From contig MTMI02000007.1 in assembly GCA_002011165.2 (NCBI GenBank), forward strand, positions 159,970 through 223,969: DNA of 64,000 nucleotides, given 5' to 3'. Origin of the DNA: Candidatus Mnemosynella biddleae (GTDB taxonomy: Archaea; Halobacteriota; Archaeoglobi; Mnemosynellales; Mnemosynellaceae). Each line of letters opens with the position of its first letter. Position 1 is the first letter of the stretch. Shown here one piece after another: positions 1 through 64,000 of this stretch. Below the pieces are notes generated by a model that searched no databases, was not told where the DNA came from, and was given only the letters and a program-made list of their open reading frames with translations. Both the position numbers and the translations under genes were made by a program.

Positions 1-356
1 CAATCTATGGAATGACTGGAGGACAGGTCTCTCCAACGACTCCAGAGATGGCAAAGACAACGACAACTCCCGAAGGATGCAAGGAGAGACCATTTGATCT
101 CTGTGAACTTGTTCTCGCAGCTGGAGGATCTTATGTGGCAAGATGGACAACCTATCACGTTCGACAACTTCAAAACTCAATAAAAGAAGCCCTCGAACAT
201 CCGGGATTTTCATTTATAGAAGTCTTTTCTCAGTGTCCAGTTCAGTTCGGAAGGAGGAATAAAAAAGATCACATTCAGATGCTCCGTGAATTTAAGGAGA
301 AGTCCTCTCTGGAGGGAGGGGGAGATAAAATAAAAATAGGAGTATTCAGGAGGTGA
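1..356 (+). CDS. 2-oxoacid:ferredoxin oxidoreductase beta (TPP-binding) subunit, C-terminal fragment; 5' end lies outside the window
   Basis: The reading frame is open to the window edge. The C-terminal stretch GGSYVARWTTYHV...GFSFIEVFSQCPVQFGRRN resembles KorB/PorB-type beta subunits. It is followed directly by a gamma subunit and sucCD. Confidence 0.7.
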   Translation, partial: IYGMTGGQVSPTTPEMAKTTTTPEGCKERPFDLCELVLAAGGSYVARWTTYHVRQLQNSIKEALEHPGFSFIEVFSQCPVQFGRRNKKDHIQMLREFKEKSSLEGGGDKIKIGVFRR

Positions 357-362
357 AAGAAG

Positions 363-902
363 TTGAAATACGAGATTATTTTGAGCGGAAAAGGAGGTCA
401 GGGATTGATATTAGCTGGAATCATTCTCGCTGAGGCTGCAGCAATTTACGAGGGTCTTCATGTTGTTCAAACTCAATCTTACGGTCCTGAGGCCAGAGGA
501 GGAGCGAGCAAGTCTGAAGTGATTATAAGTGATGAGCCCATAGACTTTCCAAAAGTTACTTCAGCAGATATCGTTGTTGCTCTCTCTCAAGAAGCATGCG
601 ATATTTATGCAAAGATGGTTAAGAGAGGAGGAATTTTGATTCTAGATGAAGATGAAGTTCAGAAAGTTCCTGAGATTGAGGGGAGAATATACAGAATTCC
701 CTTTATCAGAATGGCAGTTGAGGAGATTGGAAAAGCAATAGTAACAAATATCGTGACTCTCGGCTCTCTCATCGGACTTACGGAGATCCTATCTCCAGAG
801 AGCGTAATAAAGGCTATAGAGAACAGAACTCCGAAGGGCACTGAAGAAATAAATAGGAAAGCCTTCGAACTTGGTTTTAAAGCTGCGAAGGGATTAGCAT
901 GA
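363..902 (+). CDS. 2-oxoacid:ferredoxin oxidoreductase gamma subunit
   Basis: TTG start. The N-terminal GKGGQGLILAGIILAEAA motif is typical of OFOR gamma subunits. The protein is 179 aa and its stop overlaps the sucC start. Confidence 0.8.
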   Translation: MKYEIILSGKGGQGLILAGIILAEAAAIYEGLHVVQTQSYGPEARGGASKSEVIISDEPIDFPKVTSADIVVALSQEACDIYAKMVKRGGILILDEDEVQKVPEIEGRIYRIPFIRMAVEEIGKAIVTNIVTLGSLIGLTEILSPESVIKAIENRTPKGTEEINRKAFELGFKAAKGLA

Positions 903-1969
903 GGCTCTATGAATATCAGGGTAAGGAACTCGTGAGAGCTCACGGAATACCTGTTCCGGAGGGTTATTTGGTAACATCCCCAGAAGAAGCAGAAAGAGTT
1001 GCGGAGCTGTTAGGGGAAGTAGCTCTTAAAGCTCAGGTTCTCAGTGGGGGAAGAGGAAAGGCTGGAGGAGTCCTCTTTGCATCATCTCCAAAAGAAGCGA
1101 GAAAAAGAGCTGAAGAACTTTTTTCAAAGAAAGTCCATGGTTATAGAGTTGAGAAGTTACTTGTGGAGAAGAAGCTGAGGATTGAAAAGGAGATATACAT
1201 CGGAATCATTGTTGACAGGAGTACGAGAAAACCGGCAATTATAGTTAGTCCGAAGGGAGGAGTTGATATAGAGTCTGTACCTCCAGAGTATTTGAAAGTG
1301 CGTCATCTCAGCCCAAATAGAGGACTGAGTGATGCAAGAGATCTAACTTCTTTCTTGGGAATGAGCGGAGAAGAATGGATCATCGAAAAGCTCTATGAGA
1401 TATTCACAAAATATGACATGCAACTTCTCGAAATCAATCCTCTCATCTATGACGGAAATTCTTACATCGCAGCCGATGTTCGAGCAATTGTTGATGATAA
1501 TGCTCTATTCCGCCAGAACTTTGAGATAAACTATGAAGAGATGAATGAGAGGGAGAGAATGGCAAGAGAAAGAGGAATAGCTTATGTGGAGCTTGACGGT
1601 GACATAGGGATAATTGGAAACGGTGCAGGTCTTGTTATGGCTACTATGGATCTTGTCTATCTGAGAGGAGGAAAACCTGCAGATTTCTGCGATCTTGGAG
1701 GAGGGGCAGATAGGGAAAGAGTTAAAGAGGCGATAAAGATTGTTCTTCAGCATCCGAGCCTCAAAAAACTTCTGATAAACATTCTTGGAGGAATAACGAG
1801 ATGTGATGAAGTCGCCCTTGGGATTTTAGAGGCGTCTCCAAACGTTCCAACTGTTATAAGGATGATGGGAACGAAGGAGGAGGAAGGAAGAGAAATTTTA
1901 GAAAAGGCTGGAATAAAAGTTGAGAAAACTCTTGAAGAGGCGGTGGAGAGTGTTGTGAAATGGTCTTGA
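899..1969 (+). CDS. sucC: succinyl-CoA synthetase (ADP-forming) beta subunit
   Basis: ATP-grasp N-terminus [22 protein letters not shown], the [12 protein letters not shown] motif, and an overlap with sucD. Confidence 0.9.
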
Positions 1970-2841
1970 TTGATGAGAATACAAAAGTTCTCGTTCAGGG
2001 GATTACAGGGAGACAGGGAAGATTTCACACGGGAGCGATGTTAAACTATGGAACAAAAATCGTCGCAGGTGTAACTCCGGGAAAAAAAGGTGAATCTGTT
2101 CGCGGAGTTCCTGTTTACAACTCTGTGGATGAGGCAATGAGGGAGAGAGAGGCAGACGCATCAATTATCTTCGTCCCTGCAAAACATGCTATGAATGCAG
2201 TCATGGAGGCAATAGAATTCTCCCTCAATCCTATTGTCGTGATAACAGAAGGAATTCCTGTTCATGATACAATGAAGTTCGTTGAAAAAGCAAGAGAAAA
2301 AGGAATTAACATCATAGGGCCGAATACTCCGGGGATCATATCTCCCGAAAGATGTAAAATCGGAATTATGCCCTCTCGCGTCTTCAAAAAAGGAAGTGTT
2401 GCCATTCTATCAAGGAGTGGAACTCTGACCTATGAGATTGCATATAATCTTAGCTCGAATGGTCTCGGTCAATCTCTCTGTGTGGGTATAGGAGGAGATC
2501 CCGTAATCGGAACCGATTTTGTGGATCTTCTGCCGTTGTTCGAAGAGGATGAAGAAACCAATGCTATAGTTCTTATCGGTGAAATTGGTGGAGATGCGGA
2601 GGAAAGAGCAAGCGACTTCATAAAGAAAATGAAAAAACCAGTTGTTGCTTATATTGCTGGGATTTCAGCTCCACCAGGGAAGAAAATGGGACATGCGGGA
2701 GCCATCATAGAGAGAGGAGGCGACGCTAAATCGAAGCAAAGAGCTCTTCAGGAAGCGGGAGTAAGAGTAGCCACAACACCATCGGAAATTTCAAATATCC
2801 TTAGAGGAATAGTGGGAACGGATGGTCGAAAACTGGAGTGA
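1960..2841 (+). CDS. sucD: succinyl-CoA synthetase alpha subunit
   Basis: CoA-binding motif [21 protein letters not shown], and the phosphohistidine loop MGHAGAII. Confidence 0.92.
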
Positions 2842-3511
2842 ATATATTCCATATAAGCACTCAATGCTTAGAATTTTGGAGAATCTCTCTTCAATTTATT
2901 CAAGAGGTGAAAATTTTGTAATAATAGGGGGTTTCTCCCTTCTTGTTAACTGTTATCTCAAATTTCCTTGTCTGTGGGACATAGATATACTCGTCCCCTC
3001 TGAGGATAAGTTGAGGAAAATCTTGAGTTCAATGGATTTTGAAGTGGAAATCATTCATGAGATGTCCGAAGATGATTTCACTGCAGTAGGCGCTCTAGTA
3101 AAGTCAGAAGATCGCTGGATAAACGTTGATGTACTCGTAAAAGACCTATTCCCTCTTTATAACAAAACGAAGATTATTTTCGAAGGCAGGATTGAAAGTT
3201 ATGAGCTGAGAATTCCTCTTGGACATCCCTACGCAGTACTTGTAGATAAAGTTCTTACTTCAAGATTTGCAGAGGGTCTTGAAAGGAGAGATCCACTGGT
3301 TTATGACGTTCGGCACGTAGGACTTATTCTTACAAAAGACGTTGAAAAAGAAGAACTCTGGAACTTTCTTAAGGAGAATCTTAAAGAAGAATTGCGGGAT
3401 GAGTTTTTAACTAGGCTCAGACAATTCGTTGATCTCTCAGGTTTGGGATATATAGAGGAGGAAATTAAAGAAAAATTGATAAAAAGATTGAGCGAAATTA
3501 ATTATTCGTGA
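2822..3511 (+). CDS. nucleotidyltransferase-fold protein of unknown function (minimal NTase signature, possibly DUF2204/AbiEii-like)
   Basis: The pattern IIGGFSLLV-x12-WDIDILV followed by INVDVLV matches the GG...DxD...D Pol-beta-type NTase signature. The ORF overlaps the sucD 3' end by 20 nt, and its stop overlaps the MFS start (GTGA). Confidence 0.5.
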
Positions 3512-4755
3512 AGGCGTCTGACTCTCTCTCCTATCGTTGGATAGTATTTTCGATCCTCGCCTCTATCTACTTTCTTGTTTACTTCTTCAGAACTTCTCCC
3601 GCGGTAATAGCAAACGATCTAATGATTGAATTCTCTACAGGAGCAGCGATAATAGGTGTGATGTCTTCTGCATATTTTTATTCCTATGCTGTTGCTCAAC
3701 TTCCAGTTGGAGTTCTCGCAGATACTATAGGATCAAGAAAAACTGTTGGTCTTTTTGCCCTGATAACTCTCTTTGGAACTCTCATTTTCGCTTTTGCCTC
3801 AAATGTCATGGTCTTGAGCATAGGAAGGGCTCTAATAGGATTTGGAGGTGGAGGAATCTTTGTCCCAACTCAGAGAATTCTTACGAGATGGTTCAGAACG
3901 AATGAGTTTGCAAAGATGAATGGATTGTTAATCTCGATAGGTACTTTTGGAGCTCTCGTCTCCTCAGCTCCATTTGCCATCCTTGTCTCTTTAACTGGTT
4001 GGAGGAACTCTTTTTTGATCATTGCATTAATTCTCATCATTCTCATCCTTCTAAATTTCTCGCTGGTAAGAGATGAACCGTCTATTCCCATTCATCCAGA
4101 AGTCAGACACCAAAAGGAGCGGATTAGGGACTCTCTGAAGACCGTTCTTAGAAACAGAAACTTCCGCGTTCTTTTTCTTGCTTCCATGATGACGTATGGG
4201 GTGATGATGGGTTTTCAGGGTCTTTGTGGTGTGACTTATTTCATGGATGTTTATGGGGTTGAGAGAGAAATAGGTGCAACAATCCTCATGATGATAAGCA
4301 TAGGCGTCATAATTGGAGGTCCTCTAGGAGGGATCCTCTCAGAGAAGCTCGAGAAAAGAAAATCCGTTTATCAGTTTGGACTTACCGGAAGTTTTACCAT
4401 TTGGCTTCCTATCGCACTTTTTCTCGAAAAAATCCCTCTTATACTCTATTATCCTCTTTCCTTCTTTTTCGGTCTTTTCAGCGGGATTAACGTCATATTT
4501 CAAACTATTGGAAAGGAATCATTTCCCAAAGATAACATCGCTACTGGGCTCGCAACCCTAAACATGGCAGCGTTTATAGGTGCAGCATTTGTGCAGGGAG
4601 TTACAGGCTATCTTATCGAGCTCGGAGGAAAAGTTGACCACGGCTATTCGCCAGAAGGATATCAGATAACTTTTATTTTCTATCTAATTCTTCTCCTCTT
4701 TGCACTTCTTCTATCCTTTTTCGTCGTGGAGCCCCAAAAAATGGAGAAGGGCTAA
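3508..4755 (+). CDS. MFS transporter (about 12 TM segments)
   Basis: 415 aa, hydrophobic throughout, with a central cytoplasmic loop (VRDEPSIPIHPEVRHQKERIRD) between two 6-TM halves. This is typical MFS architecture. Confidence 0.75.
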   Translation: MKASDSLSYRWIVFSILASIYFLVYFFRTSPAVIANDLMIEFSTGAAIIGVMSSAYFYSYAVAQLPVGVLADTIGSRKTVGLFALITLFGTLIFAFASNVMVLSIGRALIGFGGGGIFVPTQRILTRWFRTNEFAKMNGLLISIGTFGALVSSAPFAILVSLTGWRNSFLIIALILIILILLNFSLVRDEPSIPIHPEVRHQKERIRDSLKTVLRNRNFRVLFLASMMTYGVMMGFQGLCGVTYFMDVYGVEREIGATILMMISIGVIIGGPLGGILSEKLEKRKSVYQFGLTGSFTIWLPIALFLEKIPLILYYPLSFFFGLFSGINVIFQTIGKESFPKDNIATGLATLNMAAFIGAAFVQGVTGYLIELGGKVDHGYSPEGYQITFIFYLILLLFALLLSFFVVEPQKMEKG

Positions 4756-4890
4756 AAAGACGATTATCAGGAGAAGTGCAAGAATCAAATATGGTAAAAG
4801 CTTTATAAAAAGCCAGAGGAGAAGAAGGAATATAAGGAAAATGAATAGTATGGTTATCAGTGCAGGAATTCCAGATAGGATAACTTTCAT
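4711..4890 (-). CDS. small two-TM membrane protein, 59 aa; not in the ORF track because it is below the cutoff
   Basis: Hand translation gives MKVILSGIPALITILFIFLIFLLLLWLFIKLLPYLILALLLIIVFLALLHFLGLHDEKG*. GGTGAGGAAGG lies immediately upstream of the ATG and looks like a Shine-Dalgarno site. The ORF overlaps the last 45 nt of the convergent MFS gene. Confidence 0.4.
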   Translation of the reverse strand: MKVILSGIPALITILFIFLIFLLLLWLFIKLLPYLILALLLIIVFLALLHFLGLHDEKG

Positions 4891-4940
4891 CCTTCCTCAC
4901 CTCTGAGAGGAAATAAAATTATTCTTCCTGAGATGAGAAT

Positions 4941-4953
4941 GAGAGACTCTCTC
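4941..4953. promoter_or_regulatory. palindrome GAGAGA-C-TCTCTC in the divergent intergenic region between two small membrane-protein genes
   Basis: Read directly from the sequence: 6-bp arms with a 1-nt spacer, between minus-strand start 4890 and plus-strand start 5059. Confidence 0.2.
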
Positions 4954-5058
4954 AGTATTTGAAGCGAATTCTCGCTCATATTGCTAAATTTGATCTCATC
5001 GAATAAATAATTTCGTCTAACGAAAACGAAAATCTCATAAATCTTTGAATAAACAGCC

Positions 5059-5397
5059 GTGATTATGGATCCATTTCCTCTAACCTTCATTGTTCCTCCG
5101 TTCGTTGCAACTTATATCTTCTGGAGGATAAATCGAGTGAGAAAAATTATACTCATTCTTCTCTACATTTCGGCTCTCATTCTTTTGCTTTTAGCTTATT
5201 TTCTCCTATTTCTCATAAATTTCGGCGGAATACACACGAATGGAATAGTTATTGACATAATTCCGGAGTTTGTCAAAGAAATTCTCAGCATATCACTCAA
5301 ATTATTCTTGACGAGTCTCCTCATCATGTTTGCGAATACAGTAGCTCTTTCTTCACTCTATTCTCTTTTCGCATATCTTCTCAGAGTTACGGAGTGA
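5059..5397 (+). CDS. hypothetical membrane protein (3-4 TM)
   Basis: 112-aa hydrophobic ORF with no competing ORF. The start may be ATG at 5065. No recognisable family. Confidence 0.45.
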   Translation: MIMDPFPLTFIVPPFVATYIFWRINRVRKIILILLYISALILLLLAYFLLFLINFGGIHTNGIVIDIIPEFVKEILSISLKLFLTSLLIMFANTVALSSLYSLFAYLLRVTE

Positions 5398-5447
5398 AAA
5401 AGCTTTTTAGTTTTCCGAATAATATGAAATGATGAGGTGGGTGGAAA

Positions 5448-6077
5448 GTGGTTAAAATTAGGTGGTTTGGTCACGCCTGTTTCAGAATTCAGGGAGATCT
5501 CAGTGTCGTGATAGACCCATTTCACCAAAGAGATGTTGGATATCCTACTCCAGAGACTGAAGCAGATGTTGTGCTTGTAACTCACGATCACTTCGATCAT
5601 AACAAAGTGGATGTGGTAAGAGGTGATTTCAAAATAGTGAACTCTCCAGGGGAGCATGAGATTGGAGGCGTGAAGTTCAGAGGGATTCCAAGTTATCACG
5701 ATGATGCGAGGGGGGCACTTAGAGGGAAGAATATCATTTATGTTTTCCAGTTGAACGGAATAACTTTCTGCCATCTTGGAGATCTCGGAGATGTTTTGAG
5801 CGATGAAGAAGTGAAGGAAATCGGAGATGTGGATGTTTTGATGATCCCGGTAGGAGGTCACTTTACGATTGGACCAAAAGAAGCTACAGAAGTTACGAGT
5901 CAGATGTCTCCAAAGATTACAATTCCGATGCACTATAAGACTCCAGTGATAGATTTTCCAATAAAGCCTGTGGATGAGTTTCTGAGAGGAAAGGAGAATA
6001 TAAGAAAGTTCGAAGAGAGCGAAGTTGAAGTTGTACTCCCAGAAAAATCAGAGATCTGGGTTCTCAATTATGGCTGA
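5448..6077 (+). CDS. metallo-beta-lactamase-fold hydrolase, UPF0173 type
   Basis: The N-terminus KIRWFGHACFRIQG and the THDHFDH metal-binding motif are characteristic of the UPF0173 MBL family. Confidence 0.8.
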   Translation: MVKIRWFGHACFRIQGDLSVVIDPFHQRDVGYPTPETEADVVLVTHDHFDHNKVDVVRGDFKIVNSPGEHEIGGVKFRGIPSYHDDARGALRGKNIIYVFQLNGITFCHLGDLGDVLSDEEVKEIGDVDVLMIPVGGHFTIGPKEATEVTSQMSPKITIPMHYKTPVIDFPIKPVDEFLRGKENIRKFEESEVEVVLPEKSEIWVLNYG

Positions 6078-6456
6078 AGAAGTTATTGCCATTGACATCT
6101 CCGGAAGACATGCGATGGAAGATGGGACATATTTCATGATATGTGCAGCGGTTGAAGCTAAAATAACTGGTTATTCGATTCTCTCTGTTGAAAATCTTGT
6201 GATAAAAAAGAAACGATACAAAAACGCTCCGTGTTTGGCGGAGATTCTCGATCTGGTGAAGGAGACTGTGAGAGGTATGAAGGCAAGAGTTCTAATTTCT
6301 GAAGCAGGAGAGTTCTTTAATGAACCTGAGTGGAGAATAGGAAGTGTCTTGGGAAAAGAAGTTAGATATCTCGAAAGCATCGGAGAAAGAAGATTGCAGA
6401 AGCTCGCTCATATGATAACAAATGAGACAAGATCTCTGCTACTAGAGGAACCATGA
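6070..6456 (+). CDS. conserved-looking hypothetical protein (about 128 aa) with a possible RNase H-like N-terminal strand
   Basis: The ATG at 6070 overlaps the MBL stop (ATGGCTGA) and the stop overlaps the hflX start. The N-terminal VIAIDISGRH resembles the first strand plus Asp of RNase H/RuvC-like folds. A TTG start at 6025 is an alternative. Confidence 0.5.
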   Translation: MAEEVIAIDISGRHAMEDGTYFMICAAVEAKITGYSILSVENLVIKKKRYKNAPCLAEILDLVKETVRGMKARVLISEAGEFFNEPEWRIGSVLGKEVRYLESIGERRLQKLAHMITNETRSLLLEEP

Positions 6457-7709
6457 GAGCGATTATTGTTGCGAGAAAAGATCCCAGAAAGGACATTTCA
6501 GAGGATCTTGAAGAAATGGTGGTTCTCGCAGAGTCTGCAGGATATGAGGTAGTGGGAACTCTCGTTCAGCAGAGAAGTATAGATAGAGTTTATCAGATCG
6601 GTAGAGGGAAGCTGAAAGAGCTTAAAGAGATGATAGAGAAGAGTGAGGCTGAAAAGGTGATTTTTTTAAACAAGCTGAGTGCAAGTCAGATCTTTAATCT
6701 AACTTCGGAGCTTAAGGTTGAGGTGATTGATAAGTTCAATCTAATTCTCGAAATATTCGCCAGAAATGCAAAAACTAGAAAAGCTCAGCTTCAGGTTGAG
6801 CTTGCGAAATTGAGTTATGAGCTCCCCAAAGCAAGAGTCATGGTCTCGCTTATGAAGCGTGGAGAGAGGCCTGGGTTTAAAAGCCTTGGAAGGTATTACG
6901 ACCTTTACGAGAGGGATATAAGAAGAAGAATTTACGAGATAAAAAGAGAACTCTCTGAAAAGGATAGGATATCAGAAGAGGTGAGAAAGAAGAGAAAGGA
7001 AATTGGAGGTTATCTCGTAACCCTTGCAGGATACACGAATGCGGGAAAGAGTACTTTAATGAGAAGACTAACGTCAAAAAGAGTCATTTCAGATGATAAG
7101 CTCTTTACAACTCTATCTCCTTCTACCGCAGAGCTCAGAATTAAGGGAAGAAGAGTTTTTCTTACCGATACGGTTGGTTTCATAAAGGATCTCCCTCCTT
7201 GGATGGTTGCTGCATTTAGATCCACGATGGACGAAATATTCTCCTCAGATCTGATTCTTCTTGTTGTTGATGCCTCTGAGGATACAAAGGCTATAAGGAG
7301 GAAGCTGAAAACATCTCACGAGATTTTATATGAGAATGGATATGCTGGAAGACTCATAACTGTAATGAACAAGATTGACAAGATAAATGAGGAAGAACTT
7401 GAGAGAAAGATTGAGGAGCTCGGAAATCTTCTCCACAACACTGTAGCTGTATCTGCAGTTTCTGGTGAGGGAATTGATGAGCTCTTGGAGAAAATCTACC
7501 AAGAACTTCCGAAATGGAGGCTCTATGAGCTAAAACTCCCTATGAGCAGAGATGGAATGAAATTGCTCCACAGACTTTACGAGGAGTCGCACATCCTTCA
7601 GGTGAGCTTCAACGAATGGATTTCGGTGAGGCTCGAAGCGGAAACTGGTTTAATTAATAAGATCGAAAATGAGAATGGAGTTGAGGTGTTAGAGTATGGA
7701 GCGGGGTAA
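6453..7709 (+). CDS. hflX: GTPase HflX
   Basis: An HflX N-domain and coiled linker are followed by the G1 motif GYTNAGKSTL, then DTVGF and NKID. The protein is 418 aa. Confidence 0.88.
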   Translation: MRAIIVARKDPRKDISEDLEEMVVLAESAGYEVVGTLVQQRSIDRVYQIGRGKLKELKEMIEKSEAEKVIFLNKLSASQIFNLTSELKVEVIDKFNLILEIFARNAKTRKAQLQVELAKLSYELPKARVMVSLMKRGERPGFKSLGRYYDLYERDIRRRIYEIKRELSEKDRISEEVRKKRKEIGGYLVTLAGYTNAGKSTLMRRLTSKRVISDDKLFTTLSPSTAELRIKGRRVFLTDTVGFIKDLPPWMVAAFRSTMDEIFSSDLILLVVDASEDTKAIRRKLKTSHEILYENGYAGRLITVMNKIDKINEEELERKIEELGNLLHNTVAVSAVSGEGIDELLEKIYQELPKWRLYELKLPMSRDGMKLLHRLYEESHILQVSFNEWISVRLEAETGLINKIENENGVEVLEYGAG

Positions 7710-8121
7710 TATAACGAGAATAGGAGTTTCAATAAGTGATAGTCTTCTGAAAAGGTTTGATGAAATAATAGCTCAAAGAGGATACTCCTCAAGGTCTGAA
7801 GGAATTAGGGATGCCATCAGAAACTACATCGCAGATTATGAGTGGATGAGTGCTGAAGAAGGAGAGAGGATCGGAGTAATCACGATTCTTTATGACCATC
7901 ATCAGAGAGGTCTTTCCGAGACTTTGACGAGTATTCAACATGATTTCAATGACATCATAAGGGTCTCTGTGCATCTTCACTTGGATCATCACAACTGTTT
8001 AGAAGCGATTCTCGTGAAAGGTGATGCAAAAAGAGTTAAGACAATGGCGGAGAGAATGATGGCGCTTAGAGGAGTCAAGCAGGTGAAGCTAACTACTACG
8101 ATCTCTCTCGAAGACCTTTGA
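7696..8121 (+). CDS. nikR: nickel-responsive transcriptional regulator NikR
   Basis: Ribbon-helix-helix N-terminus RIGVSISDSLLKRFDEII..GYSSRSEGIRDAIR and a His-rich C-domain (YDHHQRG...HLHLDHHNCLE). Overlaps hflX by 14 nt. Confidence 0.85.
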   Translation: MERGNITRIGVSISDSLLKRFDEIIAQRGYSSRSEGIRDAIRNYIADYEWMSAEEGERIGVITILYDHHQRGLSETLTSIQHDFNDIIRVSVHLHLDHHNCLEAILVKGDAKRVKTMAERMMALRGVKQVKLTTTISLEDL

Positions 8122-9219
8122 TCTCTTCAGTTTTCTGTAAACTTGGAGAGGATGCTTCGCACTTCCGCAAACTTTAGATCTCAGACAGTCTCCGTAAACT
8201 TTCATAGTTTCACATGAGGGTGGAGTATATTTCGTTCCCGTAGCTCCATTTATGTGTCTAACTTGATATCTCGTTTTCTCTTCATCGAAGTCTGGAGAGT
8301 TTCTATAGATCGAAACTATTTCGTCTACATTCATTCCTATGGATAATAAGAATGATGTGAGGGCAAATCTGGATGCGTGAGGAAGATTCTTTCCTTCAAG
8401 AGCCATTCTGAAGAGATTTTCTATACAAGGAGGGAGTGCACTTTCTTCAAATTCTCCAACGTCTTCGAAAATTTTTTCTCTGAACTCCTCTATTTCATCT
8501 CTCATCTCATCAATTATGAAGTTTATGTGATTGCAAACGTCTTTCCCAACGTTTAAAGGAAGTTCAGACTCTATTTTCTCTCTTATAGCTTCTTGAAGCA
8601 ATCTAATGAGTTCAGATTTTGTAAGTGTGAGAAATCCTCTATTCAGATCTCTGTTTACCAGTCTCCAAGTGAAATCTTCTTGCGTGCCTCTTATCTTTGT
8701 TGCGTATTTCACAAAGCTTGTGAAGTGAAGTAAATATTTTCCATTTGTTCTTTCAATTTCAACTCCGAGTTCTTCTGCGACTTTCACCAGAATCTCTTCT
8801 CTCTCCTCTTCGAGTTTCTTTTTCGAATATTCTGCCTCTCTCAAGGCAAATCTTCTTATAAGGTAATTATCTCTTAGGCAAGATAGAATCAACTTTACGA
8901 GGGCAAAGGACAAAATCTCTGCATCTCTATAACTTAAAGCTCTTTTGCTTTTTTTATCCAGAAAATCTTCAGAATACTCTTCTACTCCATCGAACTCTCT
9001 ACCGAGAGCTTTTCTGAAAAATTCTGGATCAGGATATGATGGATCCTCAGGGTCAGTTATCTCTCCTCGAAGAGTGCCAATAATTCGCTCTTTAGCTCTT
9101 TTAATTATTAGTTCGTAAAATTCATTCTCTTCTATCAGCTTAACAAGCTCTATCGAGTCGTAGAAACGATATCTCCTTTTTGCATCCGAAGTGAAAGGGT
9201 ATCTGTGACCGTACCTCAT
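8089..9219 (-). CDS. priL: DNA primase large (regulatory) subunit PriL
   Basis: The C-terminal Fe-S domain motifs PPCIENL, LPHASRFALTSFLL and PPSCETMKVYGDC...VCG match PriL. The protein is 376 aa. Confidence 0.85.
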   Translation of the reverse strand: MRYGHRYPFTSDAKRRYRFYDSIELVKLIEENEFYELIIKRAKERIIGTLRGEITDPEDPSYPDPEFFRKALGREFDGVEEYSEDFLDKKSKRALSYRDAEILSFALVKLILSCLRDNYLIRRFALREAEYSKKKLEEEREEILVKVAEELGVEIERTNGKYLLHFTSFVKYATKIRGTQEDFTWRLVNRDLNRGFLTLTKSELIRLLQEAIREKIESELPLNVGKDVCNHINFIIDEMRDEIEEFREKIFEDVGEFEESALPPCIENLFRMALEGKNLPHASRFALTSFLLSIGMNVDEIVSIYRNSPDFDEEKTRYQVRHINGATGTKYTPPSCETMKVYGDCLRSKVCGSAKHPLQVYRKLKRSKVFERDRSS

Positions 9220-9220
9220 C

Positions 9221-9952
9221 TCATTCTGATTCTATTCTCGGAGCAAGTAGATAAGAGACCTCTCCATCTGCAGTGACAGGAAATGTTATTTTTACCGGAT
9301 AGTCTGTTCCAAGATAAATTCTCACTTCATCCGTCGTTCTGAAGGATTTACTCATGTCAGAGAGATAATCCAGAGAGAACATAGATCTAGCGTTTCCTCC
9401 TTTTAGTTCAAGAAGCTCATCTTTCGTTAGTTCTAATCTCATGCTATCTGTATCTCCTTCAGCTTCCATGTAAAATACTTCGTTCTCCACGCCGAGAACT
9501 ATGTGGTCGCTAATTTTGGATGCAGCTTTTATAGCTCTGTCTACTTCCATCCCATTTACCCAAACTTCTGCGCTGAACTCAAGATTGGGAACCCTCGGAT
9601 CTCTCCTCATGCTCGAAGGGTCTATGAGCGAAAGCGTATAGGACAGATTTCTTATTTTTATTCTCAGTTTTTCGTCATCCATTACAGAGAGGCTTACCTT
9701 ATCTCCTTTCTTCCCCAGTTCAAGAACATCCTCAAGTCTGTGAAGATCGACTCCTATTTCACTCTCATCTGCCTCGAAAAGTTCGAAAGCATCTCTTTTA
9801 AGTTCGAAAGAAACCATTGCAACGTTTGCAGAATCAACCGCACGCATGCTTATTCCTTCTGAAGAAGTTCTGATTTTAGCCTCATCCACAAGAATGGAGC
9901 TTGCTTTAACAAGCTTTTTAAGAACATCTGCATCTACTATACAGCTGAACAC
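9221..9952 (-). CDS. pcn: DNA polymerase sliding clamp PCNA
   Basis: 243 aa. The N-terminus (LVDEAKIRTSSEGISMRAVDSANVAMV) is collinear with archaeal PCNA as I recall it. Located directly downstream of priL. Confidence 0.9.
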   Translation of the reverse strand: MFSCIVDADVLKKLVKASSILVDEAKIRTSSEGISMRAVDSANVAMVSFELKRDAFELFEADESEIGVDLHRLEDVLELGKKGDKVSLSVMDDEKLRIKIRNLSYTLSLIDPSSMRRDPRVPNLEFSAEVWVNGMEVDRAIKAASKISDHIVLGVENEVFYMEAEGDTDSMRLELTKDELLELKGGNARSMFSLDYLSDMSKSFRTTDEVRIYLGTDYPVKITFPVTADGEVSYLLAPRIESE

Positions 9953-10005
9953 TTCGCTATTCCCCCGAAATTTTTAATAATTATTTTGTGTGAAGCTTTA
10001 TAACC

Positions 10006-10311
10006 TTAACTGTACTCTCTCCAGACTTTACCACATGAAGTGCATTTGAAGAATCTAACTTCTGGTTCATCAGCAGATCTCAATTGTCTCGTCCACCAGT
10101 AAGCTGTGTTGTTTCCACACTCTGGACATTTAGTTTGAGTGGTGGGAAGTGTTCCTTTCATCTCCTCCTCAACAACTGGGACTTCTCTTTCTCTCTCCTC
10201 CATAGTGGTCACGAGTTTACTCTTTTTTGGTTTAACAAAACCACATTTTCTGCATTTCATTCCCTCTTCACATGGGATCATCAAACTTTTACACTTTGGG
10301 CAGAATTCCAT
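10006..10311 (-). CDS. tfs: transcription factor S (TFIIS-type cleavage factor)
   Basis: N-terminal zinc ribbon CPKC...CRKC. C-terminal TFIIS ribbon CPECG...QLRSADEPEVRFFKCTSCG carrying the acidic DE loop. Confidence 0.9.
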   Translation of the reverse strand: MEFCPKCKSLMIPCEEGMKCRKCGFVKPKKSKLVTTMEEREREVPVVEEEMKGTLPTTQTKCPECGNNTAYWWTRQLRSADEPEVRFFKCTSCGKVWREYS

Positions 10312-10381
10312 TGAATCACCTCCAGTTAATGGGAGTCACAATAATATATAATGCCCTCGGAAATTTTTTTCGGTGATAAAA

Positions 10382-10774
10382 ATGAGACCTCCTCTTATCA
10401 CTGTGGATGGAGTCCTAATAGAGAAGGAGAAGATTCTCCTCGTCAAGAGACTTAAAGATCCGTTTAAAGGTATGTGGGCCCTTCCTGGAGGTTTTGTTGA
10501 GCTGAATGAGACGGTAGAGGAAGCAGTGATAAGAGAAGTGAAAGAAGAGACTGGAATTGAAGCAGAAATTCTAAGACTTGTGGGAGTTTATTCTGATCCA
10601 AAAAGAGACCCAAGAGGTCACGTCATAAGCATTGCTTTTCTCCTTAGAAGGGCTGGAGGAGAGTTAAAAGCTGGAGATGATGCAGAGAGAGTAGCTTTTC
10701 ACCCTTTGAAAGAGCTACCTCCCATGGCTTTTGATCATAGGAAGATAATCGAAGATGCATTAAAATTACTCTAA
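10382..10774 (+). CDS. Nudix hydrolase
   Basis: Nudix box GGFVELNETVEEAVIREVKEETGIE. The ORF track starts at GTG 10373, but ATG 10382 is more likely. Confidence 0.85.
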   Translation: MRPPLITVDGVLIEKEKILLVKRLKDPFKGMWALPGGFVELNETVEEAVIREVKEETGIEAEILRLVGVYSDPKRDPRGHVISIAFLLRRAGGELKAGDDAERVAFHPLKELPPMAFDHRKIIEDALKLL

Positions 10775-10777
10775 TTA

Positions 10778-10789
10778 TATGAGCTCATA
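10778..10789. promoter_or_regulatory. perfect 12-bp palindrome TATGAGCTCATA immediately upstream of a BRE/TATA element
   Basis: Read directly from the sequence. It lies between the Nudix stop (10774) and the promoter-like element of the LeuA-family operon. Confidence 0.3.
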
Positions 10790-10790
10790 A

Positions 10791-10806
10791 GAAAAGTTTA
10801 TATTAT
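10791..10806 (+). promoter_or_regulatory. candidate archaeal BRE/TATA promoter (GAAAAG TTTATATTAT)
   Basis: A purine-rich BRE-like hexamer followed by a TATA box. It lies about 25-35 nt upstream of the first possible start codon at 10831. Confidence 0.4.
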
Positions 10807-10830
10807 ATGTATTAAGAATGTAGTAAATCG

Positions 10831-12066
10831 GTGGTGAGCTTGAGGAGTTACGAGGAGATTCCAAAGATGGAGTTGCCTTCTACTCTTACGGTTACTGATT
10901 GCACAGTCAGAGATGGAGCTCAGATGCCCGGAGTTGTGATGGGTTTTGAGCATAAAGTAAAAATCTATGAGTTTCTCCATGAGATGGGAGTCGATAAAAT
11001 CGAGTGTTTCCTTCACAACGAAAGAGACAGAAAAGCGGTTAAAGAGATGCTTCAGAGAGGATATGACAAACCAGAGGTTACTGCATGGAGCAGAGCCAAG
11101 AAAGAGGATATAGATCTTGTTTTGAAGTTCGATGGAATAGAGGAGACAGGAATGCTGATGTCGGTCTCGGATGCTCATCTTTTTGACAAGATAAGGTTCT
11201 CATCCAAGGAAGAAGCGATGAACAAATATCTTGAGGCTTTTGAATATGCAGTAGATCACGGTTTAAGAGTAAGGGTACATCTCGAAGACATTACACGAGC
11301 GGATTTAGAAAACTTCGTAATTCCTCTTGTGAAAGAGACTTTGAAGAGATCAAAAAAGACAATTTACAGAATTTGCGATACACTGGGTTTTGGATTACCT
11401 TATCCTGAAGCTCCACTCCCCTTCGGAATTCCAAAGATGATCTCACTTTTCAGAGATATCGGAGCGAAGAATATTGAAATGCACATGCATGATGACTTTG
11501 GGCTAGGAGTCGCTAATTCAATTGCGGGTTATCTCTACGGAGCAACTTCAGTTAGCGGGACACTTCTGGGGATAGGTGAAAGAGCAGGAAATGCGGAAAT
11601 AGAAGAGATACTTTTAATCCTGATTACTAGGTTCAAGGGATTTGAAGAGAAGTACAGCTTGAGACTAATCTCCGAAGTTAAGAAATTCTTCGAAAAAGAG
11701 CTTGGTGTGAAGATTCCAAAGAACAAAGCGGTTGTAGGAGATAATATTTTCTCTCATGAGAGCGGAATTCATACTGCGGGAGTTATCAGAAATCCTTTCA
11801 CATATGAGCCCTATCCCCCTGAGCTCGTTGGAGCACGGAGAAAACTCTTCATAGGGCCTACATCTGGCTCAGAGGTCGTGAGATACAAGGTGGAGGAAAT
11901 TCTCAAAGAGATGAGTGACAATGGAGTGGAGTTGAAGAAAAATCATCCTCTTGTGAAGAAAGTCTTCGAGGAAATTAATAGAATGTATGATGAGGGAAGG
12001 AAGACGATCATCCGAGATGAGGAACTCAGAGAAATCGTGAAAAAATACGTAGAGGGTCTTGCATGA
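10831..12066 (+). CDS. LeuA/HCS/CimA-family 2-oxoacid:acetyl-CoA condensing enzyme; specificity unresolved (homocitrate, citramalate, isopropylmalate or Re-citrate synthase type)
   Basis: DRE-TIM barrel motifs TVRDGAQ (atypical, usually RDGEQ) and HMHDDFGLGVANS (usually HxHNDxG). ATG 10867 is an alternative start. Confidence 0.75.
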   Translation: MVSLRSYEEIPKMELPSTLTVTDCTVRDGAQMPGVVMGFEHKVKIYEFLHEMGVDKIECFLHNERDRKAVKEMLQRGYDKPEVTAWSRAKKEDIDLVLKFDGIEETGMLMSVSDAHLFDKIRFSSKEEAMNKYLEAFEYAVDHGLRVRVHLEDITRADLENFVIPLVKETLKRSKKTIYRICDTLGFGLPYPEAPLPFGIPKMISLFRDIGAKNIEMHMHDDFGLGVANSIAGYLYGATSVSGTLLGIGERAGNAEIEEILLILITRFKGFEEKYSLRLISEVKKFFEKELGVKIPKNKAVVGDNIFSHESGIHTAGVIRNPFTYEPYPPELVGARRKLFIGPTSGSEVVRYKVEEILKEMSDNGVELKKNHPLVKKVFEEINRMYDEGRKTIIRDEELREIVKKYVEGLA

Positions 12067-13061
12067 AAAAAGTGGGGATAATAAGAGGCGATGGAATAGG
12101 AAAAGAAATAATTCCCCCTGTTGTGGAAATATTGAACTCTTTCGCTCCTTTAGAGATTCTGGAAATAGAAGCGGGTTATTCAAAATGGAAAAAATGTGGA
12201 GAAGCAATCTCTGAAGAGGATCTTGAAATTCTCGAAGAAGTTGATGCCATCTTCAAGGGTCCTACTGCAACTCCAAGCGGAAGAGGAACCTTTAGAAGCG
12301 TGAACGTCACTCTCAGAAAGCACTTTGATCTTTATGCCAACGTTAGGCCGATAAAGTCTTATGGAGTTAAGTACGGCGCTTTGAGAGAGAATGTTGATAT
12401 GATAATCATAAGGGAGAATACAGAAGGACTTTATAGCGGAATAGAGTTCTCTATCGGAAATCTTGCTCAGAGTGTAAGAGTAATAACGAGAAGAGGAGCT
12501 GAAAGAATCTGCAGATTCGCTTTCGAATTTGCAAAGAAAGAAGGGAGAAAAAAAGTAACACTGGTTCATAAGGCCAACATACTCAAGGAGACTTGCGGAC
12601 TCTTTTTGGAAGTTGGGAAAGAAGTCTCCAAAGAATTCGGGGGAATAGAGTTTGAAGATATGATAGTTGATGCAACCGCTATGAGGATGGTCCGATCTCC
12701 AGAAAACTTCGACGTTATAGTTACAACTAATCTCTTCGGAGATATACTTAGCGATCTTGCCCTTGGAATTGTTGGGTCACTCGCTCTCGGAGGAAGTGCA
12801 AATATAGGGGATGAAAAAGCTCTTTTCGAACCAGTTCACGGAAGTGCTCCTGATATAGCAGGAAAAGGAATTGCAAATCCGGTTGGAGCTCTAATTTCAG
12901 GAGGTATGATGCTGAAATATCTAGGATTCGAGAAAGAGGGAGAGGAAATTCTTAATGCTGTTGAGAGGAGTTTAAAGGAAGGAAAAGTCCTCACTCCAGA
13001 TCTCGGTGGAAATGCGAAAACCGATGAGTTCCTCAGATATTTCGAATCGAAGTTGAGGTGA
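12063..13061 (+). CDS. beta-decarboxylating dehydrogenase (isopropylmalate / homoisocitrate / isocitrate dehydrogenase family)
   Basis: N-terminus IIRGDGIGKEI, then IIIRENTEGLYSG, NLFGDILSDL and HGSAPDIAGKGIANP. Start overlaps the upstream stop. Confidence 0.85.
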   Translation: MKKVGIIRGDGIGKEIIPPVVEILNSFAPLEILEIEAGYSKWKKCGEAISEEDLEILEEVDAIFKGPTATPSGRGTFRSVNVTLRKHFDLYANVRPIKSYGVKYGALRENVDMIIIRENTEGLYSGIEFSIGNLAQSVRVITRRGAERICRFAFEFAKKEGRKKVTLVHKANILKETCGLFLEVGKEVSKEFGGIEFEDMIVDATAMRMVRSPENFDVIVTTNLFGDILSDLALGIVGSLALGGSANIGDEKALFEPVHGSAPDIAGKGIANPVGALISGGMMLKYLGFEKEGEEILNAVERSLKEGKVLTPDLGGNAKTDEFLRYFESKLR

Positions 13062-14314
13062 TTTTTATGGAAACAATGGTCGAGAAGATTCTAGGAAGGA
13101 AGATCGGGAGAAAGGTCTCTCCCGGGGAGTTAATCGCAGTTCAGGTGGATCTCGTTTTCGCTCATGATGGGACAATGCCTCTTGCGATTCAGCAGATGGA
13201 AAAGCATCTTGGAACGAGAAAAGTTTTCGATAGTGAGAAAGTTGTTGCAATATGCGATCACGCGGTTCCACCTCCATCTGAGAGAGTTGCGAATGTCCAC
13301 AAATTCGTAAGAGAATTTGCAAAAGAGAACGGAATTAAAATCTACGAAAACGGAGATGGGGTCTGTCATCAGATAATCGCAGAGAATTATTCTGCTCCTT
13401 GGAAAGTGATAATAGGTGCGGACTCTCATAGCTGTACTCACGGCGCTCTCGGAGCATTCGCCACTGGTATGGGAAGTACTGATGTAGCTGCAATTATGGC
13501 TTACGGGATGACGTGGTTGAGAGTCCCAGAAAGTATCAAGATTGAACTTACAGGAGAGCTTCCGAGAAGAGTTCTTTCAAAAGACGTTTTTTTAACACTT
13601 CTTGGAATTCTCGGTGCGGATGGAGCAACTTATCAAACTCTTGAGTTTCTCGGAGAGGGAATCAAGGCTATGAGTGTTGGAGAGAGGATGACTCTGACTA
13701 ATATGGCGATAGAGGCGGGAGCAAAAACTGGAATATGTGAAGCAGACGAAAAGGTCAGAGAATTTCTGAGAGAGAATGGAAGAGAAAACGAATTTCAACC
13801 GCTTCATCCTGATGTCTCAGCATATTACAAAGATGAGATTATTCTGGAATCGGAGAGAATTGAGCCAATGGTTGCGTGCCCTCACAAGGTTGATAACGTA
13901 AAGAGTGTTAGTGAGGTTGAAGGTTTGGAAATTGATGTCGTCTGTCTCGGCTCTTGCACGAATGGAAGAATAGAGGATCTTAGAGTTGCTGCAGAAATCT
14001 TAAAGGGAAAGAAAGTCCATCAAGAGGTCAGATTCATTGTTTATCCAGCTAGCAGAAAGGTTTTGATGAGAGCTTATGAGGAAGGAATTATTGACGTCTT
14101 TCTTTCAGCTGGAGCATCAATAGGAGTTCCAGGATGCGGTTTCTGTATAGGAAGAGTCGTTGCAGTTGGAGATGGGGAGAGAGTTCTCTCAACCCAGAAC
14201 AGAAATTTTTTGGGAAGAATGGGTAATAATAAGGCAGAAATTTATCTCTCCTCCCCCGCAACAGCAGCAGCATCTGCTATCACAGGAAAAATCACTGATC
14301 CTCGGGAGGTGTGA
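13058..14314 (+). CDS. aconitase-family dehydratase large subunit (LeuC/HacA type)
   Basis: 418 aa with the motifs [27 protein letters not shown] and the Fe-S ligand regions CLGSCTNGR and GCGFCIG. Confidence 0.85.
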
Positions 14315-14823
14315 AATTGGAGATAGAGGGAATCGTTCTCAGAGTATTTCCCAGAGATACAAACACTGATGAGATCATCTCAGGAAAATATAAATATGAC
14401 GAACTCGATTTAGAGAAACTTGCCGTTCATACCTTTGAGGCAATAGATGAGAAGTTTTACGAGGATGCTAAAAGAACTGAAAATCCGATTTTGGTCGCAA
14501 GGGAGAATTTCGGATGTGGATCTTCGAGAGAACAGGCGCCTCAGGTTCTGAAAGCATGTGGAATAAAGTGCATAATAGCGGATTCTTTTGCGAGGATATT
14601 CTACAGAAATGCATTCAACATAGGATTACCTCTGATTGAATGTCCTGGATTTTCAGCAGAACCTGGAGATAGAGTTCTTGTGGATCTGAAGAAAGGTAAA
14701 GTTGTAAATCTGATGAAAGATATGACTTATGAGTTCAAACCTATTCCAATGTTCATTCGGAAGATACTCGATGCCGGAGGTCTGTTGGAGTATTTGAAGA
14801 GAGAGGGTGGCTTTAAAGTTTAA
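14311..14823 (+). CDS. aconitase-family dehydratase small subunit (LeuD/HacB type)
   Basis: 170 aa with [22 protein letters not shown] and [19 protein letters not shown]-type overlap with the large subunit. Confidence 0.85.
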
Positions 14824-14856
14824 CTTTTTATAAGATGAGATTCTAAACAATTTATA

Positions 14857-15114
14857 ATGGTGGAACAGTTGGAAGAAGTGGGTAGAGTTTTTAAGTATTT
14901 CCAAAAAATCGGAGTTGCGGCAGTAGAACTTAAAAGAGATTTGAAAATTGGGGATACTATAGTCATAAGAGGGGCAACCACGAATTTAGTTCAGAAGGTA
15001 ACCTCACTGCAAAAGAATGGAGTTCCGATCTCTCATGCAAAAGCAGGCGATGAAGTGGGTATAAAAGTGGAAGATAGGGTCAGACCAGATGATCTGGTTT
15101 TCAAGAAACTCTGA
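14857..15114 (+). CDS. stand-alone EF-Tu domain-II-like beta-barrel protein
   Basis: 85 aa. The sequence GVAAVELKRDLKIGDTIVIRG...GDEVGIKVEDRVRPDDLV resembles the translation-factor domain 2 barrel. Confidence 0.5.
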   Translation: MVEQLEEVGRVFKYFQKIGVAAVELKRDLKIGDTIVIRGATTNLVQKVTSLQKNGVPISHAKAGDEVGIKVEDRVRPDDLVFKKL

Positions 15115-15898
15115 GGAATTCCGAGAGATCTTTCAGAGATTTAAAAACAAAATCCGGTCTATCTTCCAGAGGAAGAAGCTCCAGATCTTCTTTTCTCGTA
15201 ATTCCAGTTAGTACAAGTGCTGTTTTGAGTTTTAGAGCTCTTCCAGAGGCAACATCTGTGTCCAGTCTATCTCCAATAAGAAGAATCTCCTCAGCTTTAC
15301 TTCCAACTTTCTTCTTCACGAAAGATAGCATGAGAGGTGACGGTTTTCCAACGACTATATCTGCTTTTCTTCCACTGGCAGCTTCAATTGATGCTAAAAC
15401 TGATCCAGATCCTGGTTCAAGACCTCTTTGGCTGGGAAACGTAACATCTTGATTTGTCGCTATGAACATTGCACCTCTTCTAACAGCTCTCGCAGCCAGC
15501 GAGATCTTCTCGTAATTTATCCCTCTATCCATTCCTACTACAACTGCTTCTATATCACTCGGCTTTGCATCCACATTGAGGATCTCATGTCCAGCTTCCT
15601 TCAACTCTTTAATCAGACCTCTCTCGCCTACCGGGAAAATTTTTTTAACTCCAAACTCTTCAAGTATGAACTCTGCTGTTACACTCGCACTTGTGAAAAC
15701 TCTGGTTTTCTCAATTTTAATCCCTTTTTCTATGAACTTATGAATGTAATCCTCCCGGTGTCTTGTGCTGTTGTTTGTTAGTAAAAAGATCTCATGAGTC
15801 TCTGAAAGCTCTTTCAGCACTTCTGGAGCTCCCGGGATGAACTCATTTCCTCTGTATATTACGCCATCTATATCGAACACGAGTTTTCGAAATTTCAT
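15101..15898 (-). CDS. HAD-superfamily subfamily IIA phosphatase (NagD-like)
   Basis: Motif I FDIDGVIY, then LTNNS, and the C-terminal GDRLDTDV. Confidence 0.8.
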   Translation of the reverse strand: MKFRKLVFDIDGVIYRGNEFIPGAPEVLKELSETHEIFLLTNNSTRHREDYIHKFIEKGIKIEKTRVFTSASVTAEFILEEFGVKKIFPVGERGLIKELKEAGHEILNVDAKPSDIEAVVVGMDRGINYEKISLAARAVRRGAMFIATNQDVTFPSQRGLEPGSGSVLASIEAASGRKADIVVGKPSPLMLSFVKKKVGSKAEEILLIGDRLDTDVASGRALKLKTALVLTGITRKEDLELLPLEDRPDFVFKSLKDLSEFLRVS

Positions 15899-15930
15899 AT
15901 CTTCGGAATTTGCGTGAGAGTAGATAATTC

Positions 15931-16650
15931 TTATCTCAGTCTCAGGAGCTCGATTGCATTTCTCAGAGCTTCAATGTGAAGTTGACCTTCTGCTGCACTT
16001 CTCGAAATACATCCATAAGTGAGAACTGAACCGTAAAGAGGAGCGACAACTCTTGAATATTTGCCAATTTCTCCCATGGAAATCACACAAATCGGATCTC
16101 CTCTGAATTTCAGAAGAAGTCGAAGGACTCTCAGAACATCCTCATGCTCCGTTGGTCTTACAGCAAGTTTTGCAATATCTCCTATTTTCAAAGATTCTCT
16201 CAAAACTCTTTCCATGAACTCATCAGAAGGAGTCTGGTAAATATCATGATAGGAAACGATGCACTCAATACCCTTTTCTTTGCACTTTTCTACAATTTCA
16301 TCTCTTATTTCGGAGTTCAGTTCAATATCGAGCATATCCGCAAGAGGGAGAAGCGAGAGAAGTCTCTCCTTCCTATTCTCCTCATCTCCTTCGTAGAAAC
16401 CTCCATCCTCTTTTCTTCTGAAGGTGATGAGGATTGGAAGCTCAGTGGAGTCACGAATCTTTCTGACAGTCTCATCACTCATCGTGTCTATCCTGAGCTC
16501 TAAAATATCTGCACCGCACTCTTCAGCTCTCTTTGCATCACTCAGAGCACCATCACCCAGAAGAGAAGCAACTATCCTGAAATTATCTTTCGATGATTCT
16601 CTCTTCAACCTTTTTTCCAAAGTGCCTTCCTCCAGAAGAAAGGTGGACAA
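15931..16650 (-). CDS. aroD: 3-dehydroquinate dehydratase, type I
   Basis: The motifs ADILELRIDTM, ILITFRRKEDGG and GDIAKLAVRP (Schiff-base Lys region) match type I DHQase. The start is uncertain because the ORF overlaps the upstream gene by 68 nt. Confidence 0.75.
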   Translation of the reverse strand: MSTFLLEEGTLEKRLKRESSKDNFRIVASLLGDGALSDAKRAEECGADILELRIDTMSDETVRKIRDSTELPILITFRRKEDGGFYEGDEENRKERLLSLLPLADMLDIELNSEIRDEIVEKCKEKGIECIVSYHDIYQTPSDEFMERVLRESLKIGDIAKLAVRPTEHEDVLRVLRLLLKFRGDPICVISMGEIGKYSRVVAPLYGSVLTYGCISRSAAEGQLHIEALRNAIELLRLR

Positions 16651-17650
16651 GAACCTTATCTCCAGGTCTCAGTTTGGTAACAGAGACTGGCTCCCCCCTC
16701 TCATTCACAAGCTTTATAGTTTCAGCATTCTGGAGAATTACAGAGAATTCTCTACCATCACTTCTAGCTCTTACTAGGATCATGGGTCTGCTCTCTATTT
16801 TCACTCTCCCAACCCATGAAGCTCTGGCTTCGCCCTCTACATTCACAATCATGACTTCGTCTCCTGCCTTTAATTCAGAGAGGTACTTTGTTCTCTCTCC
16901 AATCAAGATATAAGAGTGAACAGCTCCTGCGTTAACTCGAAATGGTCTTGCGGAGACATAAGAACTCTCTTCCGATTCTGAATGGACCAAAAAGAATGCA
17001 TCTGATTGCGATCCAATAAGCATACCCTCTCCAATATTCATGAGAGTGCATGTATCCACACAGACTCTATCTCCAAGACCTATTTGTTTTACTTCGATTA
17101 TTTCTGCCTCTTTAAGTTCTACTTTTCCTATCTCTTTCTTCACCGCATCTGTAATTCTCTTCATCAATTCTCTCGATTCTGTGGTTATAAGAACTCCGTC
17201 TGCACCTCTCTCGAGAATTTGAGTGACGAGTTCCGCCTCTTTTTCATCACTTACAACTACGATCAGTTTGCCTCCGTGGGTCTGAAGCGATGCAATTAGA
17301 TTCTCCAGTGGTATTATTTTCCAGTCTTGAGTGCTTACTATGAGATAATCCACATACTTTGAGATCTCCTCCGCTCTTAACTGATCTTCTGCACTTCTTA
17401 TTCTCATCATCACTGCAATTTCAGCACTCACGTTCACTCCTATTTCTTCGGGAGAAAGGATGACTATATCTGCTCCAAGCTCTCCATTCACTTTTGATGC
17501 AACTTTGATTTTTCCAAGCTGTCTTACTTTTTCGATCTCTTCACCTCTCACAATAATACAGTCAATTCCACTTTCAAGAGCAGATGTTACTTTCTCCTTT
17601 TTCTCTTCCCACGGGATTTCTTCATCTGCCTTAAGCCAGACCTCCCTCAC
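16583..17650 (-). CDS. 3-dehydroquinate synthase II (archaeal, MJ1249 type)
   Basis: 355 aa. The C-terminal [11 protein letters not shown]...[14 protein letters not shown] is typical of archaeal DHQ synthase II. Lies between the ADH synthase and aroD. Confidence 0.8.
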
Positions 17651-18453
17651 TTGAGAACCTCCATGGCGGTTTTAACATCTACATTTTCATGCACAATCAA
17701 TGAAATAGCTCTTGTTATCTTCTCTGGATCATCATGCTGAAATATGTTTCTTCCTATTGCTACTCCACTTGCTCCTCCATCCATTGCTCCCCTTACCATC
17801 TTCAGTATCTCTTCATCGCTTCCCATTTTCGGACCTCCAGCTATGACCACCGGAACGGGACATCCTCTCACAACTTCTCTAAAGCTCTCAGGATTTCCGG
17901 TGTAGTTTGTTTTAACTATGTCTGCACCAAGCTCTGCACCAACGCGGGCGACATGAGCGACAATCTTAGGATCATAAGGATTGGTGATCGAAGGTCCTCT
18001 GGGGTACATCATTGCAAGTAAAGGCATACCCCACTCTTCACATTTTGCTGCAACTTTTCCTAGTTTTACAAGTTGCTCTGCTTCGGTTTTTGACCCAACG
18101 TTTATATGCACACTTACTGCATCTGCTCCGAGTTTCAGCGCTTCTTCAACTTCTGTGACGAGAACTTTCTCATTAGGATCAGGGGAGAGGCTTGTGCTGG
18201 CTGAGAGATGAATAATAAGTCCTATATCTCTCCCATATCCTCTATGGCCAGCTTTGACCATTCCCTTCTGTTGCACGACTGCGTTGGCTCCACCATTTGC
18301 CACTTTGTCTATTGTTTCGGGTAAATTTTCCAGTCCCTTTACAGGTCCTATAGAAATTCCATGATCCATCGGGACTATTACGGTGTTCCCACTTCTTCTG
18401 TCAATTATTCTCTCTATTCTTATCTTTTTCCCTATTTCACTCATAGCACTCAC
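17647..18453 (-). CDS. 2-amino-3,7-dideoxy-D-threo-hept-6-ulosonate (ADH) synthase, class I aldolase (MJ0400 type)
   Basis: DhnA-type aldolase motifs [11 protein letters not shown] and IVKTNYTG. Operon context with DHQ synthase II. Confidence 0.8.
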
Positions 18454-18517
18454 CTTGCTACTATGTTACTTAGTCGCATATTAACACAAAATATTTAAGG
18501 TTTTCTGTTTCTGAAGT

Positions 18518-19306
18518 TTGATGACCATGAAAGTTGGGGTACTTGGACCTCCTGGAACTTACTCAGAGAAGGCGGCACTCAGAAAATTCTCCAAAGATTC
18601 GCTGGTTTACTTCAAGAGCATTACCGAAATAGTTGAAAAAGTTAGTAGGGGTGAGATTGAGAAAGGCGTCATTCCTATTGAAAACTCGCTCGAGGGAGGC
18701 GTCACTGAAAGCCTTGATGCACTGGTTGAACATGAGGTAGGAATCGTTGATGAAATACTTCTGGAAATCCGCCATTGTCTTGTTGCAAAAGATGATTCAG
18801 AAATCACCATAATTCTCTCTCATCCTCAAGCTCTTGCTCAGTGTAGGAAATTTTTGAATCGAAAATATCCGAATGTTGAGTTGAGAGAGGCTACGAGCAC
18901 GATGCATGCTGCAAAAATTGCGCAGGAGATAAAGGGCGTTGGCGCGATAGCTCCATGCAATTCCGCAGAGAAATACGGATTGAAGATAATCGAAAGAGAC
19001 ATTCAGGACGGGGAGAATGTAACAAGATTCTTTGTCATCTCCAAAAAACCGAGAATTGATGGCAGAAAATCCTCCATAATCGTTTTTCCGTTTGAGGATA
19101 AACCCGGGACTCTGGTCAGAATCTTGAAGCCATTTGCAGACGAAGGGATCAATCTCACTAAAATAGAGTCGAGACCCACCAAAAAAAGGCTTGGAGATTA
19201 TCTCTTCTTTATTGATTTTCAGGGATCTTTGAGCGAAGAAAGAGTAAAAAGAGCATTGAAGAAAGTCAGAAAGATCTCAAAGGTTAAGATACTGGGATCG
19301 TATTGA
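18518..19306 (+). CDS. pheA: prephenate dehydratase with C-terminal ACT domain
   Basis: N-terminus VGVLGPPGTYSE, then NVTRFFVIS, and the ACT region DKPGTLVRILKPFADEGINLTKIESRP. Confidence 0.85.
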   Translation: MMTMKVGVLGPPGTYSEKAALRKFSKDSLVYFKSITEIVEKVSRGEIEKGVIPIENSLEGGVTESLDALVEHEVGIVDEILLEIRHCLVAKDDSEITIILSHPQALAQCRKFLNRKYPNVELREATSTMHAAKIAQEIKGVGAIAPCNSAEKYGLKIIERDIQDGENVTRFFVISKKPRIDGRKSSIIVFPFEDKPGTLVRILKPFADEGINLTKIESRPTKKRLGDYLFFIDFQGSLSEERVKRALKKVRKISKVKILGSY

Positions 19307-19908
19307 GTATGATAGAAATTTTATTCTACGGACTCTTCATGGGCTATACAGGAGCCATTCCACCTGGACCAGTTTTAGCATCTACGCTCCATTTTTCGAT
19401 GAGAAAAGGATTTCTCTCGGGTTTCAGAGTTGTTTTGGGTCATCTGGTAATAGAAGCTCTCCTTATACCACTCCTTTTAGCCGGAATAATCTCTGCTCTT
19501 CAGCATCATGAGGCATTCTTGGGGTTAATTGGAGGAGGGACTCTTATTATTTTTGGAGCTTTATTGATCAGGTCAGGAAGAGAAGAAATTAGAGATTCTT
19601 CGTTCGAAAGTCCTATTTTTGCGGGGGTGCTGACTTCTTCTTCGAATCCATACTTCTGGATCTGGTGGGCTACTGTAGGTCTTGCAATGCTCGGAGAAGC
19701 TGTGAAATACGCTTACGTTGGAATTGCCCTCTTTATTACAGGCCACTGGATTGCAGATCTTTCTTGGTATGCGTTCGTATCTTTCACAGCCTCGAAAACA
19801 TCTGGGGTGATGAGCGAGAGAAAAAGAACTCTTTTATTGAAGATAGTTTCGACTTCTATGATTCTTTTCGGAATTTACTTCATTCTCCGATCTCAGCACA
19901 TTTTATAA
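19303..19908 (+). CDS. LysE/RhtB-family amino-acid exporter
   Basis: About 200 aa with 6 TM segments. The N-terminal GAIPPGPV motif is typical of the family. Confidence 0.7.
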   Translation: MSMIEILFYGLFMGYTGAIPPGPVLASTLHFSMRKGFLSGFRVVLGHLVIEALLIPLLLAGIISALQHHEAFLGLIGGGTLIIFGALLIRSGREEIRDSSFESPIFAGVLTSSSNPYFWIWWATVGLAMLGEAVKYAYVGIALFITGHWIADLSWYAFVSFTASKTSGVMSERKRTLLLKIVSTSMILFGIYFILRSQHIL

Positions 19909-19933
19909 ATTTCAGAGACGAATTTTCAATGAG

Positions 19934-20650
19934 GTGAGTGAAATAGAGATTGAAGTCGTGCTTGTGGAACCAAAATACGATGGAAATATCGGTGCAGTTG
20001 CCAGAGTTATGAAGAATTTTGGCTTCAAGTCACTCACTCTTGTAAGTCCATGTGAAATAGGAGATTTTGGAAGAGCAATGGCATCTCATGCAAGGGACAT
20101 CCTTGAAAATGCGAGGATAATCTCCTCTATTGATGAGATCGAGGCAGACATTTTGGTGGGAACAACAAGTATAAGTGGAAGAGATGATGCAGACCATCTC
20201 AGATATCCGTGTCTCACTCCAGAAGAGCTTATCAGGGGGCTTAAAGGAGTAAAAGGGAGAGTTGCAATTCTTTTCGGTAGAGAGGATTTCGGATTGTTCA
20301 ATGAAGAGCTTCGAAAGTGTCATATACTCGTTAAAATTCTGACAAATCCAGAGTATCCAACACTGAATCTTTCCCATGCAGTTGCGATAGTTCTCTATGA
20401 GATGAGCAAGATGAGGGGGAGAGGTGAACGAAAAGTTACCAGAAAAGAGAACATTGAGAGATTGATGAGACATCTTGATGAACTCTTTGAAGAACTCTCA
20501 TATCCGAAATACAAAAAAGATAAAACGTTGATGATAGTTTATAGGATTATAGGAAGAGCATCTCTCACAACGAGGGAATACATGACCCTTATGGGTATTA
20601 TAAGAAGGATAAGGAGGAGATTGAAATCACTCAAAGAGGAAGGTTCATGA
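19934..20650 (+). CDS. SpoU/TrmJ-class tRNA 2'-O-methyltransferase
   Basis: VVLVEPKYDGNIGAVARVMKNFG, then ILFGREDFGL and LNLSHAVAIVLYE (SPOUT knot motifs). Confidence 0.75.
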   Translation: MSEIEIEVVLVEPKYDGNIGAVARVMKNFGFKSLTLVSPCEIGDFGRAMASHARDILENARIISSIDEIEADILVGTTSISGRDDADHLRYPCLTPEELIRGLKGVKGRVAILFGREDFGLFNEELRKCHILVKILTNPEYPTLNLSHAVAIVLYEMSKMRGRGERKVTRKENIERLMRHLDELFEELSYPKYKKDKTLMIVYRIIGRASLTTREYMTLMGIIRRIRRRLKSLKEEGS

Positions 20651-21684
20651 ATTTTTGCAGAGAACATCAATGGGAGTTGACTTTGGTTCTCATTTTCCTT
20701 TTCTTTACCGCAATCCTATGCTACTTTTTCCTTCCACTCCTCACGAGCATCGTCTTGGGATTCGTTTTTGCATATGTGGCGAGACCGATAAAAAGATGGT
20801 TTGAAATTGAATTTCAAAAACAGATAGCTTCAATGATAGCAACTGCACTTGTGATAACTCCCATAGCCCTCATTTTTATCTTTGGACTTCTCGAAGCAAT
20901 AAATCAATTTATCTGGATTTTGGGAAATGTGGATACTTTTCAGGAGGCCATAATAGATCTCACTGTAACTTTGGGATTACCGGAGTTTATGAGAGAATAC
21001 ATAATTATGAACTTTCCGAAGCTTTTTGAGCAATTAAGGACACTGCTTCCAAGTTTAGCTGGAGCAAAGCAAACAAAAGACATTGCTCTTCTAGTTCTAA
21101 ATTTCTTCATCTCGATCTTTGTCTGCTATTATCTTCTCGTGGATGGAATAAAGATCTATAATTTCATTTTGACATTGGTTCCTGAAGACAGAAGAGAAGA
21201 AGTAAGGAGGTTTCTTCTGAGAACCGATGACATGCTCTCAGGTCTTTTCATAGGAAACTTCTTCATGTCCATTATCATCAGTTTGATGTCTGTCCCCTTC
21301 TTCCTCTTCTTCAAAATCCCTCTGATCGCTCTTCTAGCTTCTCTCATGTTCCTCGCAGCTCTTATCCCGATACTTGCAGAGTGGATGGTTCTTGTACCTG
21401 TTGCCCTCTATGTTCTCATTTCAAGAAGCACTGGAGAGGCATTTATCTTCTTCATTTCAGGTGCTATATTCCTCTACATCATTCCAGAGATGATTCTCAG
21501 ACCTTATTTCGTCGGCTATACATCTGGAGTCAATCCCGCACTGCTTCTACTGGCCTTCCTTGGTGGAGGTATAATAGGAGGGGTAGCTGGATTTTTCCTT
21601 GCACCAACATTTTTAGTAATAGCAACAGCATTTTATAGAGAGTTCATATATGAAGCATGTGAAGCGTCTGAGAGTAGCGGTTGA
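20647..21684 (+). CDS. AI-2E/PerM (UPF0118) family membrane transporter
   Basis: 345 aa, multi-TM, with the typical family layout and a conserved C-terminal PxxLxP-like region. Confidence 0.7.
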   Translation: MNFCREHQWELTLVLIFLFFTAILCYFFLPLLTSIVLGFVFAYVARPIKRWFEIEFQKQIASMIATALVITPIALIFIFGLLEAINQFIWILGNVDTFQEAIIDLTVTLGLPEFMREYIIMNFPKLFEQLRTLLPSLAGAKQTKDIALLVLNFFISIFVCYYLLVDGIKIYNFILTLVPEDRREEVRRFLLRTDDMLSGLFIGNFFMSIIISLMSVPFFLFFKIPLIALLASLMFLAALIPILAEWMVLVPVALYVLISRSTGEAFIFFISGAIFLYIIPEMILRPYFVGYTSGVNPALLLLAFLGGGIIGGVAGFFLAPTFLVIATAFYREFIYEACEASESSG

Positions 21685-22876
21685 GAATTACGGGTGTACA
21701 GCTAATTTAGCTCAGGGAAGCAGAATAGAGGGCTTGCTCAGAGAGAGCGGATTAGAGATATGTTCTCCAGAAGAAGCAGATGTTGTGATTGTGAATACAT
21801 GCGGAGTGATAGAGTATACCGAGAGGAAGATTCTCAAAAGAATAGAAAAGCTGAAAAAGAGCAAAAAAGTCGTCGTAACTGGATGTCTTCCAGCTTTAAG
21901 AGACATTTCTGGTGAAAACATAATAGCTTCGATATCTGGAGGAGATTTGGATAAGATCTCTAAAATTTTCTCAGTAGAAGCGAAAAAAGTTTTTCCTCAA
22001 CCTTACGGTGTTATGGCAGCAGTAGATATAGCGAGCGGTTGTTTAAACTCATGCTCTTACTGTGCGGTGAGGCTTGCAAAAGGAAAATTGAGAAGTAGAA
22101 GAGTCGAGGAAATCGAAGAAGAAGTTAGATATCTAGTCTCAAGAGGAGTTAAGGAAATTGAGATAACTTCACAGGACAACTCATCTTATGGTTTGGACAT
22201 TGGAGCATCTCTTCCAGAGCTTCTAGAAAGAATCTGCTCTATTGAGGGAGATTTTAGAATTCGAGTTGGCATGATGAATCCAAAAACCCTTCTCCCAATT
22301 CTAGATGAGGTGTTGAAGTCAATGAGAGATGAGAAGATCTTCAAGTTCTTCCACGTTCCAGTGCAATCCGGGTCGAACAGAATTCTGGAGATGATGAGAA
22401 GAGGATATACGGTTGATGAGTTTCTTGAAATACACGAAGCCATCAAGAGAAACTTCTCCGATTTCACGTTCTCAACAGATGTAATTGTTGGATTTCCCGG
22501 GGAGATAGAGGAAGATTTTGAGATGACGAAGAAGTTGATAGAGAGGATCAGACCGGATAAACTGAATATCACGAGATATTCTCCAAGGAAGGGGACGGAG
22601 GCTTATAAGCTTGGAGACATGCACGGAAGAATAAAGAAGGCTCGATCTAGAGAGCTTTACAGAATTCACAATGAGATATCATTGTCTTTGAACAAAAGAA
22701 AGCTCAATGAGATAGCTGACGTCCTCGTTACCGAGAAAGGGAAAAATGGGAGCGTTATTGCGAGAGATGATGCATACAGAAATGTGGTCATAAGAAAAGA
22801 AATCTCTTTGGGAACTCGTCTCAGAGTGAAATTCGTTGAGGCAACTCCAACTTATTTAGTCGGGGAAACTCTATGA
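21650..22876 (+). CDS. MiaB-like radical SAM methylthiotransferase, archaeal type (probable ms2t6A/MtaB-like)
   Basis: UPF0004 N-domain (VENYGCTANL...NTCGV), radical SAM CLNSCSYC, and a C-terminal TRAM-like domain. Confidence 0.85.
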   Translation: MKHVKRLRVAVENYGCTANLAQGSRIEGLLRESGLEICSPEEADVVIVNTCGVIEYTERKILKRIEKLKKSKKVVVTGCLPALRDISGENIIASISGGDLDKISKIFSVEAKKVFPQPYGVMAAVDIASGCLNSCSYCAVRLAKGKLRSRRVEEIEEEVRYLVSRGVKEIEITSQDNSSYGLDIGASLPELLERICSIEGDFRIRVGMMNPKTLLPILDEVLKSMRDEKIFKFFHVPVQSGSNRILEMMRRGYTVDEFLEIHEAIKRNFSDFTFSTDVIVGFPGEIEEDFEMTKKLIERIRPDKLNITRYSPRKGTEAYKLGDMHGRIKKARSRELYRIHNEISLSLNKRKLNEIADVLVTEKGKNGSVIARDDAYRNVVIRKEISLGTRLRVKFVEATPTYLVGETL

Positions 22877-22915
22877 AAGAAAGATTAATTAAGAGTTTTT
22901 GATAATTGAGCTTTT

Positions 22916-24766
22916 ATGCGTTTGCTACTGATTCATGCACATTACATGAAATATGGCGTAAGAGAGAAGACGAAAGTAGCCGAAGAAATTAGGGATGATG
23001 AGAGAGAAGGAGAAGCAGAAAACGTTCTAGTTGTTTTCACTGCAGTAGAGAAAGACGATGAGAAAAATCCAGAAGAAATCGTCAAATCCGCAAGCGAAGA
23101 GATAAAAAAGATTCGAGATGACGTTGGAGCTTCAAGAGTCCTCATATATCCATATGCCCATCTTAGCGATAATCTGGCATCACCCTCATTTGCAGTTAAA
23201 ATTCTAGAAGATCTGAAGAAGTCTATAGATGGAGAAGTAATGAGAGCGCCTTTTGGGTGGTACAAGTATTTTGAGATAAGGTGCAAGGGACATCCTCTTT
23301 CTGAGCTCTCAAGAACAATCAAAGGAGAGGAAGTTCCAGAGGCTTTGAGAAAAGAGGAGAAGATTGAATCACATTGGTATGTCCTTTTCGATGAAAATCT
23401 CATTGAGATTGATAATTTCGACTTTTCTTCTTATCCCAAGCTGAAGGAGTTTGCAGAGTATGAAATTTCGAAAAGTAGAGCCGTGGATAAAGTTCCGCCT
23501 CACGTGAAGCTGATGAGAAGGCTTGAGATTGCAGATTACGAGAGTGCCTCGGATCCCGGAAATCTGAGATATTACCCCAAAGGAAGACTCATAAAATCTC
23601 TTATCGAGGAATACGTGACGAGAAAAGTCATAGAATACGGTGCGATGGAAGTTGAAACCCCAATAATGTATGATATGGAGCATCCATCTTTAAAAAGATA
23701 TCTCGATAGATTTCCTGCAAGGCAGTATGTAATAGAATCCGATAAAAGGAGATTCTTCTTGAGATTTGCAGCTTGTTTCGGTCAGTTTCTCATGACTCAT
23801 GATTTTACGATATCATATAGAGCTCTTCCCTTAAGGCTTTTTGAGCTCACGAGATATTCTTTCAGAAGAGAGCAGAGAGGAGAGCTCGTCGGTCTCAGAA
23901 GATTGAGAACCTTTACAATGCCAGATATGCATACAGTATGCAGAAATATGGAAGAAGCCATTAAAGAGTTTGAGGACCAATTCAAGTTCTCCATTTCAGT
24001 TCTTAAAGACATTGGACTCACACCGATAGACTATGAGGTGGCTATAAGATTTGACAGAGAATTTTATGAGAAAAATAAAGACTTCATTCACAGACTTCAG
24101 AAAATCATCGGAAAGCCAGTTCTTGTTGAGATGTGGGACGAGAGATTCTTCTATTTCACCCTGAAATTCGAATTCAATTTTGTAGATGCTCTTTCGAAGG
24201 CTTCTGCTCTCTCGACGGTTCAGATAGATGTTGAGAATGCGGAGAGATATGAAATAACCTATGTGGATGAGGAAGGGAAGAGGAAGTATCCAATCATACT
24301 TCACTGTTCACCGAGTGGAGCGATAGAAAGGTGTATTTATGCACTTCTCGAAAAGGCTTCAATGGAGAGCGAAAAGGGAAACCTCCCCATGTTTCCGGTT
24401 TGGCTCTCTCCAACTCAGTTGAGATTGATTCCAGTAAGCTTAGAGTTCAATGAGTATGCTGAGAGAATAGCGGAGAAATTTGAGGGTGTGAGAGTTGATA
24501 TAGATGACAGAGACGTTACAGTAGGGAAGAAAATCAGGGAAGCGAGTATGGAGTGGATTCCTTACGTTGCCGTGATAGGAGAGAAAGAAGTGAGAAGTGG
24601 AAAGCTATCAGTGACGATAAGGAGTAAATCCTCTATCAAAAGTCCAAAAATAGTCGAAATGACTCCAGAAGAGCTTGAAAAGAAGATAAAAGAAGAGTGT
24701 AGAGGATTTCCGTTTAAGCCTCTTCCACTCCCGAAGAAACTCTCAAGCAGACCAAAGTTCGTCTAA
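22916..24766 (+). CDS. thrS: threonyl-tRNA synthetase, archaeal type with N-terminal editing domain
   Basis: 616 aa. An archaeal editing domain ([10 protein letters not shown]...YPYAHLS) precedes class II motifs ([24 protein letters not shown]) and an anticodon-binding domain. Confidence 0.92.
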
Positions 24767-27402
24767 AGTTTCTTCAAGACCTCCTGAGCTGCGGAGAGTC
24801 TCGCAACTGGAATTCTGTAGGGGGAACTCGAGACGTAATCCATTCCTACTCTGTGGCAGAACTCTATGGATCTTGGATCTCCTCCGTGCTCTCCACATAT
24901 TCCCACTTTCAGCTCTGGATTTGCACTTTTTCCTTTTTCAACCGCTATTCTCATGAGCTCACCAACCCCTTCTTGATCAAGTGTTGAGAAAGGATCCTCG
25001 GGCAGTATTTTCTTCTCCATATAAACATCTATGAATTTTCCATAGTCATCTCTGCTGAAACCAAAGCTCATCTGGGTTAAATCATTTGTTCCGAAAGAGA
25101 AGAATTCCGCCTCTTTTGCAATTTTATCTGCGGTAACTGCAGCTCTTGGCACTTCAATCATGACTCCAATTGAATACTCTATTTCTACTCCATGCTTCTT
25201 CATGACTTCTTCCGCAACTCTCTTTATGACCTCTTTCTGGTCTCGCAACTCATTCACGTGAGAGACCAGAGGAACCATGATTTCGGGAGTGACAGTCTTT
25301 CCTTCCTTCTTCAGCATGCAAGCAGCTTCTATTATAGCTCTTGCCTGCATTTCTGTGATCTCTGGATAGACGATTCCCAGTCTACAGCCTCTGTGTCCAA
25401 GCATAGGGTTGAACTCGTATAGCTCTTCCACTCTTCTCAAAAGCTCTTCTTTCTCTCTAATCTTCTCTTCATCTTCTCCTTTTGCTCTCATCCGTTCTAT
25501 TTCAACTCTCAATTCTTCCCTTTTCGGCAGGAACTCATGCAAAGGCATGTCGAGAGTTCTTATCGTCACTGGGAATCCTTCCATTACTTTGAATATCTCA
25601 TAGAAATCGTTTCTCTGATGCTCAAAAATCTCGTTAAGAGCCTCTCTCCTCTCCTCTGGAGTCCTTGCCATAATCATCCTCTGAACGCTTGGGAGTCTGG
25701 ATGGGTGGAAGAACATGTGTTCGGTTCTGCAGAGTCCTATTCCCTCTGCTCCAAATTCTCTGGCTTTTCTTGCATCTTCTGGGGTATCTGCATTCGCTCT
25801 TATTCCAAGTCTTCTGATCTCGTCTGCCCAGCTTAGAAGAACTTCGAGTTCTCCTCTGATCTGAGGCTCAATTGTGGGGACTTTACCAACGATTACATCT
25901 CCTGTATATCCATCTATAGTTATCCACTCACCTTCTTTTATCACCTGATCTTTTACTCGGACCTCCTTCCTCTCTTCATCTATATCGAGCTCTTCACATC
26001 CAACTACACAAGGACGACCCATTCCTCTTGCTACCACTGCCGCATGGGAGGTCATTCCACCTCTTGAGGTTAAGATCCCTACTGCAGCATGCATTCCATG
26101 AATATCATCAGGAGAAGTCTCAGATCTGACGAGAATCACAGGAGATTCTTTTGCCATCTCAACTGCATCATCTGCGGAGAATACGACTTTTCCGCTTACT
26201 GCACCAGGAGATGCGGGGAGGCCCCGGGCAATTGGGTTAACTTCTACAGAAGGATCTATGATCGGTTGTAGCAGTTTTTCAATCTGCGACGGATCTATTC
26301 GAAGAATTGCCTCCTCTTTACTTATAATTCCTTCTTTTACCATCTCCACAGCAATTCTCACTGCAGCAAGAGGAGTCCTCTTTGCGTCTCTCGTCTGGAG
26401 GAGGTACAACTTACCCTTTTCCACTGTAAACTCGAAGTCCTGCACCTCTCTATAATGCTTCTCCAGAAGTTTTGCAGTCCTCTTCAATTCTTCGTAGATC
26501 TTCGGATTCTCCTCTTTCAGCTTACTCAATGGCATCGGCGTCCTTATACCTGCAACAACATCCTCTCCTTGAGCATTGGTAAGATATTCTCCATAAAGTT
26601 CGTTCTCTCCAGTTGCTGGATTTCGTGTGAAGCCCACACCAGTTCCTGAGTCACTTCCAAGATTTCCAAAGACCATGGTCTGAATATTTGCAGCAGTTCC
26701 GAGGTCATCAGGAATCTTGTTCAATCTTCTATACGTTATCGCTCTTGGATTGTTCCATGATTTGAAAACTGCTATTATCGCTCTTTTCAGCTGTTCTCTT
26801 GGATTCTGAGGAAACTCCTCTCCAGTATGCTTTTTGTAAACTTCTTTGTATATCTCCACGAGCTCTTTGAGGTCTTCAGCATTCAGTTCAGAATCAAATT
26901 TGACACCCTTTTTCTTTTTCATCTCTTCAAGATGCCTTTCAAATTCATCTTTTTCAATCCCCATTACAACATTTCCGAACATCTGAATGAGCCTTCTGTA
27001 TGCATCATAAGCGAATCTCTCGTCTCCTGTAGCTTCTGCCAGTCCCTTAACTATCTCCTCGTTCAATCCTATGTTCAGAATAGTATCCATCATACCTGGC
27101 ATTGAGAACTTAGCCCCAGAGCGGACTGAAACGAGAAGAGGGTTCTTTTTGTCTCCAAATTTCTTCCCTGTTGCATCTTCCAGCTTCTTCAAATATTTCT
27201 CAAGTTCTTCTTCAAATCCTTCTGGAAGCCTTCCTTCCTTCACATAGTATTTGCAGACTTCGGTAGTAATGGTAAATCCAGGTGGTACAGGGAGTCCGAG
27301 ATTCGCCATTTCAGCTAAGTTAGCTCCCTTTCCTCCAAGAAGGCCTCTCATCTGTGCATTTCCTTCGGTCTCCTCTCCTCCGAAAAAATAGATCATTTTC
27401 AT
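24763..27402 (-). CDS. ppdK: pyruvate, phosphate dikinase
   Basis: 879 aa with [12 protein letters not shown], the phospho-His loop [13 protein letters not shown] and the C-terminal TNDLTQ and CGEHGGDP. Confidence 0.95.
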
Positions 27403-27469
27403 GATTTTTAATTTTGAACAACTCTTATCTTAAATAACTTTCCAAATTTTAATCCGATATAGAAATTCA

Positions 27470-28852
27470 TTAAACTCTCCCAAAATCGTCTTCAAGTCTC
27501 TCTATGTCATCCTCTCCGAGGTAATCTCCCAGCTGAATCTCTATTATTTCGAGAGGCACATCTTCTGGATTTTCAAGTCTGTGAACTTCTCCAAGCGGGA
27601 TAAAAATGTGCTCTCCACTCTTCAGAATCTTTTCAAATTCTCCAACTCTTACTTTTGCATTTCCTCGGATGACAATCCAATGTTCACTTCGATGATGATG
27701 TTTCTGAAGACTCAATCTCCTTCTCGGTTTGACGAAAATCTTCTTCGCTTTCCATCTTTCGCTTTCACCGATAACTGTGAAAGATCCCCAAGGTCTATGA
27801 ACGGTGGGAGAAACTCTTGCTCTCTCGTCACCCCTCTCTTCAAGAATTCTTACGAGCTCTTTAACCCTCTCGGAAGACCCTCTCCGGCAGATAAGAGAGG
27901 CATCTGAGGTTTCAACGAAGATTATATCGCTCACATCAATAAGTGCAACGAGCCTATCCGAAGTGGAGTAAATGAGGTTATCTCTTGATTCAATACAAAC
28001 ACTCTCTCCAATAGCCACATTTCCATTCTCGTCCTTTTCGAAGGTCTCATAAATCGAGTCAAAATTACCAAGATCGCTCCAGAGTACATTAAGGCGAAGA
28101 ACTGCTGCTTTAGAAGTCTTCTCCATTATTCCGCAGTCAAATGATATTTCGGGAAGTCTTGGATAGGCTTTTTCACCATTGTTTTCCAACATCTTAGCTA
28201 TTTCATACTGGTGACACTTGCACTCTTCCTCAAGAGTCTTCAGGCTAAACACAAACATTCCGCTATTCCAGAAATATCCTTCTTCCACATATCTCCTCGC
28301 AGTCTTTTCATCGGGTTTTTCAACGAATTTTTCAACAAAGAAGGCGTTTTCAAATCCTTCTATTCTTCTTCCCGGTTTTATGTAACCGTATCCAGTGTGA
28401 GGTCTTCTCGGGACGATTCCAAAGGTTACTATGTATTTTTTACCGACTTTGAGTGCCTCCCGAAAAACTTTATGATATTCTTCGTTCACTTCTATAAAGT
28501 GATCTGAGGGGAAAACGATAATCAGAGCATCCTCTTCCTCCCTCTTTTTTATTTCAAGAATTGAGTAATAAATCGCTGGGAGAGTGCCCCTCATCTCGGG
28601 TTCAAAGAGCACATTTTCTCGAGGGATCTCTACCTCCATTCTCTCAAGTTCTCTCTCAACTAAAATCTCATGAGTTTTATTTGTGACGATTAAAGTATTT
28701 TGGGGAGACGAGAAGAGTAGAGCTCTCTCTGCAGTTCTTCGGAAAAGAGATTTATCAAAAAGATTGTAAAACTGTTTAGGGTATTCTTCTCTGCTGAGAG
28801 GCCATAGTCTTGTTCCCTTTCCACCAGCCAAGATAATTGAATAAACTTCCAT
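27470..28852 (-). CDS. manC: bifunctional mannose-1-phosphate guanylyltransferase / mannose-6-phosphate isomerase (type II PMI-GMP)
   Basis: ILAGGKGTRLWPLSR at the N-terminus and a C-terminal cupin QKHHHRSEHWIVIRG. I place the start at the internal ATG (MEVYSI), which removes the overlap with the sirtuin gene. Confidence 0.85.
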   Translation of the reverse strand: MEVYSIILAGGKGTRLWPLSREEYPKQFYNLFDKSLFRRTAERALLFSSPQNTLIVTNKTHEILVERELERMEVEIPRENVLFEPEMRGTLPAIYYSILEIKKREEEDALIIVFPSDHFIEVNEEYHKVFREALKVGKKYIVTFGIVPRRPHTGYGYIKPGRRIEGFENAFFVEKFVEKPDEKTARRYVEEGYFWNSGMFVFSLKTLEEECKCHQYEIAKMLENNGEKAYPRLPEISFDCGIMEKTSKAAVLRLNVLWSDLGNFDSIYETFEKDENGNVAIGESVCIESRDNLIYSTSDRLVALIDVSDIIFVETSDASLICRRGSSERVKELVRILEERGDERARVSPTVHRPWGSFTVIGESERWKAKKIFVKPRRRLSLQKHHHRSEHWIVIRGNAKVRVGEFEKILKSGEHIFIPLGEVHRLENPEDVPLEIIEIQLGDYLGEDDIERLEDDFGRV

Positions 28853-28878
28853 CAAAGAAAATTTTAAACCAAGATCTA

Positions 28879-29637
28879 TTAAGACTTTTCCTCGTTCAGC
28901 AACTTGCAAATTTCTTCCATTATTTTTCTCATCGCTTCCACGGCACTCATTCTTATTTTGAAATCTGCAATGTGACTAATGGCAGTCTCTTTTGGATTTA
29001 TCTCTATAATCAAACCCCCCTCTCTTTTCACGATGAGTGGAAGAGATCCCGCGGGTTGAACAATTGCAGAAGTTCCCGCAACTATCATAACATCGCTTTT
29101 AAGAGCTTCTTCTTGGGCCTTTCGGAGGTCCTTCTCTGGAAGAGGTTCTCCAAACCAGACAACTCCAGGACGAAGAAGCCCATCACATTCGCATCTGGGA
29201 AGAGGAGGAATTTTTGGAGGAGAGTTTATCTCAAATTCTTTTCCACACTTCGTGCACATCAGAATTTTCAATCTTCCGTGAAGATGGATGATGTTTTTGT
29301 TTCCAGCTCTCTCGTGAAGATCATCTACATTTTGAGTTATCACTGTTTTGAGAATTCCCATTTTCTCGAGCTCCGCAAAACTTCTGTGGGCTTCATTGGG
29401 TTCTGCGGAGAAGACCTTTTCCATCCTCCACGCATACCATCTCCAAACAAGTTCGGGATCTCTCCAGAAAGCCTCTGGAGTTGCAAGATCTTCGGCTCTG
29501 TATTTTTCCCACAATCCATCCTCATCTCTAAATGTTGGAATGCCACTCTCAGCTGAAAAACCCGCACCGGTAAGAGCGGTTAGATATTTCGATTCCACAA
29601 TCACTTCAGAGATATTCCTCATCAAATAAATCTTCAA
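28879..29637 (-). CDS. cobB: NAD-dependent protein deacylase (sirtuin, CobB/Sir2 family)
   Basis: GAGFSAESGIPTFR, QNVDDLHERAG, and the zinc ribbon CTKCG...CECDG. Confidence 0.9.
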   Translation of the reverse strand: MKIYLMRNISEVIVESKYLTALTGAGFSAESGIPTFRDEDGLWEKYRAEDLATPEAFWRDPELVWRWYAWRMEKVFSAEPNEAHRSFAELEKMGILKTVITQNVDDLHERAGNKNIIHLHGRLKILMCTKCGKEFEINSPPKIPPLPRCECDGLLRPGVVWFGEPLPEKDLRKAQEEALKSDVMIVAGTSAIVQPAGSLPLIVKREGGLIIEINPKETAISHIADFKIRMSAVEAMRKIMEEICKLLNEEKS

Positions 29638-29676
29638 AGGAAAAAGTTTTAAAATGTAACTTTACCATCTCAAGTC

Positions 29677-30720
29677 ATGTCATTGATGAGAGGAAACACA
29701 CTTCTCAGAGAGAATAAAACCGATGATATAGTCAGGCGTCTTGGTGTGATTACAGCTGATAGAGTGCATTTGAGGAGATATCCCATTTCCAATCCCGTCA
29801 CAATCTTCAATCCTGCTATGCTTATTGAGAATAGCATTGCAACGATTTATGCTAGAATAATTCTCGGATATTACTCTTATACCAGTGCGGTTGCTGAGAT
29901 CAAAATACCTTTGGAGGAGCTTTACGATCTAACTCTAGGAAATTACACCGCAGAGATAACCGTTTATCCTGATAACAAGTTTGACATTTATGGAGTTGAG
30001 GATCCAAGAGCCTTTGAAATAAAGGGTATGAAGTTCATGATATATTGTGGAAGAACAGTAGCATATTTCAATCCAGCAATCAGAACCGAGAGAACACTTC
30101 CAGTAACAGCCGTTTTTGATGGAGAAGCTTGGAGGAAGATCTTCGTTTTCAGGATGCCTTCTGGAGTTAGGGAGTCTGTGATTAGTGACAAAGATGCATT
30201 CATAGTGGAGAGCAAGGAAGGTTTCAAACTCTTCCACAGACCACACATGAAGAATGAAAATGAAGGTTTTCATCTCTGTATCAGTGAGATACCGAATGAC
30301 ATTCTTTCTATGGTTCAGCATTCGGAGATGAAGGAGATTGTCGTGAGGAACACAACTTCAGTTCTTGAACCCGAAAAATTTGAAATGAAGCTCGGATGGA
30401 GTACCCCTCCAGTAAGGGTCGGAAAAGAGCTTCTTCTGATACTCCATGCTCTTGATAAAGAAGGCGTATGTTACAGAGCATTTGCACTTCTCATGAATGA
30501 GGAGATGGAGATTACTGCGGTAACTCCTCACTATATCATGGAACCGAAAGAGCGGTATGAAACTTTCGGAGATCGTCCTTATGTTGTGTTCCCATGTGGC
30601 GCTCAGATAGTGGATGATAGACTTTTGATCTCGTATGGAGCAGCCGATTTTGCGGTGGGGATTGGAGAAGTGGATCTTTCTGAACTCATGTCAATTCTTG
30701 ATTCAAACCGTTTGGTCTAA
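29677..30720 (+). CDS. GH130-family glycoside phosphorylase/hydrolase-like protein (PH1107-related)
   Basis: FNPAM near the N-terminus, the GVEDPRAFEI motif, and the C-terminal ISYGAADFAVGIG are typical of 5-bladed-propeller GH130 proteins. Confidence 0.65.
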   Translation: MSLMRGNTLLRENKTDDIVRRLGVITADRVHLRRYPISNPVTIFNPAMLIENSIATIYARIILGYYSYTSAVAEIKIPLEELYDLTLGNYTAEITVYPDNKFDIYGVEDPRAFEIKGMKFMIYCGRTVAYFNPAIRTERTLPVTAVFDGEAWRKIFVFRMPSGVRESVISDKDAFIVESKEGFKLFHRPHMKNENEGFHLCISEIPNDILSMVQHSEMKEIVVRNTTSVLEPEKFEMKLGWSTPPVRVGKELLLILHALDKEGVCYRAFALLMNEEMEITAVTPHYIMEPKERYETFGDRPYVVFPCGAQIVDDRLLISYGAADFAVGIGEVDLSELMSILDSNRLV

Positions 30721-30799
30721 TTGCATTTTTGGAAAGTTTTTAATATTTTAGTTCAGATTCCATTTTTAAAGCTCTCATAACACTCCTTTTTCGAAGGGG

Positions 30800-31924
30800 G
30801 TGAAAACATTGAGAATTGGTCTCATCAGTACCTATGGTGTTAAGTGTGGAGTTTCAACGTATACAGAACATCTCATAGAAAGTCTCATGAAATTCGGAGG
30901 GAATGAAATTTTCGTTTTTGCGGAGGATAATAATAAAAGAAGTTCGAGAAATGAATTCTCATCTACAATTGAGTTTGTTAGATGTTTTCACAGATATGAT
31001 GAAAGTGAGGAGCGAATTATTGAGGCAATCGAAAAGAGAGCTCCAGAGATCATTCATATACAGCATGAATATTCCATCTTCAGAAATACGAAAATGCTCG
31101 AAAAGGTTCATGAGATATGTGAGGATAGAACAATAATGACTCTTCATACGATAAATCTTGAGAATAAGTTTGATCTAGGCGGGTTAGCAGATTATTACAT
31201 AGTTCATAACGATATTTCGAGGGATTATCTAATTGAAAATGGGATTCCCGAGGAGCGGGTGAAAGTTATTCATCATGGGACTTTAATCGCTCCTCAGATG
31301 TCAAAGAAGGATGCTAGGAAAAAGTTAAATCTACCGTTAAATAGAAAGATTCTTCTATCTCATGCTTTCTTCGAGAAGAAAAAGAACATAGATCTCATTC
31401 TCCAGGCAGTTGCTGAGCTCAGAGATGAAATTCCTTTATATTATCTTCACGCTGGCGGTGTCCATCCTTATGGATATCCTCCCGAAAGACATCAGCTTTA
31501 CTACGAGAAATGTTTGAAACTTGTGGAAGAACTTGGAATTTCTGATATTGTTAGATTTGATGCAGAGTTCATACCTGATGAGGAGCTTTTTGTTTATCTC
31601 AATTCAGCAGATGTCATTATGGTTGTGGAGGAGAACAAATATCCTCTGCTCTCAGCTTCGGGAACGATGCATACTGTGGCGAGAAGACCAGTTATAGGTT
31701 CCGACCTTCCAACTTTTTCAGAGTTTCCTGAAGGATGTTTTTACAAGGTTGATTTGTCTCTCGAGTCTATCAAGGAGGCGGTGAGAAAAGTTCTAGGAGA
31801 TGAAAAACTTTCAGAAAGTCTTGTGAGGAGAATGATGGAATATGCAGAGAAAACATCTTGGGATAAAATAGCAGAAGAACATCTGAAACTCTATAGAGAG
31901 GTTATTAAAAAGGCCGAAGAGTGA
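30800..31924 (+). CDS. glycosyltransferase, GT-B fold (GT4-like)
   Basis: 374 aa. N-terminus IGLISTYGVKCGVSTYTEHL, two-Rossmann layout. GTG start preceded by GAAGGGGG. Confidence 0.6.
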   Translation: MKTLRIGLISTYGVKCGVSTYTEHLIESLMKFGGNEIFVFAEDNNKRSSRNEFSSTIEFVRCFHRYDESEERIIEAIEKRAPEIIHIQHEYSIFRNTKMLEKVHEICEDRTIMTLHTINLENKFDLGGLADYYIVHNDISRDYLIENGIPEERVKVIHHGTLIAPQMSKKDARKKLNLPLNRKILLSHAFFEKKKNIDLILQAVAELRDEIPLYYLHAGGVHPYGYPPERHQLYYEKCLKLVEELGISDIVRFDAEFIPDEELFVYLNSADVIMVVEENKYPLLSASGTMHTVARRPVIGSDLPTFSEFPEGCFYKVDLSLESIKEAVRKVLGDEKLSESLVRRMMEYAEKTSWDKIAEEHLKLYREVIKKAEE

Positions 31925-31931
31925 AAAATTT

Positions 31932-33398
31932 TTGAATGTCGAGGAACGAATTGAAACCATGGATCTTTTGAGAAAGGGAAAGTTCAAAGAAAAGATGGAT
32001 GAAGAGGCCGTGGACTTCACGTCTTCAATGGATTTCGATCAGTGGATTTTTCTTCATGATCTCAATGTGGATAGGGTGCATCTCCTGATGCTGAAAAAAC
32101 AGGGAATCATAAATGAAAACACCTGCAGAGAGATTTTAAAAGCTATTGATATGGTTGAAAAGGAAGGTTTTGAGTCTTTGGAGAGGATGGAAGATGTTCA
32201 TATAGCAAAAGAGACGAAAATTCTTGAAATTGTCGGAGAACTCGGAGGAGCTCTTCATAGTGGAAGATCAAGAAATGACGAAGTTGCAACTTGTTTGAGA
32301 ATGGCATCCAGAGATTCTCTTCTCAAGATCTTCTCCTCACTTCTGAAGTTGAGAGAAGTAATTCTTGAAATTTCCAAAGAGAATTTAGAAACTCTCATAC
32401 CCGGATATACACATCTTCAACACGCTCAACCAACTACTCTGGCTCATCATTTACTGGCTCATGCTTCTGCTCTTAGAAGGGATGCAGAGCGAATAAAGGA
32501 GTGTTTCAGAAGGGTCAATCAATCTCCTCTCGGAAGTGCCGCTCTGGTCTCAACCTCTCTTCCGATAGATAGAAATTTCACAGCATCTTTACTGGGGTTC
32601 GATTCCATTATCGAGAATTCTATGGATGCAATTTCATCACGAGATTTTGCTTTAGAATGTATGGGCGTTTGTTCAAATCTCATGATTTCGCTTTCGAGAA
32701 TAGCGGAGGAACTTATTCTTTGGAGCACCTCAGAGTTTCAATTTGTGAAGATTGGAGATGCTTATGTTTCCACGAGCTCTATCATGCCTCAGAAGAGAAA
32801 TCCAGATGTTGCGGAGCTAATAAGGGCAAAATGCGGTACAGTAATCGGATCTCTTATAAGCTCTCTCTCAATTGTGAAATCTCTTCCTCTTAGCTACAAC
32901 AGAGATCTTCAGGAGATCACATCGCATTTGGAAAGGGTGTTGGATATCACAGAGAAGAGTTGCGAAATGCTTGCGAGAATGCTGAGATCATGCGAATTCA
33001 ACAAAGAGAGAATGAAAGAGGAGGCAGAAAAAGAATTCACCACTGCTACAGATCTTGCAGAATTCTTTGTGATGAGGGGCATTCCTTTCAGAAAGGCCTA
33101 TCAGATAGTCTCAAAGTTCATCGCAGAAGGAGGAGATTTCGAAAGTTTAAAAGAACTTATGAGGCAGGAACTCGGGAAGGAACTGATGAGTGAGGAGGAA
33201 TTCCAAGAGCTGATGAAGGTGGATGGATCAATTGAGAGAAGGGGTAATGGAGGCCCTTCAAGATCTTCATGTCTGAAGATGATTGAAAATGAGAGAAGAG
33301 CCCTCGAAGAGGATAGAAAGTGGTTTGAAGAGAAGAAAAAGAAAATTGAGAGCTCTCTAAAGAACCTTCGAAGGCTTTGCGAAGAGGTGGTGAAATGA
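31932..33398 (+). CDS. argH: argininosuccinate lyase
   Basis: HSGRSRNDEVAT, GYTHLQHAQPTT, and the signature STSSIMPQKRNPD. Confidence 0.9.
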   Translation: MNVEERIETMDLLRKGKFKEKMDEEAVDFTSSMDFDQWIFLHDLNVDRVHLLMLKKQGIINENTCREILKAIDMVEKEGFESLERMEDVHIAKETKILEIVGELGGALHSGRSRNDEVATCLRMASRDSLLKIFSSLLKLREVILEISKENLETLIPGYTHLQHAQPTTLAHHLLAHASALRRDAERIKECFRRVNQSPLGSAALVSTSLPIDRNFTASLLGFDSIIENSMDAISSRDFALECMGVCSNLMISLSRIAEELILWSTSEFQFVKIGDAYVSTSSIMPQKRNPDVAELIRAKCGTVIGSLISSLSIVKSLPLSYNRDLQEITSHLERVLDITEKSCEMLARMLRSCEFNKERMKEEAEKEFTTATDLAEFFVMRGIPFRKAYQIVSKFIAEGGDFESLKELMRQELGKELMSEEEFQELMKVDGSIERRGNGGPSRSSCLKMIENERRALEEDRKWFEEKKKKIESSLKNLRRLCEEVVK

Positions 33399-34642
33399 AA
33401 GAGGGAGATCGTGTAATTGTCAGGAAAGAGGGGAAGATCTACGAAGGGATTCTCATGCCAGAGAGAGATGGCTTCATAGTTCTCAAGCTCGATAACGGCT
33501 ATAACATAGGAATCAATCCCGAAGGAGCTGAGATAGAAGTTTTAGAGGAATTCAGGAGTCAGGAAGTTCGAAAAGAGGTTCTCGAAGAGAGAGATGGATT
33601 ACCTTTAATCTCGATAGTTTCTACGGGCGGAACGATTGCGAGCAAAGTGGATTATAGAACTGGAGCAGTAACAGCGAAATTCTCTCCAGAAGAGATTCTC
33701 GAACTGATACCGGAGATGAAGGAACTTGCAAATTACAGGGGTAGATCTCTCTTCAATATCCTCAGCGAGAATATGAGACCAGAAAACTGGGTACAAATGG
33801 CAAAAGCTGTTTACGAGGAGATTAAGAACGGAGCGTATGGAGTCATCATAACCCATGGAACCGATACAATGGGTTATTCTTCTGCTGCTCTTTCTTTTAT
33901 GCTCAGAACTCCTGTTCCTGTGGTCTTTGTTGGAGCTCAAAGGTCTGCAGACAGGCCGAGTAGCGACAATGTTGTAAATGCGGTTTGCTCGACTCATGTT
34001 GCTAAAAGCAACATAGCGGAAGTGGTCGTTGCGATGCATCATACAACATCAGATGATTTGGTTGCGGTTCACAGAGGAACTAAGGTTAGGAAGATGCACA
34101 TGTCAAGAAGAGATGCCTTTAAATCTATCAATGCCACTCCAGTTGCACTCGTGGAATATCCTTCAGGAAAAATAAAAGTTCTGGGCGATTATGTGAAGAG
34201 GAATGAGAGAGAACTTGAAATTTATCCGAAACTCGAAGAGAAATGCGCTCTCTTAAAATTCTTCCCCGGCTCTCCTCCAGAGATCATTGATTTCTTTATC
34301 GAGAGAGGCTACAGAGGTATCGTGATTGAGGGAACGGGTCTCGGGCATGTGAGTGCTGAGTGGATTCCACATATCAAAGAAGCGGTTGAAAGTGGAGTTC
34401 TCGTGACAATGACATCACAGTGTCTTTTTGGAAGAGTCTGTGATAGAGTTTACGATACGGGAAGAGATCTTCTAAGAGCAGGAGTTGTTGAAGCTGAGGA
34501 TATGCTTCCCGAAACAGCTCTCGTGAAATCAATGTGGCTTCTCGCTCACTACGATCTTGAGGAAGCGAAAAGGCTAATGAAAGTAAATCTTGTTGGAGAG
34601 ATAAATCCGAGATCTACGGGAGGTGCAGAATTTGGATTTTAA
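33395..34642 (+). CDS. gatD: Glu-tRNA(Gln) amidotransferase subunit D
   Basis: ATGA overlap with the argH stop. Asparaginase motifs STGGTIAS and THGTDTM. Confidence 0.92.
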   Translation: MKEGDRVIVRKEGKIYEGILMPERDGFIVLKLDNGYNIGINPEGAEIEVLEEFRSQEVRKEVLEERDGLPLISIVSTGGTIASKVDYRTGAVTAKFSPEEILELIPEMKELANYRGRSLFNILSENMRPENWVQMAKAVYEEIKNGAYGVIITHGTDTMGYSSAALSFMLRTPVPVVFVGAQRSADRPSSDNVVNAVCSTHVAKSNIAEVVVAMHHTTSDDLVAVHRGTKVRKMHMSRRDAFKSINATPVALVEYPSGKIKVLGDYVKRNERELEIYPKLEEKCALLKFFPGSPPEIIDFFIERGYRGIVIEGTGLGHVSAEWIPHIKEAVESGVLVTMTSQCLFGRVCDRVYDTGRDLLRAGVVEAEDMLPETALVKSMWLLAHYDLEEAKRLMKVNLVGEINPRSTGGAEFGF

Positions 34643-36500
34643 AAAGCTTGGTCTCCGAGCTGGTTTGGAGATCCATCAACAGTTGAAGACTAAGGAGAAG
34701 CTATTCTGCAGATGCCCTCCTGAGATGAGAGATTTTGAGGAGAGCTCTTATCAGTTCTTCAGATATCTTCACGCTACTCCTTCTGAACTCGGTGAAGTCG
34801 ACGTTGCAGCAGAGGAAGAAGTCTCTTTGAGACGAAAATATAGCTATTTTGGATACGATTCAACCTGTCTTATCGAAAATGATGAGGAACCTCCAAAAGA
34901 GCTCGATAGAGAATCTCTTGAAATAGCGTTGATGATTGCCAAAATGATGAACATGCAAATCGTCGATCAAATTCACGTAATGAGAAAGATTGTGGTAGAT
35001 GGTTCAAATACAACAGGATTTCAGAGAACTGCTCTGATAGCTCTTGATGGGTATATTGAGGTGGATGGGAAAAAAATTCGAATTCCATCTTTATGTCTTG
35101 AGGAGGATGCAGCCCAAAGGATTGAGGGAGATAACTTCTCTTTAGATAGACTTGGGATACCTCTTGTGGAGATCTCAACCGCTCCAGATATGGAGAGCCC
35201 GGAGGAGGTTAGGAAGGTTGCAGAGCGAATAGGTGAGATACTGAGATCAACCGGGAGAGTGAGGAGAGGTCTCGGAACTATAAGACAGGATGTGAATGTC
35301 TCAATCTCAGATGGTGCGAGAATCGAGATAAAAGGCGTTCAGGAACTCGAGATGCTGGAAGAGATAGTGAGACTTGAAGCGAAAAGACAGCTCGAACTCT
35401 TGAGGATCAGAGATGAACTAAGAAGAAGAGGAGCTTCAGTTGGAGATGTTAAAGAGGTGACAGAACTTTTCAAAAACACGAAATCGAAAATTCTCAGGAG
35501 AAAGGTCGAAGAGGGAGGAATAGTCCTTGCTTTACTGCTCAGAGGTTTCTCTGGCTTACTTGGAAGAGAGCTAATTCCGGGTCTAAGATTTGGAACGGAA
35601 ATTGCAGACAGAATGAGAAGAAGAGGTGCGGGTGGGTGTTTCCATACCGATGAGCTTCCTGGTTACGGAATAACCGAAGATGAGGTGACCAAACTTAGAG
35701 AGTTTATGAACGCTCAGGAAAATGATGCAATTCTGATAATTGCTGAAAAAAGGGAGATTGCTGAAAAAGCAATGGAAGCGGCGATAAAGAGGTGTAAAGA
35801 AGCTCTTCAGGGCGTTCCAGAGGAAACGAGGAGGGCTATGGAGGATGGAACAACAAGATATATGAGACCTCTACCTGGGGCGGCGAGGATGTATCCTGAG
35901 ACTGACATCCCTCCCGTAAAGATTACGAGAGAGATGCTAGAGAATATAAAGATTCCCGAGTTGATAAGTGAAGCTGAGGAAAGATTCAAAAAAGAATACG
36001 GATTAAACGAGGAACTCGCGAGAAAAATTGCCAGATCTGAGAATCGTTTCCTCTTCGAAAGAGTAGTAAAGGAATTTGAAATCTCTCCTCAACTCGTTGT
36101 GCGGGTTATTGAGGAGATAATTCCGCAGATTAGAAGAGAAGGAGCCAAGGTTGAAAGTTTGAGTGAAGAACACTTCATGTCATTCTTCAAGGCAATGAGT
36201 GAGGGAAGATTCGCAAAAGAAGCGTCTGACGAGATTCTCATGAAGTGGTGCGAAAAGCCTGAGAATGATCTTACGGAGATTTTAGAGGAACTCGGAATAA
36301 AGGGAGGAACATTTGAAGAACTCAAAAAATTCGTGAAAAAGCTTGTTGAAGAGAGAAAAGATTTTGTGAAGGAGAGAGGTGAAAGAGCGTTCTCACCTCT
36401 CATGGGGATGGTGATGAAAGAGTTCAGAGGGAAAGTAGACGGAAAAATTGTAAGCGAAGTACTGAAAGAGGAAATCAGAAAGGTCCTCGAGGAGGGGTGA
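34623..36500 (+). CDS. gatE: Glu-tRNA(Gln) amidotransferase subunit E
   Basis: GLEIHQQL near the N-terminus, 625 aa, and a GatB/YqeY-like C-terminal domain. Overlaps gatD. Confidence 0.92.
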   Translation: MQNLDFKKLGLRAGLEIHQQLKTKEKLFCRCPPEMRDFEESSYQFFRYLHATPSELGEVDVAAEEEVSLRRKYSYFGYDSTCLIENDEEPPKELDRESLEIALMIAKMMNMQIVDQIHVMRKIVVDGSNTTGFQRTALIALDGYIEVDGKKIRIPSLCLEEDAAQRIEGDNFSLDRLGIPLVEISTAPDMESPEEVRKVAERIGEILRSTGRVRRGLGTIRQDVNVSISDGARIEIKGVQELEMLEEIVRLEAKRQLELLRIRDELRRRGASVGDVKEVTELFKNTKSKILRRKVEEGGIVLALLLRGFSGLLGRELIPGLRFGTEIADRMRRRGAGGCFHTDELPGYGITEDEVTKLREFMNAQENDAILIIAEKREIAEKAMEAAIKRCKEALQGVPEETRRAMEDGTTRYMRPLPGAARMYPETDIPPVKITREMLENIKIPELISEAEERFKKEYGLNEELARKIARSENRFLFERVVKEFEISPQLVVRVIEEIIPQIRREGAKVESLSEEHFMSFFKAMSEGRFAKEASDEILMKWCEKPENDLTEILEELGIKGGTFEELKKFVKKLVEERKDFVKERGERAFSPLMGMVMKEFRGKVDGKIVSEVLKEEIRKVLEEG

Positions 36501-37192
36501 GGCTGAGAGGGGCATCACTCTTCAGTGGAGGAAAAGACTCCACCTATGCCACTTTTCTTGCGGAGAAATCTGGAATAAATGTTGAACACCTTATCATCAT
36601 CGAACCCGAGAGAGATTCAATGATGTTTCACTATCCGTGCATAGAGGTTGCGGAAATCTCAGCCGAATTGATGGGTAAGGAATACACAAAAGTGAAAGTA
36701 TCAAAGGAAAATGAGGAAGAAATGGGGGAAGTGAAAGAGATTCTGAGAGATCTCAACATAGAAGTTCTGGTGAGCGGAGCAATAGCATCCGAGTATCAGA
36801 GAAAGAGAATCGAAAAACTCTGCAAATCACTTGGAATTCTTTCGGTAACTCCTCTCTGGAAAAGAGATCCTGTAGAGACACTTCGAGAGATGGTATCTCT
36901 TGGGTTCGAGATAATGGTGGTGGGATGTTTTGCAGAAGGTATGACGAGAGATTTCTTGGGAAGGGTGATAGATGAAGAAATGATTCGAAAGCTGGAGGTG
37001 TTAAGAGAAAAATATGGAATACATCCTGGTGGGGAGGGGGGAGAGTTTGAAACCCTTGTGCTCTCGGGACCTCACATGAAGGGAAGAATAGATTTGGACT
37101 ACGATATCTTCTGGAGGGGGGACAGCGGATATCTCGTTGTGAAGGAGATTAAAGTTCTAAGGGGAGACTCATGGAAAAGTACAAAAAGCTAA
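36497..37192 (+). CDS. PP-loop ATP pyrophosphatase of the MJ0570 / diphthine-ammonia ligase (DPH6-like) family
   Basis: PP-loop LFSGGKDSTYA, later GAIASEYQRKRIE and GEGGEFETLV. Confidence 0.75.
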   Translation: MRLRGASLFSGGKDSTYATFLAEKSGINVEHLIIIEPERDSMMFHYPCIEVAEISAELMGKEYTKVKVSKENEEEMGEVKEILRDLNIEVLVSGAIASEYQRKRIEKLCKSLGILSVTPLWKRDPVETLREMVSLGFEIMVVGCFAEGMTRDFLGRVIDEEMIRKLEVLREKYGIHPGGEGGEFETLVLSGPHMKGRIDLDYDIFWRGDSGYLVVKEIKVLRGDSWKSTKS

Positions 37193-38241
37193 TTCTTACT
37201 TCGATCATTATTAGCATCATCGCAACAGTTTTAGTTCTATACTTCACAATTTCCGAGGAAACGTTCCAAGCTCTCTCTAAGGTGAGAATAGAATTCCTCT
37301 TTCTTGCAATTCTTATGCATTTGACCTCTTTCTTCATCTGGGCTCTGAGAATAAAGGTTTTAGCTAAAACTCTTGGATTCAGAGTCGATTTGAGAAGATC
37401 TCTCGAAATGGTTGTTTCGAGTGTCTTTACAGCAGCAATAACACCATCGCATGCAGGAGGAGAACCAGTGAGAATCGCTCTTTTAACAAGATGTGGAATC
37501 TCGCCCGGGGATTCAAGTGCGATAGTCCTCGGGGAGAGGGTGATGGACGGAATTTTTTTGGCATTTATTGCACTTCTGGGGCTTTTTGTTCTTCAATCCT
37601 ATTTAGAAGGTCACGAATATTTAAGAGCGGTCACAGTTTTCTCAATTCTTATCATTCTTGGAGGTATAATTTTCCTGATAATCTCATTGGCTAATCCTCA
37701 GGCTCCTGAAAAGACTAAGAGAATTATTCTAAGAATATCTGAAAGTTTTGAATTTCTAAGAAAAAGGGAGATGCTTTTGGAGAAAATTTTCGAGGAGCTA
37801 ATGAATTTCAGAGCTGCGATGATAAATTTTGCGAGAAGGAGAAATCATGGGACGTACTACGCTTTCATCTTAACAGCTCTCTTCTGGACTAACGAGTTTC
37901 TGATACCTTCAGTCATACTTTTGGGACTTCAGGAAGCTCCTCAGGTCTGGTTCTGTTATTTTGTCCAAGGAGTTCTAACTCTGATTCTCATGCTTCCCTT
38001 GACTCCAGGAAGTAGCGGTATAGCAGAACTTGGAGCAGCTACATTTTATTCCGTGATCCTTCCTTCATACAAACTCGGGATTTTCGTAATAGTGTGGAGA
38101 TTCACGATTTATCACTTAAATCTAATTTTAGGTCTCTTCATGACTATGAAAGTTCTCAGAGATGTGAAAAGGGAAAGAAAAAAATTTTTAAAGCTTCCAG
38201 AAGGGGTAGAAAAGCAGAAAAGTGATTACGATAAGAAGTAG
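37171..38241 (+). CDS. UPF0104 / lysylphosphatidylglycerol-synthase-TM-region-like (flippase-like) membrane protein
   Basis: 356 aa with about 8 TM segments, including a PSHAGGEPVR-type loop and a PLTPGSSGIAE loop typical of the family. Confidence 0.55.
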   Translation: MEKYKKLILTSIIISIIATVLVLYFTISEETFQALSKVRIEFLFLAILMHLTSFFIWALRIKVLAKTLGFRVDLRRSLEMVVSSVFTAAITPSHAGGEPVRIALLTRCGISPGDSSAIVLGERVMDGIFLAFIALLGLFVLQSYLEGHEYLRAVTVFSILIILGGIIFLIISLANPQAPEKTKRIILRISESFEFLRKREMLLEKIFEELMNFRAAMINFARRRNHGTYYAFILTALFWTNEFLIPSVILLGLQEAPQVWFCYFVQGVLTLILMLPLTPGSSGIAELGAATFYSVILPSYKLGIFVIVWRFTIYHLNLILGLFMTMKVLRDVKRERKKFLKLPEGVEKQKSDYDKK

Positions 38242-38451
38242 AGCGAGAATTATCACAAACTTCACACTTTCAACATCACTTCCAAAAATTATCGGAAATG
38301 GTCCTATCATCACTATTCCTCCGCTTCTGATTTCAGTCTCGCTCTCTCCTGTGTTGGCAAGCTTTAAACTCTGGTAAAGAGTTGCTCCGAAGATGATGAA
38401 GAATCCGAGTAAAATGAAAAACACTCCGAGGAAGATCCACTTTTCTACCAT
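38188..38451 (-). CDS. small membrane protein, DUF131/TIGR00304-like
   Basis: 87 aa with TM-loop-TM topology and a central GGIVMIGPFPIIFG motif. Starts 1 nt after the hsp20 stop. Confidence 0.5.
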   Translation of the reverse strand: MVEKWIFLGVFFILLGFFIIFGATLYQSLKLANTGESETEIRSGGIVMIGPFPIIFGSDVESVKFVIILALLLIVITFLLFYPFWKL

Positions 38452-38452
38452 C

Positions 38453-38974
38453 TTACTCCACCTTTATTCTCTTTCCCTCTCTCTTTAATTTCTTCTTCAT
38501 TATCACTTCAAGAATTCCGTTGTTGTAAGTGGCCTTCACCGAGTCAGGATCAATCTCCGCAGGCAACTCAACCTTTTCGTAATATCTTCTCCTCTCTCCC
38601 TCACTCTTTATCTCAAGTGTTCTCTCAGTTGCATTCAGTTCAATATCTTCTTTTCTAACTCCGGGAATTTCTGCAATTACCTGAATTTCATCATCTGTCT
38701 CTATAACATCTACAAGAGGTCTCCTCTCCTCTATTCCTCTCTCCGAGATCATTGATTTTGTTCCAAACTCTCTGATGACAGGCTCTCCATCTGGACCAAT
38801 TGTTATCGAGAATCCTTTGACTACGGGTTTAATCTCTCCCCCCTCTCTTACTTCTTTGAAGATCTCTTCCATATCCCTCATCATCTTCTCCATCATCTCA
38901 TCTATGAAGCTAAAGCCTCCAAAGAAATCAAATGGATCCCAGTCCTCCCATCTTCGCTTTCTTCTCCATACCAT
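38453..38974 (-). CDS. hsp20: small heat-shock protein (Hsp20/alpha-crystallin)
   Basis: Alpha-crystallin domain PLVDVIETDDEIQVIAEIPGVRKEDIEL...ATYNNGILEVIMKK. The ATG at 38974 is preceded by GGAGGTGA. Confidence 0.88.
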   Translation of the reverse strand: MVWRRKRRWEDWDPFDFFGGFSFIDEMMEKMMRDMEEIFKEVREGGEIKPVVKGFSITIGPDGEPVIREFGTKSMISERGIEERRPLVDVIETDDEIQVIAEIPGVRKEDIELNATERTLEIKSEGERRRYYEKVELPAEIDPDSVKATYNNGILEVIMKKKLKREGKRIKVE

Positions 38975-39033
38975 CGTTATCACCTCCTAAAAAAGAAATT
39001 AAGAATTAGGAAAATTAAAAAATTTAGCGTTTC

Positions 39034-40440
39034 TTACCTTCTCCCATATTTCCTGAACATGTAATAGAGACCTCCGAATATTGCAAAAATTATCAAGAGA
39101 CCGTAGAGTGCAGTATAAGAAGCCTCCTCTACTGTTATTCTGAAATCCTCTTCCTCTTCTAGCTGATCACTCTTAATCTTCACCGTAACCTTATAGTCGC
39201 TCGCCACAATATCGGCTGGAGGAATAAGAGAAATCTCAAATCTCACCTTCTTTCCAGGCTCGAGTTTGCTCTGAAGTTCAGGATAAATTCTAGCAGTCCA
39301 TCCTTCTGGAGCACTTACCTCTGGTTTTATGTTCGTGAGAGTCGTTCCCTTCCCAGAATTGATAACTGTGAGAATTATCTTTGCGGATTCTCCTTTTTTG
39401 ATCTTGTAGTTGTAGTAAGGAGAGTAGAGTGACATCTGGTAAATTCCGGTGAGCTTAACCGTAAGATTCAAAGAGCTCTCCGCAAAAGTAGATTGGGCAA
39501 TTGCTCTGAAGCTATATTCGCCAGTATCCACATCATAAGGTGTTATGAGCTCGAGGTAGAGTGTTCTTGTCTCTCCGGCGGGAATGTAGATCTCAGATAT
39601 CTCCGCTCCCTCCAAGCTCTCTTTGAATCTATAGTACCATTCTGGCGGAAGGTCTTCGACAGCAAGTCTATAGCTGTCATCTTCTTTCCCCAGATTCGAT
39701 ATCTCAAGTTCAAAAACCGGAGATTTACCGACATAGGAGACAAGATAGGGAATCTTACAGCTGAGGTCGACAAAGTAATCTCTCCTTTCTATTGTGACAG
39801 TCCCAAGATTCGTTGTCTTCCCTATTTTAATCTCGAAGTTTTTCGTCTTCTTTGTCTCATATCCTTTCTTGACAATCTCAGCCCAGTACTCTCCTTTTGG
39901 AAGCTCTATGTTTATTGTTCCATCTGAAGTGGTCATCACGGTGTCAATGAGTCCGGAGGAGTTGTAAATTCTTACTTCAGCTCCTTTTACGTTTTCTCCT
40001 TCTTTATCAACAACCTTCAGAGTCAGAGTTCCCATCTCGCCCTCATGAGTTTTCACTATCTTAACGTAGAGATCGAGGGTTTTTGTGCCCACAGAAATCG
40101 TCACGAGATACTCTCCTATCTCCGTATCTCCAGATGTTTCGATCACGACTGTAAATGATCCGCTTCCTCCACTTGGAATGAAGAGCTTGTAGATCTTCTT
40201 TCCTCCAGCCTCAAAATAAACATTCCATCCCTCAATTCTGCAATAGTGGTTTAACGTGAAAGTTCCGTCAACATCTCCATTGTTCCTCACGGTGACATCG
40301 AATTTCACAGTATCTCCAGCCTCAGCTATCTGACCTGGATAGTCGCTGTAGATTTCGAGCTCGCTCTGAGCAGAAACGGATGCAACGCTTAGTAGAAGTC
40401 CTAATATAAGAATAATAATAGAGAGAGTTTTCTTCATCAT
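39034..40440 (-). CDS. exported multi-domain surface protein with C-terminal TM anchor (COG1470 / CARDB-NEW3-like repeats plus a carboxypeptidase-regulatory-like domain)
   Basis: Signal peptide MMKKTLSIIILILGLLLSVASVSAQ. Repeated beta-sandwich modules (for example GDTVKFDVTVRNNG and GESAKIILTVINSG). C-terminal anchor LLIIFAIFGGLYYMFRKYGRR. Confidence 0.6.
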   Translation of the reverse strand: MMKKTLSIIILILGLLLSVASVSAQSELEIYSDYPGQIAEAGDTVKFDVTVRNNGDVDGTFTLNHYCRIEGWNVYFEAGGKKIYKLFIPSGGSGSFTVVIETSGDTEIGEYLVTISVGTKTLDLYVKIVKTHEGEMGTLTLKVVDKEGENVKGAEVRIYNSSGLIDTVMTTSDGTINIELPKGEYWAEIVKKGYETKKTKNFEIKIGKTTNLGTVTIERRDYFVDLSCKIPYLVSYVGKSPVFELEISNLGKEDDSYRLAVEDLPPEWYYRFKESLEGAEISEIYIPAGETRTLYLELITPYDVDTGEYSFRAIAQSTFAESSLNLTVKLTGIYQMSLYSPYYNYKIKKGESAKIILTVINSGKGTTLTNIKPEVSAPEGWTARIYPELQSKLEPGKKVRFEISLIPPADIVASDYKVTVKIKSDQLEEEEDFRITVEEASYTALYGLLIIFAIFGGLYYMFRKYGRR

Positions 40441-41498
40441 CTTACATCCATCCTCATGAATTTTATGTAAGCAACTCCGTAGGTCACAACGGGATAAACG
40501 ATCAAAGCAACGAGATTCTTCCATAGAGTCCAAAGTATCTCCAGAATTCCTTCTTTCTTCTCCACTTCACCGAAGGGAGAAGAAGTGTAGTAATATGGGC
40601 TGAGAGTTGCAGATGAAAGTCTTTGATAATTCGTTGAAGGATCGAGAAGATCGAAGATCTCCTGAACTCTCTCCCTCCTTTCCCAGTATTCCCTCATCTT
40701 CTTCTGATATTCTTGCATTTCTTCATCACTGATTTCTACAGGCTTCGGAATTATATCACTCTCAGAACTAGTACTCACAGTCTCAATTTCAACAACTTTA
40801 AACTTTGGAGGCTCTGGAGGCTCTCCAACGATCTTGTCGGTTATCTGCCAGCTGATCATGGGTATAAAAGCGGAAAGAGTGATAAAGAGCACGAGTGAGA
40901 GAATCAGAGCATTTGTGCTGTTTTTCATTATCACCGAGGCCATAAGAGAAATCGAAAAGAAAACGAAGAGGTAAAGAATCGAAAGAAGAGCATAGACGAA
41001 GATTCTGAATAGATCTTCGATTGTTGGGACAATACCGAAGATCAGGAGCACCGCAACGCTCAGTAGAATGATGATGAGGATGGCAAACGAAAGAGCCAAA
41101 AGTCCTCCAAGAGCCTTTCCATTTATAACATCATCTCTGAAGAGGGGATGAGATAAAAGAATCTTCAAAGATCCTCTCTCTCTTTCTCCAGAAATTAGAT
41201 CGAAACCCATCGCTATTGCTAAAATCACCCCAATCGTCATGATCTGAAAGCCCATTCTCGTGAAGATGAAGAGCGGTGATGGTTTTGAAGGAGTGTAGCC
41301 GGGAGGAACCCCCAATGCTCCACTCTCAATTGCACTGAGAGTCTCTTTATAGTTCTCAAGTTGCTCTTTGTAGTCCTGACCTCCCTCCATAAGCGAAATT
41401 CCAGATATCACGAGCATCGCAGCAAGAAGAATCAGAAATCTCTTACTCATTACGTGATCCAGAAATTCCTTTCTCGCAACATTAAGAACTGGATGCAT
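40437..41498 (-). CDS. ABC-2 type transporter permease (NosY/COG1277-like)
   Basis: 353 aa with 6 TM segments, a large extracytoplasmic loop and an acidic insertion. Overlaps both neighbours (ATGATGA at its 3' end). Confidence 0.65.
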   Translation of the reverse strand: MHPVLNVARKEFLDHVMSKRFLILLAAMLVISGISLMEGGQDYKEQLENYKETLSAIESGALGVPPGYTPSKPSPLFIFTRMGFQIMTIGVILAIAMGFDLISGERERGSLKILLSHPLFRDDVINGKALGGLLALSFAILIIILLSVAVLLIFGIVPTIEDLFRIFVYALLSILYLFVFFSISLMASVIMKNSTNALILSLVLFITLSAFIPMISWQITDKIVGEPPEPPKFKVVEIETVSTSSESDIIPKPVEISDEEMQEYQKKMREYWERRERVQEIFDLLDPSTNYQRLSSATLSPYYYTSSPFGEVEKKEGILEILWTLWKNLVALIVYPVVTYGVAYIKFMRMDVR

Positions 41499-42408
41499 CT
41501 TCTTCCACCTCGCTCTCGTAGATCACTTTCATAAAGAGTTCCTCAAGAGACGGCATCTCAAGTCTCAGTTCCCTGAGTCTTATCCGATTCTCAATGAAAA
41601 TCTCTGAGATGAACTCTCTTATATCAGATTTAGCCTCAATCACCGCTCTATCTCTATCATGCTCGATTTTAATGATATCATCATGATCAATTCTCAGAGT
41701 CCTCGGAAAAGGCTCAACAATTATTCTGTAGTGCTCTTCTCCCATCTGTCTCTGAATTTCTTCTGGAGTTCCAACAGCGAGAAGTCTTCCTTTAGAGATG
41801 ATTCCTATTCTTTTACAAACCTCTCTAACCTCTGAGAGAATGTGTGAAGAGAAAAATATTGTTTTCCCTTCTTTTTCAAGCTCTTTGATTATTCTCCTGA
41901 ATTCTAAAGTCCCTTGAGGGTCTATTCCACTCGTCGGTTCATCGAGGAGGAGAACTTCGGGATCATTCAGAAGAGCTTGAGCAAGAGCAAGTCTCTGGAT
42001 CATACCTCTCGAGTATTCCCCAACTTTTTTCCGAACATTTTCCAGTCCAACAATTTCGAGAACCTTCTCTATCCTTCTCCTCCTCTCTTCCTCGGTCATT
42101 CTATAGAATCTTGCAAAGTAATCCAGATTTCTTCTCGCATCGAGATGATCGTAAAAACCAGGACGCTCTGGAAGATATCCCGTGATTTTCTTCACTTCAA
42201 TAGGGTTTCTCGTAACTTCGAAATCCCCAATGTAGCACGTTCCACTCGTTGGTTCTATCATCGCTCCGAGCATGAGAATTGTGGTACTCTTTCCCGCTCC
42301 ATTCGGACCGAGAAATCCAAAAACTTCTCCTTTTTTCACTTCAAGATTCAGAGAATCAACCGCTCTAACTCCATCGTACTCTTTCGTGAGCTTTACGGTT
42401 TTTATCAT
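41482..42408 (-). CDS. ABC transporter ATP-binding protein (CcmA/NosF-like)
   Basis: Walker A GPNGAGKST, signature YSRGMIQRL, Walker B LLLDEPTSG. I place the start at the internal ATG (MIKTVKL). Confidence 0.88.
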   Translation of the reverse strand: MIKTVKLTKEYDGVRAVDSLNLEVKKGEVFGFLGPNGAGKSTTILMLGAMIEPTSGTCYIGDFEVTRNPIEVKKITGYLPERPGFYDHLDARRNLDYFARFYRMTEEERRRRIEKVLEIVGLENVRKKVGEYSRGMIQRLALAQALLNDPEVLLLDEPTSGIDPQGTLEFRRIIKELEKEGKTIFFSSHILSEVREVCKRIGIISKGRLLAVGTPEEIQRQMGEEHYRIIVEPFPRTLRIDHDDIIKIEHDRDRAVIEAKSDIREFISEIFIENRIRLRELRLEMPSLEELFMKVIYESEVEEDASSS

Positions 42409-42423
42409 CTTACTCGAGAAGTT

Positions 42424-42461
42424 TTCTAAGACTATATAAAAATTTTTTGATTTCTTTAGAA
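42424..42461. promoter_or_regulatory. inverted repeat TTCTAA-N26-TTAGAA bracketing a TATA-like box in the ABC / ArsR divergent intergenic region
   Basis: Read directly from the sequence. It encloses ACTATATAAAAA, which sits about 25-35 nt upstream of the ABC ATPase start on the minus strand. Candidate operator for the adjacent ArsR regulator. Confidence 0.25.
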
Positions 42462-42534
42462 TTTTATCTAACTTTCCCCCAATTTTCATCATCTGGTAAA
42501 ATTTAAAGCATCCTCAAGTTAAAAGGTGGGAGTA

Positions 42535-43050
42535 ATGGAAGTTGAAGGAGACGTCAGTGAGATCAAGGTTCTTACAAGTTACACGAGAATAGAGATATTG
42601 AAAAAACTCTCTGAAAGAAATTATACAGTCTCTGAGCTTTCAAGGATTCTTGAGTTATCGAAGCCCACAATTCTTCACCATATAAGAATTCTTGAAAATG
42701 CCGGATTTGTGCAGAGAGTGGACGACGAGAGAAAATGGGTCTACTACACATTGACGGAGAGAGGAAAAATAATCCTCAGACTCAGAAGAATAAAATTAGT
42801 TCTCTCTTTCCTACTCATCACTCTTCCAGTCGCTCTCATACTCTCTCTCCTCAGAACTTTGAAAGTTGCAGAAAAGACACCAAAGGCAGTTATGAAGATT
42901 CAGACAGAGACTTCGGTAACTCCGAAAGCTCTTGGAGGTGGGTTTGAGCTCTCTCTAGAGCTTATCCTTTTTCTCCTCCTCATCTTGGTAATACTGGTAT
43001 ATTTCCTCGTGAACAGGAAGATAAAAAAGTTTGAGACTCAGAAGATGTGA
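42535..43050 (+). CDS. membrane-tethered ArsR-family transcriptional regulator (wHTH plus 2 TM)
   Basis: The ArsR wHTH sequence is [42 protein letters not shown]. Two hydrophobic helices follow ([19 protein letters not shown] and [17 protein letters not shown]). AGGTGGGAG lies upstream of the ATG. Confidence 0.75.
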
Positions 43051-44058
43051 ATTGCAGAAGATTTGAACACAGCGTAAATTTCATCTCCCTCAGAGATTCC
43101 CAGTTCTAATAGCGAAGATCTTGTTATGATGGCTCTCAACTCAATTCCAGAGCTCTCAACTTCAACTTTCACAACAGACCCAAGATCTTCGATTGCAGTA
43201 ACCCTCATTTTGAGAACGTTTCTTGCAGAGCTCTCAAGAACTTTTTTCGAGAGGATTATATCTTCCGGTCTCAGGCCAATTCTTATTCTTCCTTTTGCCT
43301 CTTTCGGAAGTTCCAACTTAATTCCATTGACATAAAAAGTTCTCCCTCTTGCCTCTCCCTCGATAATATTCTCATAACCTAAAAACCTCGCAACGTCTTC
43401 GCTCTTTGGAGTGGAGAAGACCTCTCGAATTGCTCCAATTTGTTTGAGTTCTCCCTTCATCATCACTCCGACCCTGTCTCCAAGGCTCAAAGCCTCCTCA
43501 AAAGAGTGAGTTACGTGTATAGCAGTAAATTCAAGTTCTTTTTTCCATCTCTTCATTTCTCCTATGAGTTTCGAAGCCATCTGAATGTCTAGATTCGAGA
43601 ATGGTTCATCAAGTAGAAGAATTTTGGGTTTGATTGCAATAGCTCTTGCAATCGCAACTCTTTGTTGTTCTCCTCCGCTCAGAGTCTTTGGCTCTCTGTG
43701 CAGAAGACCTCCTATTCCAAGAACTTCTGCAAGTTCATATACTTCTCTCTTAATTTCCTCCTCTGAAAATTTCCTGAGCCTCATACCGTATGCAATGTTC
43801 TCGTAAACAGTAAGATGAGGGAAAAGTGCATAGTTTTGTGGAATATATGAGATCTCTCTTTTTTCGGGTGGAAGATCTGTTATTCTCTCCTCTTCAAGCC
43901 AGATATCTCCTTCTTCTGGCTTGAAGATTCCTGCAATAGTTTCGAGAAGCAGAGTTTTTCCAGCTCCACTTGGACCAAGAATTATAAAGTATTCTCCTTT
44001 TATCACTTCGAAACTCACATTATTTATTTCGAAGTCCTTCCATCTTCTTGAAACTCTC

Positions 44059-44087
<29 letters not shown>
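43038..44087 (-). CDS. wtpC: tungstate/molybdate ABC transporter ATP-binding protein with C-terminal TOBE domain
   Basis: Walker [34 protein letters not shown], and a TOBE-like tail. The start may be ATG at 44072. Confidence 0.85.
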
Positions 44088-45881
<1,794 letters not shown>

Positions 45882-45895
45882 TTAAACTATTGTGT

Positions 45896-46042
45896 TTAAT
45901 GAATCTTTATTCTATTTGAACATTCTGGACATATCCAAACAACACTTTCACCCTTTTTCTCCTTCCTTAAAATCCTCAATCTTCCCACCTCACTCTTGTC
46001 GAACTCTCTTCCACAGAGTCTGCACCTCTTCATCGAATTCAT
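45896..46042 (-). CDS. 4-Cys zinc-ribbon mini-protein (45-48 aa); not in the ORF track
   Basis: Hand translation gives MNSMKRCRLCGREFDKSEVGRLRILRKEKKGESVVWICPECSNRIKIH*. GGGAGGAG abuts the first ATG and is well spaced for the second ATG at 46033. Lies 31 nt downstream of the radical SAM gene on the same strand. Confidence 0.45.
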   Translation of the reverse strand: MNSMKRCRLCGREFDKSEVGRLRILRKEKKGESVVWICPECSNRIKIH

Positions 46043-46073
46043 CTCCTCCCAAAATCCAAAGACGAGAGATCAG

Positions 46074-46925
46074 TTAATAATTTCTTCTCTCCTCCTTTGA
46101 CCAACACTCATTTGGACATTTGGAACAAAAGCCTTTTCTCCAACATTCATTCCAACAAGGCACTCTGTGTTTATATGCGTTAGAACAGCAGGCAGATCTG
46201 AACACTATCAGATCTAACTCTTTTTTAGCGTAATCCTCTAAAATTTTCTTTCCCTGGAAGTAACTCTTCGTCAATCTCTCTATTCCGAGCTTCTTCTTTA
46301 CGTTTTTCGTCAATCTTAGGTTTCCAAGAATTATCCTATCTGTATATTCTGCAATTCTTTCCAGACCTCTTTTATAGAGCTCTTCATCAATCATCAGAAG
46401 TATAGGCCTGAGAAAAACCGCTCCATGGACCTCTTTGCAAAATTCAAGTCTTTCTGAAATGGAAGGTCTTTTCGGTTCAAACTTCTTGCATAGCTCATCT
46501 AGGGGCACACACATGGAGATTAAAGTATCAACTTTTTTGAGCTCTCTCACAAGAGTGTGGTTGACCTCTTTTGTTGAGAGCTGGACAGGATTTCTGAGCA
46601 GATAAATCTCCTTGAGAAGCTCTTTTGTGTATTCTGGAAAGTCAAGAGGCTCACAAACGGATCCAATCGCAATGAAACTCTCTTCTATTTTAAATCGGGG
46701 ATTAAGAAGAAGGGAATATACAAGAGCTTTTGGTGAGAGTTCCGCGGGTCTTGGTTTTGATTCAACATAACAGTAGAGACAGCTTCCAGAACATCCTCTG
46801 GCTACATGAATTGTAAATCCACAAGGTCTCGGAGCTCTTTTCGCATGCTCATCTATCTTAGCTTTTTCTATCTCCTTCTCACTCAGCTGACTCTCGTAGA
46901 ATCTCTTTAATTTTTTCTTTTCCAC
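46074..46925 (-). CDS. radical SAM protein with a Cys-rich C-terminal extension, function unknown
   Basis: CX3CX2C motif GCSGSCLYCY. The C-terminal cluster is CCSNAYKHRVPCWNECWRKGFCSKCPNECW. Confidence 0.7.
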   Translation of the reverse strand: MEKKKLKRFYESQLSEKEIEKAKIDEHAKRAPRPCGFTIHVARGCSGSCLYCYVESKPRPAELSPKALVYSLLLNPRFKIEESFIAIGSVCEPLDFPEYTKELLKEIYLLRNPVQLSTKEVNHTLVRELKKVDTLISMCVPLDELCKKFEPKRPSISERLEFCKEVHGAVFLRPILLMIDEELYKRGLERIAEYTDRIILGNLRLTKNVKKKLGIERLTKSYFQGKKILEDYAKKELDLIVFRSACCSNAYKHRVPCWNECWRKGFCSKCPNECWSKEERRNY

Positions 46926-46962
46926 AAAAATTCTTAATAGTTCTTCTCACTTAGAACTTTTT

Positions 46963-47448
46963 ATGCGCTCTATAGAGCTCCCAGGTGTGGGGTCTAAATA
47001 CGAAATAGAAACTTCTAATGGGGATCGAATTGCAGTTGTTTTTCTGCATAGTGGTAAAATTCAGCTGTATATTCTTGAAAGAGGAAAGGCGGAACCTTCG
47101 GAAGTGGATCTCACTCCCTCTGAGGCGAGAAGAGTCGGAAGTATACTTATTGGGAGTATTTTCGAGTCGGAAAAGGAGATAGTTGAGGTTGCCTTCTCCG
47201 CTCTTTACGATCTAAGAATTGCAATTCACACTTATAGAATTCCTGAGAGGCTCAGTAATAAGAGTATAAAGGAGTTGGGGATAAGAGAGAGATCTGGAGC
47301 AACAGTAATAGCAGTATCGAGAAAGGGCAAGAATTTTGTAAATCCTCCTCCAGATTTTATATTCGAAAAGGATGATATGATAGTGCTCATAGGTGAATCA
47401 CATCAAATAGAACTCTTTGAAAAGGAAATTCTGGGTCAAGTGAGTTGA
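46963..47448 (+). CDS. TrkA-C (RCK_C) domain regulatory protein of a CPA2 antiporter (KhtT-like)
   Basis: 161 aa. N-terminus ELPGVGSKYEIET..G..IAVV, and a C-terminal RCK_C region (LGIRERSGATVIAVSRKG...DDMIVLIG). Lies 1 nt upstream of the antiporter gene. Confidence 0.7.
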   Translation: MRSIELPGVGSKYEIETSNGDRIAVVFLHSGKIQLYILERGKAEPSEVDLTPSEARRVGSILIGSIFESEKEIVEVAFSALYDLRIAIHTYRIPERLSNKSIKELGIRERSGATVIAVSRKGKNFVNPPPDFIFEKDDMIVLIGESHQIELFEKEILGQVS

Positions 47449-47449
47449 A

Positions 47450-48544
47450 ATGCAATTCATAATCGCTCTTTTTCTCTGCGGTCTCGGAGCTCTTCTGGCA
47501 AGAAAATTCTCACTTCCTGTAATCCCCATGTATCTTCTTCTTGGATTCCTTCTCGGAACTGGAGGCATCGGGCTTTTTGAGGCAAAGGAAATTTCAAAAG
47601 TTCTTGGAGAAATAGGAGTTGTTCTTCTACTATTTTACATCGGTTTGGAGATAAGAAAGGAGAGCATTTTAAAAGAGAGGGAAAAGATTCTCTTTTCAGG
47701 CATCATTGATATCTCAGTTAATTTCAGCTTCGGTTTTCTAGTTTCTCTCTTTCTTGGTTTTGATCTGCTCGAATCCTTTGTAATCGCTTCTGCACTATAT
47801 CTTAGCAGTTCTGCAATAGTTCTTCATTCTCTTGTTGAAAATCGGAAGCTTGTGTTCTCAGAGGCAGAGACAATCATCTGGATGATGGTTTTTGAAGATC
47901 TTGCCCTCATCCCGATCTTGGCAGTTCTCTCGAAAGATAAAGGACTTGTATTGCTTGTAAAAATTCTTCTTCTCCTTTTCCTCATTCTTATTGCTTCGAA
48001 AATCATTGATAGAAGCTCATCAAAAATCAGAGAAGTCTTCAGGAGAGATGACGAAATTCCTTTCCTTCTTGGATTCTCGATTTCAACTATCGCAGTGCCT
48101 CTTCAAAAAATTTCCGGAATTTCAGAAGCTCTAATTGCAATCTCTCTTGGAACAGCATTCTCAGAAATAAGGGAACTTGAAAGAATTGTTAGACCACTTA
48201 AAGAGATTTTTCTGGCAATTTTCTTTTTCTTCTTTGCCGCTTCAATCGAAATTTCTGAAAATTTAAACTTTTTCCACTTTTTAGCGCTTTTATTTATCGC
48301 CATTGTATCCAAAATTCTCTCTGGAGTAATCATAGGGTTAAAACTTCATCACTCTGTTTCCTCAGGTCTCGATATTGGGCTTACCACTATTCCGAGAGGA
48401 GAATTCTCAATACTTATAATCTCTCTTTTCGCTTCAAATGGGTTAATATCTCTAATAACCTTTGTTGTACTCGTAACCTCTCTTATCGGCTCTCTCAGCG
48501 CCAAAATATCTCAAAAGAGCATAACTTTCTTAAATATATCTTAA
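47450..48544 (+). CDS. monovalent cation:proton antiporter-2 (CPA2, KefB/KhtU-like) membrane protein
   Basis: 364 aa with about 11 TM segments, including a GEIGVVLLLFYIGLE motif typical of the Na_H_Exchanger family. Confidence 0.8.
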   Translation: MQFIIALFLCGLGALLARKFSLPVIPMYLLLGFLLGTGGIGLFEAKEISKVLGEIGVVLLLFYIGLEIRKESILKEREKILFSGIIDISVNFSFGFLVSLFLGFDLLESFVIASALYLSSSAIVLHSLVENRKLVFSEAETIIWMMVFEDLALIPILAVLSKDKGLVLLVKILLLLFLILIASKIIDRSSSKIREVFRRDDEIPFLLGFSISTIAVPLQKISGISEALIAISLGTAFSEIRELERIVRPLKEIFLAIFFFFFAASIEISENLNFFHFLALLFIAIVSKILSGVIIGLKLHHSVSSGLDIGLTTIPRGEFSILIISLFASNGLISLITFVVLVTSLIGSLSAKISQKSITFLNIS

Positions 48545-49458
48545 AACAACTCAACCTTAATCTTCACCCTCGGACAGAGTTCACATAATCCTCTCAGAGG
48601 CTCCCCGTGATTTATCTTGTCGATGAGGAGCTCCAGTTTTGCTTTGAGATTATGGTAAATCTCATCTCTTTCCGCTTCCAGATCAATCAACTCTTCATAA
48701 GCTCTTCTGATCTCATCGTTCGTGATTATGGAGTTCATGGCATCTTCGAGTCTCTTCATGGAAGCTCTTGCAGATGAAAGAGAGAGCTTTGTCGTCTTAT
48801 CTCTGAGATATTCTCCATCGATAAAGAGCTCCACACGACTGTCAAGACCGATCCATCTTCCTCTGAGATGATCCAAAATGATTCGAATGGCATTCCAGCT
48901 CATAATCTTTTCGTTCAACTCTCTTTGTTTGAGCTCTTCTTTCAGGAGTTCGATAAAATCATCCTCTTTTCTCCTCAATTCCTCCTCCAGAGATTCGAAC
49001 TCCATGAGAAGATCATAGATTGCATGATATTCCTTCAGGTGTTCAAGAAAATTTTCATTGAGCTTCAGATTTATCTTTCTGATCGCTCTGCGTGAGTCAG
49101 AAGATCTTTCCGCTTCTCTAAGAACTTTTTTGACCTCCTCTGCAAGAATACTAGAATGCTTCATCCTTATCTTGTATTCCTCTCTCGTCCTGAATTCTTG
49201 AATCTCTTTCCTGCAGATCAAACGGTATTTCTCTCCATCCTTGTAAATCACGCCCGATTCTTCGAGAATTCTGAGAATATCGTAGAGTGTTGTGTGCGGA
49301 ATTCCCCTTTCATTGAGCCTATCATCGAGCTCCGCTGGATCAAGCCCATCGTGAAGTCTTCTGAGGATCTCGGGAAGATATTTCCTGATCCCTCTTATTC
49401 CTTTCATAGGACAAAATATTCTTCTATGTCCGATTTTTATATAGTTTTCGATAATCAA
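48541..49458 (-). CDS. hypothetical protein: N-terminal winged-helix-like segment plus a long coiled coil and a C-terminal CxxC
   Basis: The wHTH-like segment is HTTLYDILRILEESGVIYKDGEKYRL. Heptad-rich E/K/L sequence follows, and the protein ends in LCELCP. The start is uncertain (TTG 49458 or ATG 49407). No family recognised. Confidence 0.45.
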   Translation of the reverse strand: MIIENYIKIGHRRIFCPMKGIRGIRKYLPEILRRLHDGLDPAELDDRLNERGIPHTTLYDILRILEESGVIYKDGEKYRLICRKEIQEFRTREEYKIRMKHSSILAEEVKKVLREAERSSDSRRAIRKINLKLNENFLEHLKEYHAIYDLLMEFESLEEELRRKEDDFIELLKEELKQRELNEKIMSWNAIRIILDHLRGRWIGLDSRVELFIDGEYLRDKTTKLSLSSARASMKRLEDAMNSIITNDEIRRAYEELIDLEAERDEIYHNLKAKLELLIDKINHGEPLRGLCELCPRVKIKVELF

Positions 49459-49562
49459 AGATTTCGAAGATGAGAAGCTCCGATATTAGAGGCTGTGACT
49501 ATTTCCGAAGTTTTTCAGAGATTCTTTAAAATTAAATAACAGAGTCCTCCAAAATTCCAAAA

Positions 49563-50846
49563 CTACTCCATCATCTCCTTAATCATTTTTATCGCACAAA
49601 GATCTCCACACATGCTACAAGCTTCAGTTCTCGTAGGTTTACTCTTTCTCTTCTCCTCAAATCTCTCCTTATCAATGGCAACCTCTTTTTGTCTTTCCCA
49701 GTCTAATGAAAACCTTGCCTTGCTCATCTCAAGATCCAAAAGTGCATCCTCTTCAAACCTCGTGAGATTGACAGCATGAGCAGCTATTTTGGATGCGATC
49801 ACTCCTTCTTTCACTTCCTCTATATCTGGAAGCCCAAGATGTTCAGAGGGGGTAACATAGCAAAGGAAATCCGCACCGTTAAGAGCTGCAATTGCCCCTC
49901 CTATGGCACCTGCAATGTGATCGTAACCTGGAAATATATCAGAAACAAGCGGTCCAAGAACATAGAAAGGAGCATTATTAGTTGCAACTTTTGCAATCTT
50001 TATCTGCATTGGAATTTGGTCTATAGGCACATGCCCAGGACCTTCAACCATTGCCTGAACTCCCGTTTCTCGGGCTCTCTTAACGAGCTCCCCTAAGGTG
50101 AAAAGCTCACTCATCTGAAGAAGATCTCCCGCATCATGAATCCCTCCGGGTCTAAGACCATCTCCAAGACTCAAAACAGCATCGTATTCTTTTGCAAGCT
50201 CTAAGAGATAGTCGTAATCTCTATAGAATGGATTTTCTTCTTTATTATGATGGATCCAAGCAGCCATGAAAGTTCCACCACGAGAAACCATTCCAACAAC
50301 TCTCTTTGATTTTGTTAGCTTTTTAACAACTTCCTTTGTCACTCCGGCATGAATGGTAACAAAATCAACCCCATCTTTAAAATGTTTCTCAACTGTCCTC
50401 CACATGTCATCTTCACTCATATCGATAATGGCTCTTCCTTTCCTCAGCATCTTTTCAGCTGCTTGATAAATCGGAACTGTGCCTATTGGTACATCAACAC
50501 TTTTCATAATTCTCCTTCTTATCTCATCCAGATCTCCACCAGTGGAAAGATCCATGATGGTATCTGCACCGTATTTCACCGCAACTCTGGCTTTTTCGAT
50601 CTCTTTTTCCACATCGAGAATATCGCGAGAGGTCCCTATATTGGCGTTGATTTTTACCCTCACACCCTTTCCAATTGCAACCGGTCTTACATTCTCATGA
50701 GCAACGTTTTTTAGAATTATAGTATAACCTTTTGCAATGTTTTTCATCAGATCTTCAACTCTAATTCTCTCTCTTTCTGCAATGAGCATCATGTCTTCTG
50801 TAATTCTACCCTTCTTTGCTTCTTCCATCTGCGTCATCTCGATCAT
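49563..50846 (-). CDS. thiC: phosphomethylpyrimidine synthase ThiC
   Basis: 427 aa with IMDLSTGGD, TIHAGV, GPGHVP and the C-terminal radical SAM-type CSMCGDLCA. Confidence 0.93.
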   Translation of the reverse strand: MIEMTQMEEAKKGRITEDMMLIAERERIRVEDLMKNIAKGYTIILKNVAHENVRPVAIGKGVRVKINANIGTSRDILDVEKEIEKARVAVKYGADTIMDLSTGGDLDEIRRRIMKSVDVPIGTVPIYQAAEKMLRKGRAIIDMSEDDMWRTVEKHFKDGVDFVTIHAGVTKEVVKKLTKSKRVVGMVSRGGTFMAAWIHHNKEENPFYRDYDYLLELAKEYDAVLSLGDGLRPGGIHDAGDLLQMSELFTLGELVKRARETGVQAMVEGPGHVPIDQIPMQIKIAKVATNNAPFYVLGPLVSDIFPGYDHIAGAIGGAIAALNGADFLCYVTPSEHLGLPDIEEVKEGVIASKIAAHAVNLTRFEEDALLDLEMSKARFSLDWERQKEVAIDKERFEEKRKSKPTRTEACSMCGDLCAIKMIKEMME

Positions 50847-50957
50847 AACTCAGTTTTCGCTCTCCAATAATAAGTTTTGCGAAAGGTGCTCTCAACCCGT
50901 CTTAAAACCAATAAATTAATAATAGCCAAAATAATATGAAGAGATGAGGTGAAACCT

Positions 50958-51944
50958 ATGAGTATGACACCAGAAGAATTTAAAAAGTCCTGTAAGGGAA
51001 TAATTCCCGTTCAGTATTGTCCAATGAACGAGAAAATGGAAGTGAATTATGAGGGTTTAAAAGAGAATACGAAGTTCCTCGTGGACTTTGCTGAAGACGG
51101 AAATAAGGATCTCGTGATCATGACCAATGGAAGCACAACTGAGTTTTATGCTCTTCCAATTGAGGATCAGAAGAAGGTCATAAAGACTGTTGTAGAAACT
51201 GCTGACGGAAAAGTCCCTGTTATTGCAGGTGTGAGTCATCCAAGTGCTTTGGAAGCGGTAAAACTTGCAAAATATGCTGAGGAAGTTGGTGCGGATTGTG
51301 TGATGAGCACCCCACCGTATTATCACAGAGCATACAGAAATGAGCTCTATGAGCATTACAAGACCATAGCGGAAGCTGTGGATGTTGCAGTGATGATATA
51401 CAATAACGCAGATGTTACTGGAACATTCATTCCCGCAGATCTTGTTGCAGAACTCGCAAAGATAGATAACATCGTTGCAATTAAAGATAACACTCCCACG
51501 GCTATAGATTACCTGCTAAAAGTTCTTCTCGTGAATGAGAAAGACATGGTTCTTATCAATGGGCTTGGAGATTATCATTATCCTGCGTCTGCAGCCTATG
51601 GTTTAAGATATCAAGGGTTCGTGACCTTCATAGGAAACTTTGCTCCACAACTCAGCTACGCAGTCTATGATGCTGTGATGAAGGGAGATTTCTTGGAAGC
51701 GATGAAGGCAGTTGAAAAAATTTCGCCCCTCCTCTTCCTAATGGGGAGATTGTTTAAGAAGAGAGTGGATCACTCCATACTTCCTGAGGCTTTCCGAACG
51801 AACTACATGTACATTCCTATTGGGAAGGCTGCAATGGACATCGTTGGATTGCATGGAGGACCTTTAAGACCTCCGTTAAAGGAACTCTCACCGGATGAGA
51901 AAGAGGAACTCAGAAAGATCCTCAAAGAAATAGGAGTAATTTAA
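50958..51944 (+). CDS. DapA/NAL-family class I aldolase (dihydrodipicolinate synthase-like; substrate unresolved)
   Basis: The TIM-barrel aldolase pattern includes a Schiff-base Lys in IVAIKDNT and the motifs GSTTEFYAL and MSTPPYY. The ATG at 50958 is preceded by GAGGTGA. Confidence 0.8.
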   Translation: MSMTPEEFKKSCKGIIPVQYCPMNEKMEVNYEGLKENTKFLVDFAEDGNKDLVIMTNGSTTEFYALPIEDQKKVIKTVVETADGKVPVIAGVSHPSALEAVKLAKYAEEVGADCVMSTPPYYHRAYRNELYEHYKTIAEAVDVAVMIYNNADVTGTFIPADLVAELAKIDNIVAIKDNTPTAIDYLLKVLLVNEKDMVLINGLGDYHYPASAAYGLRYQGFVTFIGNFAPQLSYAVYDAVMKGDFLEAMKAVEKISPLLFLMGRLFKKRVDHSILPEAFRTNYMYIPIGKAAMDIVGLHGGPLRPPLKELSPDEKEELRKILKEIGVI

Positions 51945-51976
51945 AGGGATTCCCCCCTTCTCATCTTTTTATCTTT

Positions 51977-52741
51977 TTAGAAGAGAATTTTCTCTGTGTC
52001 CTCTCCTCCGTAAAAGATTTCCTGAATTCCGTCGTAAATGTCCTCCATTCCGAAAAATGTTTCTGAAGAAACAGGAGAGATCGGTTGAGAGATTCCAGAT
52101 TCTTTGAGAGCATAGAAAAGCTCCAGATTGAGTCCCTCGTTTTGAAGCTCCTCATAAAGAAGATCGGGATTTATGCTCCAGTCAATGATCTTCTGCACTT
52201 CTTCTTGAGAAAGAAGGTCGGATTTGGATAAAACTGGTATTTGTGGCAATTTCAGTCTGAAGGTTGCAGATGCACACATGAAGAGAAGGCTGATAAACCC
52301 AGAAGGTGTTTTTGAGACCACAGGGTCAAAGAGAAAAACCATCACGCTTTTTGATCTGTCAAGCATATCAATGAGTATTTCACTGCTCCGTCTGAGTGTG
52401 AAGAGCTCCATTTGACCGGGAGTATCTATGAGCACGTATTCGCAATTATAACTTTCTATCTCTTCTTTTATTTCCTCCGCCCTCAAACTTATGAGGTCTG
52501 AGCCAATGATCTGAGCCCCGTTTGGTCCAACTCCGTAGTTATCCATAATATCTTCAAGCGTAAACCACTCTCTTATGTCCACATCCGGATTATAAGGCAT
52601 TGTTTCAGCTCCCGGATCGAGATTCACTGTTATACAGTGAAGTCTTTTGATATCAAGCCACTCAGAGAAGGTTTTTGTGAGGCAACTCTTTCCGCTTCCC
52701 GCAGTTCCAATAAAGTAAACGTAAATACGATCAAGAGTCAT
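51977..52741 (-). CDS. GPN-loop GTPase
   Basis: Walker A GTAGSGKS, the GPN motif YGVGPNGA, and DTPGQMELF. Confidence 0.85.
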   Translation of the reverse strand: MTLDRIYVYFIGTAGSGKSCLTKTFSEWLDIKRLHCITVNLDPGAETMPYNPDVDIREWFTLEDIMDNYGVGPNGAQIIGSDLISLRAEEIKEEIESYNCEYVLIDTPGQMELFTLRRSSEILIDMLDRSKSVMVFLFDPVVSKTPSGFISLLFMCASATFRLKLPQIPVLSKSDLLSQEEVQKIIDWSINPDLLYEELQNEGLNLELFYALKESGISQPISPVSSETFFGMEDIYDGIQEIFYGGEDTEKILF

Positions 52742-52794
52742 CAATGAAGAATAGTGGTGCTTCTAAATATCACTTACCATTGTGGGTGATACTC

Positions 52795-53610
52795 ATGATC
52801 AAAGTTCTCATAGTTGGAGTTCTATCCGAGAACTCCGGGAAAACAACTCTTGCCGAAGCCCTAATTTCGGAAGCAATAGAAAAAGGAGTGGACGTTGGAG
52901 TCTCCAAACCTTTCTGTTCAACCAATGGCTGGTATCATTATGAAGTCATTGTAAGGAGCGCTGAATTCGGTCTCCTTCTCGGAAGAGATATTCAGAGACT
53001 CCACAATGTTGCGAGAAGCATCGAGTCAGTAGAGCTGGAGAATCCCGTATGTGTCTTGGCAATGCCTTTGGATTTAGAGAAACTTGAGTGGAATCTTATG
53101 CAAAATCTTTCGATGAATCAAATCGCAATGATCAGAGTGAGTGGAAAGGAGACCAAGCATTATGTTGTGAACTCGAATTTGGAAAGGTTTACAGGAATTC
53201 TCAGAAAAGAGGTTGAAAGACTCTCGAAAGCTCTAAAAGGCGAAGTTCAGGAAATTGAAATTGAGGACGCCGAGGAAATCCTCAGAAAGGCTAGAGACCT
53301 CTCAAATGAAGCTCTTAAAGAGATCAAAAGGAGGCACGATATGGTAGTCATCGAGTCGTTCAGCAATGTCGCATCTCCCAACACGGAATCGCTTGATTCA
53401 GACATCATCATAGCTGTCTCACCAGGAAAAGCAGTGATATATGAAGGAGAAAAATATCGAAGGGCAGTTGACATTCTCCTTGATTTCAAAGATCCATGGG
53501 AGATAACAACCGATGGAGTACTGAGGCTTCTGAAACCACTCAGGACAATTGAACTCAAGCCCAAGGAACTTGGTAATAAGGGAATTCTCAAAGAAATATT
53601 CAATTTTTGA
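52795..53610 (+). CDS. DTB-synthetase-like (BioD/CobQ/Pta-N type) P-loop NTPase, function unknown
   Basis: Deviant Walker A VGVLSENSGKTTLAEAL, a Walker-B-like MVVIESF. I place the start at the internal ATG (MIKVLIVG). Confidence 0.5.
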   Translation: MIKVLIVGVLSENSGKTTLAEALISEAIEKGVDVGVSKPFCSTNGWYHYEVIVRSAEFGLLLGRDIQRLHNVARSIESVELENPVCVLAMPLDLEKLEWNLMQNLSMNQIAMIRVSGKETKHYVVNSNLERFTGILRKEVERLSKALKGEVQEIEIEDAEEILRKARDLSNEALKEIKRRHDMVVIESFSNVASPNTESLDSDIIIAVSPGKAVIYEGEKYRRAVDILLDFKDPWEITTDGVLRLLKPLRTIELKPKELGNKGILKEIFNF

Positions 53611-53678
53611 TTTTTCATATTAGAGAAGAAATAAAGCCATATAAGCGGTTTTTCAGAGTTGCCACCTTTGTGCAAGCA

Positions 53679-53692
53679 TTTTTATTAAAAAA
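53679..53692 (+). promoter_or_regulatory. candidate TATA box (TTTTTATTAAAAAA) for the Rcl-QueF-like / radical SAM operon
   Basis: It lies about 21-34 nt upstream of the ATG at 53713, which suggests a leaderless or very short-leader transcript. Confidence 0.35.
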
Positions 53693-53712
53693 TTTTCAAA
53701 TATTTTTCTGCG

Positions 53713-54435
53713 ATGAAGATCATGATCTGCGGGTCCTTGGGATATGGAGGAAAGGAGAGAATAAAAGAGCTTCAGGAGCTCCTCAGAGAGAATGGATTCG
53801 AAGTCATAGATCAGCTGAAGGATATGGATTACTGCGAAATTCAGGATTTCAGAGATAAATTAGAGTTGTGCAGGGAAATAGTGAGAAGAGACCTTGAAAA
53901 AGTAAGCGAAGCAGATGTCATCATAATCATCTCAGATTTTCCAAGCTTTGGAGCGAGTGTAGAGGCATTTCAGGCTTCTATGAGTGGAAAGAGGGTTATT
54001 GCATATTCTGAAGGGAAAGCAAGATCCCCTTGGCCTCTTGCAATGGCTCAGGAGGTATGTGAAAGCAAAGAAGAACTTTTGGAGGCTCTGAGGAGAGAAG
54101 AGATGAGAAAGATAGGGAAAATCCCAAATTTTTTTGGAGAACATGAAGCTGAGTTCGTATATGAGGGGTTCAAATGCATCTGTCCTGTTACGGGACTGGA
54201 GGATAGGGCGAAGATAACCATCAGATATATACCAGAGAGATGGCTCATCGAATACGAATCGCTGGATAAATACTTCAGAAGCTTTGAAAAAAGAGCAATT
54301 CATCATGAAGCTGTGGTGGAGGAAATCTTTAGAGATGTGAAGGAGGAAATCTCACCGAGAGAGCTCGAAGTTAAAGGGGAGTTCGAAGAGAGAAGTGGAG
54401 TTAAAGCAGTAATAAAAAAGAGGTGGAAAAGATGA
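53713..54435 (+). CDS. fusion protein: N-terminal nucleoside 2-deoxyribosyltransferase/Rcl(DNPH1)-like domain plus C-terminal QueF-like T-fold domain
   Basis: N-domain: IMICGSLGYGG and DLEKVSEADVIIIISDFPSFGASVEAFQASMSGKRVIAY, which parallels the Rcl sequence IYFCGSIRGG ... ADVVVAEVTQPSLGVGYELGRA. C-domain: FKCICPVTGLEDRAKITIRYIPERWLIEYESLDKYFRSFEKRAIHHE, which parallels the QueF sequence [46 protein letters not shown]. Confidence 0.7.
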   Translation: MKIMICGSLGYGGKERIKELQELLRENGFEVIDQLKDMDYCEIQDFRDKLELCREIVRRDLEKVSEADVIIIISDFPSFGASVEAFQASMSGKRVIAYSEGKARSPWPLAMAQEVCESKEELLEALRREEMRKIGKIPNFFGEHEAEFVYEGFKCICPVTGLEDRAKITIRYIPERWLIEYESLDKYFRSFEKRAIHHEAVVEEIFRDVKEEISPRELEVKGEFEERSGVKAVIKKRWKR

Positions 54436-55358
54436 GCTTTGAACCTTCTTATCTTCATCTTTTTGAGAGTGGGGAACTTCGAAGAAGGGTAGATGAGCTG
54501 TATTCTATTTTAGAATCATGTGAACTATGCCCGAGGAAATGCAGAGTTAATAGGATGAAGGGGGAAAGAGGTTATTGTGGTGCAGATGCAAATCTCATGG
54601 TCTCAAGCTATTTTTCGCACTTCGGAGAAGAGGATGTGCTTGTGGGAAGAAATGGATCAGGAACAATATTTTTGACAAATTGCAATCTCCTTTGCGTATA
54701 TTGTCAGAACTACGACATAAGTCATCTTGGTGTTGGAGAGATCGTCTCTGAGGATAGAGTGGCTGAGATGATGCTCCATCTTCAATCTCTTGGATGTCAT
54801 AACATCAATTTTGTGACCCCAACACACTACACACCTCAGTTAGTTCGAGCGATAGAAATAGCGGTTGAAAGAGGATTGAAGCTCCCAATTGTCTGGAATT
54901 GTAGCGGATACGAAAACGTTGAACTCATCAAAATGCTCGAAGGAATAGTTGACATATATATGCCTGACATGAAATATGGTTCTTCTGAACCTGCGAAGAA
55001 GTATTCTAATGCTCCAGATTATTTCGAGAGATGCAAAGAGGCTGTTAAGGAAATGCACCGCCAGGTTGGAGATCTGAAGGTGAAGGAAGGAATTGCATAT
55101 AGAGGCCTTCTTATCAGACATCTCGTTTTACCAAATGATCTCGCGGGAAGTGAGAGAATTCTCAAGTTTATAGCGCAGGAGATTTCGAAGGACACCTATG
55201 TTAATATCATGGCTCAATACAGGCCAGAAGGAGAGGCATATAAGTATGAAGAGCTGAGTAGAAGAATCACAAGAGATGAGTTCATGAAAGTTCTTGAGCT
55301 TGCGAAAGATCTCGGGTTAACAAGAGGATTAGACAGAAGATATCTCTTTTTCCTCTGA
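54432..55358 (+). CDS. PflX-type (COG1313-like) radical SAM enzyme, function unknown
   Basis: ATGA overlap with the upstream stop, with AGGTGG 8 nt upstream. N-terminal CELCPRKCRVNR..GERGYCG, and radical SAM CNLLCVYC. Confidence 0.75.
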   Translation: MSFEPSYLHLFESGELRRRVDELYSILESCELCPRKCRVNRMKGERGYCGADANLMVSSYFSHFGEEDVLVGRNGSGTIFLTNCNLLCVYCQNYDISHLGVGEIVSEDRVAEMMLHLQSLGCHNINFVTPTHYTPQLVRAIEIAVERGLKLPIVWNCSGYENVELIKMLEGIVDIYMPDMKYGSSEPAKKYSNAPDYFERCKEAVKEMHRQVGDLKVKEGIAYRGLLIRHLVLPNDLAGSERILKFIAQEISKDTYVNIMAQYRPEGEAYKYEELSRRITRDEFMKVLELAKDLGLTRGLDRRYLFFL

Positions 55359-55841
55359 TGCAAATAGCTTTTTAATTTGCGCCTCACAATTCTTGCAGAG
55401 TTTACTCGGTTTTTTCATGGCTTCGGCGAAGGTGTTGGAGAATTTCATTACGCAGTTGTTGGAGCAGTGCTCCAGACTTAAGAGGTGACCAACTTCATGA
55501 ATTGATTCTTTCGAGATCATTTCCAGAGAGGGCAATCGGTAAGTTGAAACTATCGCCTCTCTTTCGTAAGCTACTCCAAAGACAAAGTTCATACCAACTA
55601 TGAAAATGTCGCAGTTTACAAGCCAGAGGGCAAGATCTTTGGTCTTATTCTTCGAAAGGAACTCAAGAAGAAGTGATGCATCGTATTGGCTTCTTTCTTC
55701 ATCTTTCGCTCCAATTGGCGGTTTCATCTCTGTTCCGAGAGTCACTTTAAGGGGATATGTTCTCTGAAGAGCTTTTCGAACTGCACTCAGCACTTCTTCA
55801 CTGAAACTCTCATAAAAGATCTCGAGAGTAAGCATCCGCAA
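55329..55841 (-). CDS. amzA: archaemetzincin (zinc metalloprotease AmzA)
   Basis: HEVGHLLSLEHCSNNCVM followed by CKNC. This is the HExxHxxGxxHC plus Cys4 pattern of archaemetzincins. Confidence 0.85.
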   Translation of the reverse strand: MRMLTLEIFYESFSEEVLSAVRKALQRTYPLKVTLGTEMKPPIGAKDEERSQYDASLLLEFLSKNKTKDLALWLVNCDIFIVGMNFVFGVAYEREAIVSTYRLPSLEMISKESIHEVGHLLSLEHCSNNCVMKFSNTFAEAMKKPSKLCKNCEAQIKKLFASEEKEISSV

Positions 55842-55875
55842 CTTAATTTAAGGATCAGATATAAAAAGACTGTCC

Positions 55876-57000
55876 TTGATGGAGTTCATGGCAACAACAA
55901 CACAGGGGATGGAAGATGTCACTGCAGAAGAGATTAAAGAATTAACAGGAAGGAGAGTTGAGAGAAGGAAGGGGAGGGTCGAATTTGAAGGCTCTTTGAA
56001 AGAGATGTATAGAGTTAATCTCAGGGCAAGATGCGTGAACAGAGTTTTTCTGATACTTCAGAAAAGAAAAGCGGAGACATTGAAGGATATCTACAGGATC
56101 TCCAGAGAGATAGATTACATGTGGATAATCTCCGAGAATCAGAGCTTTGCAGTGAGAGCGACAAGAGTTGGGGAACACCCTTTCACGAGTCCTGAAATAG
56201 CTTCAGAGGTGGGAAGAGCGATAATAGAGAGCTTCAGAGATTCAACGGGAAAAAGGCTGAAGGTAAATCTGGAGGAGCCCGATGTTGAGATTTATGCTCT
56301 TCTCGTAGATGATGACTTCGTTTTGAGCGTTAATACGACTGGAGAATCACTGCACAAAAGAGGCTACAGAAAATATCAGCATCATGCACCTATAAGACCG
56401 ACTCTTGCGTCCTGTCTTCTGAGATACAGTGGCTGGAAACCGAGAAATTCTCTTCTCGATCCCATGTGTGGAAGCGGAACAATCCCGATTGAAGCTGTTT
56501 TAATGGCTAAAAAGTGTATGAATCACAGAGATTTTCTCTTTAAGAAACTTAAAATTCATGATAAGGAGATTTTTGAAAAAGAGAAGAAAATAGAGGAAAG
56601 AGGAGAGAATCCAAAAAGAATTGTAGCTATGGAGATATCTCCAAAGCATTTAGAAGGAGCAATTGAAAATGCAGAAAGAGCAGGAGTCTTAGATTTCATA
56701 GACTTTATCGAAGGCGACGCAAAAAGAATGGAGCAATATCTGGATCTCTCTCCCGAATTCTTGGTGGTGAATCCTCCGTATGGAATAAGATCTTCGAGAA
56801 AAAGGGCAATAAGAGATCTTTACGAAGGTTTTCTTAAATCTGCAGAAAGAATATCCGGTGAATCCCTTTTAGTCGTCATAACAGCAGCTGAAAAGGAATT
56901 CAAAGAATCTCTGAAAAAAATCAATGGAGAAGTCATTGAGGAGAGATACGTTCTTTACGGAGATCTGCCAACGAAAGTCTTCAAAATCATTCTGGGGTGA
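55876..57000 (+). CDS. THUMP-domain RNA (guanine-N2) methyltransferase (Trm14/UPF0020 type)
   Basis: A ferredoxin-like plus THUMP N-terminal half, then SAM motifs LDPMCGSGTIPIEA and VVNPPYG. Confidence 0.8.
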   Translation: MMEFMATTTQGMEDVTAEEIKELTGRRVERRKGRVEFEGSLKEMYRVNLRARCVNRVFLILQKRKAETLKDIYRISREIDYMWIISENQSFAVRATRVGEHPFTSPEIASEVGRAIIESFRDSTGKRLKVNLEEPDVEIYALLVDDDFVLSVNTTGESLHKRGYRKYQHHAPIRPTLASCLLRYSGWKPRNSLLDPMCGSGTIPIEAVLMAKKCMNHRDFLFKKLKIHDKEIFEKEKKIEERGENPKRIVAMEISPKHLEGAIENAERAGVLDFIDFIEGDAKRMEQYLDLSPEFLVVNPPYGIRSSRKRAIRDLYEGFLKSAERISGESLLVVITAAEKEFKESLKKINGEVIEERYVLYGDLPTKVFKIILG

Positions 57001-57006
57001 CATTCT

Positions 57007-57639
57007 TTGAGACTTGATTTGGTACTGGTTAGGAGAGGATGTTTCAGTTCAAGACAAAAAGCTAAGGAGAGTATAAAGAGAGGACTTGTGAGAGTAGAAG
57101 GAAAAATCATAACAAAACCGTCATTTGACGTGGAGTTCGGTGCAGAGATAGAAGTGCTCTTTGAGGAGAGACCAAAGGGGTACTGGAAGCTGAAAGAGAT
57201 TGATGAAAGTCTTGAGATCTTCAGAGGCGATGAAATCGTCTTGGATCTCGGGAGCTCGGCAGGAGGCTTCCTTCTATATTCGAGCGAGAAGGCAAGATTC
57301 GTTTATGGAATAGAGTTCAGTAGAGAATTCGAAAGTGAGTTGAGGAGGATTGAAAAAGAGAAGAAAAATGTGAAAGTATTCATAGGAGATGCGTTTATAT
57401 TCGATATATCAATTCTACCGCATTTTGACCTAATTTTGAATGATTTGACTCTTCCTTTTTCGTCTTCCATGAAAGCTCTGAAGAGATTTCTTCCAAAGCT
57501 GAAAGATAATGGAAAAGTACTCTTCGTTCACAAACTCGGGGATGATGAAGCTCCAGAGTTTAAGGATTTTGAAATTCTCAAGGAAATGATCTCAAAAGAA
57601 AAAAAGGAGAAATATTATCTGTTGAGAAAAAGGATTTGA
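57007..57639 (+). CDS. S4-domain plus FtsJ-like 2'-O-ribose methyltransferase (TlyA-like)
   Basis: S4 domain RLDLVLVRRG..SRQKAKESIKRGLVRVEG, and the SAM-binding motif VLDLGSSAGGF. Confidence 0.75.
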   Translation: MRLDLVLVRRGCFSSRQKAKESIKRGLVRVEGKIITKPSFDVEFGAEIEVLFEERPKGYWKLKEIDESLEIFRGDEIVLDLGSSAGGFLLYSSEKARFVYGIEFSREFESELRRIEKEKKNVKVFIGDAFIFDISILPHFDLILNDLTLPFSSSMKALKRFLPKLKDNGKVLFVHKLGDDEAPEFKDFEILKEMISKEKKEKYYLLRKRI

Positions 57640-57649
57640 AAAAAAGGAG

Positions 57650-58177
57650 TTACCAACCATCTCTGTGAATCCTATCCTCTTTGAACCTATCCTCCGCTTC
57701 TCTGAATTCGCTTTCACTTTTCGGATATCCAAGCGAGATAATGCTAAAGACGACTATCTCAGTTGGAATTCCGAGGATCTCCTTCACATCTCTGTCGAAA
57801 TCTTCTCTCGGATAAATTCCTATCCATACCGAGCCAATTCCAAGTATCCTTGCAGCCAGAAGGATATTCTGGGTTGCAGCAGAGCAATCCTGATCCCAGA
57901 GTCTATAGGGAAATCTCGAACGCTTAGGATCCGCACATACAATTATCGCTGCAGAAGCCTTTTTAAGCATCTTGGCGTAAGGATGCGATTCTGCAATCTT
58001 TTCCAGAAGATCTCTTCTTCTCACAACAATGAAATGCCACGGTTGTTCGTTCGCGGCAGTAGGAGCCTGAAAACCAGCCCTCAAGATCTTCTGAAGATCC
58101 TCTTCACTAATCTCCTTCTCGGAGTAATCCCTTATACTTCTCCTCGTATATATGAATTTAAGGCATTCTTCACTCAT
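57650..58177 (-). CDS. nitroreductase-family flavoprotein
   Basis: RRSIRDYS, APTAANEQPWHFIVV, and 175 aa in length. Confidence 0.85.
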   Translation of the reverse strand: MSEECLKFIYTRRSIRDYSEKEISEEDLQKILRAGFQAPTAANEQPWHFIVVRRRDLLEKIAESHPYAKMLKKASAAIIVCADPKRSRFPYRLWDQDCSAATQNILLAARILGIGSVWIGIYPREDFDRDVKEILGIPTEIVVFSIISLGYPKSESEFREAEDRFKEDRIHRDGW

Positions 58178-58191
58178 AATTAGAGTTATGA

Positions 58192-59067
58192 ATGATGAGG
58201 AGATTAAATTTTATGTTCATGGGTGTGATAAGACCTTTTGATCCTTGGAAAGGCGAGCTTTGCAGTTGTCCCGAAAAATATTCTTTAAATCCTTATACTG
58301 GTTGTCCTCATCAGTGTCTCTACTGTTACTCTTCTTCATACATTCCAAGATTTTTCGAGTGCAGAGTTAAGAAAGATCTGTTGAAGCATGTGAGGAGAGA
58401 CTGTGAGAAACTTCCCGAAAATGCGCTTATTTCGATGAGCAACACAAGCGATCCATATCCTCCAGTGGAGAAAGAGTATGAACTTACGAGAAGATGCCTT
58501 GAAATCTTCCGTGAGTATGATTTCAGAGTTCTTGTAATAACTAAGGGAGATGTTATTCTGAGAGATGTTGATCTTCTCTCGGATATGAGATCTGCTGTTA
58601 CCATAACAGTGACAACGTTAAAATACGATGAAATCCTCGAGAGGGGAGCTCCAAGAGCTCTGAGGAGAATTGAGGTTTTGAAGGAGCTGAAAGATTCCGG
58701 AATTCCAGTTGGATTAAGATTCGATCCTCTAATACCTTTTTTGAACGATAAAGAAATTGAGGAGATAATCTCTAAAACAAGCTTTGTCGATCATGTTGTC
58801 TCGAGTACTTTCAAGCCGAGGAGAGATAGCTGGAAAAGGTTTTCATTAGCTTTTCCAGATGTCTCAAAAAAGCTAAAGGATCTTTATTTTTCAAAGGGTG
58901 AGAGAATTCAAAGAGCATTATATCTTCCGAGAGAAATGAGAAGAGAACTCATGAAAAAAGTGAAAGAGGTTTGTGAAAGCTACGGAATACCTTTCGCATC
59001 ATGTCGAGAAGGATTTCCAGAGCTACAGAGTTCCAAGAGCTGTGACGGGAGTCATTTGATAAGATGA
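58192..59067 (+). CDS. radical SAM protein, SplB/COG1533-like (DNA repair photolyase-like family)
   Basis: LNPYTGCPHQCLYCY (CX3CX2C) and a partial TIM barrel of about 290 aa. Confidence 0.75.
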   Translation: MMRRLNFMFMGVIRPFDPWKGELCSCPEKYSLNPYTGCPHQCLYCYSSSYIPRFFECRVKKDLLKHVRRDCEKLPENALISMSNTSDPYPPVEKEYELTRRCLEIFREYDFRVLVITKGDVILRDVDLLSDMRSAVTITVTTLKYDEILERGAPRALRRIEVLKELKDSGIPVGLRFDPLIPFLNDKEIEEIISKTSFVDHVVSSTFKPRRDSWKRFSLAFPDVSKKLKDLYFSKGERIQRALYLPREMRRELMKKVKEVCESYGIPFASCREGFPELQSSKSCDGSHLIR

Positions 59068-59391
59068 TCAGAGGAGAAGCTCTCTCGCTCTCTCAACCGC
59101 TATCATTGCTTCTCTCTTTTCTTCTTCATCCTCCAGCACCTGAAGAAGTTCTTCAATGATTCCGGAAAATATCTCAAATGCCTCTTTTTTATCATCTGTC
59201 ACTGTAAACTCATTTCTGCTTATTCCGTATGCACCCCATAGTTCGATGAAGTAAAATCTTCCGTTATCAAAGGAAGAGAGGATTAAATCTGTTTCATGCG
59301 TTGGAGAGTTGAATCTGACAAGCTCTCTTTTATCATTCACGTAGGCCTCGTATCTGTACTCTCCCCAGTTGTGCATGAATTTAGCACGCAT
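59068..59391 (-). CDS. hypothetical protein (107 aa), last gene of the PfpI-macro-DUF72 operon
   Basis: The ATG at 59391 is preceded by GAGGTGAG inside the DUF72 3' end. An alternative GTG start at 59400 overlaps the DUF72 stop. The C-terminus is acidic and helical. No family recognised. Confidence 0.45.
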   Translation of the reverse strand: MRAKFMHNWGEYRYEAYVNDKRELVRFNSPTHETDLILSSFDNGRFYFIELWGAYGISRNEFTVTDDKKEAFEIFSGIIEELLQVLEDEEEKREAMIAVERARELLL

Positions 59392-59396
59392 GAAAC

Positions 59397-60086
59397 TCAC
59401 CTCACGAGTTCGAGAAATCTCTTCGCATCCTCATACATGAAAATATTGTTGAAGAAGGTGTAGGAGTTCTTGTATTCTTCAATCTTTTTCTTTAGAAATT
59501 GAAGATCGTAGTCTGTGTAGCGATATCTGTACATCTTCTCACCCGGAGGGCTTCCGTGAAGTCTGAAATAAGCTGGTTCCCCCATAAGAGGATCTCTGGA
59601 GAAAGGATCCACGCAATGAATCAAGGAAAACTCCTCTAGAAGCGGTTTAAGAATCTCATCATCCCAACTTTTGTGTCTGAGTTCTACAGCAATTTTCAAT
59701 CCATTTCTTTCAGTCATCTTCAAAAATTCTCTGAAATTTCTGATAGATTCTTCGGTGGCTCTGAAGCTGGGAGGAGTTTGAAGTAAAAGAATCTTGCTAC
59801 GAAGAGCCTCGCATATTTTTCTCATCTCTTCGAAAATTTCAATAGATCTGGTTGAAGAGAATCTGTCTTCATGGGTAATCGCTTTATTTGCTTTAACTGT
59901 AAACTCAAATTCTTCGTTTACTTCGTCAACTTCTCTTCTCCACTTCTCGCAGGTGGAAATTCTTGGAAGTTTGTAAAAAGTAGAGTTCACTTCAACAATC
60001 TCGAAGACTTCTGCATAACTCTGAAGTACGCTCATACCTTCTTTTCTTCCTTTAAATCCATTCCATCCACAGCATCCAACTTTCAT
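59397..60086 (-). CDS. DUF72 (UPF0759, YecE-like) TIM-barrel protein
   Basis: VGCCGW, the FEIVEVNSTFYKLP motif, VELRHKSW and YFRLHG are typical DUF72 signatures. ATGA overlap with the macro gene. Confidence 0.8.
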   Translation of the reverse strand: MKVGCCGWNGFKGRKEGMSVLQSYAEVFEIVEVNSTFYKLPRISTCEKWRREVDEVNEEFEFTVKANKAITHEDRFSSTRSIEIFEEMRKICEALRSKILLLQTPPSFRATEESIRNFREFLKMTERNGLKIAVELRHKSWDDEILKPLLEEFSLIHCVDPFSRDPLMGEPAYFRLHGSPPGEKMYRYRYTDYDLQFLKKKIEEYKNSYTFFNNIFMYEDAKRFLELVR

Positions 60087-60622
60087 TTTTCTCCGAGAAT
60101 TTCGGAGAGGGCATCTTCGTAAGCTTGGAGATCTTCATCGCTGAAAAGAACAAATCGAATTTTCTTCACGTTCTTCAACGTCGGAATGAGCTCCAAAATT
60201 GTTTTCAGAGCTACCTTTGATGCCTCTCTCACCGGATAACCAAAAATACCTGTGGAGATGGAGGGAAAAGCTATTGAATCTACTCTCCTCTCATCAGCAA
60301 GCTTCAGAGCGTTCTGGTAGCATCTTGAAAGAAGCACATCTTCTGGTTTGTCTTTTCCATAAACAGGACCGAGAACATGGATAACAAAGTCATTAGGAAG
60401 ATTGTAACCTCTCGTGATCACTGCATCTCCAACCTCTATCGGAGCCAGTTTACTGCACTCTTTTTCGAGTTCTGGACCAGCTGCTCTGTGTATAGCTCCT
60501 GAAACCCCTCCCCCAGGTTTCAACCATCGATTTGCAGAATTCACTATTACCTCCACATCAGGTTGAGAAGTTATATCTCCTTTGACTATCTCCAGAAGCA
60601 CGCCGGAGATCTCTACTCTCAA
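60083..60622 (-). CDS. macro domain protein (ADP-ribose / O-acetyl-ADP-ribose processing)
   Basis: VNSANRWLKPGGGVSGAIHRAAG and ISTGIFGYP. TTG start. Confidence 0.88.
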   Translation of the reverse strand: MRVEISGVLLEIVKGDITSQPDVEVIVNSANRWLKPGGGVSGAIHRAAGPELEKECSKLAPIEVGDAVITRGYNLPNDFVIHVLGPVYGKDKPEDVLLSRCYQNALKLADERRVDSIAFPSISTGIFGYPVREASKVALKTILELIPTLKNVKKIRFVLFSDEDLQAYEDALSEILGEK

Positions 60623-60626
60623 CCCC

Positions 60627-61151
60627 TTAACCCTCGCTCAGAGCTTTTATGATCTCTCGAGCAAATGCTGATAAATCATCTGGAGTTCTCGAAGTAATGA
60701 GTTTTCCATCTACAACAACTTCCTGGTCCACGTAATTTGCTCCTGCATTTATAAGATCATCTTTTATAGCAACCACTCCTGTAGCGGTGTGACCCTTTAT
60801 GATCTTCGCAGAAATCATCACCCATGGCCCATGGCAGATCGCTGCAATCACTTTTCCTTTATCGTAGGCATCTTTCACAAGCTTTAAAACAGCTTCGTAT
60901 CTTCTCAATCTATCTGGTGCCCATCCTCCCGGAATAATAATGGCATCAAACTCGTCTGCAGTCACCTCATCAGCATTTGCATCAACCGTAATTGGAATTC
61001 CATGTTTTCCAGTGTATTCTTCTGCAGAGCCAGTACCTATCACCTTTATCTCTGCACCCTCTTCCTTCAATCTTATCAGAGGATACCAGAGTTCCAAATC
61101 CTCATAATAACTCTCAACTAGGATTGCAACTTTTTTGCCCTGAAGTTTCAT
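60627..61151 (-). CDS. pfpI: DJ-1/PfpI-family intracellular protease/deglycase
   Basis: The nucleophile elbow AAICHGPWV, PGGWAPD, and 174 aa in length. GAGGTGAGG lies upstream of the ATG. Confidence 0.9.
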   Translation of the reverse strand: MKLQGKKVAILVESYYEDLELWYPLIRLKEEGAEIKVIGTGSAEEYTGKHGIPITVDANADEVTADEFDAIIIPGGWAPDRLRRYEAVLKLVKDAYDKGKVIAAICHGPWVMISAKIIKGHTATGVVAIKDDLINAGANYVDQEVVVDGKLITSRTPDDLSAFAREIIKALSEG

Positions 61152-61209
61152 TCAACCTCACCTCAATATTTATTTGAGTTCGCAACTTAAATTATTTTCC
61201 CGTGAAAAT

Positions 61210-62025
61210 TTAGAGGTTCATGAGTTTTTTTCTGACTTTTTCAGAAAAGGAATATCTTGTCTTCACAAATCTCGCAGGAGAAGGATGTTTCGTAAAAGTA
61301 ACTTCCTCTCCTTCACGCAACCCTCTAACATATTGACCATCGAGAACGAGAAGAGCATCTTTTCCAACACGCGTGGGGACAACCTTAATTTCGTTCTCGC
61401 TGGAGACAACCCATGGTCTCGAAGAGAGTTTATGGGGGGCTAAGGGAACGATCACAAATGATTCTACATTTGGATGGATTATGGGCCCTCCTGCGCTCAT
61501 GGAATAAGCTGTTGAACCTGTTGGAGTTGCCACAATAACTCCGTCAGCTCTAAAATCTTCGAGAAGTTCGTCATTTAGATAAACTTTTACTCTGAGCATC
61601 TTCGAAGGTCTTTCGGTGATTATCACAGCTTCATTTAACGCAGGCGGAAGCACCTGTCCCTTCACTTCAGCAGATATTCTACACTTTTCCTCTACTTCAA
61701 AATCCCCAAGAAGAAGGTCTACTGCATATTTAATTTCATCTAAATTCAAATCTGCAAGAAAACCTATCTCTCCCGTGTTAATTCCGAGAATTGGGATATT
61801 ATTTTTTAGATTCTGGCAAATTCTCAGAATCGTTCCATCTCCTCCAATCACGAGAATTGCATCGCATTCCATATCTTCAATCTTCTCTCCTCTTAGGGAG
61901 AGCTTTTCCGCACTGTATTCATCTGCTATGAGTTCTGCTGAATCTTTCATCATCTCAATTGCTTTTTTTGCCACACTCAACGAGAGTTCATCATCCTTCT
62001 TTACAATGATTGCTATCCTTCTCAT
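61210..62025 (-). CDS. nadK: NAD kinase
   Basis: The motif IGGDGTILR, then ATPTGSTAYSMSAGGPI. Confidence 0.9.
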   Translation of the reverse strand: MRRIAIIVKKDDELSLSVAKKAIEMMKDSAELIADEYSAEKLSLRGEKIEDMECDAILVIGGDGTILRICQNLKNNIPILGINTGEIGFLADLNLDEIKYAVDLLLGDFEVEEKCRISAEVKGQVLPPALNEAVIITERPSKMLRVKVYLNDELLEDFRADGVIVATPTGSTAYSMSAGGPIIHPNVESFVIVPLAPHKLSSRPWVVSSENEIKVVPTRVGKDALLVLDGQYVRGLREGEEVTFTKHPSPARFVKTRYSFSEKVRKKLMNL

Positions 62026-62031
62026 GGCTCA

Positions 62032-62799
62032 TCACAGCAATTTCAGAATCTTCTCATGAAGCCTTCCGTTTGTTGCCACAACGCAAATTTTCTCAATTCT
62101 ACCACTTAAATCCATTCCTCGATCATCAGTTACTTTACCCCCCGCCTCTTTAAGTATGAGAGTTCCTGCAGCTATATCAACTATCCTTTGTTTCCCCCTC
62201 ACATCCACGAAAGCATCGAGAGCACCAGAAGCGACATAACAGAGCTCTAAAGACGCGCAACCATAACATCGAATCCTGTTAACAGCTTTACAAAGCTCTA
62301 CGACTCTTTCCGGACTTTCTTCATCGTGATATAACGAGATGTTAGCCTTCTCAATCTCATCTTTCTCTGAAACTTTTATCCTTTTTGAGTTTCTGAATGC
62401 ACCTTTATTTTTAAAAGCATGGAATTCATCTTCAAAAGAGAGGGAAGAAACATATCCAAAGAGCTCTTCATCATTCAGAGTTCTCACAGCAATGGAAAGT
62501 GAGAACAGAGGGATATTTCTAAGAGCATTGAATGTTCCATCAATTGGATCTAAAATTATTTTAAAGGAAGGCTCCCTCCCTATCTTTATCTCTCCCCTCT
62601 CCTCAGTAAGCAAAATCGCTTCCAGACCCATCTCTCTCAGTTCCGAAATTATTACTCTCTCAGCAAGGTCGTCAATGAGAGATGTTTGAGCTCCAAAGGC
62701 ACCCCTTCCAACCTTTTCCGAGAGCTTTTCAAACCTCTCTTTTGAAATCTCTTCTTTAACTCTTTTCTTTATTTCCCTGCAGATTTTCAGATAATTCAT
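62032..62799 (-). CDS. suhB: inositol monophosphatase / fructose-1,6-bisphosphatase family protein (possible NADP phosphatase)
   Basis: The motifs LDPIDGTFNA and VDIAAG. The ATG at 62799 is preceded by AGGAGG with 8-nt spacing. The ORF track extends to 62886. Confidence 0.85.
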   Translation of the reverse strand: MNYLKICREIKKRVKEEISKERFEKLSEKVGRGAFGAQTSLIDDLAERVIISELREMGLEAILLTEERGEIKIGREPSFKIILDPIDGTFNALRNIPLFSLSIAVRTLNDEELFGYVSSLSFEDEFHAFKNKGAFRNSKRIKVSEKDEIEKANISLYHDEESPERVVELCKAVNRIRCYGCASLELCYVASGALDAFVDVRGKQRIVDIAAGTLILKEAGGKVTDDRGMDLSGRIEKICVVATNGRLHEKILKLL

Positions 62800-63436
62800 C
62801 TTTAAACCTCCTGAAATAAGAGCATAATTCTGAGATGATACATTCATTACAGAGAGGTTTTCTCGCCTTGCAGACTCTCCTTCCATGAGCTATAAGGAGA
62901 TTTGAGACTTTAGCCCACTCTCTCTTCTCATAAAGCTCCATCAGATCTCTCTCTATTTCCTCTCTTTTTTCCTTCTCTGATAAACCTATTCTCCTCGATA
63001 ATCTCATTACGTGTGTGTCAACAGCGATTCCCTCACTTTTTCTGAAAGCATTTGATAGAATAACGTTTGCGGTCTTTCTTCCAACTCCGGGAAGTTTCAA
63101 AAGATCTTCCATCGAATCAGGAACTCTCCCACCAAATTCATTGAGAATTTTGGTCGCAGATTCTTTGATGTATCTCGACTTGCTTTTATAAAGACCAACA
63201 GAGCTCAGATGATTTTGCAGTTCTTCTAAGGGTGCTTTAGCAAAATCCTCTACATTTCTATATTTTTTGAAAAGCTTTTCAGTTACTTTATTTACCTGAG
63301 AGTCTGTGGATTGAGCAGAAAGAATAGTGGAAACGAGAAGTTGAAAAGGGTTCTCAAATCTCAAAGCAGTGCCCTTGATTTCTGGATATTCTTCTTCGAG
63401 TCTTTTGAGAATTTCTGTCGCAATCTCGCGATTCAT
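62756..63436 (-). CDS. nth: endonuclease III (HhH-GPD DNA glycosylase with 4Fe-4S cluster)
   Basis: HhH LLKLPGVGRKTANVIL, the catalytic region VDTHV, and the cluster CKARKPLCNECIISELC. Confidence 0.92.
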   Translation of the reverse strand: MNREIATEILKRLEEEYPEIKGTALRFENPFQLLVSTILSAQSTDSQVNKVTEKLFKKYRNVEDFAKAPLEELQNHLSSVGLYKSKSRYIKESATKILNEFGGRVPDSMEDLLKLPGVGRKTANVILSNAFRKSEGIAVDTHVMRLSRRIGLSEKEKREEIERDLMELYEKREWAKVSNLLIAHGRRVCKARKPLCNECIISELCSYFRRFKDELSENLQGNKEKS

Positions 63437-63482
63437 TTAAAAGCGTTGATTTGCCTCAAACTTTTTAATATTTTCTTTTTCT

Positions 63483-64000
63483 TCAATCTACGATGCCCAC
63501 ACATAATCTCTCGAATTTTTCGTGTTCTAGCAGTTCTTCTGATTTTCCTTCGAAGACAACTCTCCCGCTAACCAAAACATATGCGTTCTCACTTATTTCC
63601 AGAGCTCTTCTAGCATTCTGCTCCACTAAGAGGATCGTCAAATCGTAATCGTCTCTTAATTCAATAATCTTCCTAAAAATCATTTCAGCGAATTTTGGAG
63701 AAAGTTGAGCAGTAGGTTCATCCAGCATCAATATCTTTGCTTTTCTCACGAGTGCGGTTGCCATTGCTAACATCTGTCTCTCTCCACCGCTCAGAGTTCC
63801 TGCTCTTCTTTTGAGAAATCTTTTAAGTTCAGGAAAGGCATTAAGAGCCAGCTCAATTCTATCTTTAAGCTCCTCTACGTTGAGAGTGTATCCTGCAATC
63901 CTGAGATTCTCCTCGACACTTAAATGTGAGAAGACATTATCAGTCTGAGGTAAGTAAACCAGTCCAATCCTTGTTTTGTTATGAGGAGGCACCTTTGTTA
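63483..64000 (-). CDS. branched-chain amino acid type ABC transporter ATP-binding protein (LivF-like); N-terminus lies outside the window
   Basis: Signature [15 protein letters not shown] and Walker B ILMLDEPT are present. Walker A is not in the window and the frame is open to the window end. Confidence 0.8.

Follow-up and report, generated by a model that had tools for sequence, protein, structure and literature searches.

What is the likely role of a protein in which an N-glycosidase-like domain of the DNPH1/Rcl type is joined to a domain of the 7-deazaguanine enzyme QueF? Such a fusion is encoded in a 64,000-nucleotide stretch of contig MTMI02000007.1 from Candidatus Mnemosynella biddleae (assembly GCA_002011165.2), hereafter called the window, where it overlaps a downstream gene coding for a radical SAM enzyme. 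The locus is laid out as follows, in positions of the window:

53680..53692, + strand: TATA-like A/T-rich box TTTTATTAAAAAA, read from the sequence, 21-33 nt 5' of the fusion ATG
53713..54435, + strand: fusion gene (ORF), 240 aa, coding for an N-terminal DNPH1/NDT-like and a C-terminal unimodular QueF-type T-fold domain
54420..54426, + strand: Shine-Dalgarno-like sequence GAGGTGG, 5 nt 5' of the radical SAM ATG
54423, + strand: alternative GTG start of the radical SAM ORF, from the ORF list
54432..55358, + strand: radical SAM gene, PflX-type (K04070-like), 308 aa counted from the ATG

The A/T-rich box is a candidate archaeal promoter for a two-gene unit made of the fusion and the radical SAM gene. 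The coordinates and the GAGGTGG sequence agree with the earlier observation, made in a first-pass annotation of this DNA, that the second gene starts inside the stop codon of the first: the radical SAM ATG (54432-54434) and the fusion TGA (54433-54435) overlap as ATGA. No 7-deazaguanine-related gene was found among ten window ORFs picked by size (six of them the window's largest), and neither arcS nor tgtA was present among the window ORFs scanned.

A DNPH1/Rcl-like domain is indeed fused to a QueF-type domain, and the arrangement is conserved. The two-domain protein recognized in the first-pass annotation recurs in 54 homologous protein clusters, with 36-65% identity to the fusion, and is carried by about 35 genomes, counted at species level, within the Archaeoglobi and Jordarchaeia. 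All genomic contexts of the fusion are housekeeping-like regions, in which PADLOC gave no defence matches, and no viral copies of the fusion were found. Genes tgtA, arcS and queCDE adjoin the fusion in none of the loci (flanks of 10 kb or less). A DNPH1-like/QueF fusion was not found described in the searchable literature, in line with the first reading, which knew of no described pathway joining an N-glycosidase to a 7-deazaguanine-binding domain. Automatic annotation at NCBI and JGI names these proteins 'preQ(1) synthase' or '7-cyano-7-deazaguanine reductase'.

The N-terminal half of the protein is defined as follows:

53713..54105, + strand: N-terminal domain, residues 1-131, NDT/DNPH1/Rcl fold

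This domain carries the motifs CGSLGYGG (residues 6-13), D60, PSFGASVE (residues 77-84, including S78 and E84) and SPWP (residues 105-108). The Pfam family PF05014 matches the window protein at 23.7-25.5 bits, under the cutoff of 28.8; among the fusion clusters about half have a hit to it, as do nearly all stand-alone relatives. Profile and structural comparisons agree on the NDT/Rcl-like identity first read from the letters: Rcl/DNPH1 accounted for 12 of the 12 best matches of the domain profile against the PDB, and the best 50 PDB matches retrieved by Foldseek with the domain model (pLDDT 93.6; 93.3, with a pTM of 0.85, for the AF2 model of the full-length fusion) were all NDT, DNPH1, Rcl or BcmB, with a TM of up to 0.78. 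The top Foldseek matches are true transferases of the NDT family. The fold is shared, at a TM of 0.6-0.78, with DNPH1/Rcl (2'-deoxynucleoside 5'-phosphate N-hydrolase) and with the NDT family (MilB, BcmB, 2'-deoxyribosyltransferases).

In DNPH1, an Asp acts as general acid, a Glu as nucleophile and a Ser in phosphate binding (PMC10603095). Profile alignment to Rcl places D60, E84 and S78 of the fusion on Asp69, Glu93 and Ser87 (rat numbering), E84 being the Glu that had been assigned to the Rcl catalytic position. Both the Glu nucleophile (E104 in human, E93 in rat) and the Asp general acid (D80, D69) consequently have an equivalent in the fusion, and D60, E84 and S78 are invariant in an alignment of 20 N-domain sequences. 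The 5'-phosphate pocket (Ser98/Ser87 and a G-S-x-x-G-G loop), which distinguishes DNPH1-type enzymes from nucleoside-specific NDTs (PMC10603095), is also present, S78 in PSFG corresponding to PSLG and C6-GSLGYG-G13 to CGSIRGG. The CGS-x-GG phosphate loop, the general-acid Asp and the PS-x-G-x-x-x-E motif with its nucleophile Glu are thus common to the N-domain and DNPH1/Rcl. Unlike DNPH1, the family shows DFR and SPWP motifs that are its own and is joined to a QueF domain. The hydrolytic Glu55 and His56 and the 2'-deoxy-selecting Tyr24 of DNPH1 are not kept: they align with Gln34 (invariant), Leu35 and Ile4 or Val, respectively, and around residues 30-50 the alignment is gapped and less certain. 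Glu55 of DNPH1 drives hydrolysis (PMC10603095), so an invariant Gln34 at that position, if the gapped stretch is correctly aligned, would favour transfer over hydrolysis. In a divergent subgroup (P0054, P0291, L036, L038 and L039) the PSFG...E motif is lost and the QueF site is kept, which suggests that N-glycosidase activity is not obligatory for the fusion family.

The C-terminal half comprises the following features:

54115..54432, + strand: C-terminal QueF-type T-fold domain, residues ~135-240 (PF14489, TIGR03139, phmmer, Foldseek)
54175..54204, + strand: active-site loop C155-I-C157-P-V-T-G-L-E-D164, from alignment, family-invariant
54250..54273, + strand: degenerate NADPH motif E180-Y-E-S-L-D-K-Y187, aligned to E78-S-K80-S-L-K83-L-Y85
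54301..54309, + strand: H197-H198-E199, aligned with F-H96-E97 of B. subtilis QueF, family-invariant

A search of this half returned PF14489 at 68.2 bits (cutoff 27.3; 7.6e-19) and, as a borderline match, the QueF-II equivalog TIGR03139 at 87.0 bits against a cutoff of 86.9, which upholds the QueF core proposed for it. With phmmer, B. subtilis QueF (4f8b) was matched at 5e-11 and the archaeal QueF-L (5jyx) at 2e-4. The unimodular QueF of B. subtilis (YkvM, 4F8B), an NADPH-dependent preQ0 reductase, has the T-fold in common with the fusion (Foldseek 2.5e-12, rmsd 1.0, 31% identity), the identity to QueF-L being about 20%. Catalytic residues of QueF are Cys55, Asp62 and Glu97 in B. subtilis numbering (PMC5372742). 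Their counterparts, by alignment, are C157, the thioimide Cys that had been read in CPVTGLED; D164; and E199, equivalent to the preQ0 anchor Glu97 and part of the HHE correctly noticed in place of FHE. All three are invariant among 31 family members. Residue C155 is a 'Cys53-type' backdoor Cys, as in a QueF variant described previously (PMC5372742). The fusion and unimodular QueF thus share the thioimide Cys, the Asp, Glu78, the His-Glu97 pair and the 'Cys53' backdoor variant, and differ in that the fusion has archaeal hosts and a 131-residue DNPH1-like domain in the place of the N-terminal arm.

They differ above all in the motif E(S/L)K(S/A)hK(L/Y)(Y/F/W), which is used in the field to call NADPH-dependent reductases (PMC10516641, PMC5372742). 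The first-pass annotation had taken ESLDKYF as a version of this motif, but its register was off by two residues; the correct reading is E180-Y-E182-S-L-D185-K-Y187, so that an intact NADPH site is not to be assumed. In the window protein E182 and D185 stand where QueF has K80 and K83, and the Glu78 equivalent, E180, is kept; the residues EYESL do not vary in the family. The pattern EYESL(D/K/E)xYF is found in 39 of 40 fusion loci, the Lys80 position being Glu in every aligned locus and the Lys83 position mostly Asp, with Lys83 retained in about a quarter of the members. By comparison, E(S/L)KS(L/F)K.., with both Lys residues, is found in each of the 46 bacterial QueFs compared, which share the CxC loop. 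The NADPH-binding motif that defines QueF is therefore not intact in the fusion, which makes 'preQ(1) synthase' a probable misnomer for the fusion family.

Gene neighbourhoods provide a further source of evidence. The radical SAM gene is physically coupled to the fusion in the window and is not its conserved partner. Its product matches PF04055 (4.8e-15) and its translation contains a CX3CX2C motif and, upstream, C-x2-C-x3-C...C, the extra N-terminal CxxCxxxC reported earlier; these cysteines, together with close annotated homologues, place it in the PflX-type family (KEGG K04070-like). More than 8000 homologues exist, with about 70% identity even in Bathyarchaeia and Aenigmatarchaeota, and those 70-74% identical are labelled 'putative pyruvate formate lyase activating enzyme' by JGI. 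Adjacency to the fusion is found only in the window and, in the same gene order, in Ca. Mnemosynella bozhongmuii (L007), a locus that is syntenic across the whole region and thus not independent evidence for a link. No radical SAM neighbour lies within 10 kb of the fusion in 33 of the 34 other species loci, and in GCA_046483365.1 the fusion (L038) and the radical SAM orthologue (L098) are on different contigs. Examined in five further contexts, radical SAM homologues had unrelated neighbours, with no QueF or ArcS domain among them. The first-pass annotation had coupled the two genes into a module and had set conservation of the pair in relatives as a test, which the pair fails. It had also left open a kinship with RaSEA; compared by models and names, the protein matches no RaSEA family among NCBIfam models at E up to 1, and homologues 77-79% identical are named 'radical SAM protein' even though a RaSEA product name exists.

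The conserved partner of the fusion in relatives is instead a YpgQ-type HD protein together with a small transporter. The HD protein is found in 15 of 35 species loci, either encoded <=52 bp downstream of the fusion or fused to it in frame (P0038, P0040, L030 and L032; 406-417 aa), and a half-MFS transporter, usually after the HD gene, in 14 of the 35. The 15 HD-bearing loci are phylogenetically close. No HD or MFS homologues were detected within the 64-kb window, so the argument from these partners is drawn from Archaeoglobaceae relatives only. With matches to B. subtilis YpgQ (5dqv, 9e-30) and to YedJ (4e-24), the HD protein resembles these (d)NTP pyrophosphohydrolases, the archaeal version being shorter (170 aa). 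YpgQ itself depends on Mn and, among (d)NTPs, prefers dGTP and dATP (PMC8177086). Its products belong to the class of compounds on which DNPH1-type enzymes act. The HD partner fits a role in 7-deazapurine-nucleotide metabolism.

From the domain identities, the conservation and loss of the named residues, the neighbourhood statistics and the in-frame HD fusions, we infer a substrate, a direction for each step and a physiological role. We tentatively favour the view that the fusion is a bifunctional enzyme of 7-deazaguanine salvage or house-cleaning, acting at the nucleotide level rather than on tRNA and without the radical SAM enzyme. In relatives, the YpgQ-type HD pyrophosphohydrolase would first turn a (d)NTP bearing 7-deazaguanine into its (d)NMP. 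The DNPH1/Rcl-like domain would bind the nucleoside 5'-monophosphate and release the base by cleaving the N-glycosidic bond. In this reaction Glu84 would form a covalent intermediate, Asp60 would serve as general acid and Ser78 would contact the phosphate. Once free, the base (either preQ0 or G+, the base of archaeosine) would pass to the QueF domain for thioimide chemistry at Cys157, assisted by Asp164 and Glu199. Lacking the canonical NADPH site, the QueF domain would not reduce preQ0 to preQ1 but would either capture preQ0 or convert between the amidine and the nitrile, and preQ0 could then be reused by ArcTGT. The half-MFS from the same operon in relatives may carry the base across the membrane. 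The net effect would be to recycle 7-deazaguanine from RNA turnover, or to clear stray 7-deazaguanine nucleotides from the pool.

Such a role would be analogous to that of DNPH1 on hmdUMP, with its 'modified-nucleotide sanitiser' logic (PMC10603095), and to that of eukaryotic Qng1 (DUF2419), which salvages queuine from queuosine-5'-monophosphate and thereby frees a 7-deazaguanine base for reuse by TGT (PMC9881137). The likeness to Qng1 is one of function only, since its fold is non-homologous, its hosts are eukaryotic and it has no nitrile/amidine chemistry. Archaea salvage preQ0, and the free G+ base deamidates to preQ0 (PMC5699537). Somewhat doubtful, though conceivable, is the broader notion of a nucleotide-level 7-deazaguanine branch in Archaeoglobi and Jordarchaeia, in which N-glycosidic and Cys-thioimide (7-cyano/7-amidino) chemistry would be combined in one polypeptide. 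Outcomes that would fit this branch are recycling of archaeosine from tRNA breakdown, in which G+-MP would yield the G+ base and this in turn preQ0, opposite in direction to the QueF-L reaction, or base exchange on (d)GMP to make 7-deazaguanine nucleotides.

An ordinary preQ1 synthase, that is, an NADPH-dependent preQ0 reductase as in the automatic annotation of NCBI and JGI, is unlikely but survives best among the other explanations. The N-terminal Rossmann-like domain would then be an accessory, or an alternative dinucleotide-cofactor module offsetting the lost lysines. The TIGR03139 score just above its cutoff, B. subtilis QueF as best PDB relative, the presence of all equivalents of Cys55, Asp62, Glu78, His96 and Glu97, the database names and the divergent subgroup that keeps the QueF site and not the N-domain catalytic motif all speak for it; being nearer to true QueF than to QueF-L, and with Glu78 kept, the QueF domain could still be a reductase. 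Against this stand the Glu found always at K80 and the frequent loss of K83, set beside 46 of 46 CxC-loop bacterial QueFs with both lysines. Nor does this explanation account for the fusion to a YpgQ-type HD protein or for the invariance of the three DNPH1-type residues (Asp, Glu, Ser), and we know of no preQ1 consumer in Archaea. Sequences devoid of the motif have moreover been left out of QueF in the literature (PMC5372742).

Less probable still is an anabolic base exchange, in which the NDT-like domain would replace guanine in GMP or dGMP, formed by the YpgQ-type HD protein from GTP or dGTP, with a 7-deazaguanine base delivered or modified by the QueF domain, yielding 7-deazaguanine nucleotides for nucleic acid or a metabolite. 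The membership of true transferases in the NDT family, their place as best Foldseek matches and the preference of YpgQ for dGTP are consistent with it, as is the invariant Gln at the position of DNPH1 Glu55, E55Q in DNPH1 being known to trap the glycosyl-enzyme intermediate (PMC10603095), and some phages have been suggested to make modified dG at the nucleotide level (PMC6884629). However, the Gln34 alignment is gapped and of low confidence, no viral copies were found, and no kinase, polymerase, DpdA/TGT or biosynthetic cluster lies near the fusion, whose contexts are housekeeping-like. To our knowledge, neither 7-deazaguanine DNA nor the free nucleotide has been reported from the lineages that bear the fusion.

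There is little likelihood that the fusion is an archaeosine synthase of the QueF-L type, converting preQ0-tRNA to G+-tRNA with an N-terminal domain that helps to hold the nucleotide or the tRNA. Like QueF-L of P. calidifontis (5JYX/5K0P), which performs no NADPH-dependent reduction, the fusion combines an archaeal host with a T-fold, predicted Cys-thioimide chemistry, the Cys and Asp, a Glu at the Lys80 position and loss of the canonical NADPH motif (PMC5485725, PMC5699537). In QueF-L the NADPH site is removed by a tightly wound pentamer; in the fusion, seen here as a monomer model, the motif lysines are lost and Glu78 is kept. QueF-L is a single 109-aa domain with neither N-glycosidase domain nor HD partner, acting on preQ0-tRNA in Crenarchaeota without ArcS, whereas the fusion is much closer to QueF by score and identity and is hosted by Archaeoglobi, arcS being described as ubiquitous in Euryarchaeota generally (PMC5485725). 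The acidic to neutral charge of the protein (net -7) is weak evidence against a tRNA substrate, and HD pyrophosphohydrolase and transporter partners would make no sense for a tRNA enzyme.

Least probable by far is the module proposed in the first-pass annotation, in which the fusion and a RaSEA-like radical SAM enzyme would build archaeosine or a new 7-deazaguanine derivative: the ATGA overlap and Shine-Dalgarno-like sequence indicate co-expression in the window genome, the gene order recurs in Ca. Mnemosynella bozhongmuii and ArcS-RaSEA, with its radical SAM beside a 7-deazaguanine enzyme, is a chemical precedent (PMC11298593), but the ArcS half of that pair is a paralogue of TGT rather than a QueF, the radical SAM protein of the window has neither match to RaSEA models nor RaSEA naming, and this vast family is conserved at about 70% in lineages without the fusion, in unrelated neighbourhoods. 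The module is largely refuted by the lack of a conserved neighbourhood, and the gene overlap is not to be taken as a functional link.

Archaeosine is present in almost every archaeal tRNA. We know of no described route that deals with the archaeosine nucleotide when tRNA is degraded, or that excludes 7-deazaguanine nucleotides from archaeal nucleotide pools. By joining a DNPH1-type N-glycosidase domain to a QueF-type preQ0 domain, the fusion provides a concrete candidate for this missing step. If salvage or base exchange is indeed its function, it would represent a new enzyme activity and the first archaeal 7-deazaguanine salvage enzyme to be described.

The 240-aa protein of the window, in which an N-terminal DNPH1/Rcl-like (NDT) domain is joined to a C-terminal QueF-type domain, is followed directly by a PflX-type radical SAM gene. 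The stop/start overlap of the two genes seen in the first-pass annotation is confirmed, and this overlap, together with a TATA-like box, a GAGGTGG element and a convergent archaemetzincin gene, makes the pair look like a two-gene transcription unit in this genome.

Features of the window
46074-46925, minus strand: further radical SAM ORF
52744-53610, plus strand: P-loop protein, 288 aa, weak MobB/BioD-like matches only
53680-53692: TATA-like box, A/T-rich, 5' of the fusion ATG, read from the sequence
53713-54435, plus strand: fusion gene, ORF of 240 aa
54420-54426: GAGGTGG
54423 (GTG) or 54432 (ATG): start of the radical SAM ORF, the latter being the choice of public gene callers
54432-54435: ATGA, radical SAM ATG over fusion TGA
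55329-55841: archaemetzincin (M54) gene, convergent, closing the unit
55876-57000, plus strand: THUMP-domain RNA methyltransferase (RlmL_1st + THUMP + UPF0020), beyond the M54 gene
57007-57639, plus strand: S4 + FtsJ-type methyltransferase, after the THUMP methyltransferase gene
58192-59067, plus strand: further radical SAM ORF of PA0069/Rv2578c (spore-photoproduct-lyase-like) type, score well under family cutoffs

In the nearest public genome, that of Candidatus Mnemosynella bozhongmuii (Archaeoglobi; locus L007), the fusion is 65% and the radical SAM protein 84% identical. Ten window ORFs picked by size (six of them the window's largest) and near neighbours are housekeeping genes (ThrRS, GatE, PPDK, PCNA and others); tgtA, arcS and queC are not among them. 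The P-loop protein, to which no family could be assigned, is kept in the related loci L007 (57% identity) and L009 (42%), and its gene and a divergent GPN-loop GTPase gene (51977-52744) begin on one shared base. The THUMP and FtsJ-type genes 3' of the archaemetzincin gene make up a small neighbourhood of RNA-modification genes, in synteny with L007.

Full-length fusion proteins fall into 54 clusters at 90% identity and occur in about 35 species-representative genomes, all of them from Archaeoglobi (Archaeoglobaceae, Mnemosynella) or the Asgard class Jordarchaeia. Where source databases name the protein, it is called 'preQ(1) synthase' or '7-cyano-7-deazaguanine reductase'. A literature search found no description of a DNPH1-like/QueF architecture, and the N-glycosidase/QueF fusion first proposed from the sequence is real, rare and undescribed. 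A viral or defence-system origin was rejected, since the viral contig collection held no relatives and PADLOC profiles gave no meaningful match. A divergent subgroup (36-43% identity) lacks the PSFG...E catalytic motif of the N-domain and has gained an insertion after CG; CICPVTG, EYESL and HHE are retained. Its neighbours include SRP54, RNase HII and Hdr-like genes. Near the fusion of one Archaeoglobaceae MAG lies an 814-aa RadA-like ORF (L010:5736-8180, minus strand) with an apparent intein-like insertion, seen in translation only.

Features in relatives
L036:4660-5364, L038:4333-5022 and L039:10001-10744: divergent subgroup (proteins P0054 and P0291)
L011:10743-11797; also L008, L009, L012, L013, L016-L018, L022, L023, L027, L028, L030, L032 and L040: HD/half-MFS arrangement
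P0177-P0185 and P0323-P0440: stand-alone N-domain relatives, not in the window
L005:3777-7818: Jordarchaeales cluster of two radical SAM genes, a DUF7714 gene and an LplA-like ligase, upstream of the fusion

Residues ~135-240 match Pfam QueF at 68.2 bits (cutoff 27.3) and exceed the TIGR03139 cutoff by 0.1 bit. Among solved structures, B. subtilis QueF is the best relative of this domain (phmmer, 5e-11; Foldseek, 2.5e-12, rmsd 1.0 Å, 31% identity), and Foldseek with the whole-protein model returned T-fold matches only. By alignment, C157, D164 and H198-E199 correspond to Cys55, Asp62 and His96-Glu97 of the B. subtilis enzyme and are invariant across 31 family members, which bears out the QueF-type domain and thioimide Cys noted at first reading. 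A second invariant cysteine, C155, equals the 'Cys53' backdoor cysteine found in 22% of unimodular QueFs (PMC5372742). The QueF motif itself had been read out of register: the counterpart of B. subtilis E78-S-K80-S-L-K83-L-Y85 is E180-Y-E-S-L-D-K-Y187. This segment has the form EYESL(D/K/E)xYF in 39 of the 40 fusion genes from fetched loci, against E(S/L)KS(L/F)K.. in all 46 bacterial stand-alone QueFs with the same CxCPVTG loop. The latter type of motif is the NADPH-binding signature, part of the QueF definition (PMC5372742), and also serves to predict reductase activity (PMC10516641). With the NADPH motif not matched and the Cys, Asp and Glu kept, the C-terminal domain is, judged by its sequence, a QueF-family T-fold that has the residues for thioimide chemistry intact and fails the NADPH-motif test. 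The same mismatch makes it unlikely that the fusion is a true preQ1 synthase whose extra domain is accessory, a reading favoured by the closer relationship to QueF than to QueF-L (QueF-Like archaeosine synthase) and by the narrowly reached TIGR03139 cutoff.

The N-terminal domain remains under the cutoff of Pfam Nuc_deoxyrib_tr (23.7-25.5 vs 28.8 bits). With a profile from 20 family N-domains, the 12 best PDB sequences were all Rcl/DNPH1 (best E = 0.0026), and a Foldseek search with a separate AlphaFold model of the domain (pLDDT 93.6) gave a top 50 made up solely of NDT, DNPH1, Rcl or BcmB; the highest TM was 0.78, and identity to DNPH1 was 22-24%. In the HMM alignment, D60, S78 and E84, all invariant in the 20 sequences, match Asp69, Ser87 and Glu93 of rat Rcl (human D80, S98, E104), which in DNPH1/Rcl are the general acid, the phosphate ligand and the covalent nucleophile, respectively (PMC10603095). 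Profile, model fold and E84 alignment thus agree on the Rcl/DNPH1-like domain with a catalytic Glu that had been recognised by eye. The CGSLGYGG loop is the counterpart of the Rcl/DNPH1 phosphate loop CGSIRGG, whereas DNPH1 Tyr24 is Ile or Val in the fusion family and Glu55, needed for hydrolysis of the glycosyl-enzyme intermediate, is replaced by an invariant Gln34 in a stretch where the alignment is gapped. This Gln would suit an anabolic base-exchange enzyme, which we consider rather improbable.

A large family of stand-alone N-domains (about 130-140 aa, >550 clusters) is found in Thaumarchaeota (Nitrososphaeraceae), Bathyarchaeia and Aenigmarchaeota and has its own DFR and (S/T)PWP motifs. 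The N-domain is occasionally fused to a thioredoxin (P0286) or a dNMP-kinase-like domain (P0293). No QueF, HD or 7-deazaguanine gene was found near stand-alone genes in three genomic contexts, so the family yields no independent link to 7-deazaguanine and was rejected as a source of split versions of the fusion.

Clustering of the neighbours of all fusion loci revealed an apparent three-gene operon in Archaeoglobaceae, headed by the fusion; a gene for a 170-aa HD-domain protein comes next, within <=52 bp, ahead of one for a half-MFS protein of about 180 aa, a 6-TM protein whose start overlaps the HD stop by 4 bp. Of the 35 fusion loci, 15 have the HD protein and 14 the MFS protein. L030, L032, P0038 and P0040 carry the HD domain as an in-frame C-terminal extension of the fusion, giving proteins of 406-417 aa. 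The HD protein matches E. coli YedJ and B. subtilis YpgQ (5dqv, 9e-30), a (d)NTP pyrophosphohydrolase that depends on Mn and has a preference for dGTP and dATP (PMC8177086). Read together, an NTP-to-NMP enzyme, a domain of NMP N-glycosidase type and one of preQ0-binding type suggest a putative 7-deazaguanine-nucleotide pathway. The argument from these partners is borrowed from relatives, as the window's 64 kb hold no HD or MFS homologue.

The fusion probably acts on 7-deazapurine nucleotides, and the mechanism we tentatively consider most likely is an NTP-to-NMP-to-base route on 7-deazaguanine nucleotides. The HD partner would convert a 7-deazaguanine NTP to the NMP, Glu84 and Asp60 would split this into free base and ribose-5-phosphate, and the base would be taken up by Cys157 as a thioimide, independently of NADPH. 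The QueF domain could capture preQ0 or turn the archaeosine base into preQ0 for reuse by ArcTGT, and the half-MFS protein may handle base traffic. Precedents are the sanitation of hmdUMP by DNPH1 (PMC10603095) and the release of queuine from queuosine-5'-monophosphate by Qng1 (PMC9881137); archaea also salvage preQ0, and free archaeosine (G+) base deamidates to preQ0 (reviewed in PMC5699537). Against this route, QueF is a closer relative of the C-terminal domain than QueF-L is, Glu78 is retained, roughly one member in four still has Lys83, Gln34 may tip the reaction from hydrolysis towards transfer, and the divergent subgroup has lost the N-domain motif while keeping the QueF site. A QueF-L-type tRNA archaeosine synthase, an enzyme without NADPH-dependent reduction (PMC10516641; PMC5699537), is a poor candidate for the fusion, as QueF-L is more distant from its C-terminal domain than QueF is (2e-4 vs 5e-11; about 20% vs 31% identity).

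A module coupling the fusion to the radical SAM enzyme, as proposed in the first-pass annotation, is very improbable: in tblastn searches that covered all fusion loci with flanks of up to 10 kb on each side, the gene turned up only in L007, and GCA_046483365.1 carries the fusion (L038) and the radical SAM orthologue (L098) on separate contigs. Since synteny there extends over the entire block (DHDPS, GPN GTPase, P-loop protein, fusion, radical SAM, M54 peptidase, THUMP methyltransferase, FtsJ-like), L007 is not independent evidence. The radical SAM family has >8000 matches better than 1e-10, with about 70% identity even in Bathyarchaeia and Aenigmatarchaeota, and no QueF, ArcS or TGT genes were found in five other contexts. 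With adjacency confined to L007 and the other contexts unrelated, the neighbourhood is not conserved, the very outcome that the proposal had named as counting against it. The suggested analogy to RaSEA, the radical SAM partner of ArcS in archaeosine synthesis, was judged from NCBIfam models and NCBI naming and is not supported either: no RaSEA model matched, and close homologues are plainly named 'radical SAM protein' (JGI: 'putative pyruvate formate lyase activating enzyme'), although a RaSEA product name exists. A PDB sequence search with the radical SAM protein gave nothing useful. The two other radical SAM ORFs of the window were assigned to the PA0069/Rv2578c type and are not RaSEA-like. 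Those of Jordarchaeia, 2-3 genes upstream of the fusion, had no tblastn match to the window's gene and were rejected as its counterparts; since they sit beside an LplA-like ligase, their cluster probably serves LipS1/LipS2-type lipoate synthesis.

The current database name of the fusion is probably wrong. Together with this probable misnaming, the interest of the fusion lies mainly in its being a testable candidate for the recycling of archaeal 7-deazaguanine or archaeosine nucleotides.
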